Assembly (NCBI GenBank): GCA_965203905.1
Contig: CBDBDQ010000005.1
Span: 4,640,001 to 4,704,000 of the forward strand
Length of the DNA stretch: 64,000 nt
Source: Spirochaetia bacterium
Lineage (GTDB): Bacteria; Spirochaetota; Spirochaetia; SZUA-6; Bin103
Direction: 5' to 3'
The notes under the pieces were generated by a model. It ran no database searches and was not told where the DNA came from. It was given only the letters and a program-made list of their open reading frames with translations. Numbering within the stretch: the first letter of the stretch is position 1; each line of letters starts with the position of its first letter. Positions 1 through 64,000 of this stretch are shown here, piece by piece. The translations under genes and the position numbers were made by a program.

Positions 1-1
1 C

Positions 2-1090
2 ACGTCTCGCGACGAAAGCGCGTACCTGGCATCCCAGTGGCAGCTCGTGTGGCGGAAGTTCCGCCGCCACCGGCTGGCTCTGGTGGGGGGCACGTTCCTC
101 GCCGTGCTCTACGCGCTGGCCTTGTTCGGCGACTTCGTGGCTCCCTATCCGATCGCCGAGCGCCACGCCGACCAGGCCAACCATCCGTTGCAGCGGGTGC
201 GCTTCTTCGATCAGGGCACGCTGCGCCTGCGGCCCTTCGTATACGCGACGACGCCGGGTCTCGACACGGAGACGTTTCTGCGGGCCTATCCCATCCAGAA
301 GGAGCGGCGCTACCCGTTGCATTTCTTCGTGCGCGGCTGGTCCTACAAGATCCTCGGCCTGATTCCATCGAACCGCCACCTGTTCGGCGTGCAGGAGGGA
401 CATGTCTACCTGTTCGGGACCGACTCCCTGGGGCGGGACCTGCTCTCTCGTACGGTGCATGCAGCCAGAATCTCGCTGACGATCGGTCTCGCGGGAGTGG
501 GCATCAGTCTCCTCCTCGGCATCGTGCTGGGCGGGATTTCCGGCTACTACGGCGGGCGCGTCGACCTGTTCATCCAGCGCCTGATCGAGATCCTGCTGTC
601 AATCCCGACCATTCCGCTGTGGATGGGCCTGAGCGCCGCTCTGCCCGCCGACTGGCCCCCCGCACGGGTCTACTTCGGCGTCGTCGTGATCGTGTCGGTG
701 ATTGGCTGGACCGGGATCGCACGCATCGTGCGCGGCAGGTTCCTCCAGCTTCGGGAAGAGGACTTCGTGATGGCGGCAAAGGTAACGGGATGCTCCGATT
801 CGCGGATCATCTTCGCGCACCTGGTGCCGGCGTTCGCCAGTTACATCATCGTGCGCGCGACGCTCGCCGTGCCGGCCATGATTCTCGGTGAGACCGCGCT
901 CAGCTTTCTCGGGCTGGGGCTGCGCGAGCCGGTGGTGAGCTGGGGTACGCTGCTGCGGGACGCGCAGCACGTGAGGACCATATTCCTGTACCCTTGGCTG
1001 CTGATTCCGGCGTTGTTCGTGGTCGTCACCGTGCTGGCGTTCAACTTTGTCGGTGACGGCCTGCGGGACGCGGCCGATCCTTACAAGTGA
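2..1090 (+). CDS. Peptide/oligosaccharide ABC transporter permease (OppC/DppC type), 5' end outside window
   Basis: Open from base 2; GTDSLGRD and EAA-like 'FVMAAKVTGCS' motifs; ends GDGLRDAADPY. Confidence 0.92.
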   Translation, partial: TSRDESAYLASQWQLVWRKFRRHRLALVGGTFLAVLYALALFGDFVAPYPIAERHADQANHPLQRVRFFDQGTLRLRPFVYATTPGLDTETFLRAYPIQKERRYPLHFFVRGWSYKILGLIPSNRHLFGVQEGHVYLFGTDSLGRDLLSRTVHAARISLTIGLAGVGISLLLGIVLGGISGYYGGRVDLFIQRLIEILLSIPTIPLWMGLSAALPADWPPARVYFGVVVIVSVIGWTGIARIVRGRFLQLREEDFVMAAKVTGCSDSRIIFAHLVPAFASYIIVRATLAVPAMILGETALSFLGLGLREPVVSWGTLLRDAQHVRTIFLYPWLLIPALFVVVTVLAFNFVGDGLRDAADPYK

Positions 1091-1131
1091 CCGCCGTGAC
1101 CCGGCTGCGGGATCACACTCGGGAGCGAACG

Positions 1132-1977
1132 ATGATTGTCGATACTCACGTGCACGTGTGGGAGATGCCGCCGGTGGCGCCGGTCGGGCCGACCGCGCCG
1201 AGCTTTACCGCCTTGCCCGCCGCGGCGGCGCCGGTGGAGCTGCTGCTCGACGACATGGACGCCAACGGCGTGGACGCGGCGGTGCTGGTGCAGACGAGCT
1301 GGTCGACCTGGGACAACACCTACGTGGCGCAGGCGGCCGCGGCCGGCAGCCGCCTGTGCTCGATCGGGCTGATCGATCCGTTGGACGCGGGCAACGCGCA
1401 GCGGGTGGCGACGTGGATGGATCGGTTCGCCATGCGCGGGTTCCGCTTCCATCCCGACTACTATCCGCAGGTGGAGGTCCTCACGCTGCCCCACAACGGC
1501 GCGCTGTTCGAGGAGATCGAGGCTCGCACCGGCATCGTGAAGGTGCACAACCGGGCGCCAAACGCACCGCAACTCGATGCCGTGGCCGGTCGCTACCCGG
1601 GCATCACCTGGATCATCGATCACCTGATGTACCCGGAGCCGGCGATGGCCGCGACCGACTGGCGCGACTACGCCCCGGTCCTGGCCCTGGCGCGCCACCC
1701 GAACGTCAGGCTCACGATCTCCGACATCCACAGCCGCTCGGATGCGGCGTTCCCGTATCGTGACATGCACGACGTGGTGCGGCGGGCGATCGACGCGTTC
1801 GGGATCGAGCGCTGCCTGTGGGGTACCGGCTACCCCGGCTACCACCGCGAGCGGCACGGCTGGCCCTCCCTGGCCGACGAGCTGCGCCTGGTGCGGGAAG
1901 GATTCGACTGGCTGACCGCGGGTGAACGCGAATTGCTGCTCGGAGAGAACGCCCGCAGGCTGTTCGGATTCGGCTGA
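1132..1977 (+). CDS. Amidohydrolase_2 family protein
   Basis: N-terminal DTHVHVW, IDH and WGTGYP motifs. Confidence 0.85.
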   Translation: MIVDTHVHVWEMPPVAPVGPTAPSFTALPAAAAPVELLLDDMDANGVDAAVLVQTSWSTWDNTYVAQAAAAGSRLCSIGLIDPLDAGNAQRVATWMDRFAMRGFRFHPDYYPQVEVLTLPHNGALFEEIEARTGIVKVHNRAPNAPQLDAVAGRYPGITWIIDHLMYPEPAMAATDWRDYAPVLALARHPNVRLTISDIHSRSDAAFPYRDMHDVVRRAIDAFGIERCLWGTGYPGYHRERHGWPSLADELRLVREGFDWLTAGERELLLGENARRLFGFG

Positions 1978-2056
1978 GCGCACCGCCCCGACGGTGCTTT
2001 GCTGCTGCACTCCGGTTGACAGCGCACGGACCGCCGCCCATGCTCGCGGAGAGCCG

Positions 2057-3622
2057 ATGGGCGGGGCGCACTTCGATACGATCATCGTCGGCGCCGGGGC
2101 CGCGGGTGCGGTGCTGGCGGCGCGGCTGTCCGAGGATCCGGCGCGACGGGTGCTGCTGCTCGAGGCCGGTCCCGACTTCCCCGACGGGCGTTTGCCGGAG
2201 GAGATCCGCTACGGCTTCGGCCGCCACCGGGACCTGTGGGCGCTCGCGTTCGGCTACGACACCGCCTACGGCTGGGACTACCGCGCCCGCGCCACCCGCT
2301 ACCAGCCGCGCATGTTCGTGCCGCGCGGCAAGGTGGTGGGCGGCTCCAGCGCCATCAACGCGCAGATCTTCCTGCGCGGGGTGCCGGAGGACTACGACGC
2401 GTGGGCCGCCGCCGGCTGCCCCAAGTGGAGCTTCGCCGAGCTGCTGCCCAGCCTGCGTCGGGTCGAGGCCGATCCCGGCTTCTCCGACTCCTTTCACGGC
2501 GCGTCCGGTCCGATCCCCGTGCGCCGCTTCGGCCGCCGCGAGCTGCAGCCGGAGCAGCGGGCGTTTCTGGAGGCATGTCTCGATGCCGGCTTCGCCGAGT
2601 GCGCCGACCACAACGCTCCCGACTCCACCGGTGTCGGCCCGCTGCCGTTCAACCACACCGCCGCCGGCGTACGCTGGAGCGCCGCCATGGGCTACCTGGA
2701 CCCCGCCCGCGGGCGCCGCAACCTGACCATCCGGCCGTGCCGTCACGCCGAGCGGCTGCTGCTGGAGCGCGGCCGCGCCACCGGCGTCGCGCTACGTGGC
2801 CCGGACGGCCCCGAGGCGGTGCACGGCGCTGAGCTGCTGCTGTGCTGCGGGGCGATCGGGACGCCCCACCTGCTGCTGCGCTCCGGCATCGGGCCCGCCG
2901 ACCACCTGCGGGAGGTGGGCGTGCCGGTGGTGCACGACCGGCCCGGCGTCGGCGCCAACCTGCGCGACCACCCGCAGGCCGCGGTGGTGGTGCGCGCGGC
3001 GGATGGGTTCCGGCAGTCGGGAACGGAACCGCGGCTGCAGATCGGGCTGCGCTATACCGCGGCCGGGTCTTCACTGCGCAATGACATGATCATATTGCTG
3101 ATCGGGTTCGCCACCGCCGAGGGCCACTACCGCGCGGGCCTGGCACCGCTCGGCTTCACCGTGGTGCCCGCGCTGTATCTCGCCGCCGGCGCCGGCAGTG
3201 TTCGCCTGCGTTCGCCGGCAGCCGACTCACCACCGCTGCTGGACTACCACTACCTGGCCGAGGCGAGCGACCGGGAACGGATGCGGGAGTCGATACGCAT
3301 CGCCGCGGATCTGCTGCGGCACCGCAGCTTCCGCCCGCTGGTGGCGCAGCGGATCAGTCCCACCGACGCCGAACTGGGCGCCGACGCTGCCCTCGACGAG
3401 TGGCTGCTGCGGGTCGTGCAGACCAGCCACCACGTATCGTCGACCTGCCGCATGGGCACCTCCGACGACCCGGCGAGCGTCGTGGATCAGGAGGGGAGGG
3501 TGCACGGCGTCGACGGCCTGCGGGTCGCCGACGCCTCCATCATGCCGGACTGCGTGCGCGCCAACACCAACTGCACGTCCATGGCCATCGGCGAGCGGAT
3601 CGCCGAATTCATGCGTCGCTGA
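2057..3622 (+). CDS. GMC oxidoreductase (choline dehydrogenase-like)
   Basis: GAGAAG FAD motif, RGKVVGGSSAIN, HHVSSTCRMG, LRVADASIMP. Confidence 0.92.
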   Translation: MGGAHFDTIIVGAGAAGAVLAARLSEDPARRVLLLEAGPDFPDGRLPEEIRYGFGRHRDLWALAFGYDTAYGWDYRARATRYQPRMFVPRGKVVGGSSAINAQIFLRGVPEDYDAWAAAGCPKWSFAELLPSLRRVEADPGFSDSFHGASGPIPVRRFGRRELQPEQRAFLEACLDAGFAECADHNAPDSTGVGPLPFNHTAAGVRWSAAMGYLDPARGRRNLTIRPCRHAERLLLERGRATGVALRGPDGPEAVHGAELLLCCGAIGTPHLLLRSGIGPADHLREVGVPVVHDRPGVGANLRDHPQAAVVVRAADGFRQSGTEPRLQIGLRYTAAGSSLRNDMIILLIGFATAEGHYRAGLAPLGFTVVPALYLAAGAGSVRLRSPAADSPPLLDYHYLAEASDRERMRESIRIAADLLRHRSFRPLVAQRISPTDAELGADAALDEWLLRVVQTSHHVSSTCRMGTSDDPASVVDQEGRVHGVDGLRVADASIMPDCVRANTNCTSMAIGERIAEFMRR

Positions 3623-3626
3623 GTGG

Positions 3627-4217
3627 GTGCGGCTTCTCGTCAGCGTGCCGCTGGTCCTGCTGCTGGCCGCATGCGCCACCTCCGCGGATCCGCCGCACGA
3701 CTCGGCGGCGCATGCGCCATGCGTCGCCCAACGGGGGCCGTTGCGGGCTGACGCTACCCTGGAGGGGGCGGCGGGCAGCTATCTGCTGACGCTGGTCGCT
3801 CCCACCGCAAACGGTGGCCAGGTCAGCGTCTCCGGGGCTCTCCACCTGGAGCCGAACCAGCCGGCCCTGCGCGTGTTTGGCGAGGGCGTGAGCACGCCCC
3901 TGTACGGCTGGGTGGAGATCGAGCTGCAGGCGGTGGGAGCCGTGGAGGTCGGCGCTGCGGGATCGCGCGATCCGCTGCGCCCGGGCGTGCTGGTGCTGGA
4001 ACAGCGGCGGGACGCCGCGGTGGCACCGCAGATCACGCTGCGCCTGGGATCCCTCGCCAACCTGCGCACCGAGCGCGGCGCCTTCGACGGCGGCTACCTC
4101 GCGCTGCACGTGGAGCACCTGGAGCCGGACAGCTTTGGCGGCGGCTGGGTGAGCGGCATTCACGCAACCCGCGTCGCGGGGCACTTCTGTGCGACGCGGG
4201 TTGCCCAACGTACCTGA
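3627..4217 (+). CDS. Hypothetical lipoprotein
   Basis: GTG 4 nt after GMC stop; hydrophobic signal ending in lipobox LAAC. Confidence 0.6.
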   Translation: MRLLVSVPLVLLLAACATSADPPHDSAAHAPCVAQRGPLRADATLEGAAGSYLLTLVAPTANGGQVSVSGALHLEPNQPALRVFGEGVSTPLYGWVEIELQAVGAVEVGAAGSRDPLRPGVLVLEQRRDAAVAPQITLRLGSLANLRTERGAFDGGYLALHVEHLEPDSFGGGWVSGIHATRVAGHFCATRVAQRT

Positions 4218-4228
4218 CGGCGCGCCGG

Positions 4229-5863
4229 CTACTCGGCTCCGGTGGTGGGGACGAAGCTTGCCCAGTAGGGCTCCGGGTCCACCCGGGCGTCGATCAGCGT
4301 GGCGGTGTCCGCCTGCAACGCCTGCCGCAGGGCGTTCCGGAACTCGTCCGGATCCGAGACCGTGACGCCCTGCAGCCCGCAGGCGCGCGCTACCTGGGCG
4401 TAGTCCACCGGCTGCAGGTCCAGCGAGTAGGCGGGAAAGCCGCGTGCCCGCTGCCGCGCGCGGATGGTGCCGTAGGCCTGGTCGTTGACGATTACCAGCG
4501 GCACCGCGGCACCGGTACGGGCAAATGCCTCCAGCTCGCCGAGCCGCATGAGGGCGCTGCCGTCACCCCCCAGGCCTACCATCGCGCGCTGGGGGCGCGC
4601 CAGCTTGGCCCCCAGAATGGCGGGCAGCATGAGCCCCATGGTGCGTCCGCCGGCCGAGCCGAAGAAGGTGTCCGGCCGATACACCGGCCACAGGTACTCA
4701 AGCATCAGTACGAAGGCTGCGGATTCGGAGAACAGCATGCCGTCACGGGGCAGCGCGCCGCGGATGCCGTCGATGATGTCCTGCACCGCGAACCGGGCAT
4801 CGCCGGGGCGGGCGAAGCGGTCGCCCGCCCCGGCCTGCAGCCGGTGGATGGCGGCCACCGGAAAGCCATCGTCCACGCGCTCCCTCGCCGCCGCCGCCAG
4901 GGCCGCCAGCGTAGCGCCCAGCGCTCCGTCCACGCGCGCCCGCGGCAACGGCGACAGGGTCTGGTAGGCACGGTCCGCGACCAGCTCCACGGTGGGCAGC
5001 TGCGCCTGCCACGGCGCCTCCGCGGCCAGCGGATCCACGCCTGCCAGGATCACGCCGTCGGCCTCCGCCAGCACCCGGTTGGCGAGCACCGCGGGCGGCG
5101 GCAGACAGGCGAACACCCCGGCGAAGCGGGGATGGTCCTCCGCCAGCACGCCGCGGGCATCGATCGCCACCAGCACCGCCGCACCGATCCGCTCCGCCAG
5201 CCGCTCCAGCTCATCCTGCGCACCGGCGCGCAGCAGGTCGGCGCCGGCTATGATCACCGGCCGCCGCATCGCGGCAACGACGGCCGCCGCGGCGGCCACG
5301 GCCGGCGCATCGGTCGCAGCGGGTGGAGCGCCGGCGGCTTCCGGCGCGGCCGGCGCAGCGGCCCCCGCCTCCGCGCCCCCCAGGTCGCCGGGCAGATCCA
5401 GCAACACCGGGCCCGGACGCCCCGCCGCCGCGCGGTCGAAGGCGGCGTCGATGGTGGTGCCGGCACCCGCCGGCAGCAGTCTCGCCACCTGCTTCGCGGC
5501 CGTTTGGAACAGACCGGGCTGGTCGATCCGCTGCCCCATCTCCGCCGGCAGGAACGCCTCCGGCAGCGCCTCGGTAATGCATACTACCGGCTTGCGTTCG
5601 AAGTAGGCGTTTACCGCACCGCCCACCAGGTTGCCGGCCCCCGGGCCCTTGATCGCCAGGGCCAGACCCGCGCAGCCGCGCAGGTGTCCGTAGTAGGCGG
5701 CCGCGATTGCCGCCGAGGCCTCGTTGGCCGTGGACACGAACTCCACGCCCCGCCGCCGCCCGGCATCGATCAGGTCCATCAGCGCACCGCTGCCCGGTAC
5801 TCCGAAGCAGTGCCGCGCACCGCGCCTCCAGGCCGCCTCGATAAGCGCCTCGGGAATGGTCAT
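4229..5863 (-). CDS. Thiamine pyrophosphate-binding enzyme (acetolactate synthase-like fold)
   Basis: FGVPG, 'NEASA' catalytic Glu, GPGAGN, GDG...ND TPP motif. Confidence 0.9.
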   Translation of the reverse strand: MTIPEALIEAAWRRGARHCFGVPGSGALMDLIDAGRRRGVEFVSTANEASAAIAAAYYGHLRGCAGLALAIKGPGAGNLVGGAVNAYFERKPVVCITEALPEAFLPAEMGQRIDQPGLFQTAAKQVARLLPAGAGTTIDAAFDRAAAGRPGPVLLDLPGDLGGAEAGAAAPAAPEAAGAPPAATDAPAVAAAAAVVAAMRRPVIIAGADLLRAGAQDELERLAERIGAAVLVAIDARGVLAEDHPRFAGVFACLPPPAVLANRVLAEADGVILAGVDPLAAEAPWQAQLPTVELVADRAYQTLSPLPRARVDGALGATLAALAAAARERVDDGFPVAAIHRLQAGAGDRFARPGDARFAVQDIIDGIRGALPRDGMLFSESAAFVLMLEYLWPVYRPDTFFGSAGGRTMGLMLPAILGAKLARPQRAMVGLGGDGSALMRLGELEAFARTGAAVPLVIVNDQAYGTIRARQRARGFPAYSLDLQPVDYAQVARACGLQGVTVSDPDEFRNALRQALQADTATLIDARVDPEPYWASFVPTTGAE

Positions 5864-5930
5864 GGCTGTCCTCCGCCGGTGACTGTGCCGCCGTCCCTGT
5901 GCGGCCCCGGGCCGACGGTGCGTCCCGGGA

Positions 5931-6833
5931 TCACCACGTTACGTCCATCATATCGCGGCCCCAGTACAAGGGTCCCGAATACCTGCTCTTCACCTCGGCG
6001 ATCGCCTGGCTGGTCTCTTCGGGTGGATCGAGGCTCGCCGCCTGGTGGTTGATCACCAGACGCCTGGCGCCGGCCGCGGCCGCCATGCGCCCCGCACCCA
6101 GGGTGCCGCTCTCGGAATTCTCGGTGTCGTATTCGCTCAACCGCTCCTCCCGATGGACCGCTTCCATGACGAACAGGTCAGCACCACGCGCCAATGCCAC
6201 CACCGCCTCCGTGGGTGCGGTGTCGCCGCTGAAGGCGACCACGCCTTGTGCGGTCTCGAAGCGGAAGCCGTAGCACGCAAGATAGGGCTGGGCGTGTTTC
6301 ACCTGGCGTGCGATGCAGGTCCAGTCGGGGCCGGTGGCCACCACTCCGTCGGCATATTCGTGTACCTCGACGACCGGCGCCGGGCGCGGGCCGCGTCCGC
6401 CCCGTGAGCGGTAAGCCGCGAGGCTCATCGGGTGGTTGGTGCGCGCCACCACGTCGTACCAGAACACACCCCGTTCGGGGCTCCAGATGCCCTCCGTGAT
6501 GTCGCGAATCGGTGGTGGTCCATACACCTGCAGATCGCCTTCGCCGCCGCTGGCCTGGTCGAACCGCGTCATCAGGAAGCAGGGATAGTCGGAGACGTGG
6601 TCGGAGTGCAGGTGGGTGAAGAACAGGTGGCGGATGGAAATGCACGGAGTACCCATGCGCTGCATCTTGTAGGTCGATGCCGGACCACAGTCGATCATCA
6701 GCCGCTCACCGCAGATCTCCAGTACGAAACAGGTCCCCCACCGGTTCGGGGTGGGAGTGGGCGTGCCGGCGCCGACGATACGCAGACGAGGCATGACAGT
6801 GCCGGGAGGGTAGCGTGGCGGCGCATCGGCCAC
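5931..6833 (-). CDS. MBL-fold metallo-hydrolase (RNase Z/arylsulfatase-like)
   Basis: THLHSDH, SGDT, late His; alternative start ATG 6794. Confidence 0.88.
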   Translation of the reverse strand: MADAPPRYPPGTVMPRLRIVGAGTPTPTPNRWGTCFVLEICGERLMIDCGPASTYKMQRMGTPCISIRHLFFTHLHSDHVSDYPCFLMTRFDQASGGEGDLQVYGPPPIRDITEGIWSPERGVFWYDVVARTNHPMSLAAYRSRGGRGPRPAPVVEVHEYADGVVATGPDWTCIARQVKHAQPYLACYGFRFETAQGVVAFSGDTAPTEAVVALARGADLFVMEAVHREERLSEYDTENSESGTLGAGRMAAAAGARRLVINHQAASLDPPEETSQAIAEVKSRYSGPLYWGRDMMDVTW

Positions 6834-6851
6834 AAGGTGCCAGGGATCAGG

Positions 6852-7586
6852 TCAACGGGTCACTTGAAAGAAGCGATCGTGCACCCCCTGCACCAGTTGC
6901 CGCTCGTCCTCTCCGATGCGGCGCCGCACGCGGTGGGAGCTGTCGGCGAACGAACCGATGCAGGCTGCCAGGTGCTGCGGCGTCATCTGCGTACTGCGGT
7001 CCGGGCTGTCGTAGCCGAAGAACACGTACACGCTGATCGACAGATCCTCGCCGCCCGGACCGCTGATGCGCGGATGCCAGGGGTGGCGGGTGCCGGTGGC
7101 AATCACTTCCCGGTCGTCCAGCAGGCATCTGAACAACACGTGCCGTCCCTCCACCCGATCCACCAGCAGGAAGGTCTGGTCGCGGAAGTAGAGCACCTGC
7201 ACCGGAAACTGGTCCCCCCGCACCGGCAGGATATCGAGCGGCGTGCCCAGCTCCTCGTTGCGCTGCAGCGCCAGCCGGAACTGCTCGTCGGTCTTGCGCG
7301 CGGCCGGATCGCGCCAGGAGTGCAGCAGCCCGCGCAGCGCGCGCCAGTTCATAGGACGGTCGGGATCGGGCGGCGGCTGCGGGTCGCGCAGGAACTCGTC
7401 GAAGCGCCGCACCATGGCGTCGCCCTCGTCGACGTGAACGGCGTAGTCCAGGCGCCGCTCGGCGCGTTGGGCGCGGGTGACGGGGCGCCAGCTGTCCGAC
7501 TCGCACGCGGCCAGCGCCGCCAGGAACACCGCCAGGAGAGCCGCGCCGATGGGCGCCCGCAGTTTGCTGTGGCGTTTCCCGAGCAC
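6852..7586 (-). CDS. Hypothetical lipoprotein
   Basis: Basic N-terminus, hydrophobic stretch, lipobox LAAC; start uncertain. Confidence 0.6.
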   Translation of the reverse strand: MLGKRHSKLRAPIGAALLAVFLAALAACESDSWRPVTRAQRAERRLDYAVHVDEGDAMVRRFDEFLRDPQPPPDPDRPMNWRALRGLLHSWRDPAARKTDEQFRLALQRNEELGTPLDILPVRGDQFPVQVLYFRDQTFLLVDRVEGRHVLFRCLLDDREVIATGTRHPWHPRISGPGGEDLSISVYVFFGYDSPDRSTQMTPQHLAACIGSFADSSHRVRRRIGEDERQLVQGVHDRFFQVTR

Positions 7587-7724
7587 GAACCAATGGTGCC
7601 AACTTGGCCCACGTCTCGGCAAGTTGGCGGCGAACCTGCCGTTGCAACGGTCCGCGAACGAGACGCTGGGGCGGCAACCCCGGTACACTCGCGCGCGTGA
7701 TGCAGGCTGTCGCGAGGAGGATGC

Positions 7725-8507
7725 ATGGCTGAGCCTCAGGTGGGCGTATGCGGCGCGCATGCCGAGTTGTGCGCGGTAGCGGGGTCGATCGACTTCGCGG
7801 AAGAGGCGGTGCAACGGCTGCTGGTGCCGGAGCAGCCGGAGGCGACGTTCGACCCTCCGCCGCCGGCGGCGCTCGCGACGCTCCCGATTTCCGCGGCCAA
7901 CGGGTTTCTGCCGGGCGACCTGCGTTCCACGGGACCGGCGGTGGACCTGGAGCGGCTGCGGCGCTACGCCGCGGCGGCGTTCCGGCGCGCGCGGCAGGTG
8001 GGGATCGGAATCGTCGTGTATGGCAGCGGCGCCTCGCGCCAGGTCGACGAGGGTTTCGACCGGGCACGTGCCGAGCAGCAGTTCGTGGAAGCCTTGCGCA
8101 CGGTCGGTCCCCCGGCGGCGGAGGCCGGCGTTACCGTGGTCGTGGAACCGCTCAACACCGCCGAGTGCAACCTCATCAACAGTGTGACCGAGGGCGCCGA
8201 GGCGGTGCGCGCCGCCGGACATCCCCACGTCATGCTGCTGGCCGACCTGTACCACATGCTGCGCGAGGACGAGAGCCCGGACGCCATCGAGCGGGCGGGC
8301 GCCCTGATCCGGCACGTGCACGTGGCGGAGAGAGCGGAGCGCACACCGCCGGGGGTCGCCGGCGACGACTTTCGCCCGTTCCTGCGCGCACTGGCCCGCA
8401 TCGGCTATGACGGCGCATTCTCGCTGGAGTGCCGCTGGCGGGATCAGCTCGCGCAGGCCCCGCCGGGGGTCGCGGCGCTGCGCCGCCAACTGGCTTCCAT
8501 CGCCTGA
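7725..8507 (+). CDS. Sugar phosphate isomerase/epimerase (xylose isomerase-like TIM barrel)
   Basis: GAGGAGG RBS; EPLN, DLYHM, HVHVAE, SLEC metal ligands. Confidence 0.9.
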   Translation: MAEPQVGVCGAHAELCAVAGSIDFAEEAVQRLLVPEQPEATFDPPPPAALATLPISAANGFLPGDLRSTGPAVDLERLRRYAAAAFRRARQVGIGIVVYGSGASRQVDEGFDRARAEQQFVEALRTVGPPAAEAGVTVVVEPLNTAECNLINSVTEGAEAVRAAGHPHVMLLADLYHMLREDESPDAIERAGALIRHVHVAERAERTPPGVAGDDFRPFLRALARIGYDGAFSLECRWRDQLAQAPPGVAALRRQLASIA

Positions 8508-8614
8508 GCGCTCGCCGGCAGGTCATTCGGCGGGTGGTTCCTCAGTTCTCACGATGGGCGCCGGCCGCGTGCCGCCGTACTTGCTTCCGACCGCGCGTCC
8601 CGGCCCGCCGGGCG

Positions 8615-10300
8615 GTGATCGGCGCGCCGTCACTGCTGGCAGTGGTGGGGCTGGCTCTCGCCACGGCCGGCTGCGACCTGTTCTTCCCTCCGGCGCTGTC
8701 GGTGCGGGTGCGGCCCTCGGAGCTGCTGGCGGATTACGCCGACCGGCCGTTGTGGCAGTGGAGCGTTGACGGGACGGGGAGAGTCGGACGGCTGCAGGTA
8801 TCCCTCGATCACGGCCGTTACCGCGAGCTGCCCCCGGCGGCCCGCTCCTATCGTGCGCCGGCACCGCTGGCGCCGGGGCGGCACGTGCTCACGGTCCGGG
8901 CCCAGGTCGGCGGCCGCACGCTGCGCGCGTCGTCCAGTGCGCGGGTAGCCGCCCTGCCGGCGTTGCCCGGTGGAATTCCGGACGACGCGCGCGGCAGGTG
9001 GTGGCTGGAGCAGATCCGGCTGCCGGAGGTGTGGCGGGCGTACGCCGGGGGCAGGCTGACGCCGCCGCGGCCGGTGATCGTGGCGGTCCTCGACGGCGGC
9101 TACCTGCCACATCCGGACCTGGCCGACGGCCTGGATCCCGGCGCCGGGTACGACTTCGTCAGCGCGGGCCTGCTGACCGACGGCGACGGGGTCGATCCCG
9201 ACGCCTACGCCGAGGGCGCCTGGCACGGTACCGCGGTCGCCGGCATCGTCGCCGCCGGCATCGGCAACGGCTACGTGGCCGGAATGGACTGGTCCGCGGA
9301 ACGCATCATCAGCATCATGCCGGTGCGCGTGATCGACGTCGACGGAACCGGCACCGACTACGACCTGGCGCAAGGGGTGCGCTACGCCGCGGGTCTGGAA
9401 AATGACTCCGGAGAGTTGCCGCCGCGGGCGGCCAAGATCATCAACGTCAGCATCACCGACCCGGAGCACGTCGCCGTCTCCGCGGTGCTGCAGAATGCCT
9501 TCCATGATGCCACCGAGGCGGGCGCGATCGTGGTAGCCGCCGCGGGCAACGAAGCCCCGGCGCAAGTGGCGGTACGGGCTCCCGCCAGCTCCGGCTGCAC
9601 CCTGGCGGTGGCGGCCGCCAACGTCGATCGCGAGCTCGCGGCCTACTCCAACTACGGCCCGCGGCTGGACCTGGTGGCCCCCGGCGGCGACGGCGGGGCC
9701 GCGCTGGAGGTGCTCGCCACCGCCCCGAACGGGTCGTGGTCCACGCGCCGGCAGCGGGGCACCTCGTTCGCCGCCCCGCACCTGTCCGGTGCGCTGGCAC
9801 TCCTGGCGGGCCACGCCCCCGACGTCACCCTGCAGGATGCCCGCGTGCTGCTGGCCGACTCGGCGGCGGACCTGGGACCGGCGGGATGGGACGATCGCTA
9901 CGGTGCCGGGCTGCTCGACGTGTTTGCGCTGCTCGGGGCGTACCCGCCGCGCGCCGAGGTCGCGGTGCCGCCGCTGCCGTGCCTGCCCCCGGCACCTTCG
10001 GCGGCCCTGCGCGGCGCCGCGGCGGCGGATGCGCTGGCGTCCGCCGGGCCACCGGCGTCCGCCGATCCGCGTACCCTGGTGGTGCGCTGGAGCGGTGCTC
10101 GGCTCAGCCGCGCGGCAGGCGCCGCCGCGGCCGCCGCACTGAGCAGCCGCCTCGGGCTGTTGCAGGTAAGCCCCGGCGACGGGGAGTTCAGCCTGGTGCG
10201 CCTGCGCCAGGACCAGGACCTGAGCCAGTTGAAGGCGCGCCTGGAGGCCGATCCGGCGGTGGCGTCGGTGCAGTTCAACCGCCGCTTCCGAGCACCGTGA
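8615..10300 (+). CDS. S8 subtilisin-family serine protease, lipoprotein
   Basis: Lipobox TAGC; triad VAVLDGG / HGTAVAG / GTSFAAP; AAAGN oxyanion Asn; start uncertain. Confidence 0.88.
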   Translation: MIGAPSLLAVVGLALATAGCDLFFPPALSVRVRPSELLADYADRPLWQWSVDGTGRVGRLQVSLDHGRYRELPPAARSYRAPAPLAPGRHVLTVRAQVGGRTLRASSSARVAALPALPGGIPDDARGRWWLEQIRLPEVWRAYAGGRLTPPRPVIVAVLDGGYLPHPDLADGLDPGAGYDFVSAGLLTDGDGVDPDAYAEGAWHGTAVAGIVAAGIGNGYVAGMDWSAERIISIMPVRVIDVDGTGTDYDLAQGVRYAAGLENDSGELPPRAAKIINVSITDPEHVAVSAVLQNAFHDATEAGAIVVAAAGNEAPAQVAVRAPASSGCTLAVAAANVDRELAAYSNYGPRLDLVAPGGDGGAALEVLATAPNGSWSTRRQRGTSFAAPHLSGALALLAGHAPDVTLQDARVLLADSAADLGPAGWDDRYGAGLLDVFALLGAYPPRAEVAVPPLPCLPPAPSAALRGAAAADALASAGPPASADPRTLVVRWSGARLSRAAGAAAAAALSSRLGLLQVSPGDGEFSLVRLRQDQDLSQLKARLEADPAVASVQFNRRFRAP

Positions 10301-10319
10301 GCCTGGCCGCCGCCACGCT

Positions 10320-11309
10320 CTACCCGCGGCTGGCGCGCTTGGCGCTGGCCTGCATCGACCGAGACGTCCGCCTGAGCGCTGGCGCACAGTCCGCCAGCGC
10401 GCGCATGGTGGCGTGTACGGTGGGCGTGGCCAGGGAGCCCCAGCGGCACCAGCACAGCAACTCGTCGACGCCGAGCGCGGCCAGACGGCGCAGCCTCCGG
10501 CGCAGCAGGTCCGCACTGCCGATCACGGTGCGTTGGCCGAGGTAGGCCGCCACCTCCTGGTCGGTCGGCGGCGGCTGCTCCACCATGCGATTGCGGTGCT
10601 CCAGCGTCCAGCGGATCGCGGAGCGGACCTGCGCCGGAGTTTCGTCGGCAGCCGCCGCCTCGTCGACTACGCAGATGCTGCGCAGGAGACCGAAGCGGCC
10701 CGGCCCTGCCGTGTCCGGGCTGGCACGGCCTTGGCGATATGCATGGAGGAGTCGCTCCGTCTGCCCTTCGTCGCCGAGGGTGAGCAGCCGGAACCCGCTG
10801 CGGGCCGCCCAGCTTGCGGTCTCGGGGGCGGCGCCGGTGACCGCGACCGGCGGGTGGGGGCGCTGGTGCGGGCGCAACCCCGGGCTGCCGCTCCAGTGGT
10901 CGATGACGGCGGCGACGGCGTCGCGGTGGCGCCGGTGGCGGTCATCGAAGTCGGCGCCCAGGTGGCGATACTCCACCGGCGAGTAGCCGGCGCCGAAGCC
11001 GGCGATCACGCGCCCGTCCGAGAGATGATCCACCGTGGCGATCTCGTCCGCCAGCCGGAGCGGATGATGCAGGGGCGTGACGTTCACCGCGTAGCCGATG
11101 GCGACCCGCTCGGTGCGGGCGGCGATGGCGGCCGCGATCACCGAGGGTGCCGCCGCCAGGCCGTAGGCGGAACCGTGATGCTCGGTTACCCACACGCTGT
11201 CGAACCCCAGGTGCTCGGCCAGCAGGGCGTCTTCCAGCGCATTGGCGAACACCTGTGTCTGCGACACGCCCGCCGGTTGCGGCAGGATGAGAAACAGCCC
11301 GAGGCGCAT
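10320..11309 (-). CDS. LLM-class flavin-dependent oxidoreductase
   Basis: GFDSVWVTEHH, HPLRLADEIATVDHLSDGR, PHQRPHPP. Confidence 0.9.
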   Translation of the reverse strand: MRLGLFLILPQPAGVSQTQVFANALEDALLAEHLGFDSVWVTEHHGSAYGLAAAPSVIAAAIAARTERVAIGYAVNVTPLHHPLRLADEIATVDHLSDGRVIAGFGAGYSPVEYRHLGADFDDRHRRHRDAVAAVIDHWSGSPGLRPHQRPHPPVAVTGAAPETASWAARSGFRLLTLGDEGQTERLLHAYRQGRASPDTAGPGRFGLLRSICVVDEAAAADETPAQVRSAIRWTLEHRNRMVEQPPPTDQEVAAYLGQRTVIGSADLLRRRLRRLAALGVDELLCWCRWGSLATPTVHATMRALADCAPALRRTSRSMQASAKRASRG

Positions 11310-11395
11310 GCGCAATTCTACACCGTGGCGCGCCGCGTCGGTGCCCGGTGTGTCCCCGGCTGGGCACTTCGGCGCCGGTATGGTAGGGGATAGGC

Positions 11396-12139
11396 GTGAA
11401 ACTGGCAGGCAAAAGAATCATCGTATCGGGCGCGGCTACCGGCATCGGCGCGGCCAGCGCGCGGCTGGTGGCGGCCGAGGGCGCCGCCGTGGCGGCCCTG
11501 GACATCAACGACGAAGACGGAGCGGTTACTGTGGCGGGAATCGTCGCGGGCGGGGGACGGGCCCGCTACTGGCACACGGACGTGCGCCGCGCCGACGAGG
11601 TGGCGGCCGGCGTCGGCGCCGCGATCGAGTGGCTGGGCGGCGGCGTCGACGTGCTGCTGCACCTGGCGGGGGTACTGCAGGGCGCCGCGGTCGACCTCAC
11701 CGAGTTCTCCGACACGGTGTGGGACGAAGTGCTGGACGTGAACCTCAAGGGCTCCTACCTGGTGAGCAAGCAGGTGGCGGCAGCGATGATCGCAGCCGGG
11801 GCGGGGGTGATCGTGCTGTGCAGCTCCGGCGCCGGCGTGATCGGCGGCAGCTCGTCGTTCGCCTACGGCTCCAGCAAGGGCGCCACCCACGGCCTCGGCA
11901 TGGTGCTGGCCCAGCGCCTGGCGCCGCACGGCATCCGGGTGCATGACGTCTGCCCCGGCTCCGTCGACACGCCGCTGAAGGTGGCGCAGTTGCGGGAGGT
12001 ATACCGCCACGACGGCGACCGCGCGCAGTACGAGCATGCGTTGCGGCAGCTCATTCCGCCGGAGGGGATCGCTCCGGTGTTCGCCTTCCTGGCCTCCGAC
12101 GAGGCGCGCTACGTGCGCGGCTCCATCTTCACGCACTGA
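11396..12139 (+). CDS. SDR family oxidoreductase
   Basis: SGAATGIG, YGSSK, PGSVDT. Confidence 0.93.
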   Translation: MKLAGKRIIVSGAATGIGAASARLVAAEGAAVAALDINDEDGAVTVAGIVAGGGRARYWHTDVRRADEVAAGVGAAIEWLGGGVDVLLHLAGVLQGAAVDLTEFSDTVWDEVLDVNLKGSYLVSKQVAAAMIAAGAGVIVLCSSGAGVIGGSSSFAYGSSKGATHGLGMVLAQRLAPHGIRVHDVCPGSVDTPLKVAQLREVYRHDGDRAQYEHALRQLIPPEGIAPVFAFLASDEARYVRGSIFTH

Positions 12140-12202
12140 GCTTCGAATGCCGCGCCGGCCCGCGGTCGTAACGCGGCGCCCTCCTGGCATAGAGTTGGCG
12201 CC

Positions 12203-13270
12203 ATGCCGACCTTCACCGCGCATCAGCTCGCCGAGACCGTCACTCGTATCTTCAGCGCCGCCGGGACGCCGCCGGCCAAGGCGCGCACCGTTGCCGAGCT
12301 GCTCATCGACGCCAACCTGACCGGCCACGACTCCCACGGCGTGATCCGCGTGCCGCAATATCTCGACAGCATGGCCAAGGGCGATATCGACCCCAACGCC
12401 GGCGTCGAGGTGGTGCGCGAGGGATCCGCGACCGCGCTGCTGGACGGGCACTGGGACTTCGGCCAGGTCACCATGACCCGCGCCGTGGAAGTGGTGCTGG
12501 AAAAAACCCGGGCCCATGGGCTGGGCGCTGTTGCCGTACGGGGCGCGAACCACATCGGCCGTCTCGGCAGCTACGTCGACAGCATTGCGCGGCACGACAT
12601 GATCGCGTTGCTCTACGTCAATGCGGTGGGCATACCGGCGTACCGGATGGCACCGTGGGGCGGCACCGAGTCGCGCCTGGCCACCGACCCGCTGGCCAAG
12701 GGAATCCCCACCTCGTCCGGCGAGCCGATCGTCATGGACATGACCACCACCGTGGTGGCCGAGGGCAAGGTGCGGCTCAAGCGCAACCGCGGCGAAGCGG
12801 CCCCCGACGGCTGGCTGCTGGATGCCGCCGGAACCCCGACCAATGACCCGCGCGTGCTGTACGAAGAACCGCGCGGCAGCATTCAGCCCCTGGGCGGCGT
12901 CACCGCCGGCCACAAGGGCTACGGGCTCAACGTGGCGATCGAGCTGCTGGCCGGGGCGTTGACCGGAAACGGCTGCATCGGGCGTGAGGGCAGCCAGCTC
13001 AGCAACGGCGTGCTGCTGCTGGCACTCAGCATCACCGAGTTCGGTACCCGCGAAGAGTTCCACGCCGAGGCGGACCGCTTCATCGCCTTCGTCAAGTCTT
13101 CGCCGCCGGCCGCGGGCTTCGACGCCGTGCTGATGCCGGGTGAGATCGAAGCCGCCACCCGCCGGCAGCGCCTGCAGGAGGGCATCTTCGTGGAGCCGGA
13201 GACCTGGCGGCAGATCGCCGATCGCAGCACCGAGCTGGGCCTGGAGTTGGCTACGAATCGAGGTCGGTAA
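12203..13270 (+). CDS. Ldh_2 family (malate/L-lactate/ureidoglycolate-type) dehydrogenase
   Basis: GHDSHG, NHIGRLG, GHKGYGL, MPGE. Confidence 0.92.
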   Translation: MPTFTAHQLAETVTRIFSAAGTPPAKARTVAELLIDANLTGHDSHGVIRVPQYLDSMAKGDIDPNAGVEVVREGSATALLDGHWDFGQVTMTRAVEVVLEKTRAHGLGAVAVRGANHIGRLGSYVDSIARHDMIALLYVNAVGIPAYRMAPWGGTESRLATDPLAKGIPTSSGEPIVMDMTTTVVAEGKVRLKRNRGEAAPDGWLLDAAGTPTNDPRVLYEEPRGSIQPLGGVTAGHKGYGLNVAIELLAGALTGNGCIGREGSQLSNGVLLLALSITEFGTREEFHAEADRFIAFVKSSPPAAGFDAVLMPGEIEAATRRQRLQEGIFVEPETWRQIADRSTELGLELATNRGR

Positions 13271-13550
13271 GATAGGGTGTGGGTCGGGCTGCAGTCAGGC
13301 TGGTGAGGCGGGATCGAAGCAAGCCAGAACTCGGTGGCGGTGTCGGCATCGAAGCGCGCCGCAGCAGTGCCCGTTGCTGGTCGACACCCTGCACAACGCC
13401 CTGTGCGCGGCCTTCCCGGAGCCGACACCCTTCTCGGGGCCTCGGGGGATAGTAGGTTGTCAACGCTCAGAACCTCTCGCTACATTGCTCCATGAGCGCG
13501 GGACGCCGACATCCGCCCAGGCCGCGCGCGTCACCGCGGCCGCCTCGGCG

Positions 13551-13579
13551 TTGACGAGTGGCGTGGGGAAGGCCATCCT
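13551..13579 (+). promoter_or_regulatory. Candidate sigma70 promoter of SLATT-like gene
   Basis: TTGACG-17 nt-CATCCT, followed by GGGAGG RBS. Confidence 0.4.
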
Positions 13580-13596
13580 GAATCAGGGAGGCATTC

Positions 13597-14097
13597 ATGG
13601 TTTCTCAGGCGAATAGGCGCCAAGCATGGCTACTGCTGTGGGAAGCAAACCATCTGGTCAGATACTGGACCGGAATCCACCAGAAGATGTCCACACGTCA
13701 CCGCTGGATACTTGGCGGCCAAGCGGTGCTTGCGGCTGGGGCCGGCACCGCTCTCGTGGCGGAGGTGGTCTCCTGGATCGCCGTGGTAGCAAATGTGGGC
13801 GTGGTGGCATTCATGGTCTCGTCTATGGTCAGAGATCATTCTGGCAAGCTCTGGGCGGTCCGGGAGGTGAGGGCGCGCTGCGACAGGGTACAGCGCGAGG
13901 CACGCATGCTCTGGACACGGATCCAGAACGACAGCGTTTCAGATCAGATCGTGGAGGAACGATGGGCCGATTTGCAGCGGGAACTCGACGAAGCTACCGG
14001 GACCATGGCGGACTTGGCGACCAAGGAAGACTTGAACATCCAGGCGGCGCAAGAGGCCACCTCCATTCTCGAGCAGGAATACGCAAGACAGAATTGA
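13597..14097 (+). CDS. Two-TM membrane protein, SLATT-like
   Basis: N-helix, two adjacent TM segments, C-terminal helical region; good RBS; lower GC than flanks. Confidence 0.55.
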   Translation: MVSQANRRQAWLLLWEANHLVRYWTGIHQKMSTRHRWILGGQAVLAAGAGTALVAEVVSWIAVVANVGVVAFMVSSMVRDHSGKLWAVREVRARCDRVQREARMLWTRIQNDSVSDQIVEERWADLQRELDEATGTMADLATKEDLNIQAAQEATSILEQEYARQN

Positions 14098-14240
14098 ACA
14101 CGGACTTTACCAAGAGCCTGCCGCGGCGGCCGGCGACCGTACCACTACCGGCGGTCCCCCCGCCTGAGACGCGACCGGCGAATCCTCAGAAGCCGGCCCG
14201 CCCGCCCACCAAGCCGGCTCAAACCGAACGCGACAAATAG
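14094..14240 (+). CDS. Small proline-rich peptide (48 aa)
   Basis: TTG overlaps upstream TGA (TTGA); MNTDFTKSLPRRPATVPLPAVPPPETRP... Confidence 0.4.
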   Translation: MNTDFTKSLPRRPATVPLPAVPPPETRPANPQKPARPPTKPAQTERDK

Positions 14241-14345
14241 AAACACCCAGGGAACAACAACGCCGCGCCCAGGTAAAGAGAGTGGCTGGCAGCCCCAAAT
14301 TGCGGATGTCCAATTCGACGCTGCCGGCAGCGCGGCGGCTCAGCA

Positions 14346-15644
14346 TCAGCGGTCGGCCCAGGCCGCGCCGTGGGGGTACTCGTAGCGGTCGAGTGAGGCC
14401 GGCTGCATGGTGATGCTGTAGCCGGGCGCCTCCGGCAGCACGTAGCGCGCGTCACGGATCACCACGGGGTCGACGAAGTGCTCGTGCAGGTGGTCGGAGT
14501 ACTCGATCAGCACGCCCTCCAGGCTCGGCGCCACCGCCACGTAGTGGAACGCCGACAGGTGCTGGACGTACTCGCACAGACCGACGCCCCCGGCGTGCGG
14601 GCATACCGGGATGCCGAACTTCGCCGCCAGCAGCAACACCGCCAGCACCTCGTTCACGCCGCCGAGGCGGCAGGCGTCCACCTGGCAGAAGGCCATGCCG
14701 CCCGCCTGCATGAGCTGCTTGAACACCACCCGGTTGGGGCAGTGCTCGCCGGTGGCCACACCGATGGGGGCGATCGCGCGGGCGATGGCGCCGTGACCCA
14801 TGGCGTCGTCGGGAAAGGTCGGCTCCTCGATCCACAGCGGATCGAACTGTGCCAGCGGTGCCATGTGGGCGATCGCCTCCGGTACGTCCCACACCTGGTT
14901 GGCGTCGAACATCAGGTGGCAGTCGCCGCCCAGCGCCTCGCGCATCACCGCGGCGCGGCGCACGTTCTGGGCGTCGTCCGACCCCACCTTCATCTTGAAC
15001 GCGCGCCAGCCGCCCGCGCGGTACTGCCCGCACAGCGCCCGCACCTTCTCCTCGCTGTAGCCCAGCCAGCCGGCGGACGAGGTGTAGGTGGGCAGCCCGA
15101 TGCGGCGCAGCTCGGCGGTGCGCTGCGTCTTGCCGGGAGCGTGCTCGCGCAGCAGTTCCAGCGCCTCCTCGGGCGTGAGGGCATCGGTGAGGTAGCGGAA
15201 GTCGACGCAGGCGACCAGTTGCTCGGGAGTCATCTCCGCCAGCAGCCGCCACAGCGGCTTGCCCTCGTGCTTGGCGTACAGGTCCCACACCGCGTTGACC
15301 AGCGCCGCGGTGGCCAGGTGGATGGCGCCCTTCTCCGGTCCGATCCAGCGCAGCTGGCTGTCGTTGGTCAGGGCCCGCCAGAAGGCGCGCAGATCGGCGC
15401 TGATCTGCTCCAGGGTGCGGCCGACCACGAGGTGCTGCAGGGCGTGTACCGCGGCGATGCAGATCTCGGTGCCGCGCCCCAGGGTGAAGGTGATGCCGTG
15501 GCCTTCCAGTCCCACTTGGTCGGTATACAGGACGACGTAAGCGGCCGAGTAGTCGGGGTCGGTGTGCACCGCGTCCGAGCCGTCCAGGTTGGCGGAGGTG
15601 GGGAAGCGGATGTCGCGGACGGTGAGATGGGTAATGGTTGCCAT
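14346..15644 (-). CDS. L-fuconate dehydratase (enolase superfamily)
   Basis: DGSDAVHTDPDYSAAYV, LRWIGPEKG, KMKVG, DANQ, WIEEP, CPHAGGVGLCE; TAATG overlap with upstream gene. Confidence 0.92.
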   Translation of the reverse strand: MATITHLTVRDIRFPTSANLDGSDAVHTDPDYSAAYVVLYTDQVGLEGHGITFTLGRGTEICIAAVHALQHLVVGRTLEQISADLRAFWRALTNDSQLRWIGPEKGAIHLATAALVNAVWDLYAKHEGKPLWRLLAEMTPEQLVACVDFRYLTDALTPEEALELLREHAPGKTQRTAELRRIGLPTYTSSAGWLGYSEEKVRALCGQYRAGGWRAFKMKVGSDDAQNVRRAAVMREALGGDCHLMFDANQVWDVPEAIAHMAPLAQFDPLWIEEPTFPDDAMGHGAIARAIAPIGVATGEHCPNRVVFKQLMQAGGMAFCQVDACRLGGVNEVLAVLLLAAKFGIPVCPHAGGVGLCEYVQHLSAFHYVAVAPSLEGVLIEYSDHLHEHFVDPVVIRDARYVLPEAPGYSITMQPASLDRYEYPHGAAWADR

Positions 15645-16648
15645 TACTGATCCTCGGCAGTGGAGGTGAGCCAGCCGCGTACCCGCGGATGGTCGAGCGC
15701 CTCCGGGTTGAGCACGTGCGCCGGCCGGCGTCCGGCGACGGCGGCGTTCACCTGCTGGAAGGTGGCAGCGTCGAGCCGAGCCGACGACTCGACGGTGATG
15801 CCGGCGCTGTGGTTGGTGGCGATGATGCGCGGATGATCGCGGTGGATCGCACGCGGCCCGTTCACGGGATCGTCGACCACGTAGTAGTACAACTGCTCCT
15901 GCTCCACGGCTCGGTGCACCGCTTCGTCGTCGACCAGATTGCCGCGCGAGGGGTTGATCAGCGACGCGTGCGGCCGCATCAGCTCCAGCAGATCCCGGCC
16001 AACGATGGTGGTGTCGCCGGAGACGTGCAGCGAGACGGTGTCGCACTCGCGGAACAGCACCTCCGGGGACGGCACCGCCTCGGCACCCGACTTCGCGGCG
16101 AGCTGGCCGATGTCGGGACGGATGTCGTACACCAGCAGCCGGCCGGCCGGACCGAGCAGCGGAACCGCCCGCTGGGCCACCTCCTGGCCGATGCGGCCGA
16201 AGCCGTACAGGCCGAGGGTCGAGCCCTGCACGTCGAAGCAGCGCAGCACCCGCGTATCGTCGCGATGCGCGTTGCGGTTGAGCGTGTAGGTGCGTTTCAT
16301 GGTGGCGAACCACTGTGCGATGGTGTACTCGGCCACGCTGTCCATGTGTACGGGGGTGATGGTGATCAGCACGCCGTGGCGCGTGGCCGCCGCGACGTTG
16401 ACCTGATCGAACCCCACCCCCCAGCGCGCCACCACGCGGAGGTCGGCGGCGGCGGCGTAGAAGCTGTCGCGGAACGGCGCCGAGTCGGCGATCACGGCGA
16501 TCACGCCGGGGGCTTCGGCGGCGGTCAGCTCGGCCGGCTGCTCCTCCACCGTGGCCAGGGTGGCCAGTTGTTCCAGCCCGGCGCTGCGCGCGGGCGAGGC
16601 GAACTCCGGGTTGCGGAGCTGGCGGGTCACGTAGATGCGGCTTCCCAT
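15644..16648 (-). CDS. D-isomer-specific 2-hydroxyacid dehydrogenase
   Basis: RWGVGFD, GFGRIG, INPSRG, NHSAG. Confidence 0.88.
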   Translation of the reverse strand: MGSRIYVTRQLRNPEFASPARSAGLEQLATLATVEEQPAELTAAEAPGVIAVIADSAPFRDSFYAAAADLRVVARWGVGFDQVNVAAATRHGVLITITPVHMDSVAEYTIAQWFATMKRTYTLNRNAHRDDTRVLRCFDVQGSTLGLYGFGRIGQEVAQRAVPLLGPAGRLLVYDIRPDIGQLAAKSGAEAVPSPEVLFRECDTVSLHVSGDTTIVGRDLLELMRPHASLINPSRGNLVDDEAVHRAVEQEQLYYYVVDDPVNGPRAIHRDHPRIIATNHSAGITVESSARLDAATFQQVNAAVAGRRPAHVLNPEALDHPRVRGWLTSTAEDQ

Positions 16649-16763
16649 GTCGCCCCTATCATGCCCGGGATCGACCGGGCGCCGCGACCGCCCGCGGCCG
16701 GAACCCGGCCGCTACGCAAGGGCGGGCAACGCGAGCGCGCGGATGCGCCCGCCGCGGCACGCG

Positions 16764-17795
16764 CTACAGCCCCGCTACGGCAGCGGCCTGACCCGTCTCC
16801 AGGCTGCGGTGGACCGCGGCGGTGAACTCCATGTACTGCACACCGTCGGCGAAGCGGGTATGCGACACTTCCTCATGCCCGCGAATGGCGCTGATGAACT
16901 CTTCCTCCACCCGCCAGGCGCCGCCGTCATCCGGCGCGATGGTGACCGGGGCAAGCGCGCTGTCGCCGCGCGCGCCGTAGTGCAGGCCGCCGTCGGCATC
17001 GCGGTGCAGGGTTCCCTCGCTGCCGCAGAGCCACGCTCCGCTGGGCCGCAGACCGGTCACCTGCGACACCTGCATGCGCAACTGGGCACCGCACGCCAAG
17101 TCGCCGAGCAGGTCGATGTGGTCGGGGATCGGGACCGCCCGGCGCACCCCGCCGGCGTCCGGGCGCATCGACACGAAGGTGCGGGCGAACGCGGCCACCC
17201 GCGTGGCCGGCCCGGCCCAGCGCATCATCGCCTCGTACCAGATGCCCAGGGTCATGATGTTGAGGCCGCTCAGCTCGCGCTGGTGGCGCCAATGCAGCGG
17301 CCCCTCGGTGCGAAACGTGCTGCTGTCGATCAACTCCACCGCCAGCAGGTCGCCCAGGCGCCCCTCGGCCAGGTAGCGGCGAATGGTGCCGTCCTCTCCC
17401 AGGGTGTGCGGGGCGGGCACGATCTGGGCCACCAGCTCGGGCCGACCCCGACTCGCCGCCAGCATGGCGCGCGCCTCGCCGGCGTTCATCGCCATGCGCG
17501 CCTCGCACAGCACGTGCTTGCCCGCCGCCAGCGCCGCCAGCGTGATGGGGCAGTGCAGATAGGGCCAGGTGCCGATCACGATGGCGTCGCTATCGTCCGC
17601 CGCCACCAGCTCCGGCCAGCTCTCGTACACCGCGCCGATCCCGAACTGCTGCGCCACGCGCTCGGACGACTCCCGACTGCGGTTGCAGACGCTGCCAAGC
17701 TCAACGTCCGGCTGCTCCAGCAGCCCCGGCAGATGCCGGCTCACCGTGTTGGCGCCGGCGCCCACCACGCCGACCCGTATCGTACTGGTTCCCAT
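16764..17795 (-). CDS. Gfo/Idh/MocA oxidoreductase
   Basis: VGVVGAG, AGKHVLCEARMA. Confidence 0.9.
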   Translation of the reverse strand: MGTSTIRVGVVGAGANTVSRHLPGLLEQPDVELGSVCNRSRESSERVAQQFGIGAVYESWPELVAADDSDAIVIGTWPYLHCPITLAALAAGKHVLCEARMAMNAGEARAMLAASRGRPELVAQIVPAPHTLGEDGTIRRYLAEGRLGDLLAVELIDSSTFRTEGPLHWRHQRELSGLNIMTLGIWYEAMMRWAGPATRVAAFARTFVSMRPDAGGVRRAVPIPDHIDLLGDLACGAQLRMQVSQVTGLRPSGAWLCGSEGTLHRDADGGLHYGARGDSALAPVTIAPDDGGAWRVEEEFISAIRGHEEVSHTRFADGVQYMEFTAAVHRSLETGQAAAVAGL

Positions 17796-17909
17796 GGTTG
17801 CCAGCATAAGCCGCGGCGCTCCCCTTACGCCACCCTTCCAGCGGCGACGTGAGTCGCGCATCGTCCCGTGCTACTGTGAAGCGATGACGGTCAGCAGGGC
17901 GGCACGCGC

Positions 17910-18278
17910 GTGAGACGCTCCCGCGGCGGCGACGGTTTCGTCTACTCCAGTGAGCAGGGGCGGCTGTGCCCGCGCTGCGGCAGGGCCGTTGCCGAGTGTG
18001 TCTGTGCCGGCGAGCGGCGGCAGCGGCGGCCCTCCGCCGGCGGCCCGGTACGGGTGAGCCGCCAGACCAAGGGGCGCAAGGGCAAGGGGGTGACCGTGAT
18101 CACCGGTCTTCCGCTGAGCGACGCGGAGCTCGCCGAGTTGGGAGCCGCCCTCAAGCGCCGCTGCGGCTCGGGCGGTACGGTCAAGGCGGGGTGCATAGAG
18201 ATTCAGGGCGACCACCGCGATGTGATCGTGGCCGAGCTTGCGGCGCGGGGCTGGGCGGCCAAGCGCGCGGGAGGCTGA
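17910..18278 (+). CDS. yciH: SUI1-family translation factor (YciH)
   Basis: VYSS..G, CxxC, TKGRKGKGVTVI, LKRRCGSGGTVK, IEIQGDHRD. Confidence 0.9.
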   Translation: MRRSRGGDGFVYSSEQGRLCPRCGRAVAECVCAGERRQRRPSAGGPVRVSRQTKGRKGKGVTVITGLPLSDAELAELGAALKRRCGSGGTVKAGCIEIQGDHRDVIVAELAARGWAAKRAGG

Positions 18279-19718
18279 CTACCGGCTCGGCGGAGAGGGA
18301 GTGAACCAGACGCGGGTGACGGCGCTGAAGCCGCTGGTTCCGGACTTGCGCGCCAGGATGGCGAAACCGGCCGCCACCAGCGCGAGGTAGCACAGCAGCA
18401 CGGCCAGCGCTATGAAGTACAGGTTGGAGTTGCCGGTGGCGTAGGCCAGGGCCGGGAAGCCCATGATCAGGATCAGGGGCAGCACCAGGAAGAAGGTGAG
18501 CGCTGAGGCGTACATGTAATCGGACGCTGCGGGGGTCTTGAACTCCGGGTCGAGGGCGCGCAGCAGCGCCAGTCCGGTGCTCAGGGTGCCGGTGAGGGCT
18601 CCCCAGAACAGGATGACACGCTCGAAGGCATGGTCGTGGGCGAACAGCCGCGAGCTGAGCCAGAGGATGGTCAGCGCGGCCACGCCCGCCACCAACCCCG
18701 CGAACACCACGATCGGCAGCCAGTTGGCGCGCACCAGGGTCAGCGAGATGGCGCCCAGGGCGGCGGCTACCATGAAGTCCACCGCGCTGCCGCTGATGCG
18801 GGTAAGCCCGCGTTGCTCCAGTAGATAGCCGCGTCCCGTGGCGCCCAGCAGGGCCTTGACCAGCAGCGCCACCAGCAGGCCGAACACGAACGTGATCCCC
18901 CAGAGGCCTTCGCCGACCTGCGCCACGGCGCCGCCCATCGGCACCAGCAGCGCGGTGAGGCCGCGCAGCAGCAGGTGGGTGACCAGGTACACCGCGAACA
19001 CCGCGGCCAGCATCAATGACAGGGTATCGATCGCCTCGCTGTGGGTGGTCTGGCGGAGCCCGACCGGCTGCTCGTCACGTGGCGCCAGCAGACCGCTGTG
19101 GGAGCGCCGGGCCTGGATCTGCTGCGGGCTCAGATCGACGTAGCGGCGCCGCAGGCCGAGGTTGATCAGCCACACGCCGCCGAAGCAGGCCACCAGAAAG
19201 CCGATCGCACCGAAGATCAGGCCCAGCCCGCCGGCGCCGGCAAAGCCCTGGTCCTGCCAGCTCAGGCCGATCGAGAACGCCTGTCCCGGTCCCAGCGTGT
19301 AGCCCAGGGTGACCAGGAAGCCGTAACTCGGAAACAGCGCCGGAAGCAGCGGCAACCCGATGAACAGGAAGGTAAGCGCGTAGCCGAGCAGTCCCTGGAT
19401 GGTGAACTGGGAGATGATCACGGTGGCGGTGCCGAGTACCGCCAGCGACTGCCGCCGTCGCCGCGGGGTGGGCCGCAGCGCGATGGCGATGAAGGTGATG
19501 TTGAGCAGGTGGAACACCAGGTTCTCCAGGCCCTGCCGGCCGATCCCCAGGTGCGGCGCGATCCAGTTGTAGAACGGCAGCAGCAACAGCCCGGCGATGA
19601 TGGCGTTGGGGATCAGGTAGGCCTGGAAGAAGCGGACCCTGGCCCGGATCAGTGTCGCCGCGCACAGCGCCAGGGCGATGATCCCCAGGTCGATGAACAG
19701 TGACCACTCGAAGTTCAC
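18279..19718 (-). CDS. Sodium/glutamate symporter family (GltS-like)
   Basis: About 12 TM; IPNAIIAG, GPGQA, GALTGTLSTGLALLRALDPEFKTPA. Confidence 0.8.
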   Translation of the reverse strand: MNFEWSLFIDLGIIALALCAATLIRARVRFFQAYLIPNAIIAGLLLLPFYNWIAPHLGIGRQGLENLVFHLLNITFIAIALRPTPRRRRQSLAVLGTATVIISQFTIQGLLGYALTFLFIGLPLLPALFPSYGFLVTLGYTLGPGQAFSIGLSWQDQGFAGAGGLGLIFGAIGFLVACFGGVWLINLGLRRRYVDLSPQQIQARRSHSGLLAPRDEQPVGLRQTTHSEAIDTLSLMLAAVFAVYLVTHLLLRGLTALLVPMGGAVAQVGEGLWGITFVFGLLVALLVKALLGATGRGYLLEQRGLTRISGSAVDFMVAAALGAISLTLVRANWLPIVVFAGLVAGVAALTILWLSSRLFAHDHAFERVILFWGALTGTLSTGLALLRALDPEFKTPAASDYMYASALTFFLVLPLILIMGFPALAYATGNSNLYFIALAVLLCYLALVAAGFAILARKSGTSGFSAVTRVWFTPSPPSR

Positions 19719-19793
19719 GCCGGTAAGGGTAGCAGGAACGTGGTCCCGTGGTGGCGGTTACAACTGTTACCCCGGCGTGGCCGGGGTAACCGC

Positions 19794-20024
19794 TCAACTC
19801 GCGTCGCGCTTGGGGCGGCGCCGGGTCTTGGCGGAGCGCGCCTGCCGCAGGCGCTGCGGACCCTGCCTGCGCAGCTTGGCGAAGGACTGGTAGAGGGCCT
19901 CCAGGCGGTCCAGCAGGAGCTGATCCACGATCAGCTCCTGGTCCGCAGCCGCCTCCTCGAGATGGGCGACGTAGTCGCGCACCCTGGTGTTGACGTTGGC
20001 GGCCGGGTGCTCAGCGCCACTCAT
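19794..20024 (-). CDS. Hypothetical protein (76 aa), coupled to selenoprotein gene
   Basis: Start overlaps end of upstream CDS; helical acidic core, basic tail. Confidence 0.5.
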   Translation of the reverse strand: MSGAEHPAANVNTRVRDYVAHLEEAAADQELIVDQLLLDRLEALYQSFAKLRRQGPQRLRQARSAKTRRRPKRDAS

Positions 20025-21654
20025 CGATCGACACCGTTTTCTGGTAGCTGTTGCCGAAGATGCGCCAATAGCCGTTGGTCTCGCCGCCCACCACGACCAC
20101 GTGAATGTGGTCGCGCGGGAAGATGGGAATCAGTTCGTCGTCCGCCGCCGCCAGCCAGGTGGCGTAGGGCTCCTCTCCCAGCAGGGCGCGGGGATACACG
20201 TAGTTCTGCACGAGCTGGTAGTCCCAGTACACCTGCGCCTCCATGCGCGCGTTCTCGTAGATCCAGTCGATCAGCTTCTCCTTGGTGTCGAAGCCGCCAC
20301 GGTCCACGAACAGCCGTGCCGCGATCGGGTCCAGCACCAGGGTGGGCGGGCTGTGCGGATTCATGCCGCGCAGCAGGTTGCGTACGTGTTGCTGCCAGTG
20401 CTTCTGGCGCAATCCGAGATGAAACGAGGTGGAGCGGTTGCCGGCGAACAGGCTCACCGCGCTCGCATCGGGGGCGAAGCCGTGCTGGACGTGAAACGGT
20501 TGCCACGGGCTTGCCTCCTCGTTCTCGGCGAAGGTCAGGCTGCCGTAGGCGTAGCCGTTGCCCTGCGAGCCGAGGTAGGTCACCTGGGGCTCGGATCCGC
20601 CCTGCAGGTTCTGCGACAGCAGGCCGTACGCGCGGCCGATAGCGGCGTTGGCATGGTTGTACGGACCCAGGGCCCCGAGGCCACTGTTCATGCCGATCTG
20701 GTCCCGGATCGGGCCGTTCACCACCGCCATCCCGGCGGCCGAGCTGGTGGTGCTGTGGCGCGCCGAGATTCCGCTCGCCGCCAGTGCCAGGATCACCGGA
20801 AAGAACGCCGGCTCCGCACCCGCCATCACGGCGTTCACCGCCACCTTCTCCACGGTGTACTCCCACGCCTCGCGGGTCCCGGTGGGGCGCATGCGGCCGA
20901 CCACCCGGTCCGCTGGCTGGCTGGTGCCGGCCAGCATCGCGGCCACCCGCTCCTCGGTGGGCAGGACGATGGGGAGCTGGTCGGTCCAGCCCTGCTCGCG
21001 AAACTGGCGCTGCAGGCTCTCTTCGCTGGCCGGCTCGACGAAGCGCGGCGTGCTGCGGTCGAACCTGACCTGGGCCGCCTCCTCGGCGGACACCTGCCGG
21101 GTGATCCCCTCGATCACCTCGTTCATGAACGGCCGCCCGGTGATCGCATCCGCGCCGTCCACGTAGGCGCGCAACTCGGCCGGCGACTTGCCCATCACCG
21201 GCTGGCGCACGAAGGCGAAACGCTGCCGCGGCATGCCCTGCTGCTGGCAGGAGGCGCGCACCAGGTGCTCGAACACGTGGGTCTGCAGGGAGGAGGTGGG
21301 AACGCCGTACTCGGTCTCGAGGATGAAGCATTGGCCGGCGACCGCCGGCGCGCAGGTGCTTCAATGCCCCACGCCGACGATCGCGGCGTCCCCCTTGGCG
21401 CGGATCTCGTCGTACAGGTCCGGGTCGCGATCGGTGTACACGCCCGCCTTGCTGCGCAGCTCGGTGTGCACCGCCGGCATGTGCTCGGCGAACCAGTCGC
21501 GCATCTGCTCCATCAGGATGTCGGCGTCGTCGAAGCGGCAGTCCACCAGGTAGACCGTTTTTCCGTCCAGCGTCGCCGGCCGCGGAGCCATGCCCACCGA
21601 CTCGATCCGGGGAGGGTAACCCATCGGGTGGTAAGCTTTTACGTGTCCTGGCAT
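20011..21654 (-). CDS. UGSC-type selenoprotein (U98, motif GH-U-STC) fused to a ~420-aa GWTDxLP domain
   Basis: ORFs 21361-21666 and 20011-21276 are in frame across TGA 21361-21363; UxxC motif; SECIS-like hairpin; GGGAGG RBS. Confidence 0.85.
21334..21349 (-). promoter_or_regulatory. Bacterial SECIS-like hairpin
   Basis: GCCGGC-GGUC-GCCGGC after an 11-nt spacer 3' of UGA. Confidence 0.7.
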
Positions 21655-21707
21655 AGGCCCTCCCAAGGATCGTTCTCGGCGCCGCGGCGATGGCCGCCAC
21701 CCGCTCT

Positions 21708-21735
21708 ATGTTAGCGAAGTGTGAGCGTCCGTCAA
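21708..21735 (-). promoter_or_regulatory. Candidate sigma70 promoter for selenoprotein gene
   Basis: TTGACG-16 nt-TAACAT on minus strand. Confidence 0.45.
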
Positions 21736-21836
21736 GCAGGCGTCGGATGCATCCGGACAGGACCGGCGGGCAGCGTCCTCCGGGCGCACCCCTTGCGCCC
21801 TTGACGTCCGCTCGGGAGGCTGCGACCTTGTGTGGG

Positions 21837-23093
21837 ATGTCGCAACGTACCGCTCCCCGACCTGCTGCTCCGTCCCGATCCGCTCCCGCCTCCCTCCCTG
21901 CGCCGTGGCTGGCGCTGGCGCTGGTCGCCGCCGGGCTGGCGCTGGCGGTGCTGCTGACGCACAACTACCACCGGCATCTGCTGGCCGGCCAGGTCAGCGG
22001 CTGTTCGATCTCGGAGTACGTGGATTGCGACCGGGTAAGCGAGTCGCCGTTCGCGGCCGTGGCCGGGGTGCCGATTTCGGCGCTGGCGATCGCGGCATAC
22101 GGCGCTCTCGGGATATTGCTGGCGTTGCCGCTGCTAGCCCCGTTTCGGCGCCTCGCCAGTGTCAACCTGGATATCGCCTTGGTCCTGGGAGCGGCGGCTA
22201 CGCTGGTGGCACTCGCCCTGGCGGCGGTGGCGGCGCTGGTGATCCGTGCGCTGTGCATCTACTGTGCGTTGCTGCAGGTGGTCACCATTGCCCTGTTCCT
22301 GGTGCTGCTCTGGTGGCGGCGACAGCAGCGGGCGCACAGCGGCGGCCGGCAGCTGCGCGGTGTGGGGCAGGGCGTCGGTTCCGCGGTTCTGGCTCTGGCG
22401 GCCGGCGCCGTGGTGGCCGGAGTCGCACATCTCGGCTTCGAGTCCAGTGCCCTGGCCGTCGCCGACCGCGCGGTCAGCGCCGCGGCCCTGGCCCAGGTGT
22501 CGCCCTACCTGAGCCGCAACGCCTTCAGCTTCGACATCACCGATTCCCCCGGCGTGGGACCGGCGGACGCTCCGGTGCAGCTCGTGGTGTTCGGCGACTA
22601 CAACTGCTCCCACTGCCGCCACTTCGATCCCGAGGCACTGCAGTTGGCGGACGACTTTCCCGGCGACGTGCGCGTGGTGTTCAAGTTCTTCCCGCTGGAC
22701 GCTACCTGCAACCGCTACATGGGGCCGCAGCAGCGCAGCAGCTCCTGCCTCGCCGCCGCCGCGGCGTACGCCGCGTACCAGCACGACCAGTTCCTGGACT
22801 ATCATCTGCTACTGTTCGAGCACTTCCAGAACCACGCGCCGCAACGCCTGTTGGCCAACGCTGAAGAAGCCGGTATCGAGGACCAGGAGGGGTTTCTCGC
22901 CGCCATCCAGAGCGAGGAGACGCTACGCGTCATCCAGCGCGACATCGACGAGGGTGCCCGCGGCGGGGTGCAGGGCACTCCCACGGTATTCGTCAACGGG
23001 CGCCGGCTGGAGACCGGGCGCCTGCCCGCGGGAGCCACCCGCTACGAGGTGCTGGTGCACGAGATTCGAGCCCTGCTGCGCGCCGCGCTTTAG
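21837..23093 (+). CDS. VKOR-DsbA (thioredoxin) fusion
   Basis: Loop cysteines CSISEYVDCDRVSES, TM CIYC, DsbA CSHC and cis-Pro GTPT. Confidence 0.9.
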   Translation: MSQRTAPRPAAPSRSAPASLPAPWLALALVAAGLALAVLLTHNYHRHLLAGQVSGCSISEYVDCDRVSESPFAAVAGVPISALAIAAYGALGILLALPLLAPFRRLASVNLDIALVLGAAATLVALALAAVAALVIRALCIYCALLQVVTIALFLVLLWWRRQQRAHSGGRQLRGVGQGVGSAVLALAAGAVVAGVAHLGFESSALAVADRAVSAAALAQVSPYLSRNAFSFDITDSPGVGPADAPVQLVVFGDYNCSHCRHFDPEALQLADDFPGDVRVVFKFFPLDATCNRYMGPQQRSSSCLAAAAAYAAYQHDQFLDYHLLLFEHFQNHAPQRLLANAEEAGIEDQEGFLAAIQSEETLRVIQRDIDEGARGGVQGTPTVFVNGRRLETGRLPAGATRYEVLVHEIRALLRAAL

Positions 23094-23175
23094 GAGTCTG
23101 CAGGCATGCGCCAGAGGGGCCAGGCGCGACGCCGGCAGGCGGCGGGTTCGCGGCCGTAGGCGGTACCGCGCACCG

Positions 23176-23391
23176 GTGCTCGCGATCGACGTCCAGCGCC
23201 TCACCAAGACCTATGTAGTTCCGGAGCGCGAGGCGGGCCTGGCGGCGGCGTTGCGCCCGCAGGTGACGGCACGGCTGCTCGGTGACCTGCCGATCGCCGA
23301 CCTCACGGTGGAGGATCCCCCGATCGAGGACGTGATCGAACAGGTGTTCGCCGGCGCCCTGGACACCGCGCGGCGGACCGCTCCCGATTGA
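23176..23391 (+). pseudogene. ABC ATP-binding protein remnant (ATPase core deleted)
   Basis: N-terminus IDVQRLTKTYVVPEREAGL fused to C-terminus DLTVEDPPIEDVIEQVF; no Walker A/B. Confidence 0.8.
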
Positions 23392-23397
23392 ACAACC

Positions 23398-24189
23398 ATG
23401 CTGCGCATCTACTGGGTGTACCTGAAGACCGCGCTGGCGATGCAGTTTCAGTACCGCGCGGCGATGGCGATCTGGATGATCAACCGCATCGTCGAGCCCA
23501 CCGTGTTCCTGGTGGTGTGGGTCACCATCGCCAACGCCCGCGGCACCGTGGGCAGCTATGGAGCGGCAGACTTCGCCGCCTACTTCATCATCCTGATGGT
23601 GGTCAATCAGCTCACCTTCACCTGGATCATCTTCGAGTTCGAATGGCGCATTCGCAGCGGTGAGTTCTCGTCGATACTGCTCAGGCCGATCCACCCCATC
23701 CACAGCGACATCGCCGACAATCTGGGCTACAAGCTCCTGACCCTGGTGATCCTCCTGCCGGTGGCGGTGCTGCTGACCGTGCTGTTCCAACCGGCCTTCG
23801 AGCCGCGCCTGGTCTCGCTGGGACTCGCCGCGGTGTCGTTGGTAATTGCCTATTTCCTGCGCATGTTCGTCGACTGGGGGTTCGCGCTGAGCGGTTTCTG
23901 GACCACGCGCACCTCGGCGCTCAACCAGATCTACTTCCTGGTGATGCTGTTCTGCTCCGGACGGCTGGCGCCGCTGGAGCTGCTGCCGCATTGGCTGGAG
24001 CGCGTGTCCTGGTACCTGCCGTTCCGCTGGACCGGGTTCTTCACCGTGGAGTTGGCGTTGAATCGCCTGAGCCCTGCCGAGATCGCGGCCGGCTTCCGCA
24101 TGCAGGCGCTGTGGCTGGTGCTCGGCCTGCTGCTGATGCAGACGGTGTGGCGGCTGGGGGTGCGCAAGTACACGGCGGTGGGCTCGTAG
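23398..24189 (+). CDS. ABC-2 family permease (DUF990-like)
   Basis: QYRAA, IRSGEFSSILLRPIHP, SGRLAPLELLP; 6 TM. Confidence 0.88.
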   Translation: MLRIYWVYLKTALAMQFQYRAAMAIWMINRIVEPTVFLVVWVTIANARGTVGSYGAADFAAYFIILMVVNQLTFTWIIFEFEWRIRSGEFSSILLRPIHPIHSDIADNLGYKLLTLVILLPVAVLLTVLFQPAFEPRLVSLGLAAVSLVIAYFLRMFVDWGFALSGFWTTRTSALNQIYFLVMLFCSGRLAPLELLPHWLERVSWYLPFRWTGFFTVELALNRLSPAEIAAGFRMQALWLVLGLLLMQTVWRLGVRKYTAVGS

Positions 24190-24975
24190 ATGCATCCGCT
24201 GCGGGTGACGTGGACGTTCTTGAAGATCGGGCTGCTGAACGAGTTCGCCTACCGCGCGAACCTCTATCTGCAACTGTTTCAGTCCGGGGTGGCGGTCGTG
24301 GGCGCGGTCGGCGGCCTGGTGGTGGTGTTCAACCACACCGATACCCTGGGCGGGTGGGGCCCCGACGAGGTGCTGGCGGTGCTCGGCGTGTACCTGCTGA
24401 TGGGGGCGGCCATGGGCGGCATCATCGAGCCGAGCATGCAGAAGCTGATGGAGGACGTGCGCCAGGGCACGCTCGACTACACCCTGACCAAGCCGGGCGA
24501 GGCACAGTTTCTGATCAGCGTCTCGGAGATTCGAGTCTGGCGGCTGGTCGACGTGGTGCTCGGACTGGCGGTGCTGGGTGTGGCCATGAGCCGGCGCGGC
24601 GCGACGCTGGGAGTGGGGGACGCGGCCCTGTTTCTGCTGATGCTGCTCGCCGGGGGCGCGATCGTCTACAGCTTCTTCCTGGCCTTGGCAGCGGTGTCGT
24701 TCTGGTTCCTGCGGATCGAGAACATCCTGGTGATCTTCGGAGACGTGTACCAGACGGCGCGCTGGCCGATCGGCATCTACCCGCAGTGGCTGCGTTTCAT
24801 CCTTACCTTCGTGGTGCCGGTGGCGATCGCCGTGACCGTGCCGGCGGAGGCGGTGGTGGGACGCCTCACCGGGACCCGCGTCGCGCTTGCGCTCGGCGTG
24901 GCGCTGTTCGCACTGGCGGCCTCGCGGCTGGTCTGGAGCCGCGGCCTGAAGCGCTACTCCGGCGCCTCCGCCTGA
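24190..24975 (+). CDS. ABC-2 family permease (DUF990-like)
   Basis: AYRAN, VRQGTLDYTLTKP, ARWPIGIYP, ends RYSGASA. Confidence 0.88.
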   Translation: MHPLRVTWTFLKIGLLNEFAYRANLYLQLFQSGVAVVGAVGGLVVVFNHTDTLGGWGPDEVLAVLGVYLLMGAAMGGIIEPSMQKLMEDVRQGTLDYTLTKPGEAQFLISVSEIRVWRLVDVVLGLAVLGVAMSRRGATLGVGDAALFLLMLLAGGAIVYSFFLALAAVSFWFLRIENILVIFGDVYQTARWPIGIYPQWLRFILTFVVPVAIAVTVPAEAVVGRLTGTRVALALGVALFALAASRLVWSRGLKRYSGASA

Positions 24976-25037
24976 ACCGATTGAACCGATCGCAAGCGGT
25001 TGCGGCGTCGCTTCTCTCACGCCACAATGCGGGTCCC

Positions 25038-26096
25038 ATGATTGACTTGCGCAGCGACACGGTGACTCATCCCAGCGAGCAGATGCGCCGTGCCATGTAC
25101 GACGCCGAGCTCGGCGACGACGTCTACGGCGATGACCCCACGGTCAACCGCCTGCAGGAACAGTCGGCGGTGCTGCTGGGCAAGGAGGCGGGACTGTTCG
25201 TCGCCTCCGGTACCCAGGGCAACCTGGTGTCGGTGCTGTCGCACGCGGCGCGCGGCGACGAAGTGCTGGTCGGCGACCAGTGCCACGTGTTCAACAACGA
25301 GGCAGGCGGGGCGTCCGTGCTGGGTGGCCTGGTGTTGTACCCCATCGCCACCAACGCGTACGGGGAGTTGGCGCCGGAGCTGATCGCCGCGGCGGTCAAG
25401 CCGCACGACTACCACCGCCCCCGCACCCGCCTGCTGTGCATCGAGAACACCCACAACGCCAGCTCCGGGCGGGCGTTGGACCGCGCCCAGACCGCGACCA
25501 TGGTGGATGCCGCGCGCGCGGCCGGCCTCGCCGTGCACCTGGACGGTGCGCGCCTGTTCAACGCGGCGGTAGCGCTGGGAGTGCCGGCGGCGGAGCTGGC
25601 GGCAGACGTGGATTCGGTCACGTTCTGTCTCTCCAAGGGGCTCGCCTGCCCCGTGGGCAGCGTGGTCTGCGGCAGCCGCGAGTTCATCGCAGAGGCTACC
25701 CGCTGGCGCAAGATGCTGGGCGCCGGCATGCGCCAGGTAGGAGTGCTGGCGGCGGCGGGACTGGTAGCCATGGAGACGATGATCGAGCGGCTGGCCGAAG
25801 ACCACGCCAACGCCGCGGCACTGGCGCGCGGCCTGGCCCGGTTCGAGGCCGTCGAGCTGGATCCCGACCTGATCCAGACCAACATCGTGCGCTTCGGGGT
25901 CCCCTCGGGGAGAGGGGTCGAGATCGCCGCGGAGCTGCACCGCGCCGGCGTGCTGATCAACTCCGGGGCGTCGGAGCTGCGCATGGTCACCCACTACGGG
26001 ATCACGGCTGCGGACATCACCGCCACCATCGAGGCGATGCGCGCCGCGCTCGCCGCCGTGGGCCTGGAGCCGGTCGCGGTGCCGGCGGCCGGCTGA
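25038..26096 (+). CDS. ltaE: Low-specificity L-threonine aldolase
   Basis: IDLRSDTVT, GDDVYGDDPT, ENTHN, HLDGARLFNA, CLSKGL PLP lysine. Confidence 0.93.
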   Translation: MIDLRSDTVTHPSEQMRRAMYDAELGDDVYGDDPTVNRLQEQSAVLLGKEAGLFVASGTQGNLVSVLSHAARGDEVLVGDQCHVFNNEAGGASVLGGLVLYPIATNAYGELAPELIAAAVKPHDYHRPRTRLLCIENTHNASSGRALDRAQTATMVDAARAAGLAVHLDGARLFNAAVALGVPAAELAADVDSVTFCLSKGLACPVGSVVCGSREFIAEATRWRKMLGAGMRQVGVLAAAGLVAMETMIERLAEDHANAAALARGLARFEAVELDPDLIQTNIVRFGVPSGRGVEIAAELHRAGVLINSGASELRMVTHYGITAADITATIEAMRAALAAVGLEPVAVPAAG

Positions 26097-26121
26097 GGCT
26101 ACCGGCCGAGCGCCGGGGCGA

Positions 26122-27657
26122 TCAGCCGGCCTCCCACGGCCGGTAGTTGACTCCGAGCAGGTCCAGCAATTGCCGGTGCGCGCGCAGGCGTTCCTCGAAG
26201 CCAGCGGCCGAGCGCCTCACGGCCGGAGTCCAGCCCACTTCGGCCAGTGCCAGGGCGCGCGGGAAGGCCATGTACTCCACCTGCTCTTCGCTCGGGATGT
26301 ACTCGGTCCAGACGTTTCCCTGCACGCCCAGCACGTGGGCCGCGCGGGCGGCATCGATGGCGGGAGGGACAGGCTCGAAGTCGTAGACCTGCCGCAGCGG
26401 CAGGTAGCCACCGATCGCCGGCGGTTCGGCCGCGGTGTCGCGTGACTGGTAGTAGTCGAAGTAACAGTGGGTATTGGGGGACATCACCACGTCGTGGCCG
26501 CTGCTGGCGGCGGCGACCCCGCCGTCGATCCCGCGCCAGCTCATCACCGTAGCGCCCGGTGCCAAGCCGCCTTCCAGTATCTCGTCCCAACCGACCAGAC
26601 GCCGGCCGCGGGCGGCGAGCCACCGTTCGATGCGCCGGATGAACCAGCTCTGCAGCTCGTCCTCGTCGCGCAGCCCCTCGGCGGCGCGGCGCTCCTGGCA
26701 GTGCGGGCACGCGCGCCAGCTTCGCTTGGGGCATTCATCTCCGCCGACGTGGATGAAGCGGCTCGGAAACAGCTCCAGCACCTCGCTCAGCACCTCCTCC
26801 AGGAAGGCGAACGTGGACTCCCGCCCGGCACACAGCACCTCGCTCCTGATCCCCCAACTGGTGCCCACCTCGTAACCGGAGCCGCGGCAGCCGAGCTCCG
26901 GGTAGCTGGCCAGCGCCGCCAGCGCGTGACCGGGCATTTCGATCTCGGGCACCACCGTGATGCCGCGCGCCGCCGCATAGGCTACCACCCGCCGCACCTC
27001 GTCCTGGGTGTAGTGGCCGGCATAGGGCGTGCCGTCCGACTGGTGGCGGTCGTGGGGCAGGGGCGTGGCACTGCGCCGGGAGCCGACCTCGGTCAACCGC
27101 GGCCGGGATCGTATCTCGATCCGCCAGCCCTGGTCGTCGGTCAGGTGCCAATGGAAGGTGTTGAGCTTGTACAGCGCCATCAGGTCGAGCAGGCGCTCGA
27201 TGAAGGTCACCGGAAAGAAGTGTCGCGCCACGTCGAGGTGCAGGCCGCGCCAGGCGAAACGGGGCCGGTCGCGAATGGTCACTGCCGGCAGGCTGGCCGC
27301 CGGCCCGGTGTCGAGGGCGAGCAACTGGCACACCGTCTGCACCCCCCACAGCACGCCGTGCCGGCCGCCCCCGGTGACCGTGGCGCGCTTCGACGTGACC
27401 GTCAGCTCGTAACCCTCGCTGCCGAGATCGGAGCGCGTGCCGTCCACCGCCAGCGCTATCGTATCGGGCCCCGGCGTACCCCGGGTGTCGCCCACCGGAC
27501 GCGGCTCGCCCGCTACCGGCGGCAGCAGCGCCGCAAGCAACTCCGCGGCGGCGTGGCTTTCCGCGTCGGCCAGCACGGCGCTGCGATGGCTGACGCGCAG
27601 GTGCCGGGAGCCCATCGCCAGCTCCGCCGGCCGCGGGATCAGCGCCGGTTCAATCAT
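26122..27657 (-). CDS. Beta-N-acetylhexosaminidase (GH20)
   Basis: DRPRFAWRGLHLDVARH, HLTDDQGWR, HVGGDE, GVQGNVWTE. Confidence 0.95.
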   Translation of the reverse strand: MIEPALIPRPAELAMGSRHLRVSHRSAVLADAESHAAAELLAALLPPVAGEPRPVGDTRGTPGPDTIALAVDGTRSDLGSEGYELTVTSKRATVTGGGRHGVLWGVQTVCQLLALDTGPAASLPAVTIRDRPRFAWRGLHLDVARHFFPVTFIERLLDLMALYKLNTFHWHLTDDQGWRIEIRSRPRLTEVGSRRSATPLPHDRHQSDGTPYAGHYTQDEVRRVVAYAAARGITVVPEIEMPGHALAALASYPELGCRGSGYEVGTSWGIRSEVLCAGRESTFAFLEEVLSEVLELFPSRFIHVGGDECPKRSWRACPHCQERRAAEGLRDEDELQSWFIRRIERWLAARGRRLVGWDEILEGGLAPGATVMSWRGIDGGVAAASSGHDVVMSPNTHCYFDYYQSRDTAAEPPAIGGYLPLRQVYDFEPVPPAIDAARAAHVLGVQGNVWTEYIPSEEQVEYMAFPRALALAEVGWTPAVRRSAAGFEERLRAHRQLLDLLGVNYRPWEAG

Positions 27658-27873
27658 CGCGCTACTCCGCGCAGCGCGCTGCCTGCGTGCCGCGTAGCGC
27701 GACAGCTCCAGGTCTCCGCCTTCCAATCCATCACGTCGCGCATACTACTCTGCACCGGTCGCCGACGTCCTCACCGTTTGGCCCTGGGGCAAGGACGACA
27801 TGACCTGCTGTCGTGCTCGCTGACACACCGGCTGGTCGCCGAACGCGCGCCCGCGGCGTCCGTAAGCGCCCGT

Positions 27874-28269
27874 CAGGGCCATCCCATGCTGAACGATGTC
27901 TGCATCCCGTGGTGTGGGCGAGCTGCGGTGATGCCCCGGCGCGGCGCCTGCCAGATCGCCGCCTTCTGGGTGTGTGGTTCGTTCGCTGTACGACGTGTCC
28001 AGAAAAGAGGGGGTAGCCGCCACCAGCAACGCGCCGGTCTCCGCCGCTGCCTTGCTGGGCTTGTCGGCGCCGCGGTGCAGGATTCTGCAGAAAAGGTGCA
28101 AAAAAGTGCGCTGAGTACTTGACGGGTTTGGCGCTGCTCGTGACGGCCTCCTGCCGCACGTGCCGGCCCCTCCGACCCTTCGAACATCCCCCCGCGCCCT
28201 CCCAGGCCATCAGCACCCCGCCAGCGCCGGCCTGAGCCCTTCCCGATGCCGGTCCGGGACTCTCCGAGA
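27874..28269 (+). repeat. Conserved non-coding leader of HNH element (continues 30869-30902)
   Basis: Aligns with the reverse complement of 58916-59395. Confidence 0.85.
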
Positions 28270-28282
28270 GTAAGTATTCGGT

Positions 28283-29179
28283 CTACAGGTTGGGGGGCGG
28301 ATCAAGAGGAGCGCACAGTCGACGGCGGAAGTCGCGCCTGAGCGGGTAGAGCCAGATGTCTTTGGTGGGCAGCGTGTGCATTCGACGTACGTCGAGTTTG
28401 CCGCGTCCTTGGGTTTGTCCGACGTGGGTCCAGTTGGCGGCGCGGTAGCTGGTACCGGCGAAGCGGTCGGACTGCACGAAGGTCTCCAGCAGCAGCGGTC
28501 GGTACCCATAACGCGCCTGCCAGTCGGCGGGCAGCCGGCGGCTGATGCGCGCCAGCACGGTGGAAGCGAGATTGCACACCTGCACCCAAGGCAGGATCAA
28601 GAAGCGGGCGTTGTTCACCACCAGGTGCAGCCGCGCTTCGCGCTGGGCAACGCTCCAGCCGATGAAGCGGTCGCGAGGAGCCGCCTTCCAGGCGCTGGCG
28701 CCAAAGCCGACCACCGCCAGCACCTGCCGCTGGCAGGTGACCAAGTAGCGCTGCTGCGCACCCGGTAGCGGCGTATAGCCAAGGTAGTGGTAGCGGTCCA
28801 CGTACTCGCGCCATAGGAGCGCTTCGCGCTGATCGGCCAGCGGTCGTACCTGCAGCGCGGGCAGCTCATCGACGCGGGCGCTGATCGGCAGCTCCGGTTC
28901 CGCCTGCGCGGTACGACGGCGGCGCAGCGTGCCGTTGTAGTGACGCCGCCGCGGCGCCGGCAGCCGGATGAGCCCGTCGCGGTGCATGCGCAGCATCGCG
29001 ACGCGACAGCTCATGTCCTTCAGTTGTCCGTTGGCACGCCGCCAGTGCAGCCGTTCGCACACCACCTTCGAGAGGGCGAACCGATGGCGGGTAGGGTCCT
29101 CAGCGATGAGCGCGCGGATCAACTGCAGCTCCTGCTCGCTGAAGGGCCGGCCGCAGTAGCGCACCGCCTCAGGCGGCAC
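28283..29179 (-). CDS. DUF4338 (DruA-like domain) protein
   Basis: YCGRPFS, LSKVVCERLHW, RYHYLGY, VNNARFLILPW, LLETFV, GTSYRAANW..VGQTQGRG; stop lies inside TIR. Confidence 0.85.
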   Translation of the reverse strand: MPPEAVRYCGRPFSEQELQLIRALIAEDPTRHRFALSKVVCERLHWRRANGQLKDMSCRVAMLRMHRDGLIRLPAPRRRHYNGTLRRRRTAQAEPELPISARVDELPALQVRPLADQREALLWREYVDRYHYLGYTPLPGAQQRYLVTCQRQVLAVVGFGASAWKAAPRDRFIGWSVAQREARLHLVVNNARFLILPWVQVCNLASTVLARISRRLPADWQARYGYRPLLLETFVQSDRFAGTSYRAANWTHVGQTQGRGKLDVRRMHTLPTKDIWLYPLRRDFRRRLCAPLDPPPNL

Positions 29180-30794
29180 GGTCGTCGACCAGCTTGGCGG
29201 GTGAGCCGCGGGGCAGCAAGCGCGCCTCGGGACGGTGCCAGGGCAGGAACCGCTCGTAGTCTTCAGGCACGCGAGCGCCGGCGACCGCACAGGCGCTCAG
29301 GTACTCGGTCAGCCAAGTACGCGGGTTGATCTGCCATCGTTCGAGGGTGTGGAACAGGCTGAACAGCGCCGCGCTCAACTCACCGCTCCACTGCGCCCCC
29401 GAGCCGTAGTAGTTCTTGCGCCCCACCACCGGGCCGCGCAGCGCACGCTCGGCTTGATTATTGTCCAGCGGCAAGTCGGGATCCTCGACGAACCGCGTCA
29501 GCCCCTGCCAGTGGTTGCGCATGCTGCGCAGCACCTTCGCACACGCTGCCGCCAGCTTCGGCTGCTGCGCCAGTTCGCGCTCTCGTCGCTCTTCCATCGC
29601 CTGCACCACCGCCCGCAACGCCGCATCGGCCGCCGCGTACTGCGCGGGCTCACCACGCACCTCAAGACGCTCGTCGTTCAGGCGATACAGCGTAGCGATG
29701 TCAGCCAGCCACTGCTCGGCCCACTCCTGCTGATCGTCCCGCTCATGGGCTACCGTGATGAAGTCGCGGCGCATGTGCACCCAGCAGAACGACAACTCCA
29801 GCTCGGTATCCTTGGCCAGCCGCTTGTACGAGGAGAAGCGGTCGACGCTCACCACGCCCCCCGTCACGGTCGCAAAATGCTGCTTCGGCACCCGCGCCGA
29901 ACGGGTTGGATCGAGCGTGAATACCACCACCTCGGCACTCCAGAACAGCCACAGACACCAGCGCTGGCAGGTGTCCTCGCTGGCCGCCTCGAACACCTGC
30001 CAGCTGGTCTCGTCAGCATGCCAGTGCTCGCTCGTGCGGCTGCGTTCGATCAGCGCCTCGCGCAGTGGCGCGAACAACGGCGCCAGACGCCGCAGACCGT
30101 CGGTGACGGTGCCTTGGGCAAGATCCAGCCCATGCGTGCGTAGATCCGCGAGCAACCGATGCGTGGGCCGGTACAGCAGATACTTGTCGAGCAGCACCGT
30201 CACCCAGATCGAGATCCCCAGGATGCCGTTCGGGATCAGCCGTGGCGGCGCTGGCGCCGTGAGCACCGCCGCGGCCGCCGTGCACTGGCAGCTGCGGCGG
30301 TAGCGCCGCCGCTTGATCACCCGCCGGTAGGCGCGCACCTCGACTTCCAACTGCTCGGAATCCTCGCTGCCGTGCGAATGATACTCAGCGCCGCAGGCCG
30401 CGCAGCGGCGCCGGTCCGGGGCAACGTCGTGTGCTTCAACCTGTACCGGCAGGTGTGCGTGCCGGCGCCGACCATGGCTTGGCGCCCCGGGTTGCTGACC
30501 GCGGCGCCGCGGTGGCGCGGCGGTTGCCTCAGGAGCGCCGCCACTCCTGGTTCGCTTCTCGCTGCCGCGGCGCCGTGCCCAGCGTTCCCGCAGGCGCTGG
30601 CGCAGTTCCTTGAGCTTGGCCCGTGCCGCTTGCAGTTTCTGTTTCAGCCGTTGCTCGCGCGCTACCGCCTTGCCGTGCATCCTGCGGTAATAGCGCGCCT
30701 GTCGTCGCAGCTCTACTACCTCGCACCGCAACTCGTCCATCTGGCTCTGGCACGCCGCCGTGCAGCCACTCGTTTTCCGCCAGAACCCTCCCAC
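29169..30794 (-). CDS. IS66 transposase TnpC
   Basis: Coiled coil, CAACG zinc finger, HADET, SVDRFSSY, CWVHMRR, DNNQAERALR..VVGRKN; alternative start 30740. Confidence 0.93.
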   Translation of the reverse strand: MGGFWRKTSGCTAACQSQMDELRCEVVELRRQARYYRRMHGKAVAREQRLKQKLQAARAKLKELRQRLRERWARRRGSEKRTRSGGAPEATAAPPRRRGQQPGAPSHGRRRHAHLPVQVEAHDVAPDRRRCAACGAEYHSHGSEDSEQLEVEVRAYRRVIKRRRYRRSCQCTAAAAVLTAPAPPRLIPNGILGISIWVTVLLDKYLLYRPTHRLLADLRTHGLDLAQGTVTDGLRRLAPLFAPLREALIERSRTSEHWHADETSWQVFEAASEDTCQRWCLWLFWSAEVVVFTLDPTRSARVPKQHFATVTGGVVSVDRFSSYKRLAKDTELELSFCWVHMRRDFITVAHERDDQQEWAEQWLADIATLYRLNDERLEVRGEPAQYAAADAALRAVVQAMEERRERELAQQPKLAAACAKVLRSMRNHWQGLTRFVEDPDLPLDNNQAERALRGPVVGRKNYYGSGAQWSGELSAALFSLFHTLERWQINPRTWLTEYLSACAVAGARVPEDYERFLPWHRPEARLLPRGSPAKLVDDRAA

Positions 30795-30902
30795 ACCTCA
30801 TTCGTAGCACACCGGTCCGGATGTGTCCAGCGGTCCCACACCGGTAGACCGAATGTTTACCTCCGAGATCTGTCATTTCTCAGCCATGCTTATATTTACG
30901 CC

Positions 30903-32279
30903 ATGGCTACCGCGACCGCTCCCGGCTTCTCCTCCTCGCTCTCCGGGCTCCCCGACCAGGTGCTGCTGGCGCATACCAGGTCGCTCGTCCTGCACGAGCA
31001 GGCACTGCAGCTCGCCGTCCTCGACCACTTGCGCGAGATCCACGCCCGCCACCTCCACCTGCGCCTCGGGTTCTCCAGCCTGTTCGACTACGCCGTGCGC
31101 GAGCTGGGCTATAGCGAGGGTGCCGCCTGGCGCCGTATCAAAGCCATGCGCCTGTGCTCCGATACCGCCGGGACCCGCGAGCGGCTGCAGGACGGCTCGC
31201 TCTCCCTGAGCGCCGCGGCGCAGTTGCAGAACACCTTCGATCTCCTGCAGCGCACGGCGACCACCGCCGCGGACCCCGGCTCGCCACCCGCGGCACCGGA
31301 GCTGCTGCCGCTCGGCACGGGTCCGGCGCCGGAGGCGGGGGCTTCCGGGACCGGGGCAGCGGCGGCAGCGCGACCGCTGCCGGCGCTGGACGCGGCGCAG
31401 CGGCAGGAGCTGGTGGCGCAGGCGAGCGGCAAGAGCACCCGCGAGGTGAAGCAGTTGTTGGCCGGGGTGGCTCCCGAGCTGGCGCGGCCGGCCGATCGCA
31501 TGCGGGCGCTGGGCGAGGGCCGCTGGGAGCTGAAGGTGGTGATCGACTCTGCCTGTCAGTGCGGGATCGAGCAGCTACGAGCACTGCTGTCGCACGTGGA
31601 CCCGCACCTGACGCTGGGACAGCTGGTGGAGCGGCTGGTGCAGGACGGCCCGCAGCGCTACGACCCCGGGCGACCGCCGCGCGGGCGCAGAGGTGGGCAC
31701 CGAGAGGCAAGCGCGGGCCAAGCGCAGGAGCCGACGGCGCAGCAAGGGCCGGCAGGCGGGGCAACTTCGCCGGCGAAGTGGGGCGCGCAAGAGCAACCCG
31801 GAGTGCCACCGACGCCGGAGGGCACGAGCGCCGGTGGCAGGACCCCGGCGCCGGCAGCGCTGTCCGTAGAGGAACCCGCGTGCGGGATTGGCCGTGCCGA
31901 CACCTCGGCGGTGGCAGCGCTGTCCGCGCCGCCGTCGGGGCGCGAGACTTGCGGCGGCAGCACGCCGGTGAGTGCCAAGCCAGCGGCGGCAGCGCCCGGC
32001 ACTGCTCCTTCGGCGGCGAAGTTGGTGGCCGATCGTGGGTCCCACGCCACCGTACCGACGCCGCCGGCAGACCAGAGCATGCCGACCGCACTGGCAGCGG
32101 CGGATGGCGGTCGCAGCGCTCCTTCGCCAGCGAAGCGGGCAGGGACGGCGCAGCGGGCAGGAGCGCAGCTCGATGGCCGTTCGCGGCCGCAGGCGGCGGC
32201 AGCCGGCCCCTCCGGAGGCAGCGCGCAGCCGTCCCACCGGCCGCGCCGATCCCGCTACATTAGCGTGGGATTGTCCTGA
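30903..32279 (+). pseudogene. DUF222-like HNH endonuclease gene, C-terminal HNH domain lost
   Basis: HLREI..RHLHLRLGFSSLFDYAVRELGYSEGAAWRRI; ends RRSRYI joined directly to TIR. Confidence 0.85.
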
Positions 32280-32296
32280 GCGCCCGTAGCGAGGGG

Positions 32297-32302
32297 TTGA
32301 CA
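32297..32302 (+). promoter_or_regulatory. Perfect -35 box (TTGACA) after copy 1 insertion site
   Basis: TTGACA 9 nt after TSD; weak -10 (CATGTT-like). Confidence 0.55.
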
Positions 32303-32329
32303 CGGCCGGCACGCCGCAGGCATGTTGCC

Positions 32330-32519
32330 GCTGTTCACGAGCACGTTACTGGGCCCGGGCATGGCGTCGTTGGCGGCACCCCGGGTCGGGCATCGCAAGA
32401 TGCCCATGCCGACGAAACTTGATGTTGAGGAGGTAATTGTCAGTTGAGTGAAATACGTGCCGGTGTGAGGTATCACACCGGCTGACCTACCTGGGCCGCC
32501 CTGCGGGGCGGCCCTTTTT
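32330..32519 (+). ncRNA. Candidate structured small RNA (~190 nt)
   Basis: Between TTGACA and terminator; hairpins GGGCAUC-GCAA-GAUGCCC and GCCGGUGUGA-GGUA-UCACACCGGC; no convincing ORF. Confidence 0.35.
32493..32519 (+). terminator. Rho-independent terminator
   Basis: GGGCCGCCC-TGCG-GGGCGGCCC-TTTTT. Confidence 0.85.
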
Positions 32520-32524
32520 GCATC

Positions 32525-32558
32525 GGTCCCGACAGTGCCGCGGTCCCGACAGCGCCGC
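32525..32558. repeat. 17-bp tandem duplication
   Basis: GGTCCCGACAGTGCCGC / GGTCCCGACAGCGCCGC. Confidence 0.7.
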
Positions 32559-32692
32559 GCCCCACCGGTACGGAGAGCCAAGCGCCAGCCGAGCCGTCTC
32601 GGTCCCGCCTTATTCGGGCGTGTCCGGAGGTGGTGAGGTCGAGCCCGCGGCGGCGGCAGCCGAGGGGCGAGGGTCTTCGGCCGGCTCGCGCA

Positions 32693-32881
32693 CTTCAGGA
32701 GAAACGCATCCAGCGCCAGGACGGCGCTGTAGCCGGATCGGGCGAACAGCACGATACGGGTCTCGATCAGACTCGCAGCGCTGACATACGTGGCGGCCGC
32801 CGCCTCGATCATTCGGTTGAACCGGTGCCGTTCCGGTTCATTGCCCATGATCGCTACGAGTGCCGAAGTGTCGACCACCAT
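32693..32881 (-). pseudogene. vapC: VapC PIN toxin, 3' truncated
   Basis: MVVDTSALVAI..EPE...SAASLIE; similarity stops after ~63 aa and the frame runs into unrelated sequence. Confidence 0.75.
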
Positions 32882-33135
32882 CAGGTCGGAAGACCGTGCT
32901 CATCGTAGCCGATGATCTGGTCGGCGCTCCTCCGGTCGCGACGCGGGAGACTGGCGCAATGCAGGGCGATGTGGTCCAGTTCGTCGGCGATACGGCTCCC
33001 GGCTCGGCTTCTCTCCACCTGCGCCAGCCGTTCCTGGATGGCCCGCTTGACCGCCTTGGTGAGAGACTCGCCGGTGAGGCCGGCAAGCCGTTTGGCCAAC
33101 GCGTGGGTATCGTCGTCCTTGATGTTCAACGGCAT
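32881..33135 (-). CDS. vapB: VapB antitoxin (Rv0623-like)
   Basis: LNIKD...LAGLTGESLTKAV..., ends IIGYDEHGLP; TGATG overlap with vapC. Confidence 0.88.
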   Translation of the reverse strand: MPLNIKDDDTHALAKRLAGLTGESLTKAVKRAIQERLAQVERSRAGSRIADELDHIALHCASLPRRDRRSADQIIGYDEHGLPT

Positions 33136-33568
33136 GGTCGGGTTCCTCCACGAATTATGGAGGAATGGAGGATACAATCAACCTTGCCCGGATCCGGATC
33201 GGCTCTGGCTTCCGGGTCGCGCGCAGCCGGTAGATCGGCACTCCACGATGGCTGCCGCCCGCTCGGTCTCCTGGAAATCGCTCGCCACCGCGGTGACGGC
33301 GAGAAAGTAGCGGGTGTAGAACGCCGGTCGCGCGCATCAGGACCGGCCGTCCGGAGAGCAGCGCTGCGGCGCACACGGAGGCCGGCGCGCCATTCAAGAG
33401 GAGCAGGTCGACGTTGCGCTCGCTCCCATAGGGCGGGGGCGGCGGCTCCTTTCACCGGCCGCCCGGCAAAATCCTCCAGCGCATGCACGGTGGCCTCGCC
33501 GATACGGGGGTGGCCATAGCGGCCTACTCGCTCGGGTCTACGAAGTCGACCCAAGCGTCTGCGTGCGG

Positions 33569-33766
33569 TTATAGAACGGTGAACCCCTCAGTTCCGGCTG
33601 CATCCGACAATCTTCCGTCGCTGCAGACCACCTGCAGCAGCTCGGGCGTCTTGTCCCTGGCCGTCAATGCCGCAGCAAGCTGAAGAGCGTCAGCGGCGCG
33701 GAGAGGATGAGAACTCAAGAGATTGACGACCAGGGGAACCAAAGCCGACGAATCCCAATACCGCAT
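33569..33766 (-). pseudogene. vapC: VapC PIN toxin with internal deletion
   Basis: MRYWDSSALVPLVV joined to HPLRAADALQLAAA...CSDGRLSDAA..EGF; central part missing. Confidence 0.75.
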
Positions 33767-33770
33767 CGGT

Positions 33771-34181
33771 TCACCATCCGGTGTCGCGTTCTGTTGCTAT
33801 GAGGCGGCTGGCACTCACCCCGTCTGGCAAACTCGGGTTCGGCGAGGCCAGTAGCGATTCCACATCGCCGGGCGAGGTTGGCGGCTCCACGATTCCCGAC
33901 TGTATGAGTTGTATGACGGCGCGGTAATCTCCTCTCAGATCGATGAAAAATGGCGTGATATGAGCTACCGGTTCTCCCTCATCCGCAATCAATACCGCGC
34001 CGCCGCGCGATTCTCGAGTGTAATCGTTTGCTGCCGTCAAACCTGCCGGTTCAGTGGGCGAATAACTGACAGTTGCTTCCAGAGATCCTGGCTGCTCAGA
34101 TGGCCAAGTAAAGCGTCCACCAAGTGCGCCAGTCAATGCTTCGGCCCGAATCGGACCTGGGACTGCAAGCGGAGCACTCAT
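33771..34181 (-). CDS. Phd/YefM-like antitoxin with atypical N-terminus
   Basis: GGAVLIADEGEPVAHITP, C-terminal LIATERDTGW; directly upstream of vapC. Confidence 0.55.
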   Translation of the reverse strand: MSAPLAVPGPIRAEALTGALGGRFTWPSEQPGSLEATVSYSPTEPAGLTAANDYTRESRGGAVLIADEGEPVAHITPFFIDLRGDYRAVIQLIQSGIVEPPTSPGDVESLLASPNPSLPDGVSASRLIATERDTGW

Positions 34182-34525
34182 TGGCCCAAAGTCGAGAATG
34201 GCTTCGCAGCTCCCGCGGGGCTACTCTCGCCGGCCGCATTCTTCGCGCGCAACTCCATCTCGTATTCCGTATCCGGCTTCAAACCGATGAACGTGCAAGA
34301 GGTAAGCGGTGTCTCAACGCCAACCAGCCATTCTTCAGAGCCCGACTCTCGCACCCGCACCACGTAGGTGATGTGTGGTGTAACGTCCACCTCCAACCAC
34401 TCGCTACGCATCTGTTCCGGAGGCCAAGGCAGGCATATGGCGTAAGAGTTTCCGTTCCAGACCACCGGCGGTTTGGGTCCTTTCACCATGCGAATTCGTT
34501 CTCCTTCGATCCCCCATGCGGACAT
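34178..34525 (-). CDS. Small fibronectin type III domain protein
   Basis: YVVRVRE...W, GLKPDTEYEMELRAKNAAGES; ATGA overlap with next gene. Confidence 0.7.
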   Translation of the reverse strand: MSAWGIEGERIRMVKGPKPPVVWNGNSYAICLPWPPEQMRSEWLEVDVTPHITYVVRVRESGSEEWLVGVETPLTSCTFIGLKPDTEYEMELRAKNAAGESSPAGAAKPFSTLGQ

Positions 34526-34615
34526 GCCTGGTGGCGCTCGCCAGTCAGTGTCAGGGTCCTCAATTTGGGACTGAATCCGAACGTGGAAGTCAAGAAGCGT
34601 TCTGGGGCGGACGGG

Positions 34616-35950
34616 TCAGCCGAGGCCGAGCTGGCGCAGCTTGTTGAACAGGGTGCGGCGGGTAATGCCGAGCTCTTCGGCGGCGCGCGTGCGGTTGCCC
34701 TCCCAGCGCGACAAGGAGGCCTCGATCAGGCGCCGCTCCTGCTCCTTGAGCGTGCCCCGGAGGGCGGCAGGTTCGGGTGCCACGCCCGCCGGCCCGGGCT
34801 GCGCGGCGCCGAGCTCGAGGTCGTCCGGCCCAATGGTGGCGCCCTCGGCGAAGATCACCGCCCGCTCCAGGATGTTCTCCAGCTCGCGCACGTTGCCGGG
34901 GAAGCGGTAGCCGCCCAAGACCTGCAGCGCCGCCGGACTCAGCCCCTCGATCTGGCGGCCCATCGCACGGTTGAGCCGGGTCAGGATGTGTCCGGCCAGC
35001 AACGGAAGATCCTCCAGCCGCTCACGTAACGGTGGAAGGTGGATGCGCACCACATTGAGCCGATAGTAGAGATCCTCGCGAAACCGTCCGGCGGCTACGT
35101 CCTCCTCCAGGTCCCGGTTGGTGGCGGCGACCAGGCGCGCGTCGACCGGCACCGCTGCAGTGCCGCCGAGGCGCTGGATGCGGCGCTCCTGCACCGCGCG
35201 CAGCAGCTTGACCTGGAGCTGCGGCGCCATCTCCCCGATTTCGTCCAGGAACAGGGTGCCGGCGGCGGCCAGCTCGAACATGCCGATCTTGCGCTGCGCA
35301 GCACCGGTGAAGGCGCCGCGCTCGTGGCCGAACAGCTCGCTCTCCAGCAACGCCTCGGGTATGCCCCCGGTGTTCACCGGAACGAAGGGGCCGGTACGGG
35401 CGGAGTGGTGATGCAGGGCACGTGCGGCCACCTCCTTGCCGGTACCGCTCTCGCCGGTGACCAGCACCGTCGACGGGGTCGGCGCGACCTTGCGCAGCAG
35501 GGCCTCGATCCGGACCATGGCGGCACTCTCGCCCAGCACCGGAGGCGCATCACCGGCGGCGCGGCCCGCGGCCTCGGCGTGGTCGCGCAGCGCCTGCGCC
35601 TCCACCAGCTTGGAGAGCCGCAGCACCAGCTCGTCGGGGTCGAACGGCTTCACCAGGTAGTCGCCCGCGCCCAGCTTCATCGCGGCCACGGCGTCCGCCA
35701 CCTCGCCATACGCGGAAACCATGATCACCGGCAGCCGGGGGCGCTCGGCGCGCAACCAGCGCAGCAGCTCCAACCCGTCCATGCCCGGCATCCTGAGATC
35801 GATCACGGCGGCCGCGAAGGTCTCCTGCTGCAGCCGGCGCTGCGCCGCGAGTCCGTTGTCGGCGGTCACCACCTCGGCGCCGTCAAGCTCCAGGTAGCGC
35901 TGCAACGAGTCCCGAATGTTGGGCTCGTCGTCGGCAACCAGCACCCTCAC
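34616..35950 (-). CDS. Sigma54-dependent response regulator (NtrC/ZraR family)
   Basis: Receiver VADDE..DLRMP, GESGTGKE, GAFTGA, C-terminal HTH. Confidence 0.95.
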   Translation of the reverse strand: MRVLVADDEPNIRDSLQRYLELDGAEVVTADNGLAAQRRLQQETFAAAVIDLRMPGMDGLELLRWLRAERPRLPVIMVSAYGEVADAVAAMKLGAGDYLVKPFDPDELVLRLSKLVEAQALRDHAEAAGRAAGDAPPVLGESAAMVRIEALLRKVAPTPSTVLVTGESGTGKEVAARALHHHSARTGPFVPVNTGGIPEALLESELFGHERGAFTGAAQRKIGMFELAAAGTLFLDEIGEMAPQLQVKLLRAVQERRIQRLGGTAAVPVDARLVAATNRDLEEDVAAGRFREDLYYRLNVVRIHLPPLRERLEDLPLLAGHILTRLNRAMGRQIEGLSPAALQVLGGYRFPGNVRELENILERAVIFAEGATIGPDDLELGAAQPGPAGVAPEPAALRGTLKEQERRLIEASLSRWEGNRTRAAEELGITRRTLFNKLRQLGLG

Positions 35951-37188
35951 GCAGAGACCTCGACCTGTGGCAGCGTGACGCGCGCCTCGGTGCCGCCGCC
36001 GATTCGCGGCGCCAGCTCCAGGCTGCCGCCGGCCGCCTCGATGAAGCGCAGGGTGATGGGCAGCCCGATCCCGGATCCCTTCGACTTGGTGGTGAAGAAC
36101 GGATCGAACACGCGCTGAAGCTGTTCGGGCGCAATCCCGCCGCCGCGGTCGAGCACCCTCAGGGTCACCACCTTGCCGGTGGCGGTGGCGATCACCTCCA
36201 CCGGCGCGCCGTCGCCGCCACTCTCCTCGGCGTTGCGGATCAGGTTTCCCAGCGCCGAGCGCAGCCGTTCGCGGTCGAATCGCACCGCCAGGGGCGGCGC
36301 CGCAACCTCCACCAGCAGCCCGGTGTGCCGCTGCGCCAGCTCGGTCAGGAATCCGTTCACCACGACCGTTTCGGGGTTGCCGGCGGGATCGCGCAGGAAG
36401 TCGCTGATCCGGTCCGCGAGCGCCGCCAGGCGGTCCACCTCCTCGTCGATCACCTCCAGCTCCGGTGCCGCCGGCGCCCCGGTCGTGCGCCGCAGGATCG
36501 CGCTCTTGAGGCGGATCGCGCTGAGGGGATTCTTGATCTCGTGGGTGAGGGTACGTGCGGCCTCCCCCAACTGGACGAGCTGGCGCTGGGCGTCCAGCCG
36601 TCGCCGGAAGCGGGCGTTGTTGTGGACCAGCGAGGCGACTCCGCCGACCAGCCCCGCGATCAGCAGCGGGCTGGCGAGCTGGGCGGCCCACCACTGGCGC
36701 TCGGCGCGAAAGTAGTCGCTGGCATCGACCTCCAGCAGGATGAACTCGTTGCGGTCGAGGAAACCGCGCCGGCCGCGTCTTGCGTCGGGCCCGAGACGCG
36801 GGTCCTGCGGCCGCCAGCGGCGGCGGTACAGCGTCAGGCTGCCCCGATCGGGATCATACTCGAATCGATCCTCACCGCGCGCCAGCAACTCCGGATCAAG
36901 CCGCGTCGGTACGTCCCCGATGCGGATCCGCTCGACGCGGCCGGCGGCGTCGTAGGTGGCGGCGCGAATGATCGGCTCGGTAAGGGTGGTGTCCACCTCC
37001 GCGCCCGCCATGGCCTGGGCCACGATCAGGAACAGCCCCGAGGCGATGCGCTCCGCCTCGTACTGGACCAGCAGCTTGTTGCGCTCCCGCTCGCTGTGGA
37101 TGAACACCCCGGTGAGCAGGCTGAGTGCCGCGAATGCGGCGAGGGCAGCACCCGCGCCAATGAGGTTGCCCCGTGTCGCCGGTTTCAT
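35947..37188 (-). CDS. Sensor histidine kinase
   Basis: Two TM, HEIKNPL, NLIRNA, DRGGG, FFTTKSKGSGIGL. Confidence 0.93.
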   Translation of the reverse strand: MKPATRGNLIGAGAALAAFAALSLLTGVFIHSERERNKLLVQYEAERIASGLFLIVAQAMAGAEVDTTLTEPIIRAATYDAAGRVERIRIGDVPTRLDPELLARGEDRFEYDPDRGSLTLYRRRWRPQDPRLGPDARRGRRGFLDRNEFILLEVDASDYFRAERQWWAAQLASPLLIAGLVGGVASLVHNNARFRRRLDAQRQLVQLGEAARTLTHEIKNPLSAIRLKSAILRRTTGAPAAPELEVIDEEVDRLAALADRISDFLRDPAGNPETVVVNGFLTELAQRHTGLLVEVAAPPLAVRFDRERLRSALGNLIRNAEESGGDGAPVEVIATATGKVVTLRVLDRGGGIAPEQLQRVFDPFFTTKSKGSGIGLPITLRFIEAAGGSLELAPRIGGGTEARVTLPQVEVSA

Positions 37189-37435
37189 GGCCGTGGTGGC
37201 GGCACGGTCGTCCCAGCGTCGCGCCGCGGGAGCGCAGGGCAGGTGGCGGAGTGGTGGGATCGCGGCGGATGCGGATGGATCACAGCGCAGATGTTGGCAG
37301 GTTGCCGGTCACACTGCAATCGCAGGCAGCCGAAGTGCTGCCGCCGGTTGCTGTGGCCGCGGCATCGATTCGGGGCGGCGCCGGTGCGCCGCCCCCTTAC
37401 GGTGCAGCCCCGTGGGCTGCGTATGGTGCGCGCCG

Positions 37436-37978
37436 TTACGCGTCGTCGACCCGCGGCGCTACCGACTGCTGCGGTCCGAGTTGCTGCCCGCCATCGCGGC
37501 GGAAGAAGCGCCCGCCGCCGCGTTGGCCGCGGAAGTTGCGCTCGCCCCGGTCCGGGCGGCTGCGCAACTCGCCGAACGTCGCGGCGGCCTTCGAGCCCAG
37601 CGCATCCGGCCCGAACAGTATGCCGAGGTAGGGGTTGCCGTTGATCTGGCCGACGGTTGCGGTCAGGGCAACGCTGTCGTTGCCGCGGCGCACGTGGAAT
37701 TGCAGCGTGTCGTCGACGCCGTTGTCACTGATCGCGGCGAGAAAGTCGGCGCGTCCGGCGATCTCGGCACCGTCCACGCCGACGATCAGGTCGCCGCGCT
37801 GCAGGCCGGCACCAGCGGCCGGGCCGTCCGGATCCACCGATGCCACCAGGACTCCGGTCTCGTTCTCGTTGGTCCAGAGGCCGTGCCAGCTGCGCGCGGC
37901 GGCCGGCAGTGCGATCAGCGCCACGGCGACGAGCGCGGCTCCGGCGATCAGGGATCGTCTGTGCTTGCGGATGTTCAT
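37436..37978 (-). CDS. Secreted PDZ-domain protein with Gly/Arg-rich tail
   Basis: GGAGGA RBS, signal peptide, GVLVASVDPDGPAAGAGLQRGDLIVGVDG. Confidence 0.85.
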   Translation of the reverse strand: MNIRKHRRSLIAGAALVAVALIALPAAARSWHGLWTNENETGVLVASVDPDGPAAGAGLQRGDLIVGVDGAEIAGRADFLAAISDNGVDDTLQFHVRRGNDSVALTATVGQINGNPYLGILFGPDALGSKAAATFGELRSRPDRGERNFRGQRGGGRFFRRDGGQQLGPQQSVAPRVDDA

Positions 37979-38080
37979 GGTATTCCTCCTCCGATGAACG
38001 TTGATGTGGTTGTCGCCGGGGATCCGTGGCAACCGGCTAGCTCGGCAGCCCCGGTATCGCGCGGCGGTTACGGAGGAATA

Positions 38081-38096
38081 AGCAGGAAGCGTGCCA
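38081..38096 (-). promoter_or_regulatory. Sigma54 (-24/-12) promoter
   Basis: TGGCACGCTTCCTGCT, ~100 nt upstream of PDZ gene. Confidence 0.8.
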
Positions 38097-38336
38097 ACCG
38101 CGCCGGACGCCGCTTCTACGCGCTTCCAGCGGCGCTCGTGCGGAATGCGGGCCCGCTCATCGGGGCTGCACGACCGCCGGGGCCGGCAGTCCTTTCCCAC
38201 TTCGCAGTGAGGTTGAGAAACTCTTTCCCGGTCGCGGCCAGCGAGTGGTGAAAGCTCGCCGCCGCACGCTCACCTTCCGGTGGCTTACGGGCCCGGCGCG
38301 CTGGGGGGCTCTCGGACCGGTTGTGGCGCGGGTGCC

Positions 38337-39164
38337 TCAGCGGGCCGTGCGGCGTACGGCGGGGAGCACCAGCAGTTCGGGGAGAGAGCCGATCACGTGA
38401 TCGGGCGGCACGCCCGCGGCGGCGGCCGGCGGAGTGCCGGGGACCTCCTCGTGGGAGAACCACACCGCCCGCATACCCGCCGCGCGCGCCCCGGCGACGT
38501 CGTGCTGGAGGCTGTTGCCCACCATCAGGCAGGCACGGGCCGGCGTCCGGAACAGCCGCGCCGCGTGCAGGCAAATGCGTGGATCGGGCTTGCCGTAGCC
38601 GAGCGTCCCGGAGACCACCACGTGCTCGACCGCGGCCTCGACCCGGAGCGCGGCGAGCTTGCGATGCTGCAACTCGGGAACGCCGTTGGTGACGATGCCG
38701 ACGCGCATCCTTCGGGCCAGCTCCAGCACCACCTGGCGCGCATCCGGCACCAGTTGGAAGCGCCGGTCGGCGGCGGCGCGCAGCTCCGCCACCAGCGCCG
38801 CGGCGAGGTCGGCATCGGGTATCCCCAGCTCGTCGAGGGCGTCCGACCAGGCACCAAGCTGGTACTGGTCGCGCACCGCGCGCAGGGCGGCGAACCGCGG
38901 GTGGCTGCCGTCGAAGGTCGCCCACATCCCTTCCCAGGAACTGATTCCCACCGCCAGGGCGAACGGATGCACCGGCAGCGCCCGCCAGCGGCGGCGCGCG
39001 CAGTGGCGCAGTGCGGTCGCCAGCTCGGTGGCCGGCACGCCGTGGCGGCGCTCGGCCAGCCGCGCCGCGGCGACCAATATCCCGGGCACCGTGCGCTGCT
39101 CGTACAGCAGCGTGTCGTCCAGGTCCAGCAGCACCACCGCCGCGCCCGCGGCACCAGCGGCCAC
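38337..39164 (-). CDS. HAD-family hydrolase
   Basis: LDLDDTL, VTNG, KPDP, MVGNSLQHDVAGA. Confidence 0.9.
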   Translation of the reverse strand: MAAGAAGAAVVLLDLDDTLLYEQRTVPGILVAAARLAERRHGVPATELATALRHCARRRWRALPVHPFALAVGISSWEGMWATFDGSHPRFAALRAVRDQYQLGAWSDALDELGIPDADLAAALVAELRAAADRRFQLVPDARQVVLELARRMRVGIVTNGVPELQHRKLAALRVEAAVEHVVVSGTLGYGKPDPRICLHAARLFRTPARACLMVGNSLQHDVAGARAAGMRAVWFSHEEVPGTPPAAAAGVPPDHVIGSLPELLVLPAVRRTAR

Positions 39165-40633
39165 TACGACGGAACCCGCGCAGCGGGAGACTTCCACCAC
39201 CCGGCGGCTGCCGTCGTGCTGGTGACGAACCAGTGCTGCAGGCGATCGAGCAGCGTAGCGCGAACGTCGCGGTGGCCGGGACTGTCCCACAGGTCCTGCA
39301 GCTCGTCCGGATCGTGCTGCAGGTCGAACAGCTGCCCCTCTCCGGTGCCCAGATACTGCACCAGCTTGTGGCGCCGGTCGCGGATCATCAGCAGGTGGTC
39401 GACGCCGCGCAGCATCACGTCGGGCCCGTGCTCGGAGTACACGTAGCGGCGCGTTGGCGCGTCCGCCGCGCCCTCCAGGTGCGGCAGCAGCGACTGCGCT
39501 TCCATCCGCGGTGGCGGCTGCAGCCCGGCCAGCTCCAGCACCGTGGGGCCGATGTCGAACCACTGGGTGAGGGCGTCCACGCGCCGGCCGCCGGTGAATC
39601 GTCCCGGTGCGCTCACCACCAGCGGCACCCGCACGCTGGAGGCGTACATGTTCCACTTCTCCACCAGGCCGTGGTCGCCGAGGCAGTCGCCGTGATCGGA
39701 GGTGAAGATCACCACCGCATCGTCCAGGAAGCCGCGCTCCCGCAGCCGCGCCAGGATCCGACCCACCTGCTCGTCGATCATGGTGACGTTGGCCAGGTAG
39801 TAGGCGCGCTGGAGTTGGCGCTGCTCGACCGGGGCCAGAGGGTCGAACGCGATGGAGTCGGCGAAGCGCTCCGCCAGCCGCGCCCGCAGCGCGTCCAGGG
39901 TGGACGGCTGCGCCGCGATCTCGTCCGCGGTGGCCTCCAGCAGGGGCAGTTCCCGTTCGCGGTAGGGGAGGGTGTAGGCTTCGATCGGGTCGTAGGGCGG
40001 GTGCGGCCCCGGAAAGCCGATCTCCAGGAACAGCGGCTCGTCCGCCACCACGGGCGCGTTGTCGATCCAGCGCAGCGCCAGCTCGCCGGTGAACACGTCC
40101 GGGTGCAGCGCTTCCGGCAGGCGCCATTCGTACGCCCCCTGGCGCTGCGCCACGTCGGGCCAGTCGCGGTAGAACGGCTTCTCGGGGCGGCTCAGGCCGT
40201 GCGCCGCCAGCGCCTTGTCCCACTCGTCGTCGAACACGTGCGGGTTGCCGCTCCACAGCGGCTCCGACTGCCGGCGCTGCTTGTTCTCCACCACGAAGCG
40301 CTCATGGAAGCCGTGCATGGCGCTGTAGGGGTCCGCGTGCATCTTGCCCACGTTCACGCAGTAGTAGCCGGCGGCACGCAGATCCTCCACCCAGGTGCGC
40401 GGCCAGGGGTCGTTGTTGCGCATGGCGCCGGCGTTGTGGGGGTAGTATCCGGTGAACAGGCTGGCACGCGACGGCCCGCACGACGGCGCCGTCACGTGGC
40501 ACTGGGTAAAGGACACGCCGTCACGCACCAGGGCGTCCAGGTGCGGCGTGTCGACGTGGGGGAAGCCGAGCTCGGCCACCGTGTCGTAGCGCTGCTGGTC
40601 GGTGATGATGAGGATGATGTTGGGGCGGCTCAT
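39164..40633 (-). CDS. Sulfatase (formylglycine-dependent)
   Basis: PNIILIITDQQR, CGPSRASL, GKMH, PHPPY, TSDHGD. Confidence 0.93.
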   Translation of the reverse strand: MSRPNIILIITDQQRYDTVAELGFPHVDTPHLDALVRDGVSFTQCHVTAPSCGPSRASLFTGYYPHNAGAMRNNDPWPRTWVEDLRAAGYYCVNVGKMHADPYSAMHGFHERFVVENKQRRQSEPLWSGNPHVFDDEWDKALAAHGLSRPEKPFYRDWPDVAQRQGAYEWRLPEALHPDVFTGELALRWIDNAPVVADEPLFLEIGFPGPHPPYDPIEAYTLPYRERELPLLEATADEIAAQPSTLDALRARLAERFADSIAFDPLAPVEQRQLQRAYYLANVTMIDEQVGRILARLRERGFLDDAVVIFTSDHGDCLGDHGLVEKWNMYASSVRVPLVVSAPGRFTGGRRVDALTQWFDIGPTVLELAGLQPPPRMEAQSLLPHLEGAADAPTRRYVYSEHGPDVMLRGVDHLLMIRDRRHKLVQYLGTGEGQLFDLQHDPDELQDLWDSPGHRDVRATLLDRLQHWFVTSTTAAAGWWKSPAARVPS

Positions 40634-40704
40634 GCGGCGCAGCGTAGCAGCGCGCGCCGACCGCGGTCGAGCGCGCTGCACCGACGCCTTGCCCGTCCGA
40701 CGGC

Positions 40705-41852
40705 CTAACCGGTTCCCAGCAACTTGCGAGCAGTCCCCAGCCGCTGATTCCCGCGAAGATCACCAGGATCGCCGCGGAGACGACTGCTCCGAGCAACATC
40801 GGAAGTCGCGTACGATAGGCGGCCGGAAGCTCGAAGTTGAGGTAGAGCGCGCCCAGCATGATCAGCGCGATCGACAGGTTGGCCAGCACGAACCCCGCGA
40901 TCTGGGTGAGGATGTCGAACGGAACATTCAGCCAGATGATGACGAAGGTGGTGACCAGGATGCAGCCGCTCACATAGCGGCGAATCGTGGCGTAGTTCCA
41001 CTTGCGGTGCGGCCAGATCGCCTGAAACAACTCCTGCGACACGCGGGCGTAGATCTCTGGAAACGCCTGCAGCGTGCCCCACAGCGCGGCGATGATGGCG
41101 ATGTAGCAGACCCAGATCAGCGAGCCGTGGATGTTGCTCCAGACGTGCCGCTGCTCGGTGAGCAGGCTCCAGCCCTTGAACTCGCTTTGCAGCGGGTACA
41201 GCACCGCGGCGCCGGAGATCATGAACGCCGCGGTGACGATGAACAGCACGATCGCCCCCATGGCGACGTCCCAGCGCAGCGGCGCAACGCTCTTGCGCAG
41301 TAGCGCTACATGCTGCGGATCGTCGGGCAGGTAACGAGAGCCGCAGGCCGAAGGCCAGAGCGAAGGTGATGAACAGGCAGGTGATGAGGTTCTCGTAGAT
41401 CGGTTCCGGGACTGCCGCCGGCAGCACGCCGCTGAGCAGGAAGTGGAACAGGTCCCCGCACGGCTTCGCGATCGGCACCCAGGCCAGCGGCGCGCCGATC
41501 ATCTCCAGCGCCACAATCGCCAGCAGCAGCCAGCCACGCGGTCCCGGCAGCCGCACCAGGCGATGGCCTCGCTGCTGACCGCGGTGTAGCGCCCGAGCAG
41601 GTAGGTGACGAACACCCCCTTCACGACGCAACTCAACAGCACCAGCCGCAGCAGCCCGTAACGCGCCCACGCGCCGGCGCGCACCACCACGATCGTCTCT
41701 CCGGCGCCGATGCTGACCGAGGCCACGATCGCGGCCGGACCGAACACCGCGAGCAGGCCGATCACTTTCTTCGCCGACCACGGCTCTGCAAACACGCCGC
41801 CGGGCGGGGGCACTCTCAACTTGGCGATGTCCATGCCGTCACTAGGGGTCAC
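40705..41852 (-). pseudogene. NRAMP/MntH-like transporter, frameshifted and internally deleted
   Basis: FGPAAIVASVSIGAGE start; TM fragments spread over different frames. Confidence 0.75.
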
Positions 41853-42211
41853 AGCGGAAGCGGACGTACTCTCACTCTGTCGTCCTCCACCGTCGCTATT
41901 ACTCCTCTGACAACTGCGTCCTCCAGAGTAGGGAGCACCTGTCTGAGTCGGAGATTCACGTTGTCCACGAGGGGGCGCGACAGCCGGAGCGATACGAGAG
42001 ACGGTTTCGTTGTGCGAGTCAGAGCCAGAATACCGGAGAAGCCGAGGTCCTGAGTCAGAATTACCCGGTCGAGTTCAGTTGCCATACGGATGATGTCGCG
42101 ATCCGGGGAATCTGCCGGCAGGACGGAATGAATAGGGATTACATCGTGCCCGGCCAAGTTGAGGAACTGCACCGTACGAGGAGAAATATGAACGTCGGCG
42201 ATCAGCCTCAT
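41849..42211 (-). CDS. DUF5615 PIN-like toxin
   Basis: LIADVHISP, D.DI, RVILTQDLGF, RVRPLP. Confidence 0.85.
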   Translation of the reverse strand: MRLIADVHISPRTVQFLNLAGHDVIPIHSVLPADSPDRDIIRMATELDRVILTQDLGFSGILALTRTTKPSLVSLRLSRPLVDNVNLRLRQVLPTLEDAVVRGVIATVEDDRVRVRPLPL

Positions 42212-42429
42212 CCAACTGATACGGTGTTATCGCTTGCCAGCCATGCGCCAAACGATGCGCATTCGTAGACGTCGGCAAGCTCCAACACCGGGTACTCGCG
42301 GACTACGTCCTCCGCCGTGTACCCGGCTCCCAGAAGCTTGAGCACGAACTCGACGGTCATGCGAGTGTCCTTTACCGTTGCCTTGCCCTCGCAGATGTTG
42401 GGATCGATGGAAATCCGTTGGAACTCCAT
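42208..42429 (-). CDS. DUF433 antitoxin
   Basis: RISIDPNICEGKATVKDTRMTV...YPVLELADV. Confidence 0.88.
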   Translation of the reverse strand: MEFQRISIDPNICEGKATVKDTRMTVEFVLKLLGAGYTAEDVVREYPVLELADVYECASFGAWLASDNTVSVG

Positions 42430-42608
42430 GGATTTCAGAATACGCCATTTTTGCGCGAGCGCCATCCGGCGCGGGTCTTTGCCGAAGTGCGATATACCGG
42501 GGATGATGACGGCATGATGGCCCGCGGCAGCCCTGAACGCGACGTGGAGGGCGGTTTCAATGCCCGCGGTCGCGTCGTGCGCGCCCGGCACAGGAATTGA
42601 TAGGCGCC

Positions 42609-44246
42609 ATGCGGTCGGGTGAGCGGCGGCCGTCATATGGGCTCGGTGAGCTGAAGGGGGACGTGTTCGGCGGCATCGTGTCCGCGGTGATGATGGTGCC
42701 GGTGGCGCTCGGGTTCGGGATATTGTCCGGGCTCGGTCCGGTGGCGGCATTCTACGGCGCGATCGCGGTTGGTTTCTTGACCGCGGTGCTCGGCGGCGCC
42801 GCCCCCATGATCTCCGGTCCCAGCGCGATCGTGACCATCTTCACGGCGGTCATCATCGGCAGCTACGCCGACAGCATGGCCGAGGCGTTCACCATCGTCA
42901 TGCTGGCCGGGCTGATGCAGATCCTGTTCGGCGCGCTGCGACTCGGCCGGTTCATCAACTGGCTGCCGTTCTCGGTGGTGCGCGGGGTCTTCGTCGGCGT
43001 CGGCGGCTACATCTTCATGACCCAGACGCTCTGGTTCCTCGGCGCTCCGGTGGAGCCCGGGATCGGGGTGGTGGCCATCATCGCCTCGTGGCCGCGGGCG
43101 GTGGCCAACCTCAACCTGGATGCGTTCGCGGTGGCCACCATCTCGCTGCTCGTGTTCATGCTGTGGCCGGCCCGGCTGCACCGGGTGGTGCCCAACGCGC
43201 TGGTGGCGCTGATCGTCAGCACCGTCGCCGGAGCGCTGTGGTTCGATTCGGCGGTCCGGATCGGCGCGCCGCGGATCGGCTTTCCGGCCATCCAGATGCC
43301 GATTCTCACCACCTCCGTGCTGGTGGATGCAATCCAGCCCGCCCTGATCCTGGCGTTCCTCAGCTCCATCTACAACCTGCTGACGGCGCTGATCATCGAC
43401 CCCATCGCGGGGCGCAACCACAAGCCCAACCGCGAGCTGTTCGGGCTGGGGGTGGGCAACATCGCCGCCGGCCTCATCGGTGCGCTGCCGGGCGCGGCGT
43501 CGGCGCCGTGCTCGCTGCTGGCGGCCAGGTCGGGCGGGCGCACGCCGGTCACGGGCGTGGTCTGCGCCGCGGTGCTGCTGGGCGTGCTGTTCGGACTGGG
43601 GAGCGCCCTGGCGTGGATTCCCAACGCCGCCTTCGCCGGAATCCTGATCAAGGTCGGCTGGGACATGATGGACGTGCGCTTCCTGCGCCGTATCCCGAAG
43701 CTGGCGCCCGACATCGGCCTGGTGACGTTGCTGACGGCGGCTCTGTCCACGTTCGTGGACGTGATCTCGGCCATCGCGGTGGGGTTCTTCATCTCGGGCA
43801 TGGCCTACGCGATGCGGTCCCAGCGCCAGGAGATCAATCAGACGATCTCGACGCCGCTGCTGGACATGGTCCTGTTCGGTGACCTGCCGGCCGATGCCGA
43901 TCCGTACCGCGCGCGGGTGGGATTGCTGTCGCTGCGCGGCCGCTACTCGATCGCGTCCGCACGCGAGATCGTGCGCGTCATCAGCCCGGACCTGGCCGAA
44001 CACGAGGTGGTGATATTCGACTTCACCGAGACCGAGGCGATGGACGACAACGCGGCGCTGGCGATGGAGGAACTGATCAACGGCAGTGTTCTCGGCCAGG
44101 ACAAGGGTTGCATCGTGGCGGGCCTGTCCGCCGATCTGCAAAAGACGCTCACGGCCCTGGGTGTTTTCGACCGTCTCCCGGAAGAGTCGTTCGCGGTGGA
44201 CCTGGACGAGGCGAAACGGGCCGTGGCGCAAATGCTGCGCACGTGA
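42609..44246 (+). CDS. SulP family anion transporter with STAS domain
   Basis: GDVFGG, PVALGFG, ISGPS, NRELFGLGVGN, C-terminal STAS. Confidence 0.92.
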   Translation: MRSGERRPSYGLGELKGDVFGGIVSAVMMVPVALGFGILSGLGPVAAFYGAIAVGFLTAVLGGAAPMISGPSAIVTIFTAVIIGSYADSMAEAFTIVMLAGLMQILFGALRLGRFINWLPFSVVRGVFVGVGGYIFMTQTLWFLGAPVEPGIGVVAIIASWPRAVANLNLDAFAVATISLLVFMLWPARLHRVVPNALVALIVSTVAGALWFDSAVRIGAPRIGFPAIQMPILTTSVLVDAIQPALILAFLSSIYNLLTALIIDPIAGRNHKPNRELFGLGVGNIAAGLIGALPGAASAPCSLLAARSGGRTPVTGVVCAAVLLGVLFGLGSALAWIPNAAFAGILIKVGWDMMDVRFLRRIPKLAPDIGLVTLLTAALSTFVDVISAIAVGFFISGMAYAMRSQRQEINQTISTPLLDMVLFGDLPADADPYRARVGLLSLRGRYSIASAREIVRVISPDLAEHEVVIFDFTETEAMDDNAALAMEELINGSVLGQDKGCIVAGLSADLQKTLTALGVFDRLPEESFAVDLDEAKRAVAQMLRT

Positions 44247-44313
44247 GGTGCGGTCGAGCGGGCTGACCGGACGCTGGCGGCCGCGGCGCGTGGCGTGGCG
44301 AGGCTGTGCCCGC

Positions 44314-46269
44314 TCAGTCGGATTCCGGCGCTTTCGTGAGACGGCGTTCGTTGCCTACCCGGAGCGTTACGCCCTCGCGGTCGAGCTGCTCCAGGAGCGG
44401 CACGATGACACGCCGGTTGGTGCCGACCGCCGTGCGCAGGGCGCTGGTGGTGCCGCTGCGGTGGCGGCGCAGGAAGGCGATTACCGCGCCGCACGCCTGG
44501 CGGTAGACGGCCGCTGCGAGCACGACTTCGCTGCTGAGGGCCACCACCTCGCCGGCCCCGATCAAGTATTCGAGCACCGTGCGGCCCTCGCGGCTGGCGC
44601 TGAGCTGGCCGCGTCCGGGGGGCGCCAGCGGGTTGGCCGCGAGGGCGGTGCGCATGGCCGCCGCCGCACGCTCAAGTCCGGCCGGCAGGGCGGCGGCGTG
44701 GCCTGGTGGGCTCACTTCGGTGCCGGCGCGTCGATAACCGCGCCGCTGCAACTCGGCGAGCACCGCGTCCAGTACCCCTGCCGGAACTCCGGCTCGGCGG
44801 CCGGCGAGTCCGGCGCGGACGCTGGCGACCGGAACCCCGGTGCGCTCGGGATGGCGCTGCAGCGCGGCGGAGATTGCCTTGGCCGCCGCGTCCACGCGGC
44901 CGGCGAACCACGCGGCATCGGCCGCGAAGGCGCCGAACAGCCGCAGGGCGCCTGCCTCGGCCAGGGCATCGGCGGCGCGTTTCACCTCTCCGTCGCCGGC
45001 CGGCAGCAGGCGTGCCAGGGCGTTGAGATCGACTGCGCCGTCGGCGGCCGTCCGCGACCGGACTATGGTTGCGAGGTGCTCGGGCGCGGCTGCGGCGGCG
45101 TGCAGCAGGGTGTGCTGGACCGGGTCCCGCAGCGGGCGCCGGGGCAGCGGATCGAGAATCACGCCGCCGGCCAGCGTGTGCCGCTGCGACCAGTCGCGCA
45201 GCACCAGGCGGTCGCCGATCAGGAACGGGCGCGGCTCGTCGAGCTGGATGCGCGCCAGGGCCGCGGCCCCCGGCGGCAGGCCGGCCTTGGCGCAGGCCGG
45301 CTCCAGGCGCACGGTCGCGGCGACGTTGGCGGTGCCGTGGTGCAGGCGTACGCGGGCGCCGTCGCGGAGCAGGGGAGCGGCGCGGTCATCGGCGGTGCGG
45401 GCGCTGCGGGTGAGCCGCGCATCGAAGAGGGTGCCGGTGGTCACCGTCCGCGGGAGGGTCACCACGTCGCCACGGCGGAGCGGCCGTCCACCGCCGCGGG
45501 CGGAGCGGGACGAGGACAGGTTCAGCGCCACCCGCGTGGCGGGGCCGACGCGGTCGGCGGCACGGTTGAAGCTCTCCACCGCGCGGATGCGGGTGCGCTC
45601 GCCGCCGGGCCACACCTCCACCTCCTGGCCACGCTGCAGTGCGCCGCCCGCGAGCGTGCCGGTGACCACGGTGCCGGCACCGGACATGGTGAAGGTGCGG
45701 TCGACGGCCAGGCGTGGGGTGCCGGCAGCCACGGCGGGCGCCAGCGGCACCAGCAGGTCTGTCATGCTGCCCCGCAGCTCATCCAGTCCGATGTTGCGCA
45801 GCGGCGATACCGCTACGACGGGGCAGTCCGCGAACCCGGTTCCGGCAGTTCTCCGCCGCACCTCGTCGATGCGCGGACCGGGGTTGGGCACCAGGTCGCA
45901 CTTGGTCAGGGCGACGATCCTGGCGCGGGCGCCCAGGTACTCGACGATCTGCAGGTGCTCCTCGGTCTGCGGCATCCAGCCTTCGTTGGCCGCCACTACC
46001 AGGATGGCCAGGTCCACGGCGCCGACCCCGGCGACCATGTTCTTGACGAAGTCCTCGTGGCCGGGAACGTCGACGATGCCGACCTGCAGGGTAAGATCGC
46101 GCCCCGCCACCGGCAGGTCGACGTGGGCGAAGCCGAGTTCGATGGTGATGCCGCGGCGCTTCTCCTCGGGCAGGCGGTCGGGGTCGACGCCGGTCAGCGC
46201 CTGCACCAATGCGCTTTTGCCGTGATCGATGTGACCGGCCGTGGCGGCGATGTAGTGACGGATCTTCAT
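44314..46269 (-). CDS. selB: Selenocysteine-specific elongation factor
   Basis: [37 protein letters not shown]-terminal winged helices; ATGA overlap with selA. Confidence 0.95.
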
Positions 46270-47708
46270 CGTGGGGCCGGCTCGCCGGCGCGACTCCGCA
46301 CCGCGGTCGCCGCCGCGGCGAGAGCGCGCGTGAGTGGCTCGTCCTGGGACGGCAGCACGGTGCGCAGATCGAGCACTACCCGGCCGCGCTGGATGTACCC
46401 TACCACCGGTGGGGTCGCGCGCCGCAGCGCTGCGGCCAGGGTTTCCGCGTCCTGCGCCGGCGCGGGCCGCAGCGCCAGGCCGGAGGAGGGCAGGGTGCCG
46501 GTCGGCAGGGTGCCGCCCCCGAGGCGGCTGACGCAGTCGACCGGCGCCGCCTCCAGTTGCTCCGGCAACCGCCGCAGGATGGCCGCCGCCCGGCGTTGCA
46601 GGTCCGCTGCCGGGATCCGGATCAGACCCTCCAGTGGCACCACCGGCGAGTTCCCCAGGTGTGCCTCCACGGTGTGCTGCAGAAGTGCCAGTCCCACCTT
46701 GTCCAGGCGCAGGGCGCGGAACAGCGGATGGCGCTTCAGGCGCGCCACCCACGCCGCGTCGCCCGCCACCACTCCGGCCTGCGGTCCGCCGAACAGCTTG
46801 TCGCCGCTGAAGCACACCAGCGTGGCGCCGCCGGCCAGCACCTCCTGCGGCAGCGGCTCCCGCGGCAGGCCGGTAGCGGCGTCGGTCGGCGTAACCGCGC
46901 CGCTGCCCAGGTCCACCACCAGCGGCACGCCGGCGCCGGCCGCGGCATCGCGCAGCTCGGCCAGCCGCGGCGCGGCCACGAAACCCTCCATCACGAAGTT
47001 GCTGCGATGCACCGACAGCAGCGCCGCGGTGCGGGAACCACAGGCGGCGGAGTAGTCCGCAACGGTGGTCTGGTTGGTGGTTCCGACCTCGCGCAGGCGG
47101 CCGCCCGCGGCGATGAGAATATCGGGAATGCGGAAGCCGCCTCCGATCTGGATCAGCTCGCCCCGTGAGACCACCACCTCGCGCCGCTCGGGATCATCGC
47201 TGACGGCGGCCACCACCAGCAGCAGCGCGGCCGCGCAGTTGTTGACCACGGTCGCGGCCGGCGCCCGGCACAGGGCCGCCAGCGCCTGTTCCACGTAGCG
47301 CCCGCGGCTGCCGCGCTCCCCGGTGGCGAGGTCCAGCTCCAGGTTCGTATAGGCTCCGGCCACCGGGACGAGGGTGTCGATCGCCGCTCCCAGCGGCGCC
47401 CGCCCCAGATTGGTATGCAGCAGCACGCCGGTGGCGTTGATCACCGGCCGCAGGCGCGCATCGGCCAGCCGCTCGGCGGCGCCGCGTACGCGGGCGACGA
47501 TCGCGGCGCGCTCCGGCACCGGGGCCGCGGTCCGCACCCCCTCCAGCTCGCGCCGCACCAGGTCGGCGCACAGCGGATGCGGCAGCCCCAGATCGGCCAG
47601 GCATTCGATCAACTCGTTGACCGGCGGAATCGCCGCGAGCGGGTTGCGTGACCTGGACGGAGCGCCCGGATCCGGCTGCGCCGGGCCGCCGTTGTTGCCG
47701 CTGCTCAT
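46266..47708 (-). CDS. selA: L-seryl-tRNA(Sec) selenium transferase
   Basis: VINATGVLLHTNLGRA, VNNCAAA, EVGTTN, FSGDKLFGGPQAG. Confidence 0.95.
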   Translation of the reverse strand: MSSGNNGGPAQPDPGAPSRSRNPLAAIPPVNELIECLADLGLPHPLCADLVRRELEGVRTAAPVPERAAIVARVRGAAERLADARLRPVINATGVLLHTNLGRAPLGAAIDTLVPVAGAYTNLELDLATGERGSRGRYVEQALAALCRAPAATVVNNCAAALLLVVAAVSDDPERREVVVSRGELIQIGGGFRIPDILIAAGGRLREVGTTNQTTVADYSAACGSRTAALLSVHRSNFVMEGFVAAPRLAELRDAAAGAGVPLVVDLGSGAVTPTDAATGLPREPLPQEVLAGGATLVCFSGDKLFGGPQAGVVAGDAAWVARLKRHPLFRALRLDKVGLALLQHTVEAHLGNSPVVPLEGLIRIPAADLQRRAAAILRRLPEQLEAAPVDCVSRLGGGTLPTGTLPSSGLALRPAPAQDAETLAAALRRATPPVVGYIQRGRVVLDLRTVLPSQDEPLTRALAAAATAVRSRAGEPAPR

Positions 47709-47771
47709 CGCGCTGCCGAGGCTATCACAAACACGGCCGAACGATTGAATCTGCCGGTAGCGCCCGGCGCG

Positions 47772-48824
47772 TCATGGCGCCGGCCGCACCACCAGGGATT
47801 TGCCGCCGGGCCGGGTAATCCGCCCCACGACCGCCTCCAAGGCTCCGTGAGTCGAGAGTACGGCGCGCGCCCGGCCCAGCAGGTCCTCGCCGACACACAA
47901 CAGGAGCCCGCCACTGGTCTGGGCGTCGGCGAGCAGCGTACGGGTATCCTCGGGACATGCGCCCCAGTCCACCGTCGCCGCCGCCGCGGCCAGATTGTCG
48001 GCGCTTCCTCCGGGAACGCATCCGTCGGCGATCAGATCCGGGACCACGGGGTCGATCACGGGAACCCGGTCGTACCACAACTCCGCACCGCAGCCGCTCG
48101 CCGCGCAAAGGTCGGCGAGGTGGCCGGTGAGCCCGAACCCGGTGACGTCGGTGGCAGCGACGACTCCCGCCGCCGCCAGGTCGGCCCCCGCGCTGTTGAG
48201 CAGCGTCATGCTGCGTACCGCCCGCTCCACCACCTCCGGTGCCACGTGACCGCGCTTCAGGGCCGTGGTCACGATCCCCGTGCCCAGCGGCTTGGTAAGC
48301 ACGAGGTAGTCCCCCGGCCGGGCCGCGGCCTTGGTCAGCAACCGATCCGGGTGCACTACACCCGTGACGGCAAGCCCGTACACCGGCTCCGGGTTGCGCA
48401 CCGTGTGCCCGCCGACGGTTGCGCAGCCCGCCTCCTGTACGGCATCGCCGCCCCCCCGCAGGATCTCCACCACCACCTCCTCCGGCACCTTGTCCGGCGG
48501 GTAGCCCAGGATGTTGAGTGCCGTGACCGGCCGCCCTCCCATGGCATACACGTCCGAGAGGGCGTTGGCGCTGGCGATGCGGCCGTAGGTGTAGCCGTCG
48601 TCGACGATGGGCGTGAAGAAGTCCACCGTCTGCACCAGGGCACGCTCGGCGTCGAGCCGGTAGACCCCGGCATCGTCGCCGGCCGCGGAACCCACCAGCA
48701 CCGCAGGATGGTCGAACGTCGGAAGCTGGCCCAGGACCTGGACCAGTGCCTGCTGGCTCAGCTTGGCAGCTCACCCGGCACAGGAGGACAGCGCGGTAAG
48801 TTGAAAGATCTCCTCGCGAGTCAC
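47772..48824 (-). CDS. selD: Selenophosphate synthetase, Sec-containing (U18)
   Basis: GTG start with GGGGTGA RBS; LTALSSCAG-TGA-AAKL in frame with DDAGVY, TVDFFTP, DVTGFGL, DAQTSGGLL. Confidence 0.95.
48726..48746 (-). promoter_or_regulatory. SECIS-like hairpin of selD
   Basis: CUGGUCCAG-GUC-CUGGGCCAG beginning 24 nt after UGA. Confidence 0.65.
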
Positions 48825-49209
48825 TCGATATCACCCCCCCTGGCCACGAAATTCACGGAACTGGTGCCCCGCTTGTCAGCCGTCACTCAGGGCGCGTTAC
48901 GGTACCACAGAACGGCGAAGCTGCCCGGTGTCGCGACATCACCGCGCGCGTCTCCGGTACCATGCGCCTCATGCGTTACCCGCGCTCGCATCTCGCTCCA
49001 GTAACGCTGCTGATAGGCGTGTTCCTCGGCGGCTGCTCGGGCAATCCTCCGGAGCCGGCGGATGCGCTGACGTTCACCTTCGACTTCAATCGTGGAGCAC
49101 AGCGATTCGCCGCAGCTCTGCATCGGACTGGCGATTGATGGTATCGTATCCGAGGGTGAGTGATCGCCTACTATACGGTCCCATCCGGGGACACGCTGGA
49201 GGTAGCAGC

Positions 49210-49500
49210 ATGAGTGAGACGGCGTTGGTCAGGCTTGTTGTGCGTGGCGAGGAGTCGAAGCACTGGGGCGACCCGAACGGGTGGGATGCCGCGACAGTGG
49301 TCGACAATTTACGGCGCGAGGGCTTTGTGGAGCGAACGGGCCAACCCGAAGCGTTGGTTGCGGTGACCGAGCTTCATGCGAACGGCTACGGTGCACCGTT
49401 GGCCGAGGGTAAACCGGAGCCTGCCTGGTGGTACGTGGGGGAAGGAGGCTGGGATGAAACCGTGACAGCGCTGGAGAAGGCGTTGACCCCGGAGGGATGA
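49210..49500 (+). CDS. Hypothetical protein
   Basis: GGAGG RBS; 96 aa; no recognised motif. Confidence 0.55.
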   Translation: MSETALVRLVVRGEESKHWGDPNGWDAATVVDNLRREGFVERTGQPEALVAVTELHANGYGAPLAEGKPEPAWWYVGEGGWDETVTALEKALTPEG

Positions 49501-49503
49501 TTG

Positions 49504-49725
49504 ATGGTGGTCGTGTTCACGCTGTTCTGCTGCTTGGTGGTCGGCGCGGTGCTGGCGTTTTTTATGGGCATGGGGTACATGGAGAGCGTTACCGTGGCGG
49601 TGGTCGTGTTCGGGGTGCTGATCGTGGGGTTGTTGGCGGTGGTGATCCAGTTCCTGCACGGTCTATTGGAGACCCTGCGCGTGCCAAAGGTAATACTTGA
49701 GAAGCGGGACGGGGGCGATGGTTGA
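49504..49725 (+). CDS. Small two-TM membrane protein
   Basis: Two hydrophobic helices; adjacent to upstream stop. Confidence 0.55.
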   Translation: MVVVFTLFCCLVVGAVLAFFMGMGYMESVTVAVVVFGVLIVGLLAVVIQFLHGLLETLRVPKVILEKRDGGDG

Positions 49726-49736
49726 CGAGGTGTAGG

Positions 49737-49949
49737 ATGGGGCGATATGAGAGCGTTTCGCGTTATAGCAGAGCTGGGAAGATCAGGTCCGCTCATCGTA
49801 GCACAGGAATTGTGTTCTCAGACGATGGCCGCTGCATCCTCTTTCGCGACGAGATAGAGGAGGTTTTCGCGGTGGTGTCGCTGGCCAATGTCGTGACGGT
49901 GTACAAGGTGGACGATGATACTGAGTACGACCAAACAGGTGTTTACTGA
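49737..49949 (+). CDS. Hypothetical protein
   Basis: GAGG RBS; 70 aa. Confidence 0.45.
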   Translation: MGRYESVSRYSRAGKIRSAHRSTGIVFSDDGRCILFRDEIEEVFAVVSLANVVTVYKVDDDTEYDQTGVY

Positions 49950-50534
49950 CTGAAGGCTGCGGGGATCCCTGAGCACCAGGAAGTCGGCTTTGACTACAAC
50001 CGTAGTTGAGGCTTCGGTGGGTGGATAGGTCCTCGACGAAACCCGAACCAAAACCGGTGCAAACGAACCGGGCCGACCGCAGATCGGGGATCGACAAATG
50101 ATCACCACCAAGCGCTCCCGGCGACTGGGGGCACGGCTGGCCGCGAACGCGGAAATCAGCCGAAGGGACCGGGCCGCAAGCGCCGCGACCGTGTCGACAA
50201 GCGCGACCAGGCGGCCGCGGAGCTACGCGCGGCGCCACCGATCCCGGATTGCCTGGTTGAGTTCCTGGAGCTCTCGAAGGGCGAGCGCGACGGCGAGCTG
50301 GTGACCATGCTGCCGTGGCACCGCGAGTACCTAGAGTAGATGACTGCGTAGATGGCAGTCGCCAACGGACCGAGCAGCCCCGCGAGCAGCGATGCCGCAA
50401 CCGTCGCGCGCGCCAGCACCGCGGCGGCGTCCCAGGTTGCGCGGACGTAGCCCAGCCGGCGCAGCTGCCGGCAGGCCAGCGCCAGGGGCATGCCTGCCGG
50501 CGCCACTACGATCAGCGACAGATAGGAACGATAT

Positions 50535-50630
50535 CGGAGAGGGTAGGAATCGAACCCACCTCGCCCTGCATCGGCAGGGTCGACAACGGTTTTGAAGACC
50601 GCGGGGACCACCAGGCACCCATCACTCTCC
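50535..50630 (-). tRNA. selC: tRNA-Sec (anticodon UCA)
   Basis: GGAGAG...CTCTCC-G acceptor, CTTCAAA loop, long variable arm, GTTCGATTC T loop; CCA not encoded. Confidence 0.95.
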
Positions 50631-50790
50631 TGCGGCGGAGCGTGGGCCCCGCGCCGGTAGAGGGTATCGCAACCGGGCAAGCGCGCATACCGGGCTGGCC
50701 GGGTGGCGGGATCCTCCCGCTCTAACGGCGACGGAGTTCGTTGTTCATTTTGCGGTAGCCAGGGGCGTGGGGCTGGATTACGGTTGGCGC

Positions 50791-51834
50791 ATGGCTCCAC
50801 CGCTTCCGCCGCGCGCCGAGATGATTGCGGCCTTTAACGAGAGGGACGGCGACTACGACGGCCTGTTCGTAGCCGCCGTGCGCACTACCGGCATCTTCTG
50901 CCGCTGCTCCTGTCCGGCCCGCAAGCCGGACCCGCGCAACGTGGAGTTCTACGCCACGGCGGGCGCGGCGGTGGCCGCGGGCTACCGGGCCTGTCTGCGC
51001 TGCCGCCCGCTGGACCCCGGGGGCTCCGCGCCGAAGTGGCTCGGTTCGCTGCTGGCCGAGCTGGAGCGCGACCCGCGGCGGCGCTGGACCGATGCGGACT
51101 TGGCTGCAAGCGGGCTGCGTCCGGAGGCGGTGCGGCGCTGGTTCCGGCGCCGATTCGGCATGACCTTCCATGGCTACGCGCGCGCCCGGCGGCTGGCGGC
51201 CGCGGTCGACAACCTGCAGCAGGGCGCACCGGTCACCGACGCCGCGTTCGAGCACGGCTACGAGTCGCTCAGCGGCTTCAACGACGCGATTCGCAGCCTG
51301 ATCGGCGCTTCACCCGGCGCGGCGAGCGATGCCACGCTGCTGGCGGTGGCGCCGCTGGAGACGCCGCTGGGCGCGATGCTTCTCGGCGCCGTGAGAGGCA
51401 AGCTGTGTCTCGCCGAGTTTACCGATCGCGGGCGCCTGGAAGCGCAACTCCGCCGGGTGAGACAGCGCCTGCACGCTACGCTGGTGCCGGGTCGTGAGAC
51501 CCCTATCGACTGCGCCGCCGAGCAGTTGGCCGAGTACTTCGCCGGCTCCCGCCGCCACTTCGATCTCCCGCTGGTGCCGGCCGGTACGGAGCTGCAGCGC
51601 CAGGTCTGGGAGACGCTGCTGCAGATTCGATACGGAGAGACCTGGACCTACGGCCAAGTGGCGGCGGCGATCGGCCGCACGCGTGCGGCCAGGCCCGTGG
51701 GCAGCGCGGTTGGCGCGAACCCCATCTCAATCGTCATCCCCTGCCACCGGGTCATCGGCAGTGGCGGTGCCCTTACCGGCTACGGCGGCGGCCTGTGGCG
51801 CAAACGACGCCTCCTCGACCTGGAACGCGAGTAG
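50791..51834 (+). CDS. ada: Bifunctional Ada regulator / O6-methylguanine-DNA methyltransferase
   Basis: TTGIFCRCSC..CLRC zinc site, AraC HTH, IPCHRV. Confidence 0.93.
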   Translation: MAPPLPPRAEMIAAFNERDGDYDGLFVAAVRTTGIFCRCSCPARKPDPRNVEFYATAGAAVAAGYRACLRCRPLDPGGSAPKWLGSLLAELERDPRRRWTDADLAASGLRPEAVRRWFRRRFGMTFHGYARARRLAAAVDNLQQGAPVTDAAFEHGYESLSGFNDAIRSLIGASPGAASDATLLAVAPLETPLGAMLLGAVRGKLCLAEFTDRGRLEAQLRRVRQRLHATLVPGRETPIDCAAEQLAEYFAGSRRHFDLPLVPAGTELQRQVWETLLQIRYGETWTYGQVAAAIGRTRAARPVGSAVGANPISIVIPCHRVIGSGGALTGYGGGLWRKRRLLDLERE

Positions 51835-51867
51835 GTGTCGCTCCATTGCTGTAGTACACTGGGCTCG

Positions 51868-52215
51868 ATGGCTCAGGTCGGTACGGCAGGCAGGATAGAC
51901 CACGTGCTCGCTGCATTCCTCCGCGGAGTCTCCTCGGTTCGCGGCGAAGTAGTGGAGTTGTATCTGTACGGGTCGCGGGCCCGTGGCGATCACCATCCCG
52001 ACTCCGACTATGACGTGTTCGTCGTGCTGCAAGAGCGGACGCGAGACGCGATCGACACGCTGTACGACGCGGTGGTCGACGTGGTGTGTGAAACCGGCTC
52101 ACTCGTCTCGCTGAAGATCGTCTCCCGAGAACAGTTCCGGACGTTGGTGGCCGAGGGCAATCCGCTCGTTGCCAACGTCCTGCACGAGGGAGTTCCGCTT
52201 GCACTCGACGAGTGA
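51868..52215 (+). CDS. Minimal nucleotidyltransferase (MNT) antitoxin
   Basis: LYGSRARGD..PDSDYDV. Confidence 0.88.
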   Translation: MAQVGTAGRIDHVLAAFLRGVSSVRGEVVELYLYGSRARGDHHPDSDYDVFVVLQERTRDAIDTLYDAVVDVVCETGSLVSLKIVSREQFRTLVAEGNPLVANVLHEGVPLALDE

Positions 52216-52600
52216 GCAGCTCATCGCGGCCTACCTGGAAAGGGCCCGCCAGAAACTCGACGTCGCCCGGCGCCTGCGTGATTCCGGGGATCATGACGAT
52301 GCGATCTCACGGGCCTACTACGCCGCGTTCCACGCCGCAAAAGCGCTGTTGACCAGCGCCGGGGAACAACGGCGAACCCATCATGGTACCGTGACGCTGT
52401 TCAATCTCCTGTTCGTGAAGACCGGGAAGATGAGCCGGCGGGCGGGACGGTTCTTCTCGAACCTGAAGGACGATCGGGAGAGCGCCGACTACGAACTGTT
52501 CTCGTACGCCGACGCGGAGACGGCTCGGGTCGCGGTCGAGGAGGCCGAGAGCATCGTCGCCGAAGCGACGCGCTATATTGAGGGACTGGCGGGAGAGTAG
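52199..52600 (+). CDS. HEPN-domain protein
   Basis: SRAYYAAFHAAKALL, THHG, RESADY; overlaps MNT. Confidence 0.88.
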   Translation: MHSTSEQLIAAYLERARQKLDVARRLRDSGDHDDAISRAYYAAFHAAKALLTSAGEQRRTHHGTVTLFNLLFVKTGKMSRRAGRFFSNLKDDRESADYELFSYADAETARVAVEEAESIVAEATRYIEGLAGE

Positions 52601-53448
52601 GCCGCCGGCGACTGCTTCGGTCGCTGCATGCGCGGGTGGGGCTGGGCGACGCCGTCGTAGACCGGGTGCAGGGCCCGGACCAGGGCCTTGCGCTCGGCGG
52701 ACCACTCCTCGGCCAGCGGCTGGGTCTTGGCGACCATCTGCGCCTTGACCCGCTCCGGCAGCGCGGGGTAGTCGGGCTGATACCAGAGGGTGAGCACGGT
52801 TCGCCGCCGCTCACTGCCGTTGGGGTGGGAGGCGTGCAGCAGGCGCGCATCGCCGATCACCAGCTCGCCGGCCCGCACGGGGACGTCGACCTCGTCGGGC
52901 CGGCTCCCGAACTCGGCCCGTTCCAGGCTCTCCGCTCTGCCGAGCACTTCGCTGTGCGGCTCGGCGAGCACGTCGTGCAGCGGATTGTGCCGTGTGTGTG
53001 ACCCCGGAATGACGCGCAGGCAGCCGTTCTCCCGGCAGGTGTCGGTCAGGTAGTACATGAGAAACACCTGCGGCGGCACGGCCGCGAACATCTCGGGCTC
53101 TTCCCACGCGAACCAGTCGTAATGCCAGAACAGCTGCGGGCTGTGCGGCGGCTTGCTGATGAGGTAGCCGTCGGTGTAGGTGGCTTCGGTGAAGCCGAGC
53201 CGTGCCAGCGCACCCAGGGCGGCCGGCAGGGCGATCAACTCGGCAAACACCGAGTCGGTGGTGTCCTTGAACGGGAACATACTGCCCTGGGACCGGTTGC
53301 GCGCCTTGTGCTCCTCGGTCTGCGTATCCAGCATCAGGTCGGTTGCGGCCTGCAGCCGGCCGAGCAGGCCGGCGTCCAGAACGCCCGGCACCAAGCAGTA
53401 GCCGTCTTGCAGCAACTGGCTGCGTCGCGGCGTGTCTACGCGATCCAT
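52573..53448 (-). CDS. Phytanoyl-CoA dioxygenase family protein
   Basis: WHYD, YLTDTCRENGCLRVIPGSH, LHAS..N. Confidence 0.9.
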   Translation of the reverse strand: MDRVDTPRRSQLLQDGYCLVPGVLDAGLLGRLQAATDLMLDTQTEEHKARNRSQGSMFPFKDTTDSVFAELIALPAALGALARLGFTEATYTDGYLISKPPHSPQLFWHYDWFAWEEPEMFAAVPPQVFLMYYLTDTCRENGCLRVIPGSHTRHNPLHDVLAEPHSEVLGRAESLERAEFGSRPDEVDVPVRAGELVIGDARLLHASHPNGSERRRTVLTLWYQPDYPALPERVKAQMVAKTQPLAEEWSAERKALVRALHPVYDGVAQPHPRMQRPKQSPAAYSPASPSI

Positions 53449-53472
53449 CGGGCAGGCCCAGCGCCCGCCGAC

Positions 53473-53976
53473 TCAGGCGGCGGGGAGGTCTTCCAGGTGC
53501 AGGGCGGTGGTGATGCGGATGCTGCCGCGCAGCGATACGGCCACCGGGCAGCGGTCGGCGTGGAACCGATGCGCGCGTTCGGCGGCGGCGTGCTTGTCGG
53601 CGGACAGCCGCAGGTGGTAGTCGACGTGCACCGCCCGGATCACCAGTACCGAGCCTTCCTTGCCTATGTAACCGGTCGCTTCGCTGGTGAGGTAGCCCTC
53701 ACCGGCGGGTATCTCGCGCGCTTCCAGCGCGCCTCCCAACGTACCGGTCAGTCACCCGGCCGCGGCCGCCACCACGTAGTCGAGCGTCGTGGTGTGCGGC
53801 TCATGGACCTCCGGATCGACGCCGTAGTGCTCGGCCACCTCGGAGTGGACGCCGAACAGCACCGGGTCGGGCTCGGCCGGCAGGTGGGCGCGGCGCAACG
53901 GACCCTTGATCCGCTCGATGCTTACCTGCGATTGGTAGACCGTGTCCGCGGGGACCCCGGTCGAGGAATCAGCCAT
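53473..53976 (-). CDS. OsmC-like selenoprotein (U75)
   Basis: ORFs 53752-53976 and 53473-53739 in frame across TGA: VVAAAAG-U-LTGTLGGALEAR; resolving RCPVAVSL. Confidence 0.88.
53716..53732 (-). promoter_or_regulatory. SECIS-like hairpin of OsmC-like gene
   Basis: GCGCGCU-GGA-AGCGCGC beginning 19 nt after UGA. Confidence 0.6.
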
Positions 53977-54077
53977 GCCTCATCCTACAATCTCGCCGTC
54001 GCCTTTGCCACCCCCGCGACACAGACTGACTGACTTCTCTCCTGAAGCCGCCTATCATGGGGCTTCGGGAGCGATCC

Positions 54078-54911
54078 ATGATAGTAGACGTCCATACTCA
54101 CTGCCTGCAGCCCGACCATATCAGCGAGGCGGGGCACCGGGCCGACCGGCGCGCCGGCTATCCGCCGATGCAGCCGCTGACCTTCGAGCGCTATGCCGAG
54201 GAGTTGGCGGTGGTCGACCGTGCGATCGTGTTCGGGGTGCGGGGCGTGGCCACCGGCGTGCGCAGCCCCAACGAGTTCACCGCGGAGTGGGTCCGGCGCG
54301 ATCCCGACAAGCTGATCGGATTCATGGCGATCGATCCGATGGAAGACGACCACATGGAACAGATCGAGCAGGGCATCGAGCTCGGCCTGCGCGGCATCAA
54401 GATCTACCCGATGCTGGGCCGCTACGACCCCGCCGATCCGACCAACTTCCCCATGTTCGAGAAGGCGCAGCGGCTGGGGCTTCCGGTGCTCTCGCATACC
54501 GGCACCCACCCCAATCCGCGCGCCATGCTCAAGTACAGCCATCCGCTGCTGGTCGACGAAATAGCCCAGGCATTCCCGGACCTGAAATACATCATGGCGC
54601 ACCTGTCGCACCCGTGGCAGCGGGACTGCGCCATCGTGCTGCGCAAGCACCCCAACGTGTACGCGGACATCTCCGGCGTGTGGGTACGGCCCTGGCAGGG
54701 CTGGGAGGCGCTGATCGGCATGCTGGAGTGGAGCGTGACCGACAAGCTGTTGTTCGGCTCCGACTTCCCGCTCTGGACCCCGACCGAGGCGCTGGCGAAG
54801 ATCCGCCGTTTCAACGATCAGCTCGAGGGTACCCGCCTGCCGCGCATCCCCGACGAGATGATCGACGGGATCATTCACCGCGACTCGCTCAAGCTGCTGG
54901 GGCTGGAGTGA
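54078..54911 (+). CDS. Amidohydrolase_2 family protein
   Basis: DVHTH, HTG, AHLSHP, YADIS, FGSDFP. Confidence 0.88.
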   Translation: MIVDVHTHCLQPDHISEAGHRADRRAGYPPMQPLTFERYAEELAVVDRAIVFGVRGVATGVRSPNEFTAEWVRRDPDKLIGFMAIDPMEDDHMEQIEQGIELGLRGIKIYPMLGRYDPADPTNFPMFEKAQRLGLPVLSHTGTHPNPRAMLKYSHPLLVDEIAQAFPDLKYIMAHLSHPWQRDCAIVLRKHPNVYADISGVWVRPWQGWEALIGMLEWSVTDKLLFGSDFPLWTPTEALAKIRRFNDQLEGTRLPRIPDEMIDGIIHRDSLKLLGLE

Positions 54912-56083
54912 AGATCACTGCCGTAAAGACCTTCCTGGTCGGCGGGAGCTGGCGCAACTGGCTGGTGGTGAAGGTCGAGACCGACGCCGGCGTGCACGGC
55001 GTGGGCGAGGCCACGCTCGAAGGCAAGTCGAAGACGGTGCAGACGGCGGTGGGCGAGCTGGCGCGCTACCTGGAGGGCAAGGACCCGGCTGCCATCGAGC
55101 GCCATTTCCAGGAGATGTATCGGAGGGCGTTCTACGCCGGCGGCGAGGTGCTCACCAGCGCCATCACCGGGGTCGAGACCGCGTTGTGGGACATCAAGGG
55201 CAAGGTGCTGGGAGTGCCGGTATACGAGCTGCTCGGCGGTCGCACGCGCGACCGCATCAAGCTGTACGCCAACGGCTGGTACCGGCAGGGCATGAGTCCC
55301 GGCGAGTTCGTGGCCGCCGCCAGGAAGGTGGTGGCGCTCGGCGCCGGGGGGATCAAGTTCAACCCCTGGGGCGGCCGGCCGGGGATCGACTTCCATCGGC
55401 TGGAGAACGACATCCTCAACACCGGTGTCGAAGTGGTGGGTGCGCTGCGGGAAGCCCTGGGACCGAGCGTCGACCTGTATATCGACTGCAACGGCATCTT
55501 CAACAACGTCGGCAACGCGATCCGCGCCGCCAAGGCGGTCGAGCAGTTCAACATCAGTTTCTTCGAGGAACCGATACCGCACGAGAACACCGACGCGATG
55601 GCGTACGTGCGGCGCAAGATCGACATTCCGGTGGCCGCCGGCGAGCGTCTGTTCACGATTTTTCGGTTCCGGGAACTCCTGGAGCGGGGTGGTGCGGACG
55701 TCGTCCAGCCCGACATGTCGCACTGCGGCGGCATGCTGGAGGCGCGCAAGATCGCCGCCATCGCCGATTCGCACTACGCGGCGTTCGCGCCGCACAACGC
55801 CACCGGTGAGATCGCCTATGCGTCGGCCGTGCAGTTGGCGGCCTGCGTACCCAACTTCCTGGTGCTGGAGCACTTCCCGCCGGAATCATGGCGTTTCGAG
55901 GTGTGCCGCAATCCGATGCTGGTGGAGGACGGTTGGCTGCAGGTTCCCGACCGTCCCGGGCTGGGCGTGGAGTTCGACGAAGTCGCGGCGCGGTCACACC
56001 CCTACGAGCCGGTCGACCTCTACGACCTGCACCGCCCGGAAATGCAGCTCAAGATCCCGCAGTTCGGCGACCGCCTGCGCTGA
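54908..56083 (+). CDS. Mandelate racemase family dehydratase (galactonate dehydratase-like)
   Basis: GVGEATLEG, ALWDIKGK, YANGW, FEEP, AGER, APHN. Confidence 0.9.
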   Translation: MKITAVKTFLVGGSWRNWLVVKVETDAGVHGVGEATLEGKSKTVQTAVGELARYLEGKDPAAIERHFQEMYRRAFYAGGEVLTSAITGVETALWDIKGKVLGVPVYELLGGRTRDRIKLYANGWYRQGMSPGEFVAAARKVVALGAGGIKFNPWGGRPGIDFHRLENDILNTGVEVVGALREALGPSVDLYIDCNGIFNNVGNAIRAAKAVEQFNISFFEEPIPHENTDAMAYVRRKIDIPVAAGERLFTIFRFRELLERGGADVVQPDMSHCGGMLEARKIAAIADSHYAAFAPHNATGEIAYASAVQLAACVPNFLVLEHFPPESWRFEVCRNPMLVEDGWLQVPDRPGLGVEFDEVAARSHPYEPVDLYDLHRPEMQLKIPQFGDRLR

Positions 56084-56107
56084 GTCGGCAGCCGCCGTTG
56101 CCTCGGG

Positions 56108-57112
56108 TCAGACGTCGGACCAGAAGATGAGGGCGCCGATCACGCCGTCGGCGTTGCCTTCGAGGATGCGGCGGTAGAGATTCGGCGCCTCGAGGCGACT
56201 TACGCGGTGGGTGACCGTATGCTCCCACGGCAGGTAGCCGAGGGCGAGGTTGTGCATGATCGTCTCCCGCGCCGGTTCCTCCCCGTCGTTGCAGGGGAAG
56301 AACATCCGCAGCCGCTTGCCGTGCGGCGGGGGGTAGCGGAAGCTGATCGGGTCCTTGCCGTAGTGGCCCTGCCACACGAACTTGCCGCGCGCCCGGGTCA
56401 GGGCGATGGCGGCGTCGATGTTCTGCGGCAGGCCGGTCGCTTCGAACACCACGTCGCAGCCGCCCGGCCAGCGCTCTTCCACCGCCTGCGCCACGTCGGT
56501 GGTGGAGGCGTCGATCAGGTGACGGGCGCCGAGCTTGCGCGCCACTCTCAGGCGTGCCGCGTCCCGGTCCACGGCCACCACCTCGCAGCCGCGCAGGTTG
56601 GCCCACATCACCACCGACAGGCCCACCAGGCCGACGCCGAACACCAGCACGGAGTCGCCCAGGCGCGGGTTGCTGATGTCGACGCCGTGCAGCCCGACGC
56701 CGGGAAGCACGAAGGCACTGGCCACGTCCAGCGGCGTCCCGGCGGGCAGGTGCGCGGTATCGGGCCGCCGCGCATCGATCACCGAGTGGCTGGAGTGGGT
56801 GCCGGCGGCGGTGCACACAGTATCCCCGTCGAGCAGCATCCCCGGGCTGGCACGGAAGTATACCAGGTCGCCGGCCGCGTAGCCGGACACCTCCGCGCCG
56901 GCCGCTTCGACGACGCCGGTCGCGGTGTAGCCGGTACACAGCGGATAGAAGATGCGGTCCAGGGTCGAGCGCACCATCATGAACTCGGTGCCGATGCTGA
57001 CCCCCGACCACAGCGTGCGAAGCACCAAGTCGTGAGGACCGGGGTCGGGGAGGGTCACCTCGCGCAACGCGAACCGTCGCTGCGCATCACAGATCAGCGC
57101 GTGTGCGTTCAC
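56108..57112 (-). CDS. Zn-binding alcohol dehydrogenase-fold oxidoreductase
   Basis: SGVSIGTE, GY..TGVV, GVGLVG, FEATG; AGGAGG RBS. Confidence 0.85.
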   Translation of the reverse strand: MNAHALICDAQRRFALREVTLPDPGPHDLVLRTLWSGVSIGTEFMMVRSTLDRIFYPLCTGYTATGVVEAAGAEVSGYAAGDLVYFRASPGMLLDGDTVCTAAGTHSSHSVIDARRPDTAHLPAGTPLDVASAFVLPGVGLHGVDISNPRLGDSVLVFGVGLVGLSVVMWANLRGCEVVAVDRDAARLRVARKLGARHLIDASTTDVAQAVEERWPGGCDVVFEATGLPQNIDAAIALTRARGKFVWQGHYGKDPISFRYPPPHGKRLRMFFPCNDGEEPARETIMHNLALGYLPWEHTVTHRVSRLEAPNLYRRILEGNADGVIGALIFWSDV

Positions 57113-57178
57113 TTCTTCGTGCCTCCTGGTTCCGGCCGACTGCTTGGCGACGCTCCATGCGGCCTGCCGGTGGCAGTT

Positions 57179-57207
57179 CTGTTATTCCGTTTCGGAGTGG
57201 CTGTCAA
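57179..57207 (-). promoter_or_regulatory. Sigma70 promoter of dehydrogenase gene, next to copy 2 insertion site
   Basis: TTGACA-17 nt-TAACAG; TCCG-AAA-CGGA palindrome in spacer. Confidence 0.6.
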
Positions 57208-57226
57208 CCGCGCGCCGGCTCCATTG

Positions 57227-59395
57227 CCCGGCTATCCCACGCTGCGCGACAAGCCGGCTGCAAATCGTTACTACGGCTGCCATCGGACCGACACCCAACG
57301 GCCCAACTGGCGCCCCCGGCGAGCGCCGATCACGTAGCCCCGTCTGGCGGCGGCCCGTCCTCCCGATGCCGGAAGCGGTGGTGAGCAGAACAATGAAGCC
57401 TGAGGTTCCCCGGCTCAGCGCTGCCGCCGAGCGCGAAGGGAACGATGTGGTCGAGCTCCAGCAGGAAGCGGGAGCCGCAGCGCCGCCCGCTGTGCGGATC
57501 GACGTAACTGCAACAGCCGCCGTCGCGGCGCCACACCTCGCGCCGCACTGGTGCCGGAATATACCGGGATCGACGCGCCCGCTGGCGCGGCTGCGCGCTG
57601 TCTCGGGACGGGCCGGCTGCCTCTGGCTGCGGCCGCGAATGGCCATCGACCTGCACCGCTCCTGCCCGCTTCGCCGCCCCGGCCCGCTTCGCTGGCGAAG
57701 GAGCGCTGCGACGGCGATCCGCCACTGCCAGCGCGGTCGGCATGCTCTGGTCTGCCGGCGGCGTCGGTACGGTGGCGTGGGACCCGCAACCAGCCACCAA
57801 CTTCGCCGCCGAAGCAGCGGTGCCGGGCGCCGCCACCGCTGGCTTGGCACTCACCGGGGTGCTGCCGCCGCAAGTCTCGCGCCCCGACGGCGGCGCGGAC
57901 AGCACTGCCACCGCCGAGGTGCCGGCGCCGCCATTCCCGCGCGCGGGTTCCTCTGCGGACAGAGCCGGCGCCGTGGTGCTGCCACCGGCGCTCGTGCCCG
58001 CCGGCGGCGACGGCACTCCGGGTTGCTCTTGCACGTCCCGCTTCGCCGGCGAAGTCCCTCCGCCCGCCGGCCCGTCCTGCGCCTTCGGCTCCAGCGCCTG
58101 GCCCGCGCTTGCCTCCCGGCGCCCATCTCTGCGCCCGCGCGGCGGTCGCCCCGGGTCGTAGCGCTGCAGGCCGTCCTGCACCAGCCGCTCCACCAGCTGC
58201 CCCAGCGTCAGGTGCGGGTCCACGTGCGACAGCAGTGCCCGGAGTTGCTCGATCCCGCACTGACAGGCAGCGTCGATCACCACCTTCAGCTCCCAGCGGC
58301 CGTCGCCCAGCGCCCGCATGCGATCGGCCGGCCGCGCCAGCTCGGGAGCCACCCCGGCCAACAACTGCTTCACCTCGCGCGTGCTCTTGCCGCTCGCCTG
58401 CGCCACCAGCTCCTGCCGCTGCGCCGCGTCCAGCGCCGGCACCGGTCGCGCCGGCGCCGCTGCCCCGGTCCTGGAAGCCCCGCCTCCGGCGCCGTCCCCG
58501 TGGCGCCCGGCAGCAGCTCCGGGGCCGCGGGTGCCGAGCCGGGGTCCACCGCGGCGGTGGCTGTGCGCTGCAGGAGATCGAAGGTGTTCTGCAACTGCGC
58601 CGCCGCGCTCAGGGAGAGCGAGCCGTACTGCAGCCGCTCGCGTGATCCGGCGGTATCGGAGCACAGGCGCATGGCTTTGATACGGCGCCAGGCGGCGCCT
58701 TCGCTGTAGCCCAGCTCGCGCACGGCGTAGTCGAACAGGCTGGAGAACCCGAGGCGCAGGTGGAGGTGGCGGGCGTGGATCTCGCGCAGGTGGTCGAGGA
58801 CGGCGAGCTGCAGCGCCTGCTCGTGCAGGACGAGGGACCTGGTATGCGCCAGCAGCACCTGGTCGGGGAGCCCGGAGAGCGAGGAGGAGAAGCCGGTGGC
58901 GGTCGCGGGAGCCATGGCGTAAATATACTCATGGCTGAGAAATGTCCGGTTTCTGAAAGTCCCGGACCGGCACTGGGAAGGGCTCAGGCCGGCGCTGGCG
59001 GGGTGCTGACGGGCCTGGAGGGCGTGGCGGGATGTTCGAAGGGTCGGAGGGGCCGGAACATGTGTCAGGAGGCCGTTACGAGCAGCGCCAAACCCGGCAA
59101 GTGCTCAGCGCAATTTTTTGCACTTTTTTCGCACAATCCTGCACCGCGGCGCCGCACCGTGGTCGACTAGGTGCCGCCATCAAGGCTGGCTACAGCGAGA
59201 GGTCGACCCAACGTGGCAGCAGCGCATCGGCGGAGACCGGCGCGTTGCGGGTGGGCGGCAACCCACCCATTCCTGGACACATCATACAGCGAACGACCCC
59301 GCACCCCCTATAAGCGGCGATCTGGCAGGCACCGGGGCCATCACCGCCGCTTGTCCACACGGGATTCAGCCGTCGTTCAGCATGGGATGGCCCTG
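57227..59395 (-). mobile_element. TIR/TSD-bounded DUF222-like/HNH element, copy 2 (full length)
   Basis: Inverted repeats 57230-57250 / 59372-59392 (17/21); direct repeats GGCTCCATTG (57217-57226) and GGCTCAATTG (59396-59405). Confidence 0.85.
57330..58915 (-). pseudogene. DUF222-like HNH endonuclease (~528 aa) with -1 frameshift in a G run
   Basis: Paralogue of 30903-32279; C-terminal RRDGGCCSY...C...ELDHIVP...GG...NLRLHCSAHH; G4 at 58478-58481 versus G5 in copy 1. Confidence 0.85.
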
Positions 59396-59600
59396 GGCTC
59401 AATTGATGCCGGATCTCTCACGGAGCGCCGGCGCTCACGGCGGCAGCCGCCGGTTCCCTGACCCCCGGCTGCCGCAGGACGTCGAGCGCCGCCGCCGCGT
59501 CGAACGACTCGGCTGGATGCGCTGGCGGTCGCGGGCGCGGTGATTTACAGTACGCTGCGGAAGTGGCGATGGCAGTCCAGGGCCGCGCCGGAGGGCGATC

Positions 59601-61466
59601 ATGATGGACGTTCCGCCCCGCCTGCAGGCGAACCTGCGGCATCTTTACGGGGCAGGCGCCGATGCGGCGCTGGCGGAGCTGCACCAACTGTGGGCGTGCC
59701 ACGGGTTGGCTGCGGCGCCGCAGGCGGCCGGGACGGAGCTGGGGGCGCCGGGCGCTGCGGCGGCGATGCCGGGCGCCGGCGACGTGGCACTGATCGCTTA
59801 CGCCGACTCGATCCGCGGCACTGCGGGCGCGCCGCTGGAAGCGCTGCGGCGGTTCGTCGAGCGTTACCTGGCGCGAACCATCAACACGCTGCATCTGCTG
59901 CCGTTCTTCCCTTGGGACACGGACCGCGGCTTCTCGGTCCAGGACTACCGCGCGGTCGACCCGCGCAACGGCACCTGGGCCGACATCGAGGCGCTGGCGG
60001 CGGAGTTCAGCCACCTGATGGTCGACCTGGTGATCAATCACGCCTCGCTGGACAACCCGCTGGTGCAGGGGGCGCTGACCGGCGACCCGCGCTACCGCGA
60101 CTTCGTGATCCGGTACGACGACGGCGCCCAGCCGGATGCGGCGGCGCTGGCGCAGCTCACCCGGCCGCGGCCGGACCCGGTATTGACCCGATATTACGTT
60201 GTAGCCACGGATGGCCGCAAAGGTGCGACGTTCGATCCGGACTCCGAGTCTGCCGCCGCCACCGGGGGTTGGGTCTGGACCACCTTCTCGCGCCCGCCCA
60301 ATGCCGACGGCAGCGCCGCCACCCGGCAGGTCGACCTCAACTTTCGCAACCCGCGGGTGCTGCTGGAGATGCTGGAGGTGCTGCTGTGCTATCGCGAGCA
60401 CGGCGCCGACTGGGTGCGGCTGGATGCGGCCGGCTACATGTGGAAGGAGTTGGGCACGCCGAGCATCCATCATCCCAACACCCACCGCCTGCTGCAGGTG
60501 CTGCGCGACGCGCTGGCCGGCCGCGCGGAGCTGGTGAGCGTGGCGGAGGTGAACGAGCCGCAGGACACGGTGCTGCCGTACCTCGGAAGCGCCGACGCAG
60601 GGGTGGAGTCCGACCTGGCATACCAGTTCGCGCACTTCCCGCTGGCGGTGCACGCGCTGCACTCCGGCGACGCGCGCCACTACAAGCGCTGGCTCGGAAC
60701 CCTGGAGCCGTTCGCGGGACGCCAGTTCATCACGGTGTTCGGCAGCCACGACGGCATGGGCCGCAAACCGGTGCTCGGGCTGTTGCCGGACGAGGACCTG
60801 GAGCGGATGGTGCAGGATCTGGTCGCCCGCCACGGCGCGCTGCCCAACTATGCACGGCAGGCCGGCGGCGGGCGCATCATCTACGAGCTGTGCGCCACTC
60901 CGTGGAGCCTGATCAATCGCGCGGATGCGGATGAACCGCTCCAGATCCAGGTCGATCGCTACACGGCCTGCGCGGCGCTCGGCCTGGTGCTGCGCGGAGT
61001 GCCGGCGTTCTACATCAACGGACTGCTCGGCGTTCCCAACCGGCTCGATCGGCGGCAACTGGACGAGAACCGCTCGATCAACCGCGAGCAGTTCGACGAG
61101 ACGGCGCTATACGCGGAGCTGGACGAGCGCGGCAACCAGATGCGGCTGGTGCTGGAGCGGCTCCTGCACCTGATTGCGCTGCGCACACGGGAGCCGGCGT
61201 TCGCACCCGGCGGTCCACCGCTGGAAGTGCTCGACAGTCCGGACCCGGTCGTCGCGGTCGTCGCCGCCGGCGGCGGACGCCGCGTGCTGGCCGTGACCAA
61301 CGTCTCGGGGCTGCCGCAGCGGCTGCGCCTGGAGCGCGCCCTGTTCCCGGTTCGAAACCGCGTACGCGAGTTGATCACCGGGGTGGAAGTGCCCGTGCCT
61401 GAGGCCGCGCCGTGGGAGCTGTCGCTGGCTGCCTACGAAGTGCGCTGGCTCGCCGCCACCCGATGA
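59601..61466 (+). CDS. GH13 sucrose phosphorylase-family glycoside phosphorylase
   Basis: HLLPFFP..DRGF, DLVINHAS, WTTFS..QVDLN, RLDAAGYMWK, AEVNE, SHDGMG. Confidence 0.88.
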   Translation: MMDVPPRLQANLRHLYGAGADAALAELHQLWACHGLAAAPQAAGTELGAPGAAAAMPGAGDVALIAYADSIRGTAGAPLEALRRFVERYLARTINTLHLLPFFPWDTDRGFSVQDYRAVDPRNGTWADIEALAAEFSHLMVDLVINHASLDNPLVQGALTGDPRYRDFVIRYDDGAQPDAAALAQLTRPRPDPVLTRYYVVATDGRKGATFDPDSESAAATGGWVWTTFSRPPNADGSAATRQVDLNFRNPRVLLEMLEVLLCYREHGADWVRLDAAGYMWKELGTPSIHHPNTHRLLQVLRDALAGRAELVSVAEVNEPQDTVLPYLGSADAGVESDLAYQFAHFPLAVHALHSGDARHYKRWLGTLEPFAGRQFITVFGSHDGMGRKPVLGLLPDEDLERMVQDLVARHGALPNYARQAGGGRIIYELCATPWSLINRADADEPLQIQVDRYTACAALGLVLRGVPAFYINGLLGVPNRLDRRQLDENRSINREQFDETALYAELDERGNQMRLVLERLLHLIALRTREPAFAPGGPPLEVLDSPDPVVAVVAAGGGRRVLAVTNVSGLPQRLRLERALFPVRNRVRELITGVEVPVPEAAPWELSLAAYEVRWLAATR

Positions 61467-61514
61467 TCGGGTTCGCCGTTGACCCGGCTGAGCGGAGCGG
61501 CGACAATCGCTGCC

Positions 61515-63542
61515 ATGAACACACTTCGATTCCGGCTGCCAGTGGTAGCCCTGGCCATCACTGTCAGCGCCACGGCATGGGCCGGTGGCAGCGAAGAGCA
61601 GGGCGGCGCGACCGCCGCCGAGAGCGCCACCCCCGCCGCCGCGGCCGCCGCGACCGCCATGGCCGCGGGCGACGGCCCGCGCATCTGGGCCACGCTGGCG
61701 GTCTACGAGTCGGACACCGGCAACCGCATCAGCAGCATCAGCGAGTCGCCGATGCTGGCGGCGCGCGTCAGCTCCGGCGACCTGCCGCCGGTGGAGGAAC
61801 GCGTCTCCGAGGAGCCGATGGTGATCCAGCCGTATGCCGAAATCGGCCGCTACGGCGGCACCCTGCGCGGCAAGTCGGTGCGTCCTGCCGGAGACAACGA
61901 CATCGAGTTCATGCGCGGACAGCCGATGCTGCGCGTGTCACCCGACCTCACCGACCTGCTTCCCAACATCGCCAAGGGATGGGAGTTCAACGCCGACAAG
62001 ACCAGCCTGACGGTGTATCTGCGCGCCGGCGCGCGCTGGAGCGACGGGGCTCCGTTCACCACCGACGACATCATGTTCTGGTACCAGGACATGATCCTCA
62101 ACGACAAGATCAGTCCCTCCAAGCCGGGCTGGATGCTGCTGGACGGGGAGATCATCAAGGCCACCAAAGTGGACGACACCACGGTGCGGTTCGACTTCAG
62201 CAAGCCCTACCCGCCGATGCTCAGCGTGCTCGCCACCCTGATCAACGTGCCGGTGTTCGCCCCGCGCCACTACGTGTCGCGCTGGCACGCCGATCACAAC
62301 GACGAGGCGGAGGCCCTGGCCAAGGAGGAAGGGTTCGACAACTGGTGGAGCGCGTTCCTGTTCCACAACCCGACCCGCCTCGGGGCGCGCAAGGAAGCCG
62401 AGCTGCCGGTGATGAACACCTGGATGCTGGAACGCATCGACAGCGCCAACAACCGCTACTTCGTGCGCAACCCCTACTACTGGAAGATCGATACCGCCGG
62501 CAATCAGCTTCCCTACATCGACGAGCACATCGCGGTGTTCGTCGAGGACGTGGAAGTGCTGGTGCTGAAGGAAATCGCCGGCGAGATCGACTACTCGGGA
62601 ACCTGGCATCGCATGGACAACGTGCCCCTGTACCGTGAGAACGAAGCTGCCGGCGGCTTCCGGGTGCTGGTCTGGCGCGCCCCGCGCAACACCCATCCGA
62701 TCATCCTCAACTCGCTGCACAAGGACCCGGTGCTGCGCGACATCTTCAACGACATCCGCTTCCGCCAGGCGCTTTCGCTGAGCATCAATCGCGACGAGCT
62801 CAATGAGACCTTCTTCTTCGGCCTGGCGACGCCGCGCAACTACCACGTGGCGCCGTTCAGCAGCCTGTTCGAGCAGTGGATGGCCGATTACTTCATCGAG
62901 TACGACCCCGACCGCGCCAACGGCCTGCTCGACGAGATGGGCCTGCAGTGGGACGGTGACCGCAAGTACCGGCTGCGGCCGGACGGCGAGACCCTGACCG
63001 TCATCATCGACCACATCAAGCGCGCCGCGCGCGACGCCGCCGTGTTCAAGGAGTACTTCGAGGCGCTCGGCATCCGCACCATCATCAAGGAGGAGGAGCC
63101 GTCGCTGATCAACGCCCGGCGCCGCGCCAACGAGCACGACCTGGTGTGGCGGGAGAAGGCCGAGATCAACGAGTTGAACATGCGCACCCGGTTCGGCGGA
63201 CCGTTCGCCTTTCCCACCTTCGACACCCACCTGCCGTGGTACCAGTGGCACGTCAGCGGCGGCCAGGAGGGCGTCGAGCCGCCCGAGGACGTCAAGGAAC
63301 TGTTCCGGCTGGTGGAGGAGTGGCTGACGACCGAGCCCAACAGCGACGCCTACGTGGAGCTGGGCAAGCAGATTCTGGAGATCAACACGCGCAACCTGTG
63401 GACCATTACCGCGCTCGGCATCGAGCCGTACCCGGTGCTGTTCAAGGCCACGCTGCGCAACACGCCGGAGCAGGCGCTGTGGGACTGGCCCTACCGGTTC
63501 TGGATGCCCTACATGCCGGAACAGTGGTTCTACAGCGAATAG
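61515..63542 (+). CDS. ABC transporter substrate-binding protein (family 5)
   Basis: Signal peptide, ESPML...LPPVEER, YGGTL, WSDGAPFTTDD, RNPYYWKIDTAGNQLPYID. Confidence 0.93.
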   Translation: MNTLRFRLPVVALAITVSATAWAGGSEEQGGATAAESATPAAAAAATAMAAGDGPRIWATLAVYESDTGNRISSISESPMLAARVSSGDLPPVEERVSEEPMVIQPYAEIGRYGGTLRGKSVRPAGDNDIEFMRGQPMLRVSPDLTDLLPNIAKGWEFNADKTSLTVYLRAGARWSDGAPFTTDDIMFWYQDMILNDKISPSKPGWMLLDGEIIKATKVDDTTVRFDFSKPYPPMLSVLATLINVPVFAPRHYVSRWHADHNDEAEALAKEEGFDNWWSAFLFHNPTRLGARKEAELPVMNTWMLERIDSANNRYFVRNPYYWKIDTAGNQLPYIDEHIAVFVEDVEVLVLKEIAGEIDYSGTWHRMDNVPLYRENEAAGGFRVLVWRAPRNTHPIILNSLHKDPVLRDIFNDIRFRQALSLSINRDELNETFFFGLATPRNYHVAPFSSLFEQWMADYFIEYDPDRANGLLDEMGLQWDGDRKYRLRPDGETLTVIIDHIKRAARDAAVFKEYFEALGIRTIIKEEEPSLINARRRANEHDLVWREKAEINELNMRTRFGGPFAFPTFDTHLPWYQWHVSGGQEGVEPPEDVKELFRLVEEWLTTEPNSDAYVELGKQILEINTRNLWTITALGIEPYPVLFKATLRNTPEQALWDWPYRFWMPYMPEQWFYSE

Positions 63543-63682
63543 CGCCCCGAGACCGTCGCCTGCCGCGCCGGTCGCGGCCGGTCCGGTCCGGTTTGCCGGG
63601 ACCTCGTCGGCGTGAACCCGGCAAGCTCCTGACGCCGGTCTAACCGTGGGGTGGGGGAGTCCGCCTCCGCCCCGCATACCGC

Positions 63683-64000
63683 ATGCTCGACTACATCGCG
63701 CGCCGCGGGCTGTTCACGCTGATGCTGCTGGTGCTGGTGTCGGTGGTCTCCTTCGTCATCATCCAGCTTCCGCCGGGCGATTACCTGTCCACCTACATCA
63801 TGGCCCTGCAGGAGCAGGGCGAGGACGTTTCCGAGGCGCAGATCGAGTCGCTGCGCGCCCACTACGGCCTGGGGCTGCCGATCTACGTGCAGTACTTCAA
63901 GTGGATGTGGGGCGTGCTGCGCGGCAACTTCGGCGTCTCCTTCGAGTGGAACCAGCCGGTGGCGTCGCTCATCGGCGAGCGCCTGGCCCTGACCCTGACG
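63683..64000 (+). CDS. ABC transporter permease (OppB/DppB type), 3' end outside window
   Basis: MLDYIARR...IIQLPPGDY...YGLGLPIYVQYFKW...GNFGVSF. Confidence 0.9.
   Translation, partial: MLDYIARRGLFTLMLLVLVSVVSFVIIQLPPGDYLSTYIMALQEQGEDVSEAQIESLRAHYGLGLPIYVQYFKWMWGVLRGNFGVSFEWNQPVASLIGERLALTLT

Follow-up and report, generated by a model that had tools for sequence, protein, structure and literature searches.

Insertion sequences of the ISAs1 family, among them ISAs1 itself, IS1358 and the E. coli H-repeat, are usually 1.2-1.5 kb long, and the ISfinder descriptors of the family give terminal repeats that begin with CAGGG and target duplications of 8-10 bp. In the literature searched we found no statement that this family targets promoters at a fixed distance. 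One member, the streptococcal IS1548, is reported to lie 9 bp in front of the putative lmb promoter (PMC2875397). A preference for sites a set distance ahead of promoters is presented as an atypical speciality of Mutator-like elements (PMC3942029). In the group p-MULT 3/4 (TnGBS/ISLre2/ISKra4), the distance from the insertion to the downstream -35 box of a sigma-A promoter is reported as 15-17 bp, most often 16 bp, and the right repeat is beside the promoter (PMC3942029).

In the 64,000-nucleotide stretch of a Spirochaetia bacterium genome that was analysed here (the window), two copies of a repeated element with an HNH gene are present (Table 1), and at both of them the element end is followed by a 9-bp duplication, a further 9 nt and TTGACA, an anatomy that the sequence-only reading of this DNA had noted and that we can confirm. 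Copy 1 has kept its terminal repeat ...AGCGTGGGATTGTCCTG (right repeat at C5:4672278, 1 mismatch), and its HNH domain is absent due to an internal deletion after approximately position 32261, just before the final ~17 nt. The promoter-like site next to it combines the -35 hexamer TTGACA (32297-32302) through an 18-nt spacer with a weak -10 hexamer, CATGTT (32321-32326), which by itself scores only 3.0 bits. Downstream of this site a terminator-like hairpin with a T run is found at ~32493-32519, and Rfam gave no gathering-level match in the small transcription unit that follows copy 1. Copy 2 is full length with a frameshifted ORF (pieces 58915-58370 and 58664-57330, minus strand). Since its right terminus is degenerate (GGGATAGCCGGGC versus the consensus GGGATAGTCCTG), the position of this end was set by the duplication, with an uncertainty of ~1 nt. 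The earlier suggestion that the TTGACA box at copy 2 belongs to a plausible promoter gains weight from the sister genomes G003 and G004, in which TTGACA-N17-TACCAG is conserved and homology starts exactly at the -35 box; the DNA upstream of the box is unrelated to the window in both genomes, and no empty site was recovered for copy 2. The ORF downstream of this promoter, called a dehydrogenase gene in the sequence-only reading, is conserved in 9 out of 10 genomes of the genus.

Table 1. Features of the two HNH element copies in the window and of their flanks
Feature	Position	Strand	Remarks
HNH element copy 1, outer span	27874-32278	+	interrupted by IS66-family insertion
Left 9-bp target-site duplication of copy 1, AGCGCCCGT	27865-27873	+	9/9 match with 32279-32287
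Left end of copy 1, left inverted repeat CAGGGCCATCCCATGCTGAACGAT	27874-28267	+	query 6-449 = C5:4667874-4668267; left-end position
IS66-family insertion sequence within copy 1, ~2.6 kb	28268-30873	-	boundaries approximate
335-aa ORF of IS66-family insertion, DruA-like domain	28283-29290	-	DruA-like match at C5:4668331-4668879
541-aa transposase ORF of IS66-family insertion	29169-30794	-	NF033517, 296 bits
Rest of copy 1	30874-32278	+	ORF start = ATG at 30903
Right target-site duplication of copy 1, AGCGCCCGT	32279-32287	+	
Spacer AGCGAGGGG, copy 1 duplication to -35	32288-32296	+	9 nt
Promoter-like site adjoining copy 1	32297-32326	+	11.7 bits, offset 18
334-aa ORF downstream of copy 2 promoter, co-directional	56108-57112	-	from ORF list; start 57112
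Predicted promoter adjoining copy 2	57179-57207	-	-35 TTGACA 57207-57202, 17-nt spacer, -10 TAACAG 57184-57179
Spacer GGCGCGCGG, copy 2 duplication to -35	57216-57208	-	9 nt
Right target-site duplication of copy 2, AATGGAGCC	57217-57225	-	8/9 match with left copy
HNH element copy 2, full length, HNH domain present	57226-59395	-	runs from 59395 down to 57226
Left target-site duplication of copy 2, AATTGAGCC	59396-59404	-	8/9 match with right copy

The element is 2.1-2.2 kb long and consists of one ORF of ~525 aa between imperfect 17-bp terminal inverted repeats (CAGGrCyATCCCAyGCT) flanked by 9-bp duplications. About 45-50 copies were detected by BLAST in the whole genome; the ~45 copies of the family are 84-92% identical to copy 2. 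By means of a purpose-written fitting alignment 42 left and 45 right ends could be placed, the latter corresponding to 37 distinct right flanks; across all these ends the element starts with CAGGG, the left end being CAGGGCCATCCCATGCT and the right end, as reverse complement, CAGGACTATCCCACGCT. When a shift of up to 2 nt was allowed, the target duplications of 30 paired copies agreed at all nine positions in 12 cases and at eight of nine in another five. The only Pfam and NCBIfam match of the encoded protein is the HNH domain PF01844 (residues 479-518; 21.6 bits at a cut-off of 21.4), and no transposase domain was detected in the ORF with either database. Rfam reported nothing at gathering level for the element and the NCBIfam IscB model reached only 16 bits versus 175, and an RNA-guided reading was dropped. 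The HNH protein is under purifying selection. Its ORF is intact in 21 of the 29 full-length copies, and dN/dS among intact copies is 0.33 for the N-terminal domain and 0.25 for the HNH domain, compared with 0.87 for the linker; this is unlike inert cargo and leaves room for a role in spread. Within the genus the gene family is greatly expanded: three sister genomes yielded 39-63 matched stretches apiece, several of which may come from one gene. Named MAG records contain 11 loci that encode relatives of this protein, but CAGGG repeats are absent from them, and two of these loci end in GGAAATGCGCCC, which resembles an ISKra4-type repeat; the 11 loci were therefore unsuitable as replicates.

The additional copies allowed us to evaluate the distance between element and promoter statistically. 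Promoters were predicted from sequence with a weight matrix of E. coli-type frequencies. Matches of at least 8 bits at offsets 16-20 from the element end occur in 10 of the 37 distinct right flanks, compared with 0.48% of 20,000 random genomic sites (drawn from whole-genome sequence, which is mostly coding) and with 1 of 40 flanks on the left side. Leaving out both window copies, 8 of 35 right flanks still show such a match (binomial p 5.9e-12). An internal control is independent of the genomic background: 13 right flanks contain a match of at least 8 bits anywhere within offsets 0-49, and in 10 of these 13 it is located at 17-20, within 5 of 50 offsets (p 2e-8). Consistently, TTG starts at offset 17-19 in 10 of the 37 flanks and at no more than two for every other offset. 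The remaining 27 right flanks have no recognisable promoter at this position, and the position-wise logo over all 37 is nearly flat because the offset varies by ~1 nt and the signal is present in only ~27% of the flanks. The earlier proposal from the two window sites, that the element inserts in one orientation and at a fixed distance ahead of housekeeping-type promoters, is thus borne out when the additional copies are considered.

The nature of the target emerges from the promoter-like sites themselves. The 11 hexamers found at the offset vary (TTGGCA, TTCTGA, TTGCCG, TCGACA, TTGATT, TTGAGA, TTGTCA and others), there is no fixed GG in front of them, and a -10 hexamer at a spacing of 16-18 nt is present in 8 of the 11 sites; among random sites whose -35 is equally good, the figure is 3.4%. 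The variation of the -35 hexamers together with the co-enrichment of the -10 hexamer indicates that the targets are whole promoters and not a -35 word, and it speaks against recognition of GGTTGACA, which had been offered as one way in which the site might be found. We infer that recognition is directed at the promoter as a functional unit, perhaps by way of RNA polymerase or a sigma factor bound to it, and not at a DNA word.

Autonomous elements bounded by the same terminal repeats are found in the sister genomes G001 (4 copies of 2,164 bp), G004 and G020. Their product is a 606-aa protein composed of a DruA domain, DDE_Tnp_1_assoc (PF13808) and DDE_Tnp_1 (PF01609), which is assigned to the ISAs1 family (NF033564) with 148 bits at a cut-off of 70, and their transposase-proximal repeat is identical to the left repeat of the HNH element at 18 of the first 19 nt. 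The same ends and 9-bp duplications are shared by gene-less 141-bp MITEs, which are numerous in G008. Neither the HNH protein nor the Transposase_31 (YhgA-like) protein was found in G008, but this assembly (88% complete, 340 contigs) is too fragmented for their absence to tell much about which protein moves the MITEs. In addition, elements of 1.3-1.5 kb with Transposase_31/YhgA-like or other genes have these repeats and 9-bp duplications, and G004 contains a true DUF222-HNH gene (PF02720, E 3e-21) between ISAs1-type repeats like those of the HNH element. HNH, DUF222-HNH and Transposase_31/YhgA-like nuclease genes fill the same shell in different elements. The promoter offset is shared as well. 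In each of the four autonomous G001 copies, the promoter match that scores best is at offset 18-20 from one of the two ends; among 13 loci of relatives (26 ends), 8 of 9 matches of at least 6.5 bits lie at 18-20 (p 3e-9); and for the G008 MITEs 6 of 9 matches of at least 8 bits lie at 17-19. The geometry is thus seen in three genomes and across autonomous, gene-less and cargo-carrying members. Its orientation differs among family members: the promoter adjoins the right end in the genome studied here and the transposase-proximal end in three of the four G001 copies, and in the G008 MITEs and the G004 elements either end may face it.

With its CAGGG ends, its 9-bp duplications, which fall within the 8-10 bp of the ISAs1 family, and autonomous partners that have the same ends and encode an NF033564 transposase, the HNH element resembles this family. 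Unlike typical members, it encodes no DDE transposase of its own and has an HNH gene instead; the window element and its autonomous relatives are, at ~2.16 kb, longer than usual; and the transposase of the relatives contains an extra DruA/DUF4338-like N-terminal domain. In the genome studied here (98.7% complete, 5 contigs) there is no intact ISAs1 transposase. The ISAs1 model detects one 28-bit fragment, and with the G001 transposase as query the matches are limited to DruA-domain paralogues and two short C-terminal fragments, of which one (82% identity) is located ~300 nt from an orphan repeat at C5:4213730. As its single ORF matches only HNH, the element can be at most a non-autonomous ISAs1 derivative.

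We consider it likely that the HNH element is an ISAs1 derivative which was moved in trans by an ISAs1-type transposase and placed upstream of complete sigma70-type promoters. It would represent a non-autonomous, cargo-carrying form in which the CAGGG repeats were kept and the HNH gene took the place of the DDE transposase. Judging from the relatives in sister genomes, the enzyme acting in trans would be an ISAs1-type transposase with a DruA/DUF4338-like N-terminal domain. The element end would be set 17-20 nt upstream of the -35 hexamer of a complete promoter, so that the staggered cut would fall at roughly -45 to -54, counted from the transcription start. A cut at this position would spare both promoter and gene and fits the idea of a safe harbour. 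With only transposase fragments in this genome, the ~45 copies of the HNH element are probably stranded.

The sequence-only reading had combined promoter-targeted safe-harbour insertion with a Mutator-like transposase, and of these two parts the targeting is supported, whereas the transposase is not. A prokaryotic Mutator-like enzyme (ISLre2/ISKra4 or TnGBS type) moving the HNH element in trans would account for insertions that are oriented and keep a short, constant distance from the -35 box downstream of them, here 17-20 nt. A looser orientation where both repeats are alike is likewise shared with TnGBS/ISLre2/ISKra4. Moreover, ISKra4-family elements with 9-bp duplications are resident in this genome (five copies of a 2.92-kb type and one 1.55-kb copy), and a second HNH subfamily of ~11 copies resides inside derivatives of the 1.55-kb type. 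However, both resident ISKra4-type repeats (GGGTGCGGCTC... and GGGGTGCATTC...) differ from that of the window element (CAGGGCCATCCC...), whose repeats are those of the autonomous ISAs1-type elements; the ISLre2 model gave no match above cut-off in this genome; and a Mutator-like transposase is neither encoded by the HNH element nor resident here with shared ends. The DDE_Tnp_1/ISAs1 superfamily is IS4-like and unrelated to the Mutator-like one, the terminal repeats differ from those of TnGBS/ISLre2/ISKra4, and the offset is ~2 nt longer. The proximity of 17-20 nt to the 15-17 bp of p-MULT 3/4 is thus a likeness in working, not membership, and we regard movement by a Mutator-like transposase as very improbable. 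Somewhat less improbable, yet still unlikely, is that mobility depends on the HNH protein itself, either as the enzyme or as an essential co-factor, which would cut near promoters, the DDE resemblance being partial. The HNH ORF is the sole conserved one of the element and largely intact, selection acts on both folded domains while the linker drifts, the gene family is expanded across the genus, and a DDE partner is absent from this genome. On the other hand, the gene-less MITEs have the same repeats and duplications, and the repeats recur in the elements with Transposase_31/YhgA-like genes and with ISAs1 transposases, which indicates that ends, duplication and offset go with the repeats and not with the HNH gene. 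We know of no HNH enzyme that makes insertions bounded by inverted repeats and flanked by duplications. Least probable of all appears random insertion followed by selective retention of harmless intergenic copies near promoters. Many copies do lie upstream of co-directional ORFs, as judged by a crude and noisy GC3-based gene call, and promoter-like matches at scattered offsets exist on the left side as well; survivorship would, however, enrich intergenic sites and not generate the 3-nt-wide peak seen in the internal control, and two other genomes show this peak again, with other members of the family.

The element also invites comparison with other multi-copy HNH genes and with non-autonomous elements in general. 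Like the mycobacterial REP13E12/DUF222-HNH genes (REP13E12 is mentioned in PMC10589994), it combines a multi-copy gene with a protein that is helical in its N-terminal part and has its HNH domain at the C-terminus. Unlike DUF222-HNH proteins, however, the window protein gave no Pfam match to PF02720 (DUF222) at E values up to 0.1, and it resembles the DUF222 protein of G004 in the HNH domain only (36% identity, E 8e-9; N-terminal alignment E 0.47). With MITEs and cargo-carrying non-autonomous insertion sequences it shares the ends of an autonomous element and the lack of a transposase, but what it carries is a nuclease gene on which purifying selection acts.

About one quarter of the distinct insertions of the HNH element are located ~18 bases upstream of a -35 box, a habit so far documented chiefly in a transposon family that is unrelated to it. 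That another DDE family shows this geometry would mean that promoters are a convergently chosen safe harbour, and it provides a second system, independent of the first, in which to study how transposases read promoters. Annotation is affected too: a repeat that directly precedes a -35 box is easily taken for a regulator site, and multi-copy 'HNH endonuclease' genes like these may be transposon cargo rather than homing genes. More tentatively, and with doubt prevailing, one might propose that promoter targeting is a general, undescribed trait of the ISAs1 family that arose independently of TnGBS/ISLre2, and that selected nuclease genes repeatedly replaced the transposase. If so, ISAs1 elements may find their targets via polymerase-bound promoters, and the DruA/DUF4338-like domain, which is fused to the ISAs1 transposase and is also encoded within resident ISKra4-type and IS66-type elements, would be a candidate targeting module. 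Replacement of the transposase by nuclease genes that are maintained by selection would further mean that the nuclease actively helps these 'non-autonomous' elements to persist or spread.

The placement of both HNH elements of the window at the same distance upstream of a TTGACA box, noted in the sequence-only reading, was confirmed by reading the two sites and aligning the two copies (see table); copy 2 has a degenerate right terminus, and its end there was placed by the target duplication, with an uncertainty of ~1 nt. Both copies are damaged, copy 1 by a 2.6-kb IS66-family insertion with loss of the HNH domain and copy 2 by a frameshift in its ORF. The promoter next to copy 2 is conserved, as TTGACA-N17-TACCAG, in two sister genomes (G003 and G004), whose homology to this flank begins exactly at the -35 box.

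The IS66-family element in copy 1 (window 28268-30873) lies a short way upstream of the start codon of the HNH gene and encodes a 541-aa transposase (NF033517) and a DruA/DUF4338-like protein (335-aa ORF); six copies of the DruA-like ORF occur in the genome. The same IS66-family element sits, oppositely oriented, at almost the same position in a further HNH copy (C5:7575718-7580434). The promoter beside copy 1 is followed within ~200 nt (window 32297-32520) by a GAGGAGG site, a 13-codon ORF with a TTG start and a hairpin that resembles a strong terminator and has a T run, which could together form a small transcription unit; an Rfam search of this region yielded nothing at gathering level.

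Features of the HNH elements and of elements related to them or examined as candidates (G000, genome of the window, with contigs C3 and C5; G001, G004, G008 and G020, related genomes; L050, a fetched locus)
Feature	Position or genome	Strand	Remark
Copy 1 left target duplication AGCGCCCGT, before left end	27865-27873	+	identical to right one
Copy 1 right end, terminus ...AGCGTGGGATTGTCCTG	32278	+	sequence reading
Copy 1 right target duplication AGCGCCCGT	32279-32287	+	sequence reading
Copy 1 spacer AGCGAGGGG	32288-32296	+	between duplication and TTGACA
Copy 1 TTGACA	32297-32302	+	sequence reading
Copy 2 left duplication AATTGAGCC, before left end	59404->59396	-	
Copy 2 right duplication AATGGAGCC	57225->57217	-	sequence reading
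Copy 2 spacer GGCGCGCGG	between duplication and TTGACA	-	sequence reading
Copy 2 TTGACA, 17 nt, then TAACAG	TTGACA 57207->57202	-	sequence reading
334-aa ORF downstream of copy 2 promoter	starts 57112	-	ORF list
Second HNH subfamily	G000:C5:2336597-2338993 and ~10 other places		70-78% nucleotide identity in coding parts
1.55-kb ISKra4-family element, full copy	C5:2122482-2124033		
1.29-kb CAGGG-type element	L050:501-1790 = G000:C5:5515052-5516341		duplication 7/9
Gene-less MITEs, 141 bp	G008		9-bp duplications
Elements of 1.4-1.5 kb	relatives		other small genes inside
Element of 2.2 kb	G004		true DUF222-HNH gene
Autonomous elements, 2.16 kb	G001 (4 copies), G004, G020		encode 606-aa protein

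The HNH element is highly repeated, with ~45-50 copies at 84-92% identity in a BLAST search of copy 2 against the window genome. It is 2.1-2.2 kb long, more than its coding repeat implies, and its ORF is preceded by ~430-480 nt on the 5' side. By fitting alignment, 42 left and 45 right ends were located, which form an imperfect inverted repeat (left CAGGGCCATCCCATGCT; right, as reverse complement, CAGGACTATCCCACGCT), and among 30 two-ended copies the target duplications matched at 9/9 positions in 12, 8/9 in five and 7/9 in three, with an end-call shift of up to 2 nt tolerated. Two copies (G000:C5:1893371-1893460 and 6785935-6786025) have, ~24 nt inside the left end, a ~38-nt piece that resembles the inverted repeat at the right end of the ISKra4-type element of 1.55 kb.

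For the genome-wide analysis, a check proposed in the sequence-only reading, right ends were reduced to 37 distinct flanks by removing those co-duplicated with larger repeats (e.g. C3:28091 = C5:2967976; the trio C5:1235226, 1242773 and 1247356), and every offset, counted outward from the element end to the -35 box, was scored with a sigma70-type matrix of general E. coli-type frequencies. The placement seen at the two window sites holds across the genome: at offsets 16-20 a match of at least 8 bits is present in 10 of 37 right flanks, compared to 0.48% of 20,000 random genomic positions, and without the two copies that generated the hypothesis it is present in 8/35 (p 5.9e-12). Only 13 right flanks have such a match anywhere in offsets 0-49, ten of them at 17-20 (peakedness, p 2e-8), and a matrix-free count gave TTG at offsets 17-19 in 10/37 flanks and at most two at every other offset. 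Outward from the left end, such a match at the offset occurs in 1/40 flanks, and 27 of the 37 right flanks carry no promoter signal at the offset. Promoter targeting is supported. Recognition of the word GGTTGACA, which had been considered, is not supported: the hexamers differ between flanks and a -10 hexamer at 16-18 nt spacing is co-enriched (8/11 versus 3.4% of random sites with equal -35 score), and thus whole promoters rather than this word are marked. In several targeted promoters (e.g. C5:3492195, 1453083, 6358744) the start codon lies only ~7-10 nt after the -10 hexamer, a short distance that suggests that their mRNAs may be leaderless.

Which transposase might have moved the element is indicated by other elements with the same kind of ends. 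Outside the HNH copies, a repeat search of the window genome recovered a 1.29-kb element in which HNH is replaced by a gene of the Transposase_31/YhgA(Rpn)-like kind (PF04754, E 9e-16); a -10-like TATAGT lies ~40 nt past one of its ends. The repeat was searched in 60 relatives and then in five of those genomes in detail, where repeat pairs lie 0.14-2.2 kb apart and the fetched elements fall into four kinds (see table). The 606-aa protein of the autonomous kind comprises DruA-like, DDE_Tnp_1_assoc and DDE_Tnp_1 domains and is assigned to the ISAs1 family by NCBIfam (148 bits, cut-off 70), and over its first 19 nt the left repeat of the window element agrees at 18 positions with the transposase-proximal repeat of these elements. 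ISfinder describes ISAs1 elements as having repeats that begin with CAGGG and target duplications 8-10 bp long. In the window genome, the ISAs1 model found a single fragment (28 bits), and matches to the G001 transposase were limited to DruA-domain paralogues and a pair of short C-terminal fragments, of which one adjoins an orphan repeat. Since only fragments of an ISAs1 transposase remain there, the HNH element is best read, from these sequence comparisons, as a non-autonomous ISAs1 derivative whose former partner, an ISAs1-type transposase, would now be lost from this genome.

The offset recurs in elements with these ends in other genomes. All duplications of the four autonomous G001 copies are distinct, which makes these independent insertions, and in 4/4 the best promoter match lies at offset 18-20 from one end. 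Among 26 ends of 13 fetched loci, nine matches reach 6.5 bits, eight of them at offsets 18-20 (p 3e-9); among 31 ends of G008 MITEs examined, nine reach 8 bits, six of them at 17-19 (p 1e-4). The promoter side is not conserved: it is the right end in the window genome (10 versus 1), the transposase-proximal end in 3/4 G001 copies, and either end in G008 and G004. G008 contains dozens of the 141-bp MITEs (L030-L048), several of which adjoin sequence resembling ISKra4-type repeats (GGTGCATTCC...).

A Mutator-like transposase acting in trans had been proposed as the mover, and the window genome does hold Mutator-like ISKra4-family elements with 9-bp duplications. Their repeats (GGGTGCGGCTC... and GGGGTGCATTC...) are unlike those of the HNH element, and such an agent is not supported. 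A second HNH subfamily of ~11 copies resides inside 2.4-kb derivatives of the 1.55-kb ISKra4-family element, which have a largely deleted transposase gene with the HNH gene antiparallel to it; this is a different vehicle from the window element. A 2.92-kb ISKra4-family element, present in five copies at least 99% identical with 9-bp duplications (G000:C5:1283792-1286719 and four more), has a DruA-like coding stretch upstream of the transposase and one in-frame TGA in its open frame.

Each HNH element has one conserved ORF of ~525 aa, whose sole Pfam match is HNH (residues 479-518, barely above threshold); neither DUF222 nor a transposase domain was found with Pfam and NCBIfam. Among 29 full-length copies, 21 have an undamaged ORF. 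For these 21, a sample of intact copies that biases the values downward, pairwise dN/dS was 0.33 (N-terminal domain), 0.25 (HNH domain) and 0.87 (Pro/Ala-rich linker), and the domain values indicate that the protein was under selection while the family diversified. Inert cargo would not be expected to show such selection, which is the chief point left without explanation. Relatives are abundant in the genus: each of three sister genomes has 39-63 matched stretches (several of which may fall in one gene), and 1,589 of 8,000 metagenome candidates scored were related at E <=1e-5, with no named protein among the 120 listed.

TnGBS, ISLre2 and part of ISKra4 are reported to insert upstream of the -35 boxes of sigma-A promoters, at a distance of 15-17 bp, a behaviour termed unique or atypical there (PMC3942029). 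For ISAs1, the literature searched offers single cases only, all of IS1548: it is found 9 bp ahead of the putative promoter of lmb (PMC2875397), 38 bp ahead of an Mga site of scl1 (PMC5005324) and, in a third case, upstream of murB (PMC8744998); in this literature, supplements and Flechard et al. 2013 excepted, a fixed offset is not stated for the family. The HNH element shows a variant form of a known kind of behaviour, in a different transposase family, together with an unexplained nuclease cargo under selection.

Follow-up and report, generated by a model that had tools for sequence, protein, structure and literature searches.

A multicopy, transposase-less HNH nuclease cassette of a Spirochaetia genome most probably derives from an ISAs1-family insertion sequence

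How a multicopy repeat with transposon-like ends could have spread when its only gene encodes an HNH nuclease was the question raised by this locus. The window, which is the whole 64,000-nt stretch of DNA that was analyzed, belongs to a genome of ~8 Mb (98.7% complete) from a high-GC Spirochaetia lineage, whose relatives are labelled Spirochaetia MAGs. The initial annotation had offered two readings of the repeat: a non-autonomous transposon carrying the nuclease as cargo, or a new element class in which the HNH protein is the mobility enzyme. Two cassette copies were located exactly where that annotation had placed them, at 57227-59395 on the minus strand and 27874-32278 on the plus strand, with an ORF identity of 92%. 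The abrupt start and inverted N7-type end that it had described also held up, as homology begins at CAGGGCCATCCCATGCT and finishes at AGCGTGGGAT+N7 with identical boundaries in both copies. The cassette is a unit of ~2.1 kb with sharp termini; its inverted repeats are imperfect (CAGGGCCATCCCATGCTG / CAGGACTATCCCACGCTG), its target duplications measure 9 bp, and each window copy has its own direct repeats, as first read.

Copy 2 lies on the minus strand and is bounded on its IRR side by the target-site duplication GGCTCCATTG (57217..57226), which has one mismatch against the duplication GGCTCAATTG on the IRL side (59396..59405). Between these lie the IRR (57227..57244; plus strand CCCGGCTATCCCACGCTG, family consensus read inward CAGGACTATCCCACGCTG), the gene for a nuclease with a helical domain, linker and HNH domain (57330..58915), a non-coding leader of ~480 nt (58916..59377; ~430 nt in the reference copy), and the IRL (59378..59395; CAGGGCCATCCCATGCTG). 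The gene was recovered by tblastn in two pieces, in frames 1 and 3, and its ORF is split by a 1-nt deletion near 58477 into ORFs at 58370-58915 and 57330-58664. The HNH domain falls at ~57333-57566, as placed by the Pfam HNH match on the intact reference copy (L006:1601-3169:-).

Copy 1, on the plus strand, is flanked on the left (27865..27873) and right (32279..32287) by AGCGCCCGT. Its IRL and leader run from 27874 to 28269, where the sequence is interrupted by a foreign IS66-family IS of 2591 bp on the minus strand (28270..30860; ends GTAAGTATTCGGTCTAC / GTAAACATTCGGTCTAC), which is itself flanked by the 8-bp duplication CTCCGAGA (28262-28269 and 30861-30868). Its genes are those for an IS66 transposase (29169-30794; PF03050, E 9.9e-60) and a DruA-like protein (28283-29290; PF14236, E 7.1e-48). 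The claim that the repeat holds no DDE transposase was therefore right for the unit itself and wrong for copy 1 as it stands, which holds the one of the IS66 intruder. The nuclease ORF of copy 1, aligned at 30904..32260 on the plus strand and followed by the IRR (32261..32278; TAGCGTGGGATTGTCCTG), is truncated, its HNH domain having been lost through an internal deletion of ~300 bp. Both window copies are defective.

A whole-genome BLAST search with the unit yielded 66 groups, 52 of which (at least 84% identity) formed family A; 35 groups covered the query from position 130 or earlier to position 2100 or later. Both termini were recognized in 26 copies, and a duplication of 8-10 nt with at most one mismatch flanked 16 of these. 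Duplications of exactly 9 nt were found in 10/26 same-copy pairs of flanks, vs. 4/1232 cross-copy pairs, three of those four being halves of split copies, and the excess of matches is therefore far beyond chance. The family-A repeat is confirmed as a real transposing element, in agreement with the initial call of a mobile element. The sequence of the duplication differs from site to site, while its length is mostly 9 bp. A homing-endonuclease gene, considered as another candidate, would enter a single recognition sequence through break repair and leave no target duplication, and does not fit this 9-bp duplication, different at each site. The remaining 14 BLAST groups (family B, 75-83% identity) lie inside a larger repeat and have no ends of the family-A type. 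As a side observation, flanks have been exchanged between family-A copies, and the nuclease gene is interrupted by a large integrative element that has a tyrosine integrase; such units are sources of large rearrangements and targets for integration.

The closest relative, G003, has the window locus without the element, but also without ~19 and ~105 bp of the adjoining spacer. No clean empty site was obtained among the relatives, since the spacer of G003 differs and those of the others are too diverged, and none of 16 reconstructed junctions was spanned by a BLAST match to a paralogous empty site within the genome. Contigs from four public runs (X1, X3, X4, and X7) were compared with window positions 56200-60400; none skips the whole element and none contains a circle junction. 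Contigs of X1, X3, and X4 bridge the junction between element and flank, which indicates presence only, as rare excision is invisible in contigs.

The intact family-A protein has 523 aa, is encoded by the single ORF of the unit, and gave only HNH-type matches in Pfam and NCBIfam; neither collection detected a transposase domain between the ends. PF01844 (HNH) was found as the C-terminal domain in 16 of 17 family members, among which residues D484, H485, N499, H507, and H508 vary little or not at all. The description of the gene as DUF222-like found no confirmation in HMM searches, as PF02720 (DUF222) matched 0/17 members at E<=0.05 and hhalign aligned the family-A protein with true DUF222-HNH proteins over the HNH domain alone. 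The sole lead toward DUF222 was a cluster of language-model features bearing that name (score 0.94), in which 12% of the members have PF02720. An AlphaFold2 model of the N-terminal domain was confident (pLDDT >90 at residues 20-120). A Foldseek search of this domain against the PDB returned nothing at E<=0.001; the best matches were DNA-binding domains of ParB/SopB/Noc at E ~1-2, and the predicted domain offers only a hint of a helix-turn-helix.

Autonomous IS with the same ends, 2.13-2.16 kb long and with an ORF of 603-606 aa, were found in the sister genomes G010 (4 copies), G001 (4), G033 (2), G004, and G035. The G010 protein contains DDE_Tnp_1_assoc and DDE_Tnp_1 and matched the ISAs1 model NF033564 at 150.7 bits (cut-off 70). 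The ends of the sister-genome IS read CAGGGCGATCCCATGCTG / CAGGACGATCCCACGCT or similar, the IRL of the G035 IS (locus L175) is that of family A over 19/19 nt, and perfect 9-bp duplications were present at all six IS copies examined (L167, L168, L169, L178, L186, and L193). The autonomous transposase with matching TIRs that the initial annotation had envisaged thus exists intact in sister genomes, while the source genome holds relics only. In the latter, PF13808 had no matches, and a search with the DDE region of the G010 protein recovered only transposase fragments, at C5:4758225-4758631 and C5:4213316-4213408; that an intact copy was overlooked is unlikely but possible, the genome being 98.7% complete. 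When the end motif was used to look for a partner IS in the source genome, nothing emerged beyond family C and a small number of solo ends (C5:6668207, 6024971, 4213730, and 5178528, and C1:2962), the latter not being termini of repeated elements.

Several further kinds of element share these ends. In G008, ORF-less miniatures of ~140 bp form at least 25 inward-facing pairs of ends 102-135 nt apart (104 matches), with 8-9-bp duplications in 3/3 examined. In the source genome, an Rpn/YhgA-like gene (L031; PF04754, E 9.8e-16) occupies a sister cassette of 1.29 kb (G000:C5:5515052-5516341) with two full copies and one partial copy, and in G004 and G006 a true DUF222+HNH gene lies within ISAs1-type ends in the opposite orientation. 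Because the same ends surround a DDE IS, miniatures, an Rpn-like gene, and a DUF222-HNH gene, they are not confined to the HNH gene of family A.

These findings indicated that the unit is, in all likelihood, a transposase-less derivative of an ISAs1-family IS, a cassette mobilized in trans and comparable to a mobile insertion cassette (MIC), with the nuclease as cargo; it does not constitute a new class of transposon. Of the two original readings, the first was thereby upheld by the ends and 9-bp duplications shared with intact sister-genome ISAs1 IS and by the G008 miniatures, and the second found no support, given the lack of specificity of the ends for the HNH gene. In the proposed mechanism, the terminal inverted repeats of the ISAs1 type would have been retained while the transposase gene was replaced by a self-contained nuclease gene and its ~430-nt leader. 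Acting in trans, a DDE transposase of the ISAs1 family would bind both ends, excise the cassette, and insert it into a target cut with a 9-bp stagger; repair of the cuts would yield the 9-bp duplication. The mover would have been the ISAs1-type IS seen in the sister genomes or a close relative formerly in the source genome, and we infer that trans-mobilization in the source genome is historical. As only relics of the transposase are left there, the cassettes are probably stranded, which the absence of near-identical copies fits. The nuclease is cargo in that it is not required for moving these ends.

The view that the HNH protein itself acts as transposase and defines a new element class, its ISAs1-like ends being due to convergence or reverse capture, was considered highly improbable. 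In its favor, the nuclease gene is the sole intact gene within the ends and the source genome has no intact cognate DDE transposase, but a DDE IS without the HNH gene has the same ends and makes the same 9-bp duplications, and the ends also occur on the ORF-less miniatures. Homologs of the HNH gene provided a further comparison, as they were found within ISKra4-type ends in G010 and within a third type of ends in G009. The unrelated ends match different DDE IS (ISAs1 and ISKra4), the partner in G010 being an IS of 1521 bp with a match of 214.6 bits to NF033572 (ISKra4), which argues against a transposase role for the protein common to them. No partner IS for the third end type was seen in G009, and duplications of ~9 bp are made by all three types of HNH cassette (ISAs1-, ISKra4-, and third-type ends), both of which would favor the HNH protein as mover; however, the ISKra4-type IS itself generates duplications of 8-9 bp. 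Strand-transfer chemistry by the HNH fold is not known to us. Scarcely credible, in our estimate, was the proposal that the Rpn/YhgA-like PD-(D/E)XK protein of the 1.29-kb cassette moves both cassette types in the source genome. Its gene is the only other intact one there bounded by the same ends, its Pfam family is named Transposase_31, and databases list the protein as a putative transposase, but just two full copies and one partial copy were found, the 9-mers flanking the cassette agree at only 6/9 positions, and relatives hold a genuine ISAs1 DDE element with matching ends. We know of no Rpn protein with demonstrated transposition.

Returning to the preferred reading, a trans-mobilized ISAs1 derivative, the condition of the cargo required an explanation of its own. 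The ORF is intact in 25 of 26 copies at ~9% divergence, dN/dS of the folded domains is 0.19-0.23, and pN/pS is 0.16-0.30 in the 12 closest copy pairs, with all three folded domains constrained. Indels are multiples of three in 29/31 cases within the CDS vs. 12/84 in the non-coding parts. The HNH cargo is under purifying selection, and on these substitution and indel patterns the nuclease appears to be kept functional although it is cargo; intact ORFs, low dN/dS, and in-frame indels therefore make passive cargo alone insufficient as an explanation. Passive cargo likewise does not account for the presence of this gene family within ISKra4-type ends in G010 and third-type ends in G009. Within the leader, the half nearest the gene shows 95-96% conservation from copy to copy. 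None of the Rfam families passed its gathering cut-off there (one chance match below threshold, 24.1 bits vs. 40), and a sigma-70 consensus scan of the leader returned 0 sites.

With the nuclease under such selection, a helper role in mobility may be considered. In its stronger form, the IS transposase would move the cassette and the nuclease would act as an active helper that raises copy number or retention, which we regard as unlikely; breaks that prompt recopying of the donor site through repair, or a penalty on loss, might be among the routes. Constraint on the three folded domains, which extends to the closest copy pairs, and the in-frame indels of the CDS are in keeping with a helper, but the selection could equally act at the level of the host, for example through defense. 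Nucleases also recur as sole cargo (the A-type HNH in three end types, the DUF222-HNH, and the Rpn-like PD-(D/E)XK), while in G008 the miniatures, which have these ends but no ORF, proliferated without the gene. Finally, HNH cassettes outnumber their parent IS in G010, where 33 loci match the reference HNH cassette vs. 9 counted pairs of ends spaced for the 1521-bp IS, but an excess of copies over the parent is also usual for ordinary non-autonomous elements. More broadly, though this too is unlikely, HNH genes, and perhaps Rpn-like PD-(D/E)XK genes, could be specialized hitch-hikers that repeatedly come to lie within resident IS ends, out-multiply the parent IS and are selected because nuclease activity aids spread or persistence.

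Multicopy genes of the 13E12-like kind, in which a helical N-terminal domain accompanies the HNH domain, are widespread, and here the route of spread can be read from borrowed IS ends and clean target duplications. Dozens of copies preserve the cargo, only relics of the parent transposase are left in the source genome, and related genomes have the same gene family within unrelated IS ends; these three unusual traits make the question of passive cargo or helper directly testable. If the genes are indeed hitch-hikers, multicopy DUF222/13E12-like HNH genes would have a general means of spread in IS ends. For annotation, such units resemble a new transposon yet are IS derivatives.

Family A resembles REP13E12 of Mycobacterium tuberculosis: both exist in multiple copies, and both encode a helical region at the N terminus and an HNH domain at the C terminus. 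The element phiRv1 inserts inside REP13E12, a likeness to the tyrosine-integrase element inside a family-A gene. The exchange of flanks between family-A copies also recalls REP13E12, copies of which serve as recombination substrates according to PMC13157036. The family-A protein differs in having no Pfam DUF222 match and a profile alignment with DUF222-HNH limited to the HNH domain, and its host is a high-GC member of the Spirochaetia, not an actinobacterium. In the portions of the literature that were accessible, no paper was found in which defined inverted ends or target duplications are ascribed to REP13E12, nor any description of an HNH/DUF222 gene as cargo of an IS-derived cassette.

For the ISAs1 family, PMC11946415 gives inverted repeats of 14-22 bp beginning CAGGG and direct repeats of 10 bp, and PMC6305408 gives CAGGGCTGATGC... 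and 10 bp for ISArsp11; the unit, with inverted repeats beginning CAGGG and a duplication of 8-10 bp, resembles both descriptions. In contrast to ISAs1, the unit has no DDE_Tnp_1_assoc / DDE_Tnp_1 transposase, which is present only in the sister-genome partner, and the transposase of that partner is itself of unusual length (603-606 aa) and bears a DruA-like domain (PF14236) at its N terminus. The unit shares with MITEs its non-autonomy, the ends of a parent IS, and a high copy number, and the ~140-bp elements of G008 carry these very ends; however, it is 2.1 kb long and encodes a protein kept intact by selection.

MIC231 of Bacillus cereus is a mobile insertion cassette. In the ISfinder usage given in PMC3129680, the term MIC denotes passenger genes that lie between inverted repeats of IS origin and are not accompanied by a transposase. 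The unit is similar to a MIC in its IS-type inverted ends, its duplication of parental length, the absence of a transposase, its one passenger gene, and the matching IS in related genomes. It differs in its very large number of copies (52 BLAST groups) given a length of 2 kb, in a nuclease cargo under purifying selection, in a parent transposase that has ceased to be intact in the genome of the cassettes, and in a cargo family that is also found within the ends of unrelated IS families.

Both copies of the unit within the window were damaged. Copy 1 (27874-32278, + strand) and copy 2 (57227-59395, - strand), located by sequence reading and BLAST in DNA of 69.5% G+C, started with CAGGGCCATCCCATGCT and ended with AGCGTGGGAT followed by 7 nt, and each lay between direct repeats of its own, AGCGCCCGT on both flanks of copy 1 and GGCTCCATTG / GGCTCAATTG around copy 2; reading of the sequence bore out the initial annotation in describing two copies with abrupt common ends and separate repeats. 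One base was missing near 58477, splitting the ORF of copy 2. Copy 1 was interrupted by a 2591-bp IS66-family element (28270-30860; 8-bp duplication CTCCGAGA) encoding an IS66 transposase and a DruA-like (PF14236) protein, and had lost about 300 bp including the HNH domain, with the right end still present. The DruA-like ORF of this IS66 element had six identical tblastn matches in the genome, two of them within copies of the unit (copy 1 and C5:7575723-7580428, on contig C5), in both cases just upstream of the nuclease start codon.

A BLAST search with the unit in its own genome (G000; 7.99 Mb in five contigs, with the window at C5:4640001-4704000) yielded 154 HSPs in 66 groups, 52 of which belonged to family A, the cassette itself (at least 84% identity), and 14 to a diverged family B. 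Thirty-nine of the 52 spanned at least 1900 bp, and 35 ran from query position 130 or lower to 2100 or higher. Motif search placed 37 left and 34 right ends, with both ends in 26 copies; the consensus ends, CAGGGCCATCCCATGCTGAACGACGTCTG... and ...CGCAGCGTGGGATAGTCCTG, formed an inverted repeat of 17-18 nt that was imperfect and consistently asymmetric, one end reading GGGC..CCCATGCT and the opposite one GGAC..CCCACGCT. A duplication of 8-10 nt with at most one mismatch, different at every site, flanked 16 of the 26 two-ended copies, and the 10 copies without it included rearranged, truncated or decayed cases. In a control at exactly 9 nt, same-copy flanks matched in 10 of 26 pairs, compared with 4 of 1232 cross-copy pairs, two of which were halves of one copy split by a ~67-kb insertion and another of which came from two copies 155 kb apart. 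The latter (right flank at C5:3749629; left flank of C5:3904262-3906362) carried one 9-nt duplication, CCTCCCGCC, on their outer flanks, as recombination of a copy-bearing 155-kb segment into a resident copy would produce. A deletion derivative of ~240 bp consisting of ends only (C5:5072028-5072266) adjoined a full copy, the two being bracketed by a single 9-nt duplication, TCACATCAA. No clean empty site was found in relatives or within the genome, and no form skipping the element was found in contigs of four public runs.

An autonomous transposase with the same ends, which the initial annotation had proposed to seek, was found in related genomes. The 17-nt end pattern (at most one mismatch) was present in 20 of 24 same-family genomes, a reversed control pattern being almost without matches, and in G010, G001, G033, G004 and G035 the same ends bounded elements of 2.13-2.16 kb that encoded a 603-606-aa ORF and had perfect 9-bp duplications at those read (L167, L168, L169, L178, L186 and L193). 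The G010 ORF matched DruA-like, DDE_Tnp_1_assoc and DDE_Tnp_1 in Pfam and the ISAs1 family transposase in NCBIfam (150.7 bits; cut-off 70). Published accounts give ISAs1 inverted repeats of 14-22 bp starting CAGGG and 10-bp direct repeats, in agreement with the ends here (PMC11946415; PMC6305408). The asymmetry of the family-A ends also occurred in some ISAs1-type IS (G033, G035), and the left repeat in G035 equaled that of family A over 19 nt. Intact transposase ORFs numbered four in G010, four plus one diverged in G001, two in G033, and one each in G004 and G035, with fragments in G018, G006, G015, G005 and the genome of the window. In the latter, PF13808 had no match and only relics were present (C5:4758225-4758631 and C5:4213316-4213408), the second adjoining a solo end at about 4213713-4213730. 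As a side observation, the DDE part of the ORF at L167:760-2568 (- strand, G010) and of its homologues in G001, G004, G033 and G035 was fused to a DruA-like domain at the N-terminus, the same domain that forms a separate ORF in the IS66 element of the window.

The ISAs1-type ends work without the nuclease and bear other cargo. Among 154 end-motif matches in the genome (at most three mismatches in 18 nt), the only other pair-bounded element was a 1.29-kb family C cassette (C5:5515052-5516341, L031 501-1790; second copy at C5:3261700, partial copy at C5:6957520), whose sole gene encoded a 342-aa Rpn/YhgA-like PD-(D/E)XK protein (PF04754, E 9.8e-16), making it a second nuclease-only cassette with these ends. 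Related genome G008 (88% complete, 340 contigs) had 104 end-pattern matches, and among those listed at least 25 pairs faced inward at a spacing of 102-135 nt, corresponding to miniature elements of ~140 bp; three that were read had 8-9-bp duplications and had in common with family A both the repeat and the adjoining TCGCGCAGC.

The nuclease gene, in turn, occurred between other ends. Relatives carried homologues of the family-A protein (44-58% identity) in multiple copies. One reference cassette of ~1.8 kb, with ends GGGCGCACTTCCAATTTG... / ...CATTTTGGAAATGCGCCC, had matches at 33 loci in G010, and the 9-nt flanking duplication was clean in one copy read (L125) and partial in others. In G010 these ends also bounded a 1521-bp IS (nine pairs at that spacing) that makes 8-9-bp duplications and whose 467-aa transposase belongs to the ISKra4 family (NF033572, 214.6 bits; cut-off 205). 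ISKra4, a member of the Mutator-like superfamily (PMC3942029), is unrelated to ISAs1. A third inverted-repeat type of ~27 nt, GGGTGCGAACGCCGAAAGCGGTATTGA, bounded the HNH cassettes of G009; both copies read (L045, L066) had 9-bp duplications, and the 18 pattern matches in that genome included no evident autonomous partner.

Full-length, single-frame tblastn alignments were obtained for 25 of 26 copies, the exception being window copy 2, and none of the 25 had an in-frame stop. The intact 523-aa reference (L006:1601-3169, - strand) had HNH as its sole Pfam match (E 1.1e-4, residues 474-513), with HNH_5 and the HNH part of IscB below threshold. In an AlphaFold2 model from a 17-sequence alignment, residues about 13-123 formed a helical N-terminal domain predicted with confidence and residues ~164-253 another small domain; positions 263-445 were a disordered linker, and the HNH domain was modelled with low confidence. 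No PDB structure reached E<=0.001 in a Foldseek search, in which ParB/SopB/Noc DNA-binding domains ranked highest, at insignificant scores. Pairwise Nei-Gojobori dN/dS over the 25 ORFs (mean dS 0.155) was 0.19 for the N-terminal, 0.23 for the middle and 0.22 for the HNH domain, compared with 0.93-1.27 for the linkers, and domain pN/pS was still 0.16-0.30 in the 12 closest pairs. Coding sequences were 87-97% identical (median 91%), with no near-identical pairs. A nucleotide alignment of 24 copies, from which two with large insertions were omitted, had 31 indel events in the coding sequence; 29 of these were multiples of three, compared with 11 of 69 in the leader and 1 of 15 in the 3' tail. Frame-keeping indels, low domain dN/dS and intact ORFs together indicate that purifying selection acted on the protein as the copies diverged. 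The leader matched no known RNA family and no sigma-70 consensus promoter.

The label "DUF222-like" in the initial annotation was not upheld, as Pfam DUF222 matched none of 17 family-A-type proteins and the likeness to the true DUF222-HNH family was confined to the HNH domain (BLASTP E 2e-6; hhalign probability 94.5% over 69 columns). A language-model search with residues 1-260 led to a cluster bearing the name DUF222 (score 0.94), 12% of whose members carry PF02720; this serves as a lead only. A true DUF222 and HNH gene (PF02720, E 2.2e-20) occurred in G004 and G006 in 2.23-kb cassettes with ISAs1-type ends, oriented oppositely to family A relative to the asymmetric ends and with duplications matching at 9/9 (L217) and 8/9 (L204) positions. 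In the genome of the window this family had 16 matches (for example C5:4926554, 1180133, 764510, 7321900 and 2630098), several with in-frame stops, and three scanned copies (L205, L212, L218) had no convincing ISAs1-type ends. The 14 family-B groups, with a diverged nuclease-gene homologue (75-83% nucleotide identity; for example C5:441758-443216, 2336810-2338033 and 3697666-3698853), also lacked such ends, and several lay within a larger common repeat.

These findings indicated that the unit is a non-autonomous ISAs1 derivative resembling a mobile insertion cassette (IS-derived ends around a passenger gene), and that the nuclease is not the transposase. The initial annotation had offered two readings; a non-autonomous transposon with nuclease cargo is favored, as the ends and 9-bp duplications are those of an ISAs1 IS intact in sister genomes, and a new element class moved by the nuclease is disfavored, as the same ends bound a DDE IS, ORF-less miniatures and other cargo. 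An ISAs1-type transposase would have moved the unit and since decayed in this genome, which fits the relics and the absence of near-identical copies. That the nuclease ORF is strongly conserved across dozens of copies, and that nuclease genes recur as the only cargo between ends of unrelated IS families, is not explained by passive cargo and leaves some room for a helper or retention role of the nuclease, a role that we consider rather unlikely. No paper reporting IS-derived cassettes with an HNH or DUF222 gene as cargo was found in the portion of the literature consulted.

Three integrative elements of ~67-70 kb, related to one another and situated outside the window (C5:1894039-1960757; C5:4749553-4817210; C3:29559-99788), interrupted nuclease genes of family A; all were inserted at a common 15-nt core, AGCCTGTTCGACTAC, which occurred at both junctions. 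In the element at C5:1894039-1960757, one end encoded a tyrosine integrase with an Arm-binding domain (L202:3082-4287, - strand) and the opposite end a DNA methylase and an AAA ATPase. On contig C3 (106,776 bp) the left flank of one chromosomal copy of family A was linked to the right flank of a different copy (partners C5:5059888 and C5:2967982), with the 70-kb integrative element in between; the contig may reflect either another arrangement present in the sampled population or an assembly variant. phiRv1 integrates into REP13E12, and the integrative elements here may be likened to that pair, as they too lie inside a multicopy HNH gene.
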